From a virus (lineage: Duplodnaviria > Heunggongvirae > Uroviricota > Caudoviricetes): a stretch of 14,532 nt of DNA. The notes beneath the pieces were generated by a model that saw only the letters and a program-made list of their open reading frames with translations, was not told the origin of the DNA and made no database searches. Every line of letters begins with the position of its first letter. Positions within the stretch are counted from its first letter, which is position 1. A program made the translations under genes and the position numbers. This document shows, piece after piece, positions 1-14,532 of this stretch. The DNA lies in IMG/VR virus record IMGVR_UViG_3300032070_000001, positions 76,183 to 90,714 of that record; one strand, 5' to 3'.

Positions 1-1424
1 GTATTGGCCTCCACGATCACGCGAAGCAAGAAGTCCTGAAAATCGCGGCTGTTGTCCGTGGCCCCGGTGACCCAATGAGCGCACTCTTCGAGTGCCATCT
101 TCAGTACCATCTTGTTGATGCTACCCGCATGATCCAAAGCCAGATACACGCCAGTCTCATCGGCGAAACCCAACTCACGACTGCCAGCATTCATCACATC
201 CTGATAGCAGCCGACAAGCGGCTTTTCCTTGCCGTTGGTAAGACCGACCGCTTCAATCCAGCGCCACACCACATCCACTGCCTCCCGAGCAGCGTCGGTC
301 GCGGCCACTTTCTCGCGGCCCTTTTGCTCGTTGCTCGTGAGCACCGTCGCATCCGTCAAGACGCCAAAGTGGGCGGCGGCCTCCGCAAAGCTCGCCGAAG
401 AAATCGACTTAACATCGTAACCTTTCCTCTTCACGAAATCCGTCAAGGTATCAGAGGGGCTACAGAGAACGGCATCACCAGCCACAGCCTTCCACGCCCG
501 CTGCCAATGACTTTTCTGCTCGTCCTTTGGTTTCTCCCACGACGACATGATATAGTCCACATCCAACTGGCCCTCGAAGACCTGCCGCTGTGCAGCAAGC
601 GCTTGAAAAACAGGATACAATTCAGTAGCCGTGGCCCGCCGATACAGCCGGGCGGTCGCTGCACGAACGTAATACTCATTAGAATTGCGGCACTCGTCGA
701 TCTTCAATTCGTCGAGCCGAAAGTTGTAGTCGTAAACCGATTCGCGGTCGCTCTCTTCGATCTCACGGACATAGACGCCGCCCCGGTAGATCACAGCCGT
801 CTTCTTGCCATTCAGATTGCGGTCGGCCTTGGGTAAGAGCGACTGCTTAACCTGCTCTGGCCGCCCAGAGAAATGCAGAAATCGCTTTGGCAACTCGTGG
901 AGGAACTGTTCCACAGCAGCGTTTGTCTCAACATAGACGCGCGTGTAGCCGTCCCGGGCCTTGACCCGAGAGTCCTCGACCACAGCCACAGCCAAACGGC
1001 CATCCTGAATCGCCGAAAAGAACTCGCCGTTCTCCTCGCGGACGGTACGGTCGATAGCATTCGAGATGAACTCTCGCAGTGCCATCGCAATCTCGGTCCA
1101 ATCCAAGGCTCCGAAATCGAGCACCCACCCCAGGTCAATGGTCCTCGTGGATGTGCCTCCCAGCTTGCACATCACCCGCTTCACCGCCTTACGAGTCAAT
1201 CCATCGTCGATCTCGTCATCCCTGATATGAAAATCCAGGCGAGTCTTGCCACAGTAGACAAAGACCTTGACCCCGGCCCGCAAAAGCACGTTGATCGCGT
1301 GCTTGTTGCCGGAACCAAACTGACCGATGGTGCCCTCCACACCGCAATCCCGAGTGGTCGAGACACCAAGAAGAGTAAAGCCCTCAATCGGGGAGACGCC
1401 AGGATTCTGAATACAAAGAAACAT
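1..1424 (-). CDS. Permuted GHKL-type ATPase with C-terminal zincin-like motif, partial (3' end beyond window; >=474 aa)
   Basis: Not in the ORF track because no stop is in the window. Hand translation from ATG 1424 is open to base 3: MFLCIQNPGVSPIEGFTLLGVSTTRDCGVEGTIGQFGSGNKHAINVLL...ALREFISNAIDR...GYTRVYV...KMALEECAHWVTGATDNSRDFQDFLLRVIVEAN. It has a GxFGxG loop (aa 34-39), an ExxxNAxD N-box (aa 118-125) and EECAH (aa 446-450), and lies directly downstream of the promoter at 1474-1501. Confidence 0.85.
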   Translation of the reverse strand, partial: MFLCIQNPGVSPIEGFTLLGVSTTRDCGVEGTIGQFGSGNKHAINVLLRAGVKVFVYCGKTRLDFHIRDDEIDDGLTRKAVKRVMCKLGGTSTRTIDLGWVLDFGALDWTEIAMALREFISNAIDRTVREENGEFFSAIQDGRLAVAVVEDSRVKARDGYTRVYVETNAAVEQFLHELPKRFLHFSGRPEQVKQSLLPKADRNLNGKKTAVIYRGGVYVREIEESDRESVYDYNFRLDELKIDECRNSNEYYVRAATARLYRRATATELYPVFQALAAQRQVFEGQLDVDYIMSSWEKPKDEQKSHWQRAWKAVAGDAVLCSPSDTLTDFVKRKGYDVKSISSASFAEAAAHFGVLTDATVLTSNEQKGREKVAATDAAREAVDVVWRWIEAVGLTNGKEKPLVGCYQDVMNAGSRELGFADETGVYLALDHAGSINKMVLKMALEECAHWVTGATDNSRDFQDFLLRVIVEAN

Positions 1425-1473
1425 AGTTCAATCTCTCAAAGGTTGTTAATTCAATGATGCTCAACTCTATTCA

Positions 1474-1501
1474 AGCATACGTCAGAAGAGGCGAAAGTCA
1501 A
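1474..1501 (-). promoter_or_regulatory. Repeated sigma70-like promoter P1 (TTGACT-N16-TATGCT, then TGAATAG)
   Basis: Minus strand reads TTGACTttcgcctcttctgacgTATGCTtgaatag. Bases 1478-1502 are identical (25 nt) to 10842-10866. Confidence 0.8.
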
Positions 1502-1534
1502 GAAACCACCAAACACTTTTCCCGCCCTTGGAAG

Positions 1535-1752
1535 TCAGAATCGTGACGCTTGATAGGTCTGTAGAGCCTCGATTACCCCGGCCGCCCGCACCTTCGTCAC
1601 AATGGCATATTCCAGCGGGCCTACCGGCCGCTGGCAGATTGGACAACGTGGTCCCCCAAATACCACTTCACCGACGTTCGTGCCACGATGTCGGAGCCAC
1701 AGTCGCAGTTGATCCTGACGATGTAGAACGTCCGCCTCCGCTCTTGCGTCAT
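1535..1752 (-). pseudogene. Small zinc-ribbon protein (CDCG...CPIC, about 72 aa), interrupted by a 1-nt frameshift at the C5 run 1653-1657
   Basis: ATG 1752 overlaps the upstream stop (ATGA) and reads MTQERRRTFYIVRINCDCGSDIVARTSVKWYLG. One extra G gives GPRCPICQRPVGPLEYAIVTKVRAAGVIEALQTYQASRF*, completing two Cys pairs. Confidence 0.65.
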
Positions 1753-3191
1753 TGAAATACCTCGGGCTGTTCAAGAGCCAGACGGACGAAACGTGCGCCC
1801 ACGTCGGCCAGGGCCTTGTAGTAGCCCTCACTCAAATGGTCGCTCTCGTAATGATGAGCAAATTCATGGATCAATAGCCGGTTCACCTCGTCGGTGACGC
1901 CGTTCTCGAAGAATGCCCGGCCGCACCGAGAATAATTGAAAGTCAACCGACCCTTGCCATACGTTGCCCCGTAAGGCCAATGCGGCTCGCGAGCAAAGGT
2001 GACATCTATCACGGAGTCCAGCAGCAGGTTACCGATCCCCTCCGCATAATCGGCGATCTGCCACATCCCCTTGGTCCATTCGCTTTCGGGAATCAAGTCC
2101 AACGGTTTGCCCTCCGAGGAGTACGGCTTCGGACTCGGAGTGACGACGCCGGCCGCCGGCAGCACACCGGCCCGGCTCGCATTGGACCATTCGGCTGCCG
2201 TGAGGCTCCCGCCATAGACGACAGGCCGCCCTTCGGCGGCCGACCGCTTGTTGGCCTCCGGGTCCGAGGGATCGTAACGGACGGCGTTCTCGCCGAAACG
2301 AAGGGTCACGGCGGCCTTGACCGCCTCGATGCTGGCCCGTTCGTCGCTGCACGCCTCCCGCACCCACGTTTGCGGCGCGTCTTCCTTGTCAATCAGATGA
2401 TGGGTGGCATTCAGCACTGCCACGCGAAGCATCCGCAAATAGGCCGGCGTCACGTTGTCGCGGTCCATGTTGAGCGGCACCTTTTGTTGCACGTCCACAT
2501 GAAAGCGGTCGCCCGTCTCCACGACCGGGATGCCCATCTCGTAAAGCATCGCCGGCTCGCCCTCGACCGGCTCATAGACCCGCACCAGCGTCTTACGGAA
2601 AGTCTTCCGCAGCACACCCTCTTCATCGGCCACGACAGTCGGCAGGACCTCGTTGAAGAATGCTGCCGGAAAACGGTCTTCCAAAACACAGCCATTGTAG
2701 ATGGTGGCGATGTCGGCCGGTGGAATGAGCCGCTTCATGGCGGCATTGATTTCATTGAACTCGGCCTTCGTCATGGGCACGTCGGCCTCGAACCTTGAGC
2801 CGGCGTTACAGCGAGACGTGTGTGCATGGCGGCCGGTCGAATTGAACTCCACGGTCCCGCTGACCGTCTCAATCACGGCTCGTTTCGCCAGAGCCAACAC
2901 CAGCTTCTCGCCCAAGTTGAAACGGCCCCGCTGTTTGACATTGCCCTTCTTCCGACTCTCGGCAAATAGCGTATAAGCATCACGCAGGTCCGCAAAGCCT
3001 TCGGGGGCATCATCAACGACGACAATCCGCGCGTTGCGATTGCCTGGAAGTAACTTGACCGTGACCGCAACCTGAGTGACGCCCGCCTCATCCCAAGCGT
3101 TCTGCAACAACTCATAAAGCACGAACGCCTTCGACCGACCAGCCATCAGCTTCGCCAACCCACCTTTATCCACATCGAACCAAGCGGCCAT
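1749..3191 (-). CDS. GHKL (HATPase_c-like) ATPase fused to a C-terminal HExxH zincin-like domain, 480 aa
   Basis: N-box ELLQNAWD (aa 27-34), degenerate G1 VVVDDAPEG, G2 RGRFNLGEK and C-terminal LLIHEFAHHY. RBS AAGGAG, with promoter P2 just upstream. Confidence 0.85.
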   Translation of the reverse strand: MAAWFDVDKGGLAKLMAGRSKAFVLYELLQNAWDEAGVTQVAVTVKLLPGNRNARIVVVDDAPEGFADLRDAYTLFAESRKKGNVKQRGRFNLGEKLVLALAKRAVIETVSGTVEFNSTGRHAHTSRCNAGSRFEADVPMTKAEFNEINAAMKRLIPPADIATIYNGCVLEDRFPAAFFNEVLPTVVADEEGVLRKTFRKTLVRVYEPVEGEPAMLYEMGIPVVETGDRFHVDVQQKVPLNMDRDNVTPAYLRMLRVAVLNATHHLIDKEDAPQTWVREACSDERASIEAVKAAVTLRFGENAVRYDPSDPEANKRSAAEGRPVVYGGSLTAAEWSNASRAGVLPAAGVVTPSPKPYSSEGKPLDLIPESEWTKGMWQIADYAEGIGNLLLDSVIDVTFAREPHWPYGATYGKGRLTFNYSRCGRAFFENGVTDEVNRLLIHEFAHHYESDHLSEGYYKALADVGARFVRLALEQPEVFQ

Positions 3192-3224
3192 GATTGCTCC
3201 TTAATTATCTTTTTCCACTATTCA

Positions 3225-3252
3225 ATCATAGCACAAAAGACGCGAAAGTCAA
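3225..3252 (-). promoter_or_regulatory. Repeated sigma70-like promoter P2 (TTGACT-N16-TATGAT, extended -10 TG, then TGAATAG)
   Basis: Minus strand reads TTGACTttcgcgtcttttgtgcTATGATtgaatag, in the intergenic gap upstream of the GHKL gene. Confidence 0.8.
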
Positions 3253-3306
3253 GACGCTTACCTCAGAAACCAGCGATCGAACTTTGAACCGATGCCGACT
3301 ACCCCA

Positions 3307-3669
3307 TCACCCAAGAAGCGTGTCGATTGCCTCCATACGTTTGAGCAACCCCGCCCTCTCCTGGCGGAGTACATCCTTCAAATTCGCGCCTGCGGATTTG
3401 AGCCGACGACCTTTCTTCGCGGTCTTCTTGCCGCCCCCGCGAATCACGCTGACGTAGGCTGGTGTCACGGTCACACCCTTCTCCGTCAAAGCAGCCACGA
3501 TCTCCTTGTTCTTTGCCTCGGGATGCGTGGCAAGGTAATCCCGCACAACCGTTGCCTTCTTCACTAGCGGTTCCTGGCCCACTTCCCTCACACGACGCTC
3601 ACGTTTGCGCTTTGCCATTGACGGGACCTCCTGAGAAACGAGTTGAGAATTGTCCACAGTGTCCATCAT
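3307..3669 (-). CDS. Small basic protein, probably DNA-binding (alternative start at 3618, MAKRKRER)
   Basis: Lys/Arg-rich. The core KKATVVRDYLATHPEAKNKEIVAALTEKGVTVTPAYVSVIR resembles, from memory, a small helical family common in Planctomycetes. GGAGG precedes both ATG 3669/3666 and ATG 3618. It is the only gene behind P3. Confidence 0.75.
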   Translation of the reverse strand: MMDTVDNSQLVSQEVPSMAKRKRERRVREVGQEPLVKKATVVRDYLATHPEAKNKEIVAALTEKGVTVTPAYVSVIRGGGKKTAKKGRRLKSAGANLKDVLRQERAGLLKRMEAIDTLLG

Positions 3670-3688
3670 GAATACCTCCAGATAGGGG

Positions 3689-3718
3689 ATTATACCACAG
3701 CGCCAAAGCCAAAGTCAA
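3689..3718 (-). promoter_or_regulatory. Near-consensus sigma70 promoter P3 (TTGACT-N18-TATAAT, extended -10)
   Basis: Minus strand reads TTGACTttggctttggcgctgtggTATAAT, followed by GGAGG and ATG. Confidence 0.8.
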
Positions 3719-3768
3719 CACCTCGCCTGACGCTAATCAACTCCGATTTTCGGTCGCGGTCGTCACCA

Positions 3769-3945
3769 TTACTTCAGCCAACGAGTTTTGGGATCAGCGT
3801 CAAGCATCTTGAAAATTCGAGCTAAGCCGCACCGATCCTCCTCCGCCTCAGTCTTGGTATCGTATGGACCAGCCTCGGTCACTGAGTCGGGAATGTTGAC
3901 GATCCACCAACCATCAGATCGCTTCTTCAACTGCATGTCGCTCAT
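3769..3945 (-). CDS. Hypothetical protein (58 aa, MSDMQLKKRSDGWWIV...GPYDTKTEAEEDR)
   Basis: ATG 3945 overlaps the upstream TGA (ATGA) and is preceded by GGAGAG. The ORF track extends it to 3963. Confidence 0.65.
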   Translation of the reverse strand: MSDMQLKKRSDGWWIVNIPDSVTEAGPYDTKTEAEEDRCGLARIFKMLDADPKTRWLK

Positions 3946-4205
3946 GATTTCTCTCCTAGCCACAACTCAATTGCCGCTGCCTTGGCCTCCACCAGCAACA
4001 TGAAGCCGTGACCGTTCGAAGCCAGAGTCATCGGACCTTGGCCGTCTTCACGATGACTGGTGTAGTACGGGTAGATCGCCGTCGGATGCCCGCAATGGTG
4101 AACGTACACGTCGGTTGACTCGTCCAAGAAGAGCAACTGGTAGTGCCGCGCCGGCTTCACGCCCCAAGCCCGCCAAGTGAAGTTACTCTTCATTGCCATT
4201 GCCAT
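3942..4205 (-). CDS. Hypothetical protein (about 83-87 aa)
   Basis: Overlaps both neighbours in an operon-like chain. The exact start among three ATGs (4193-4205) is uncertain. Confidence 0.6.
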   Translation of the reverse strand: MAMAMKSNFTWRAWGVKPARHYQLLFLDESTDVYVHHCGHPTAIYPYYTSHREDGQGPMTLASNGHGFMLLVEAKAAAIELWLGEKS

Positions 4206-5162
4206 TCAAGAAGTCCACGACAGCCGGCCAGTGATGAGACACAAGACTCAACTGATCGCGGCCAGCTTGCACACGATCCAGGGCCTCCTGCCACAAGTCC
4301 CGATCCACATGTACCTCAACGGCCTCACGAATCAGACGTGCCATAACCGGCGGTTCTAAGGCATCGAGTTCCCAACTCTCATCGCCAAACTGCGCCCGAT
4401 ACTTCTCGCAGCGAGCATCCGTAGTCTTGGCGGGATTCGGTGACGGGTTATACTCTTCGATCTGTTCCCACGTCAAGGCGATACGATGAATAATGGCCGC
4501 CGAACCAAACAGTTCCAAACGATCCTGAATATCGCGTGTCATGTCCACGCCGGACGGATCATGGTCACCCAAATGAATAACCACAGTTTCCAACCCCGTC
4601 TTCTCATAGTCTCGAAGACGCTGCGCCGCTCCCACATCTCCGACTGGGACGTATAGCCCTTGCACGCGAAGAATGGCACCTGCAACTCAGTGCAAATGAA
4701 CTCGATCACGCCGATCAAAGCCTCCTTCTCGATCCAGACCTCCAGCCGCTTCGACTGCTCGGCCCACAAGTCCACCGTGTACTGATCGGCACATGCGCTG
4801 ATGATCGAATGCGGACTAGCCCACGTCGAGTGGGTTTGCAGATTCCGGGTGCGATCCTCAATCGCCAGCCAGTCGATCAGGCCCGCCAGGCGGCCGTCAT
4901 TGATGATGTCCCCGAGCCACTTGTAATTCGGCTCGGCGTTCTTCGTTCCGTTCGGATCACGAACCCACTTGTTGGTGTCTGGTATCCGCCGCCACTTCCG
5001 GTCGTCCGGGAACAAGTCCTTGGCGACAAACTGATAGTACAACTGCCGCAACGTCAGCTTGAAACCCTGCCGCTGGTAGTCCACGATGATCTTGTTCGCC
5101 TTCTGGATCATCGCCAGGGTATCGGGACGGAACGCCTTGGATACGTAGCAAATCTTGGCCAT
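4183..5162 (-). pseudogene. Topo VIA/Spo11-like (5Y-CAP + Toprim; Mini-A-type) protein, about 326 aa, split by a 1-nt frameshift at the C3 run 4631-4633
   Basis: The 5' frame (4539..5162) has TLRQLYY, matching the TxRxxYY catalytic-Tyr motif, and EVWIEKEAL (Toprim Glu). The 3' frame (4183..4665) has VIHLGDHDPSG (Toprim DxD). One extra G joins them as ...KGYTSQSEMWGAAQRLRDYEK. Confidence 0.8.
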
Positions 5163-5173
5163 CAGTTGCCTTT

Positions 5174-5209
5174 CTAGGTGTATAGCTCGCAGAAGTCATA
5201 CTCCGTCAT
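5174..5209 (-). CDS. Candidate 11-aa micropeptide MTEYDFCELYT
   Basis: ATG 5209 overlaps the upstream TGA (ATGA), has GGAG 5 nt upstream, and fills the gap before the Topo VIA-like gene. Confidence 0.3.
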   Translation of the reverse strand: MTEYDFCELYT

Positions 5210-5409
5210 CCAATCTCCCTTGCGTCCGCCTGCCATTCCTGCCATTCGGCATACGGGACCTGCTTCTCCCACTTCAATCCAGGCCCATAGCGGTAGCACA
5301 CATCGCCGCCGAACGTCGTATCCACGACCAACCGAGTCTCTTGCCGGCCGCCCTTCCGGCATCGGAACTTCCGGTGAACCAGATCGCTATGCACCTTGAC
5401 CCAATCCAT
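5206..5409 (-). CDS. Hypothetical protein (67 aa, MDWVKVHSDLVHRKFRC...)
   Basis: ATG 5409 overlaps the upstream stop (TGATG). It is the 3' part of track ORF 5206..5511. Confidence 0.55.
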   Translation of the reverse strand: MDWVKVHSDLVHRKFRCRKGGRQETRLVVDTTFGGDVCYRYGPGLKWEKQVPYAEWQEWQADAREIG

Positions 5410-5597
5410 CACTTGCCGCTCTCCGCGCACTCGCGGGCCAACTCCAAGAATGCCCCACGATCCTTGGCGTCCGCCTTCACGAGCCACTGCGTCATCAGTC
5501 GCAGATCGCACTCAACACCCAGAGCCTCGGCCGCCAGACCGACACCAAGCCGGGCCTTGTCATGATTCTCGTGGACCTCACTCGGGCGAATTATCAT
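5409..5597 (-). CDS. Hypothetical protein (62 aa from MIIRPSEV; track start 5618)
   Basis: GAGGA precedes ATG 5597; the ORF overlaps both neighbours. Confidence 0.55.
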   Translation of the reverse strand: MIIRPSEVHENHDKARLGVGLAAEALGVECDLRLMTQWLVKADAKDRGAFLELARECAESGK

Positions 5598-5769
5598 CGT
5601 CGTCCTCGCTGGTGCCATTGCTCTTCACAGCTTCGATCAAGCTGTCAACATGCTCGCGCAATTCTTGGAGAGAAGCCAAGGTCACAACCAGCGCGACAGA
5701 CGTGTCACTGAATACGTGATCGGCCGCTTTCTCCGCCTCTTCCAAGAGATTCTCGTGGTGAACCGACAT
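5578..5769 (-). CDS. Hypothetical acidic protein (63 aa)
   Basis: Strong RBS AAGGAG, helical amphipathic sequence and an acidic tail (SEDDDDNSPE). Confidence 0.7.
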   Translation of the reverse strand: MSVHHENLLEEAEKAADHVFSDTSVALVVTLASLQELREHVDSLIEAVKSNGTSEDDDDNSPE

Positions 5770-5817
5770 GAATCACTCCTTCACATCCAATTGAGATTGA
5801 AGACGATTCCGCCAACC

Positions 5818-6336
5818 TCACTTGGTCGGCTTCACGTAAGGGTTGACGATGACCAGCGGGCCGGGACCCACGTAATCCGGATTCGGCCGCCGCCAGGGAT
5901 ATTCACCCGTTCGCCTTACCGACGAGCCGCCGAAACTATCACCGTAGCCGTAGTCACCGTAGCCGAAACGAGGACCGCAGCCACCGGAGCCATAAGGGGA
6001 CCGCGCAAAGTAGCCGCCGCCGTAGCCGCCGTAGCCGCCGTAGCCACCGCAGCCGTAGCCATACGACGGACCCGACAAGCCGCTGTACTCCGTGACCGTG
6101 ACCTTCTCCGTGCCTGTGAGATACTCGGGTTCCTTAATCTCGGCCTTCCGCTTCTTCCAATCGTCTATCTGGGCCTGATTGAACTTCACGGCCCAGTTGT
6201 AGAACTCGGCATCCGTCATCTTGTAGACCTCGGCCGGGTACTTGACCGGCGGCGGCAACTGATCGCTGACGGAAATCTGGGCTTGGCATGACACGGCCAC
6301 AGCCAACAACGCAACCAAACTCAAAATGAATCGCAT
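5818..6336 (-). CDS. Secreted Gly/Tyr-rich protein (172 aa)
   Basis: GGAGAG precedes ATG 6336. The N-terminus MRFILSLVALLAVAVSCQA is signal-peptide-like. The low-complexity YGYGCGGYGGYGGYGGGY tract includes 3 x 9-nt repeats at 6016-6042. Confidence 0.75.
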   Translation of the reverse strand: MRFILSLVALLAVAVSCQAQISVSDQLPPPVKYPAEVYKMTDAEFYNWAVKFNQAQIDDWKKRKAEIKEPEYLTGTEKVTVTEYSGLSGPSYGYGCGGYGGYGGYGGGYFARSPYGSGGCGPRFGYGDYGYGDSFGGSSVRRTGEYPWRRPNPDYVGPGPLVIVNPYVKPTK

Positions 6337-6359
6337 AGGAGTCTCTCCAAAGTGAAGGG

Positions 6360-6896
6360 TTAGTTTCTGCTCTGACGTTTCCACTTTCGTCGATGCTTCG
6401 ACTGATCGGCCATCGGTATCCACCGACAATTCGATGGACAATAGTTTCGATTATTGTTTCGTCGCTCAATCGTAAGCGGATATCGGTAGCCGCTTTCTTT
6501 TGCCCACACCGCAAAATTCTCAAACACCTGCCAAGTACGACAGACCTTGATCCCTCGTTCCCCGTAGTACCGGTAACTCGCCGTGCGCGGATATTCGCAC
6601 CGCCGCCGCATGTTGACCCAAGTTGTATAGAGGCGTGTGTGTCGTTGCCCGTGCGTCGTCGCTTTCTTAACTGAAACCTCGCGTCGAAGACAACCACATG
6701 ATCGAACACGCCCAGCTAAGAGATGATGTTCCCACACTTCTTTCGTCACGCCGCAATCACAACGCACTGGCACAGCCCGAAGGTAACACGACTTTGTAGC
6801 GCCGCACCGCCAGAGCAGTTTTGCCGTGCCAACTACCGTGAGACGACCAAACTTAGCTCCAACACAGCAATCGCAACGTTTACCCATCCTCGCCAT
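6360..6896 (-). CDS. Free-standing HNH-type homing endonuclease (phage type)
   Basis: Family motifs KFGRLTV, RCDCG, SCGC, HG..TRLY..W.NM..RC, YG.RGIKVC..W and TIERRNN...Y.PSNCRW. The start (6887, 6896 or 6929) is uncertain. Confidence 0.85.
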   Translation of the reverse strand: MARMGKRCDCCVGAKFGRLTVVGTAKLLWRCGATKSCYLRAVPVRCDCGVTKEVWEHHLLAGRVRSCGCLRREVSVKKATTHGQRHTRLYTTWVNMRRRCEYPRTASYRYYGERGIKVCRTWQVFENFAVWAKESGYRYPLTIERRNNNRNYCPSNCRWIPMADQSKHRRKWKRQSRN

Positions 6897-7488
6897 CGTC
6901 CTCACCTTCCTCTTCACCTTCCTCTTCAATCATCGGACTGCCACAAGCACAAGTAGGACAACCCACCTCGTCGATAGCCTTCCGACTCATTCGACAAATA
7001 CAACCACACGTCGAGCAAATCACCTTCAAGAGCCGACACTTCTGACTCTTCGGTGCGTTGGAGTGCTTCAACTCCGCGTGCGGATACGGGCCGATCGCGT
7101 CCGTCATCTCCTGCAAATGCGCCCGCAGCGTCTCACCAGCCGCCGTCTCTGTCATCTTGCCTTCCAGGCCAAGGGCATGGGCCGCCCGGGGAAACTGTCC
7201 CCGGTGCCCGTCCTCGACGCCCACCGCACAATGGACCAGTTCGTGAACCAGGGTCACGGCTACGTGGATCGGGTCCTTCAAGACCGGACTGATGAAAACC
7301 TCCGAGGTCCCGTCGCCGCTATTCTTCGACGACCAACACTCACCTGTCCGACGCCTCTTCTTCGCCAAGCCGCTCTTCGACGGCCACGAGCATGAGGCCC
7401 GAATCTTCTCTGGCAAGGGGTGGCCCGCCTTCTCGAAGTCAAGACGAAGCCGCTGGATGCACTCGTTCAACCACTGCTCGCGATTCAT
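6880..7488 (-). CDS. SprT-like zinc metalloprotease (202 aa)
   Basis: TLVHELVH (HExxH) followed by GH.GQF, a C-terminal CxxCG...CxCG zinc ribbon and an acidic tail. Confidence 0.85.
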   Translation of the reverse strand: MNREQWLNECIQRLRLDFEKAGHPLPEKIRASCSWPSKSGLAKKRRRTGECWSSKNSGDGTSEVFISPVLKDPIHVAVTLVHELVHCAVGVEDGHRGQFPRAAHALGLEGKMTETAAGETLRAHLQEMTDAIGPYPHAELKHSNAPKSQKCRLLKVICSTCGCICRMSRKAIDEVGCPTCACGSPMIEEEGEEEGEDDGEDG

Positions 7489-7491
7489 TGC

Positions 7492-7674
7492 TCACCCTTG
7501 AAACGGAAAACCAGCCGCAATCAACTCGGCTGCAACCTGCCGCGAAATCGCCAACAACTTCGTGTTGCCAGCCCGCGTGACGCTCAACAAACATTGACGA
7601 AAACCAGGCGGCAAACAAACCGACACACTCTCGGCGGTATCCAACCTCGCCACACCCTTCACGATCTCAATCAT
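7492..7674 (-). CDS. Hypothetical protein (60 aa), first gene after P4
   Basis: RBS AAAGGA; lies immediately downstream of promoter P4. Confidence 0.65.
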   Translation of the reverse strand: MIEIVKGVARLDTAESVSVCLPPGFRQCLLSVTRAGNTKLLAISRQVAAELIAAGFPFQG

Positions 7675-7693
7675 CTTGGTTCCTTTCTATTCA

Positions 7694-7721
7694 ACCCTAT
7701 GTCAGAAGAAGAGAAAGTCAA
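7694..7721 (-). promoter_or_regulatory. Repeated sigma70-like promoter P4 (TTGACT-N16-TAGGGT, then TGAATAG)
   Basis: Minus strand reads TTGACTttctcttcttctgacaTAGGGTtgaatag. The TGA inside the -35 box is the stop codon of the upstream gene. Confidence 0.75.
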
Positions 7722-7927
7722 ATGCAATGTGCCAAAAGCCGCTCGATTCCCGCGACATCATAGTTCACCTCATCCGGCTCTTCCTTACAACTGATACGCA
7801 CGGCACCGACGCGACGCAGACCCCTTAAACGCGCCTCGACCCAACGGTCCACGTCCACCTTGTCACCCGTCCGCAGCAGCAAGATGCAAGAACCATCGTC
7901 CATGTAAGCATAGATTTCCTTCATCAA
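7718..7927 (-). CDS. Hypothetical protein (69 aa)
   Basis: ATGA overlap with the upstream gene; ends in the P4 -35 box. Confidence 0.6.
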   Translation of the reverse strand: MMKEIYAYMDDGSCILLLRTGDKVDVDRWVEARLRGLRRVGAVRISCKEEPDEVNYDVAGIERLLAHCI

Positions 7928-8382
7928 TCACCTTCGATCACTACGCCATCACGAGTGAAATTACGAATGAACCGTTGCGTATGATGCGCGATTCGTGCCT
8001 GATAATTCGGAGCCGCCTGACCCTCCCGCACCATCTGGCAATATGCCTCCGCAAAATCAGGATCAGTCTCCAACACTCCGCGTTCAATCGTCAATGCCCG
8101 CGCAACCTCGGCAATTTCCTCATCAATCGCCTCCGTCACAAGTTCCTGTATCTCTGGGATGGAGATTCGCATCGGCAACAACGACACCCGCCCGGTGACC
8201 TGAAACTTGGCGATCCGATCACCAGCACGCACGAAGAACGTATGCCGTATACGACGACGGCGACCGTAAAGTTCCGTTTCCTCCAAGATGCGCTGCCGTA
8301 GATGCAACTCCAGGACCGCCTGGCCCTCGGGAAGCGGCGCACACAACAACTCAAGAACAGATTCACCGTTCACAGCTTCCAC
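7924..8382 (-). CDS. Hypothetical protein (152 aa)
   Basis: Long ORF in the overlapping minus-strand chain with a protein-like composition. Confidence 0.7.
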   Translation of the reverse strand: MEAVNGESVLELLCAPLPEGQAVLELHLRQRILEETELYGRRRRIRHTFFVRAGDRIAKFQVTGRVSLLPMRISIPEIQELVTEAIDEEIAEVARALTIERGVLETDPDFAEAYCQMVREGQAAPNYQARIAHHTQRFIRNFTRDGVVIEGD

Positions 8383-8783
8383 ACCCCACCCTCAAAACCA
8401 TTGGCATCAGTTGGTGCATACTTCACATGGCCTTTCTTCATCAACTCCCGGCCGACTGCCAATACCTTCGACCGGGGCCACACGGTCTCAGCCATGATGT
8501 TGCCGTTGTCGGCAATCCCGTGGTACTCGTCCACCACGTCCAAGAAGATGCACTGGTTCTCCGTGAGTAAACCCATCTTCTTCAACTGCAAATTCGTATG
8601 TGGCCAGCACGGGCCATCCTCGGAAAACTGCTGCTCATGCGCCCGGGCGCACTCGGGACACGGCTTCAACCAAAACCCGCTGCCATCCAACTTCCCACGG
8701 CCGAATGTCAAGCAGTCATGGATGCCCGTGCTCACGCCGCATGTATGCCCGACCGGCCGTACAAACTCGGACCCTACTGCCAT
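8370..8783 (-). CDS. Hypothetical Cys/His-containing protein (137 aa; HTCGVSTGIHD...CPEC)
   Basis: Overlaps both neighbours; the Cys/His spacing suggests metal binding. Confidence 0.7.
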   Translation of the reverse strand: MAVGSEFVRPVGHTCGVSTGIHDCLTFGRGKLDGSGFWLKPCPECARAHEQQFSEDGPCWPHTNLQLKKMGLLTENQCIFLDVVDEYHGIADNGNIMAETVWPRSKVLAVGRELMKKGHVKYAPTDANGFEGGVWKL

Positions 8784-9526
8784 TTTGCCAAAGCCTCCTC
8801 CCGAAACTGCTGATTCTTGACCGGTTTTAATGCCACCGGTCCAAAGAGATTGATCTTCAAAGCATCACGTCGTGAAATCACGCAATGCACCGCCGTGACA
8901 CCAGCCGCCGTCGCCCGCGCCAATGTGCGCACATCAGGTTCGCAGAACGTAACCAAGATGCAACCTTGTGCGTATGCCTCCAAAAGAACTGCCACATCCG
9001 GATCACCGCATACCACCAGATCGTTGCGCACCAAGACCGCGTAATCGCCTCGAAGCCGCCGGGCGGCCTCCGCAACCTCCCGCAACCACGCTCTCCAAGG
9101 CACTGAATCCTTCATTGAGTCCTTCATTGAGTCCTTACCCTTCGCTTCCACGAGCGCCCACTGAGCCAGAATCTCGTCGCGTGCCCGTTGAATCTTGATC
9201 GGCCGCAGCACCGGGTCCCGACTATCCGCCAAGACAACTGGCTTGAAATTGTACCCCGACTGAATCAGGCGCGCAACATCTTTTTTTGAGACGCCGCAGT
9301 AGATCATTTTAATCCCCGCCGCTGCTGCCCGCGCCCGAACATCGGTGCCGGGCTCGGCAAACACGAATAGCGTACAACCCTTCACGTCGCCCTTGAGTAG
9401 TTCCAAAACATCCGATCCCTCGGCGACCTGAGTTTCCGAGCCACGGATCACGAGTGCGTAGTCAGCCTCCAGCTTCCTTGCTTTTTCAGCGACATAACAA
9501 ACCCAGTTAAACGGCGAATGACTCAT
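8774..9526 (-). CDS. Hypothetical protein (250 aa) made of two internally duplicated domains of about 110 aa
   Basis: The halves align by eye: VAEKARKLEADYALVIR / VAEAARRLRGDYAVLVR; GCTLFVFAEP / GCILVTFCEP; AAAAGIKMIYC / ATAAGVTAVHC; RDEILAQW / REEALAKW. Confidence 0.75.
   Translation of the reverse strand: MSHSPFNWVCYVAEKARKLEADYALVIRGSETQVAEGSDVLELLKGDVKGCTLFVFAEPGTDVRARAAAAGIKMIYCGVSKKDVARLIQSGYNFKPVVLADSRDPVLRPIKIQRARDEILAQWALVEAKGKDSMKDSMKDSVPWRAWLREVAEAARRLRGDYAVLVRNDLVVCGDPDVAVLLEAYAQGCILVTFCEPDVRTLARATAAGVTAVHCVISRRDALKINLFGPVALKPVKNQQFREEALAKWQ
9104..9136. repeat. In-frame 12-nt tandem repeat (about 2.75 copies; KDSM linker)
   Basis: TGAATCCTTCAT TGAGTCCTTCAT TGAGTCCTT, lying between the two duplicated domains. 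Confidence 0.9.
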
Positions 9527-9831
9527 GTGGGCCTCCCGGTAACAATCACACCATCGTCGTTGAGCGCGTCGGCCACTTCCAAAGCGACCTCATGCTTGAT
9601 CTTGATGAGATCAGCACCAGGTTCAAAAAACGTGTAGTAATCCTCCTCGTAACCTGGAAGAGGAAGATCAACCGACACGATCCCTTGCGACTCATCCACC
9701 TTGACCACCTGCAGGATGCCCTTAAACTCAACGACGGCTGGCAAAACTCGCTGACAGATGTTGATGTCGGTGACAATCACCTTGTCACCAACGTGCGCGA
9801 ACAACCGTTTCGATGTCGTTTCAACGTTCAT
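9523..9831 (-). CDS. Hypothetical protein (102 aa from MNVETT; track start 9846)
   Basis: GGGGA precedes ATG 9831; the stop overlaps the next start (ATGA). Confidence 0.65.
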   Translation of the reverse strand: MNVETTSKRLFAHVGDKVIVTDINICQRVLPAVVEFKGILQVVKVDESQGIVSVDLPLPGYEEDYYTFFEPGADLIKIKHEVALEVADALNDDGVIVTGRPT

Positions 9832-9885
9832 GCTAAAGTCCCCCATTCAGTACGTCGGACACTGGCCGTCAATTCCGAGTACGTT

Positions 9886-10158
9886 TCACTCTTTCTGCCC
9901 GCCAACAACAATCTCCACCCAATCCTTGCACTGTTGATGATACTCCACATACCGCCCGTACTGTTCCGCCATCGAAGTCAGGCGTTTGGCATTTGATCTC
10001 AAAACAGTCACCGTGAAAGGCGTGTCCGACCTGGTTATAAGCAGCCGCCGGAACATCGACCACTCGACACCAAGAGTAAAACAGGTCGTTGGACTGAGAC
10101 CCGTTAACTCATCATCAATCGCCGGAAGTTCAACCGATTTCGATTCGTATGCCATCAT
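9886..10158 (-). CDS. Hypothetical protein (90 aa)
   Basis: GAGGG RBS; the start directly abuts the upstream TAG. Confidence 0.7.
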   Translation of the reverse strand: MMAYESKSVELPAIDDELTGLSPTTCFTLGVEWSMFRRLLITRSDTPFTVTVLRSNAKRLTSMAEQYGRYVEYHQQCKDWVEIVVGGQKE

Positions 10159-10324
10159 CTATACCCTCTGACTCAAGAGGTACTCCACGGCTTCCCGTCG
10201 ACTGGTTACCCGATACCCGCGCCGGAGACGTGCCACCAACTCGGCGACCGTCCAACCGACACGCCAGCCACGCTGCTCGAACTCGTGAAGAGCATGAATG
10301 AGTGCTTGCGTTCTTGGTTTTCAT
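10159..10324 (-). pseudogene. Small hypothetical protein (about 54 aa, MKPRTQALIHALHEFEQRGW...EAVEYLLSQRV), frameshifted at the T4 run 10318-10321
   Basis: ATG 10324 overlaps the upstream TGA. Removing one A joins it to an open frame ending at TAG 10159-10161, exactly abutting the next ATG. That frame has no start of its own near the 5' end. Confidence 0.55.
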
Positions 10325-10590
10325 TTCCAGTGGCTCGCCCGCTCTCTGAAGAACCCGATGTACTCCTCCAGTTGCAGGAGCCATTGCTCCATGTCGGCCG
10401 CAGGAATCGTGTTCTCGTCCAAGATGACCGTCCGTATTTGATCGGCCGCACTCAGCAGCCGAAGTCCCATTGCGTAGAGCACCGACACCCACGTGCAGTC
10501 GTGCGACCAGGCTGGAAGGCGAAACTGGCATCGCGTCCGACGCACCGCGTGTTCCAACCAAACTACAGTCTTCTCGAATCGTTCCTGCAT
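10321..10590 (-). CDS. Hypothetical protein (89 aa from MQERFEK)
   Basis: AAGGAG precedes ATG 10590. The track start at 10632 overlaps the upstream gene. Confidence 0.7.
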   Translation of the reverse strand: MQERFEKTVVWLEHAVRRTRCQFRLPAWSHDCTWVSVLYAMGLRLLSAADQIRTVILDENTIPAADMEQWLLQLEEYIGFFRERASHWK

Positions 10591-10592
10591 AT

Positions 10593-10817
10593 TCACTCCT
10601 TGCAGATTCGACGCAGGACCGCCTCCAACCAACTATGCTTTTCTCGATCAGCGTCCGTTGACGCCTGATAAAGTCGTTCCACGCGCGCAACCAGACGACG
10701 TGCCCAAAACATCGGCACCCTAGCAATCTGGGTGGCCAGCGCCTCCAACTCATCCTGATAGGGCATGACAGCGGGCACGGCAGCGGGCACGGCAGCGGGC
10801 AGCAAACAGTAACTCAT
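10593..10817 (-). CDS. Hypothetical protein (74 aa, MSYCLLPAAVPAAVPAV...), first gene after P5
   Basis: AGAGGAG precedes ATG 10817; contains an in-frame 12-nt repeat. Confidence 0.65.
   Translation of the reverse strand: MSYCLLPAAVPAAVPAVMPYQDELEALATQIARVPMFWARRLVARVERLYQASTDADREKHSWLEAVLRRICKE
10769..10801. repeat. In-frame 12-nt tandem repeat (CAGCGGGCACGG x about 2.75)
   Basis: Seen directly; encodes PAAV PAAV PAV. Confidence 0.9.
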
Positions 10818-10837
10818 TCGCAATTCTCCTCTATTGA

Positions 10838-10865
10838 ACTCTACGTCAGAAGAGGCGAAAGTCAA
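10838..10865 (-). promoter_or_regulatory. Repeated sigma70-like promoter P5 (TTGACT-N16-TAGAGT, then TCAATAG)
   Basis: Spacer identical to P1; followed directly by RBS GAGGAG and ATG. Confidence 0.8.
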
Positions 10866-10923
10866 GGCGCAAAACGACGATTTCCATGTCCCTCTGATCC
10901 CATGAGCCCTACAACTGCTACCT

Positions 10924-10955
10924 GACACGGTGTAGTATGTATACTACACCATGTC
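10924..10955. other. 32-bp near-perfect palindrome (15-bp arms, 1 mismatch, central GT)
   Basis: GACACGGTGTAGTAT-GT-ATACTACACCATGTC, intergenic, with no clear U-tract on either strand. Confidence 0.9.
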
Positions 10956-10967
10956 CGCTTTGCTAGA

Positions 10968-11001
10968 GGCTACTGGCTACTGGCTACTGGCTACTGGCTA
11001 C
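10968..11001. repeat. Heptamer tandem repeat (GGCTACT) x about 4.9
   Basis: Seen directly; intergenic, 12 nt from the palindrome. Confidence 0.95.
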
Positions 11002-11015
11002 AAGCCTCGCGCAGG

Positions 11016-11219
11016 TCACGTCAGCACGACGCGCAGTGTCACAGCCACCAAGCCAAGGGCGAACGCCCAGAACACATAAGGATTGAGCGTCATCTGTGAC
11101 CCGCGCACGATGTGATAGACCGGGTAACGAGACCGAGGATTGTACGCACACTTGCCGCAGCGCCCACCCGAGCACTTCGCGTGCTGACAACACGCCGGTC
11201 GTCTACGAAATCGAGCCAT
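11016..11219 (-). CDS. Small Cys-rich protein with a hydrophobic C-terminus (67 aa)
   Basis: CC...C...CGKC cluster followed by a possible transmembrane segment (VFWAFALGLVAVTLRVVLT); starts 2 nt after the upstream stop. The RBS is weak. Confidence 0.5.
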   Translation of the reverse strand: MARFRRRPACCQHAKCSGGRCGKCAYNPRSRYPVYHIVRGSQMTLNPYVFWAFALGLVAVTLRVVLT

Positions 11220-11221
11220 AC

Positions 11222-11410
11222 TCAGAAGTTTCCACCACCAGTGCTAACCCGTTGCGCTGCATCCAAGAAACCCGCTTCCCACATACTCGTTGCTGTCGCC
11301 GACCGGCCTCGATACGGACACTCTTCAAACGTCCGACCGTCCCGATAGTCATCCCACCCCTCTCGGTAGATGCTCGCCAACTGAATGCTTCGTTGTGATT
11401 GCTGAATCAT
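11222..11410 (-). CDS. Rmf/CrpP-fold-like small protein (62 aa)
   Basis: IYREGWDDYRDG....ECPY........MWEAGFLDA matches the G...G......CPY.....W..GW pattern of ribosome modulation factor-like proteins. Confidence 0.6.
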   Translation of the reverse strand: MIQQSQRSIQLASIYREGWDDYRDGRTFEECPYRGRSATATSMWEAGFLDAAQRVSTGGGNF

Positions 11411-11823
11411 GAATACCCAAACCTCCGACGAAACTCCAGATTCCGACGCTTCAAGGCCAGATTAAACGCAACCATGTTCGAGTCCTCTTCTCCCGAAACG
11501 GCCCGCTTCCACTGATTGACGATGTGCCGAGTCACGCCCCAATAATGGGCGACCGTCAATTCGTCTTCCTCACAGATCGCCCGTACCAGGGCCCCAGTGA
11601 GAATCGGCAACAACGTATCATGCCGGCCACGATTGTACTTTGACCCTGGCCACGCGATCGGCGCGTCGGTCATGCCTGCCACTTTCACGTCGCCGAGGTA
11701 CTCGTCATGAAGAATGATTCCCACGTTTGCGGCCGGCGGATGGTAAGGTCCCGCACGAAAACGATACTGATGAACCGGCGGCCACGCATCCTCCACTGAC
11801 GCCCGAGTCATTTGAGTCGGCAT
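11407..11823 (-). CDS. Hypothetical protein with a probable C-terminal HTH (138 aa)
   Basis: AAGGAG RBS. VAHYWGVTRHIVNQWKR is HTH-like, and GPY.PP / TDAPIAWP resemble, from memory, a Planctomycete-associated family. Confidence 0.7.
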   Translation of the reverse strand: MPTQMTRASVEDAWPPVHQYRFRAGPYHPPAANVGIILHDEYLGDVKVAGMTDAPIAWPGSKYNRGRHDTLLPILTGALVRAICEEDELTVAHYWGVTRHIVNQWKRAVSGEEDSNMVAFNLALKRRNLEFRRRFGYS

Positions 11824-11835
11824 CCCTTTCTCCTT

Positions 11836-12582
11836 TTAGGCGAATCGGTCGAGTATTCTCCAAACCAAGATTGCCGTGAACGCCTTGCCCTCCCGGCTCT
11901 TGCATCCACGCTCGTTGAGCGCCGCTGCGACCGCCGCCAACGTCTTCCCGGCCTGCCGCAGCGATTGAATCTCCGGCAAAACGAACTCGTAAGCCGCGCG
12001 AGCCTCGGCCAGACGATTCGCCGCCGACGCCACAACTGCCTGTTTCCAACCCCGCAGATGCTCGCGGCCGTCCCAATGCCCGGGACGCGCGGACCCCAGC
12101 TTCACGCCCCGCGCCTGCAGACTGTCCAAGGCCGCCTTGGTCCGCAGTCCGATCCGGCGGGCCTCTTCCTCGGCGAAGGCCGCCTCGATATGCAGCCGCA
12201 ACCGGTCGGCGTCCGGCCGATCCGCACAGATGAAAGGAACCTTGCTCTCCATCAGATTCGAGATGAAGTTGAGATTCCGAGCCAACCGGTCCAGCTTGGC
12301 GACAACCAAAATGCCCCCGACCATGCGGGCGTGCGCCAAAGCCTTCCGCAACTCCGGCCTGGCTGACTTCTTACCAGTCTCAACCTCCGTGTACGCCCCG
12401 GCGATGGAGCCTTTGAGGTTATCCACCAACCTACCCGCATCCCGTTTCTGGGCATCCAGACCCAAGCCGGTCGCGTTCTCATTCAACTCGTTCTCCGTTA
12501 TGGACTCACCCCGCCGAAGCCGCCACCAGGCATCAGTCTGTTTCTTTGTGCTGACCCGGTAATAGCAGACGTAGGGTTTCAT
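11836..12582 (-). CDS. Serine recombinase (resolvase/invertase catalytic domain), canonical, 248 aa
   Basis: YYRVST..Q, GLGLDAQ, YTEVETG, RPEL..AL, AKLDRLARN and EEEARRIGLRTKAAL, with a C-terminal helical DNA-binding region. Confidence 0.93.
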   Translation of the reverse strand: MKPYVCYYRVSTKKQTDAWWRLRRGESITENELNENATGLGLDAQKRDAGRLVDNLKGSIAGAYTEVETGKKSARPELRKALAHARMVGGILVVAKLDRLARNLNFISNLMESKVPFICADRPDADRLRLHIEAAFAEEEARRIGLRTKAALDSLQARGVKLGSARPGHWDGREHLRGWKQAVVASAANRLAEARAAYEFVLPEIQSLRQAGKTLAAVAAALNERGCKSREGKAFTAILVWRILDRFA

Positions 12583-12617
12583 CAGTGCCTCTCAAAGGTG
12601 CAAGATCGTTGCTTTGC

Positions 12618-13364
12618 CTACCGCCTCACATGCGCCATCTTCCGTATGTTGTTGCCGAGCCACTCGTCCCCCAAGTAGCGCTTAATCAGCCGCCACACGG
12701 CCGTCTGCGTGAAGGGCATTCCCACCGTCGTAGTATGCCCCGTCTGGTTCAACCACTCGACGATCTCGGGAAGCGTATCCCCGCGTTCTCGCCGAACCTT
12801 GATCTCAGGAATCAGATAGGCATAGGCATTCCGTGTCTTGTCCCGGTGCGCTTTGGCCGCCGCCACAATGGCTTCCTTCGTCCCTCGATGCCGGCCCTTC
12901 CAATGCCCAGGACGATTGGAACCAAGTTTCACGCCACGGGCCTTAGCTGCCACCAGGGCCGCTTTCGTCCGTTCGCTGATCCGACGCGATTCCTTATCCG
13001 CCAAGGCGGCCAGAACGTGGACAGTCAAGTGATTGGCCTTGGGCATGTCACACGCCACGAACTCCACCCCGCTGTCTCGCAGAAGGGCCGTGACGTAGGT
13101 ATTGCGACTCAACCGGCCCAGCCGCGGAATGACTAACGTGGCTCTTGAAGCGAGGGCGGCCTCCACGGCAGCCTGCAACTCCGGACGATAGGTTGCCCGC
13201 TGACCTGTCGCCGTCCGTCGCTCAGTCGTCGATTCGTTCTCGGTGAACTCAGCGAGGACCTTACCATCGTTGACTGCCACGAAACGCCGTGTATTCGTCT
13301 CCTGCTCGGCTCGCGGATACTTGCGACTTCGGCGATAGTAGACCACGTACTCGTTTGGCGTCAT
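12618..13364 (-). CDS. Serine recombinase paralogue with degenerate motifs (248 aa from MTPNEY; track start 13394)
   Basis: YYRRS (Ser kept), RPELQAA, PRLGRLSRN (D to G), KESRRISERTKAAL and GVKLGSNRPGHW. GAGGA precedes ATG 13364. Confidence 0.88.
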   Translation of the reverse strand: MTPNEYVVYYRRSRKYPRAEQETNTRRFVAVNDGKVLAEFTENESTTERRTATGQRATYRPELQAAVEAALASRATLVIPRLGRLSRNTYVTALLRDSGVEFVACDMPKANHLTVHVLAALADKESRRISERTKAALVAAKARGVKLGSNRPGHWKGRHRGTKEAIVAAAKAHRDKTRNAYAYLIPEIKVRRERGDTLPEIVEWLNQTGHTTTVGMPFTQTAVWRLIKRYLGDEWLGNNIRKMAHVRR

Positions 13365-13400
13365 AGGTTTCCTCGATGTTTTCGTTACAGCCACTACTCA

Positions 13401-13429
13401 ATCTTACACTACGAATGTCCAAAAGTCAA
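13401..13429 (-). promoter_or_regulatory. Repeated sigma70-like promoter P6 (TTGACT-N17-TAAGAT, then TGAGTAG)
   Basis: Minus strand reads TTGACTtttggacattcgtagtgTAAGATtgagtag, upstream of the recombinase pair. Confidence 0.7.
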
Positions 13430-13436
13430 ATGCGTC

Positions 13437-13464
13437 TTGCGTTTTTCGCGCTCTGGATTAGAAT
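13437..13464 (+). promoter_or_regulatory. Divergent promoter (TTGCGT-N16-TAGAAT), probably giving a leaderless mRNA
   Basis: The -10 box ends 6 nt before ATG 13471, there is no SD, and it is back-to-back with P6. Confidence 0.5.
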
Positions 13465-13470
13465 TGTGAC

Positions 13471-13869
13471 ATGAAAACGATCCGCAGCGCCAGGTTACGC
13501 AGCGCCATGTTACGGCTCTTTCAAAGCGGTGCCACGAGCTACCAGCCCGAGGGCCTAGCCTATGAATCGGGCGACCCGCAGGTTACGCTTGAAAACCTTC
13601 GGCAACTGATGGCCCAAGGACTACGGATTCGAGACTTCCTCATCCGGCCAACTGGGGTGCTTGTGACGTTTAGCACCGGCGAGCAGTATTACACTCCAGC
13701 CCTCCGCATCAGGATCCAGGAACTAGCCGAAATTGCCGCCGAGGCAGGATTCGGCACCCTGGCGGCACTACGTACTTGGTGGTTGAGCCTGCCCCCGGAT
13801 TTCACCGGCCCGCTCGAAAGCCTCCACCCAGCCTCAGACTTCGAGCCGCCTCCTCTATCCCACCTCTAA
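13471..13869 (+). CDS. Hypothetical protein (132 aa), the only credible plus-strand gene
   Basis: Occupies sequence with no minus-strand gene and is preceded by a promoter-like sequence. Confidence 0.7.
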   Translation: MKTIRSARLRSAMLRLFQSGATSYQPEGLAYESGDPQVTLENLRQLMAQGLRIRDFLIRPTGVLVTFSTGEQYYTPALRIRIQELAEIAAEAGFGTLAALRTWWLSLPPDFTGPLESLHPASDFEPPPLSHL

Positions 13870-13897
13870 CTACCCCACCTCTAACTACCCCACCTCT
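13861..13897. repeat. 15-nt tandem repeat (CACCTCTAACTACCC x about 2.5) spanning the stop codon of the plus-strand gene
   Basis: Seen directly. Confidence 0.9.
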
Positions 13898-13940
13898 GGT
13901 TTGAGACACGGTGGCGGCTGCCGCGAGCCATTGATGACTG

Positions 13941-14268
13941 AGTTAATCATAGTTAAAGCAAAAGTTAACCAGACTCCGACGACGGCTGTTGCCGTAAGTC
14001 CTGGTATTTTGTATCTTTGCGTCGAGCAGGTTCGTCGGAGTTAACCAAAACGGACAGTTAACCAGGGTCGGTCTATTACTGCTATATTGCGCGCTGTTAT
14101 TCTATTATATATTATTTTTATTATTCTACTTTAATGAAGGGTTTACTGCAGTTGGATAAGCAAAGGTGGTTAACTTTAACTCGACCAAACCATTTTTCAT
14201 AACCTGTTGTCTAGGCCGAAGTTAGTGCGGGTGGTATGTTACCCCCGAGTTAATCACCCTGATTAACT
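13941..14268. other. Cluster of nine AGTTAA motifs around an AT-rich tract (origin- or terminus-like region)
   Basis: AGTTAA at 13941, 13951, 13963, 14039, 14056 and 14248; TTAACT at 14170, 14176 and 14263; 36 of 39 nt are A+T at 14097-14135. The functional call is inference. Confidence 0.55.
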
Positions 14269-14416
14269 AAATCCCCTGGTAGCGGGGGAGGCATGGCTGA
14301 TTCATGTTCAGTACCTTTCTATGTGGGGTGATGATTTGGTCCTTCGGGACTTTCATTTGATAGGGGGTTAGTTACCACCTCGATATGATGCCCTCTGTTG
14401 GACGGTATGAGTTTGG

Positions 14417-14532
14417 GCCGCCCGGACCCGCCGCCCGGACCCGCCGCCCGGACCCGCCGCCCGGACCCGCCGCCCGGACCCGCCGCCCGGACCCGCCGCC
14501 CGGACCCGCCGCCCGGACCCGCCGCCCGGACC
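14417..14532. repeat. Perfect 13-nt tandem array (GCCGCCCGGACCC) x 8.9, running off the window end
   Basis: Eight full copies plus 12/13 of a ninth. The unit length is not a multiple of 3. Confidence 0.97.

Follow-up and report, generated by a model that had tools for sequence, protein, structure and literature searches.

Genes A and B are probably distant paralogues that are separately promoted and do not form an obligate pair, with A acting as a zincin gated by an ATP-driven clamp and B as a derived functional form. A temperate Planctomycetes phage carries them side by side as two real genes, each with its own promoter, in the window, which is the whole stretch of 14,532 nt that was analysed. 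The plan of the superfamily would consist of a Bergerat-fold ATPase, an S5 'transducer' (as in MutL, MORC, Hsp90 and topo II/VI-B), a helical linker and, as last domain, a minimal zincin of about 110 residues of the Wss1/SprT/M48 type. The original prediction of two proteins of about 480 aa, with an N-terminal GHKL module and an (H/E)ExxH end, was borne out by the ORFs (480 and 481 aa), the motifs and the folds. The locus contains the following features.

1..1424, minus strand: gene B, 481 aa and intact by translation, with 474 aa (3-1424) inside the window
1460..1506, minus strand: promoter-like repeat directly upstream of B (TTGACT, 16 nt, TATGCT)
1535..1752, minus strand: small Zn-ribbon gene (CDC...CPIC), whose start overlaps the stop of gene A at ATGA (1752)
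1749..3191, minus strand: gene A, 480 aa, an intact ORF by translation
3211..3257, minus strand: promoter-like repeat directly upstream of A (TTGACT, 16 nt, TATGAT, extended TG)
4183-5162, same strand as A and 1 kb upstream of it: Mini-A-type topoisomerase-like gene, frameshifted here

Gene A could be divided into a canonical GHKL ATPase (aa 1 to ~170), an S5/transducer-like domain (~171-300), a helical linker and a C-terminal mini-zincin (~371-480), with these motifs.

3090..3113, minus strand: N-box ELLQNAWD (aa 27-34), with E27, N31 and D34 invariant in 32/32 relatives
2904..3014, minus strand: G1 (D60-D-A-P-E-G65), ATP lid and G2 RGRFNLGEK (aa 88-96), recognized by conservation
2478..2489, minus strand: QQKV loop with the candidate switch lysine, Q236 and K237 invariant in 32/32
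1836..1868, minus strand: metal motif HEFAHHYESDH, with H442, E443, H446 and H452 invariant in 32/32

The N-box, the G1 Asp and G2 stand in canonical order on a Bergerat fold. E27 is the putative catalytic base and N31 the putative Mg ligand, and in G1 and G2 D60, G65, R88, G89, R90, F91, G94, E95 and K96 were invariant in the 32 relatives. Gene A matched HATPase_c (Pfam, E 1.7e-5, narrowly missing the curated cut-off) and sacsin-N (NCBIfam, E 3.6e-5), 26-28 of the 32 A members matched HATPase_c or HATPase_c_3 with E down to 2.7e-7, and the PHROG search gave no match at E 0.1. In the AF2 model the pLDDT was 83.8, with low confidence at lid residues 72-91. Residues 1-300 aligned with T6 topo II, GyrB, TRAP1, Topo VI-B and MutL at Z 13-14.5 (VIA), the rmsd for GyrB, TRAP1 and T6 topo II being 2.8-4.5 A over 143-241 residues. 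With T6 topo II, Topo VI-B and MutL the aligned stretch continued as far as residues 270-300 and ran into their transducer domains. The second domain has the S5 fold and carries a conserved candidate switch lysine, and the QQKV loop may be likened to the QTK loop of GyrB, judging from the known GyrB and Topo VI-B structures.

At the C-terminus of gene A, HExxH and a putative third metal ligand are spaced as HExxHx5H, which is the spacing of Wss1/WLM and metzincins. The last 125 residues (355-480) gave moderate TM values of 0.64 to M48 and 0.52-0.56 to YgjP and SprT (Atlas). The profile match to the zincin 3e11 was weak (E 0.21), and the WLM profile matched one of the 32 A members (E 0.046) and not gene A itself. 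The motifs of gene A are not due to chance; among 32 relatives of 31-80% identity they show little or no variation. Gene A would most likely be a homodimeric clamp closing upon ATP binding, and the closure would position or gate its C-terminal metalloprotease, for which host or DNA-bound proteins would be the obvious candidate targets. We infer the ATPase and protease activities of the family members from motifs and folds only.

The full ORF of gene B is L001:1477-2922, with the last seven codons and the stop beyond the left edge of the window, the ORF ending 21 nt past it. It is predicted to consist of a motif-permuted GHKL domain, an S5-like domain, a helical region and a C-terminal zincin-like domain with EExxH.

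1302..1424, minus strand: N-terminus with the G1-like strand MFLCIQNPG, lid and G2 GQFGSGNK (aa 34-41), recognized by conservation
1047..1076, minus strand: relocated N-box REFISNAIDR (aa 117-126), with E118, N122 and D125 in 144/144 relatives
54..89, minus strand: variant metal motif EECAHWVTGATD, with E446, E447, H450 and D457

The motif order of gene B is G1-like, G2 and then N-box, the same as in its family and in YuA gp29, and it departs from the canonical N-box, G1, G2. This agrees with the expectation that one of the two proteins would be canonical (A) and the other permuted (B: IQNPG, GQFGSGNK, then REFISNAIDR). In the AF2 model (pLDDT 97.1, pTM 0.90) four beta strands precede helix 112-130, which carries the relocated N-box. 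A putative catalytic Glu and Mg-binding Asn in the N-box and a glycine-rich G2 are present, with G34, F36, G37, G39 and K41 kept in 138-144 of the 144 relatives. The adenine-contacting Asp of G1 is apparently missing: IQNPG occupies aa 5-9, with N7 where the canonical Asp would stand, and this position is Asn in 138 and Ser in 6 of the 144 relatives, never Asp. Residue 1 aligned to MORC2 residue 62 (VIA), and counting on from there N7 might correspond to MORC2 D68. A switch lysine also seems to be lacking, position 241 being variable (K 25, E 22, R 20, Q 16 and others among 144 relatives) next to the invariant D243, E244 and R246.

No Pfam match was obtained with gene B, and its rearranged motif order is detected by no Pfam model; the PHROG matches were phrog_8203 (E 6.5e-19) and phrog_6077 only, both of unknown function. 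About 200 residues aligned with GRP94, MORC2 and SMCHD1 at Z 6.5-7.3 (VIA), which is middling on the scale of the tool, and Hsp90, MORC and SMCHD1 were matched from partway into their GHKL domain.

The metal motif of gene B reads EExxH instead of HExxH, with D457 behind it. E446 was conserved in 134 of the 144 relatives (His in 3), E447 in 131, H450 in 134 and D457 in 134, and in the alignment with minimal zincins the EExxH helix took the place of their HExxH helix. Residues 372-475 matched jannalysin with a moderate Z of 7.2 (87 of 104 residues), SPRTN (6mdx) with 6.8, HtpX with 6.0 and Wss1 (5ln5) with 5.5 (VIA). Both C-terminal strings pointed out beforehand were found, and both domains model as zincins, as had been anticipated. 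As the permutation, the Asn and EExxH are kept in a diverse set of 144 relatives, B is not a decayed gene. Its motifs are not chance; they show little or no variation at 31-80% identity. B may be regarded as a derived form, in which the N-box helix moved behind G1/G2, the adenine-contacting Asp changed to Asn, the switch lysine was lost and the first zinc His became Glu (EExxH...D). As all these changes are conserved, B should be functional, with nucleotide and metal chemistry probably altered.

The zincin-fold domain might instead cut nucleic acid like YbeY, which would make the proteins ATP-regulated nucleases and functional analogues of MutL/paraMORC; we consider this unlikely. YbeY-type chains did match gene B (1oz9 Z 5.8, 7y7o Z 5.6, 1xm5 Z 5.0; VIA), and in HEFAHHYESDH of gene A the His residues stand at 0, +4 and +10, with Asp at +9, a His spacing which we take to be that of the YbeY motif HxxxHx5H. 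The order GHKL, S5 and then metal-dependent endonuclease is the paraMORC/MutL-type plan. Mobile-element GHKL+S5 proteins often have nuclease effectors, as Iyer, Abhiman and Aravind are said to have described in 2008, and this frequency would suit a nuclease. However, the Glu directly after the first metal ligand is kept (E443 of A in 32/32, E447 of B in 131/144), which is the general base of peptidases and which, to our knowledge, YbeY does not have. The best structural matches are also peptidases, namely jannalysin/abylysin (Z 7.1-7.2) together with SPRTN, HtpX and M48 at the values given above.

The relationship between the two proteins could be followed at their C-termini, which hhalign aligned around the HExxH/EExxH helix with a probability of 65% (E 6e-5). 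In addition, both C-termini had the same three nearest Atlas clusters, which were stand-alone viral mini-proteins (scores 0.92-0.95). The N-terminal alignment was below significance (hhalign probability 2.2%); it paired TLFAES..RGRFNLGEK of A with TLLGVS..IGQFGSGNK of B, and YEMGIPVVE..VDVQQKVPLNMDR of A with IYRGGVYVRE..YDYNF..LKIDECR of B. A third family, C, combines the canonical motif order with HExxH, and its HMM matched 12 members of B and none of A. This suggests that A and B are distant paralogues within a single superfamily of phages and mobile elements. Both come from large families of unstudied phage proteins.

The 324 nt between A and B were occupied by the small CxC...CxxC gene and one promoter-like element, as predicted, but in this assembly a frameshift at the TTTGGGGG run (~1653-1660) splits the Zn-ribbon gene into two reading frames. 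In the relative L003 it is one intact ORF of 147 aa (L003:1505-1948). Four copies of the sigma70-like promoter were found in the window, sharing about 35 conserved bases, TTGACTTTCGC.TCTT.TG...TA...TTGAATAG (alignment of four). The repeat upstream of gene A belongs to family D2 and gave 10/12 matches in the promoter scan. With a copy before each gene, A and B are predicted to be transcribed separately here. The claim that each gene has its own copy of the repeat stood for this phage, but in related phages neither A nor B had a conserved copy upstream.

The two families were mostly found apart. B lay within 8 kb at 7 of 81 A loci (80 fetched and the phage's own), and A was nearby at 4 of 66 B loci in viruses and at 2 of 42 in bacteria. 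Whole-record searches, in which the positive control was found, revealed no A in nine B records and no B in eight A records, save one weak match of the third family. Complete phage genomes, that of Pseudomonas phage YuA included, have a single family each. Among complete records, two carried B without A (G002, G005) and one A without B (G007), and tblastn of 67 B-family records from named (cultured) phages gave no A. Co-occurrence did exist elsewhere, in one 12-member A clade and in both gene orders. Four members of this clade had no B close by, and in two of the four a search of the whole record gave no B either; B relatives 72% identical to gene B (L082, L108) had no A. In this phage group the gene order is SprT-like, optional Mini-A, optional A and then B; B is the more constant of the two genes, and A has been acquired or lost next to it. 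Since each family usually occurs alone, A and B are probably not an obligate pair.

An obligate heterodimer, in which A and B dimerise via GHKL on ATP and act only together as a gated protease or remodeller, is accordingly improbable; B might then be a regulatory subunit with weak or no ATPase. It would fit that A and B, when both present, are always adjacent (2.5 kb or less) in either order, lying about 150 nt apart or overlapping in L004 and L010 and within co-transcription distance in L004, L010 and L015. Divergence was correlated between two subclades (A ~60%, B ~42% identity), and A recurs next to or near a C-type paralogue in three other contigs (L014, L048, L034), at three separate places in the A tree. 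The altered G1 residue of B and its missing switch lysine would also suit an asymmetric partner. Against this stand most loci and several complete genomes, which carry one family only, the pair-clade members and close B relatives without a partner mentioned above, and the separate promoter of each gene in this phage. What had been foreseen as an ATP-gated pair thus keeps its GHKL-zincin architecture, while the inference of a pair is weak. A role as an early product in anti-defence or host takeover, also suggested beforehand, may be envisaged.

The constant adjacency, the correlated divergence and the A-C proximity point to a functional link that the reading as independent genes leaves unexplained. 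As A stands near the third paralogue type in three contigs, lineage-specific cooperation is possible, and so is cooperation of A and B side by side in this lineage. We find it doubtful that A together with B or C forms asymmetric heterodimeric ATP-driven clamp-proteases where they are adjacent. In such a heterodimer B, with Asn in G1, no switch lysine and a Glu/His/Asp site, would be the non-hydrolysing or differently liganded regulatory half. As a separate part of this reading, family B would be the first Bergerat fold found permuted in nature.

The neighbouring Mini-A gene gives another candidate partner, in which A and/or B would be the GHKL-transducer half ('Mini-B') of a split type IIB topoisomerase-like machine; this is very unlikely. 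Mini-A lies 1 kb upstream here, directly precedes A or B in relatives and adjoins distant A genes in L043, L071 and L219. Gene A matched Topo VI-B at Z 13.2-13.4 (VIA), and the Mini-A paper leaves room for a non-canonical B subunit (PMC7671362). But at 73 of 80 Mini-A loci none of A, B and C lay within 6 kb, of the seven others six came from this one phage group, and most A and B loci lack Mini-A. For gene A the Topo VI-B scores were no better than those of GyrB, MutL or Hsp90, and a protease-like tail occurs in no topoisomerase B subunit. As a general partner of A/B, Mini-A is largely refuted by these neighbourhood counts.

A literature search found no description of a GHKL-S5-mini-zincin architecture, in line with the earlier statement that no characterised system of this kind was known. 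MORC, paraMORC and MutL are close in plan, having like A and B an N-terminal Bergerat ATPase, an S5-fold second domain and a varying C-terminal effector, and ATP-driven dimerisation would be the shared working principle. MORC2, MORC3, SMCHD1 and MutL were among the structural matches of A and B. They differ in that the effector of A and B is a mini-zincin, for which no description was found in the literature, in that the sequence similarity of A is marginal (HATPase_c and HATPase_c_3 near threshold), and in the rearranged motif order of B.

With Wss1/WLM, SprT/SPRTN, minigluzincins, M48/HtpX and 3e11 the zincin domains share a helix, a three-stranded sheet, the HExxH helix and a further helix. 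A and B show no significant sequence membership in these families; their zincin is fused to an ATPase, whereas Wss1/SPRTN have SHP, VIM, SIM or Zn-finger DNA-binding modules, and in B the first His is a Glu and the third ligand is likely to be Asp. The Hsp90/TRAP1/sacsin group gave the top matches of both models (Foldseek; TRAP1 E 5.8e-12 for A, 1.1e-4 for B), and NCBIfam sacsin-N and Pfam SACS matched A members. A and B lack the C-terminal dimerisation domain and MEEVD of Hsp90, and with low TM-scores of 0.2-0.4 the similarity is limited to the N-terminal and middle modules.

The T4 rIIA-type proteins, a poorly understood counter-defence family (PMC7824862), are like A and B phage-encoded and non-structural, with an N-terminal GHKL and a variable C-terminus. 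They appeared among the viral structure matches of B (E about 1e-3 to 1e-2, TM-scores about 0.25). However, they are ~700 aa long, without a zincin tail or sequence relationship, and the rIIA PHROG matched neither A nor B.

Gp29 of Pseudomonas phage YuA belongs to family B over its full length (hhalign probability 99.7%), with orthologues in MP1412, PAE1 and Bordetella phages; none of these phages had an A-type gene by tblastn. It has the same permuted motifs (NKG, GFFGTG, then RELYCNTMD) and EEFIH...D, differing from gene B in its 392 aa, its shorter middle region and its annotation only as hypothetical protein. YuA gp29 would be a cultured, genetically tractable representative of family B.

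The window covers the final 14.5 kb of an IMG/VR phage contig of 90.7 kb (CheckV 87%), which the names of close homologues assign to a Planctomycetes phage. Two long ORFs on the minus strand, gene A and gene B, were found in it, and the 324-nt intergenic stretch between them contained a small CxC...CxxC gene and a promoter-like element. The features of this region were as follows:

Window 1424 to 21 nt past the left edge, minus strand: gene B, long ORF with a full product of 481 aa
Window 1460-1506: repeat with promoter-like sequence, copy before gene B
Window 1535-1752, minus strand: small Zn-ribbon gene, its start in an ATGA overlap with the stop codon of gene A
Window 1749-3191, minus strand: gene A, long ORF of 480 aa
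Window 3211-3257: repeat with promoter-like sequence, copy directly before gene A
Window 4183-5162, minus strand: Mini-A gene, Topo VI A-like, motifs RQLYYQ and GDHDPSG, 1 kb upstream

The original prediction of two GHKL plus zincin genes, with a Zn-ribbon gene and a promoter copy between them, was right in all main points, covering the ORFs, the motifs and the repeat copies. The promoter-like repeat was present in four copies in the window, with about 35 bases in common including TTGACT, a 16-nt spacer and TATGAT/TATGCT, and this motif was not kept ahead of A or B in the related phages examined. The Zn-ribbon gene carried a frameshift at the TTTGGGGG run (near 1653-1660) in the window assembly, and its CDC and CPIC halves could be joined by a -1 shift at T_TTG_GGG, which is in register. 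A programmed -1 frameshift was made less likely by the relative L003, in which the gene was uninterrupted as a single 147-aa ORF (L003:1505-1948). Mini-A was also split into two frames in the window, whereas at least 20 related loci had it as a single ORF of about 320 aa. The break in the Zn-ribbon gene is more probably an indel or other error of the assembly, or a mutation of recent date, than a conserved programmed shift.

The product of gene A had the canonical GHKL motif order. Its residues 24-141 fell just short of the curated cut-off for Pfam HATPase_c (E 1.7e-5) and were also matched by NCBIfam sacsin-N (E 3.6e-5), and among the 32 relatives used for conservation (51-80% identity), 26-28 matched HATPase_c or HATPase_c_3. 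The N-box residues E27, N31 and D34, the G1 residues D60 (Asp) and G65 (Gly), the G2 box RGRFxxGEK, and Q236 and K237 of the QQK loop were invariant in 32/32 relatives. The AF2 model (pLDDT 83.8) contained a low-confidence ATP lid at 72-91; Hsp90/TRAP1 was ranked at the top by Foldseek (E 5.8e-12), and by PDB re-alignment residues 1-300 could be superposed on the GHKL-plus-transducer modules of phage T6 topo II, GyrB, TRAP1, Topo VI-B and MutL with Z 13-14.5.

The C-terminal domain of A carried the metal-motif residues H442, E443, H446 and H452, invariant in all 32 relatives, in the HExxHx5H spacing of Wss1/WLM and metzincins. Its fold was assessed from a profile match, domain-level hhalign and Atlas matches, the PDB re-alignment list being filled by GHKL hits. 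The family A profile matched the minimal zincin 3e11 weakly over 89 residues including HExxH (E 0.21), while the Atlas model of residues 355-480 matched M48, YgjP and SprT-type peptidases (TM by query 0.52-0.64) and stand-alone viral proteins of 100-190 aa (TM 0.76-0.85). In the prediction, a helix and three strands come before the HExxH helix and one more helix closes the domain, which is the minimal zincin layout.

Gene B was not matched by any Pfam or NCBIfam model, with Pfam also run on 32 B relatives, and its only two PHROG matches were both of unknown function. The AF2 model, built from 144 diverse sequences which also served for conservation, reached pLDDT 97.1 and pTM 0.90. Residues 1 to about 280 could be aligned with GRP94, MORC2, SMCHD1 and topo II (Z 6.5-7.3), and this alignment began partway into the GHKL domain of the partners, B residue 1 corresponding to MORC2 residue 62. 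The motifs of B and their conservation were as follows:

Residues 5-9: G1-like strand IQNPG, ahead of the N-box; N7 in 138/144, never Asp
Residues 34-41: G2 box GQFGSGNK, ahead of the N-box; glycines in 138-144 of 144
Residues 117-126: N-box REFISNAIDR on helix 112-130, with four strands before the helix; E118, N122 and D125 in 144/144 each
Residue 241: would-be switch lysine, variable among the 144
Residue 446: Glu in 134/144, His in 3
Residue 447: Glu in 131/144
Residue 450: His in 134/144
Residue 457: Asp in 134/144

These counts indicate that the permuted order, the change from Asp to Asn and the EExxH...D site are conserved traits of the family, not decay. It had been claimed that one of the genes is canonical and the other permuted, and this agreed with A and with the order of G1-like strand, G2 and then N-box kept across the 144 sequences of B. 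From its invariant motif, helix 112-130 would fill the canonical N-box position. The C-terminal residues 372-475 were closest to minimal zincins, with jannalysin at Z 7.2 (87/104 residues) and abylysin at Z 7.1, followed by SPRTN (Z 6.8), HtpX (Z 6.0) and Wss1 (Z 5.5). Zincin-like C-termini, as predicted, were thereby found in both products, in A through its Atlas peptidase matches and in B with Z up to 7.2.

In searches with the B model, eukaryotic AFDB clusters were matched over nearly the whole length (E 1e-7 to 1e-11), including fungal uncharacterised proteins, a mollusc RING-domain protein and a WLM-domain fragment, which hints that eukaryotic relatives with predicted GHKL plus zincin-like domains exist. 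A rotifer DUF3684 cluster came from a separate Atlas feature search with the A and B C-termini. The Atlas clusters nearest to the C-termini of the gene A product (P0001:355-480) and the gene B product (P0004:365-481) also contained stand-alone viral versions (91-190 aa; 75-602 members per cluster), so the mini-zincin looks like a mobile module in phages.

Judged by sequence, A and B are distant paralogues, and the link between them is visible at the domain level only. Nothing significant was obtained by BLASTP, and whole-length hhalign aligned the N-box alone (probability 2.9%). For the C-terminal domains, hhalign gave an alignment (probability 65%, E 6e-5) that spans the metal helix and the one after it, and these domains had an identical set of three nearest Atlas clusters; the N-terminal alignment was below significance, yet it matched up the segment of lid and G2 and the initial strands of S5 convincingly. 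A third GHKL-zincin family, C, was represented by three minus-strand genes of 450-485 aa:

L014:6031-7380, minus strand: family C member
L048:10517-11971, minus strand: family C member
L034:1601-2977, minus strand: family C member

Family C had the canonical motif order and HExxH, with (E/Q)NxG at G1 in 2/3, and its HMM matched 12 B members and no A member. Its genes were located next to or near an A gene on large phage contigs of 148-435 kb. Family C is closer to B than to A, looks like an unpermuted relative of B, and is possibly the unpermuted ancestor type.

Both A and B were found in phages, prophages and some plasmids, with over 4,000 clusters (90% identity level) matching family A and 2,590 (about 2,600) representative clusters at 50% identity in family B. 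A phage DNA search gave a single match (139 nt, 71%) to one uncultured jumbo phage, and in the GenBank phage collection family A was found in one uncultured jumbo phage only. B-family genes were present in 68 records of that collection, among them 52 Pseudomonas and 9 Bordetella phage records with orthologues of YuA gp29. This protein of 392 aa, annotated as hypothetical (L148:4998-6176, NC_010116), was a full-length B member (hhalign probability 99.7%, E 3.7e-25). Its gene follows a primase gene, behind an annotated phage-cofactor-dependent sigma70 promoter.

Whether A and B form a pair was judged from 81 A loci (80 from viral contigs and the own locus, flanks of +/- 8 kb), at which B was present in 7/81 and C in 3/81. 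A was present at 4/66 B loci, on contigs identical with those from the A side, and at 2/42 B loci of bacterial genomes, nearly all of them Planctomycetota MAGs. Whole-record searches, which included complete records and had the window's genome as positive control, revealed no A in nine B records and no B in eight A records, bar one weak C match. In the Planctomycetes phage group of the window, the gene order was an SprT-like gene, optional Mini-A, optional A and then B, and B relatives 72% identical to the window's B occurred without A. The pairing proposed originally was therefore sustained in one part only: adjacency recurs elsewhere and in both orders, but it is confined to these few loci.

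All A-B co-occurrences were adjacent (2.5 kb or less), with spacing down to about 150 nt or overlapping; A was followed by B in six loci, and B by A in L010 and L153. The two genes diverged in step between two subclades. In a quick ML tree of A, every B-paired A fell in one 12-member clade (support 100), in which B was present with 8/12 and absent in 4/12, while C-paired A genes fell at three separate places. Complex prediction for full-length A and B with alignments A1 and A3 gave a score of 0.00 against the mark of 0.32, which speaks neither for nor against binding. Our reading is that the two families act on their own as a rule. Where they are adjacent, in a few lineages, chance alone does not account for it, and either a shared accessory-gene hotspot or real cooperation may be the cause. 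Neighbouring genes gave no clue to function, since the ORF clusters around the 80 A and 66 B loci were conserved within close phage relatives only.

In the study in which Mini-A was defined (PMC7671362), no partner with a Bergerat fold was found, and a non-canonical 'Mini-B' was left as a possibility. Among the best 80 of more than 520 Mini-A loci, 73 had no A, B or C within 6 kb, and six of the remaining seven came from this phage group. These counts ruled out A and B as general Mini-A partners; some members of this phage group carry Mini-A and others lack it, and it is no general neighbour of the GHKL genes.

GHKL plus S5 clamps (MutL, MORC, Hsp90 and type II topoisomerases) are among the best-studied molecular machines, and mini-zincins of the Wss1/SPRTN type have a key part in the proteolysis of DNA-bound proteins; MORC is a DNA clamp, and Wss1/SPRTN are DNA-dependent proteases. 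By analogy with other GHKL plus S5 proteins, A would dimerise on ATP, and dimerisation would gate or position a Glu-dependent metalloprotease, whose targets may be DNA-bound proteins given the likeness to MORC and Wss1/SPRTN. In B, the catalytic Glu and the Mg-binding Asn were retained, the adenine contact was changed and the switch lysine was lost; its mode of nucleotide binding may differ, or B may work without hydrolysis, and its Glu/His/Asp site may hold a different metal. That the zincin-fold domain is a nuclease, as in YbeY, is a live alternative, made less likely by the conserved Glu and by the better structural matches to peptidases. Should A and B prove to be ATP-gated proteases that act on proteins of the host, phages would have in them a new class of enzyme for takeover or counter-defence.

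Contexts such as the megaplasmid of Methylibium petroleiphilum are compatible with a possible accessory or counter-defence role of family A. The A homologue WP_011831646 was located on plasmid RPME01 (L271, 227-243 kb) in a phage-like block with two orphan DNA methyltransferases, Gp37/Gp68, dUTPase, DUF4326, NADAR and DUF1064. Neither A nor B is filed as a known defence protein: with the PADLOC models, A had no more than a marginal TmtA match (E 0.0095) and B had no match.

A literature search outside subscription journals returned no description of a GHKL-zincin fusion, nor of a Bergerat (GHKL) fold that is permuted, in line with the earlier statement that no characterised system with such an architecture is known. 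New in the present analysis are the link of A to B at domain level, family C as an intermediate, the locus counts by which the tandem is lineage-specific, and the cultured representatives. The conserved rearrangement of Bergerat motifs in family B is missed by profile libraries, which makes the family invisible to standard annotation, and B is present in well-known Pseudomonas aeruginosa phages amenable to knock-out and assay. The tandem in the window is useful chiefly because nature has placed the canonical and the derived form next to each other for comparison.

Three further features were observed in the window:

Window 6880-7488, minus strand: protein of 202 aa that carries HELVHCAVGVEDGH and, at its C-terminus, a CxxC...CxxC ribbon
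Window 11836-13394, minus strand: two adjoining serine-recombinase (Resolvase) genes, Pfam PF00239 (E 1.3e-18 and 2.5e-13)
Window 14391-14520: tandem array at the very contig end, 13-nt unit GCCGCCCGGACCC, about 8 copies

From its motifs, the 202-aa protein looks like a stand-alone SprT-like zincin, and its position upstream of B was conserved in about 27 related loci, several of which (L082, L094, L096 and L114) had it directly before B.
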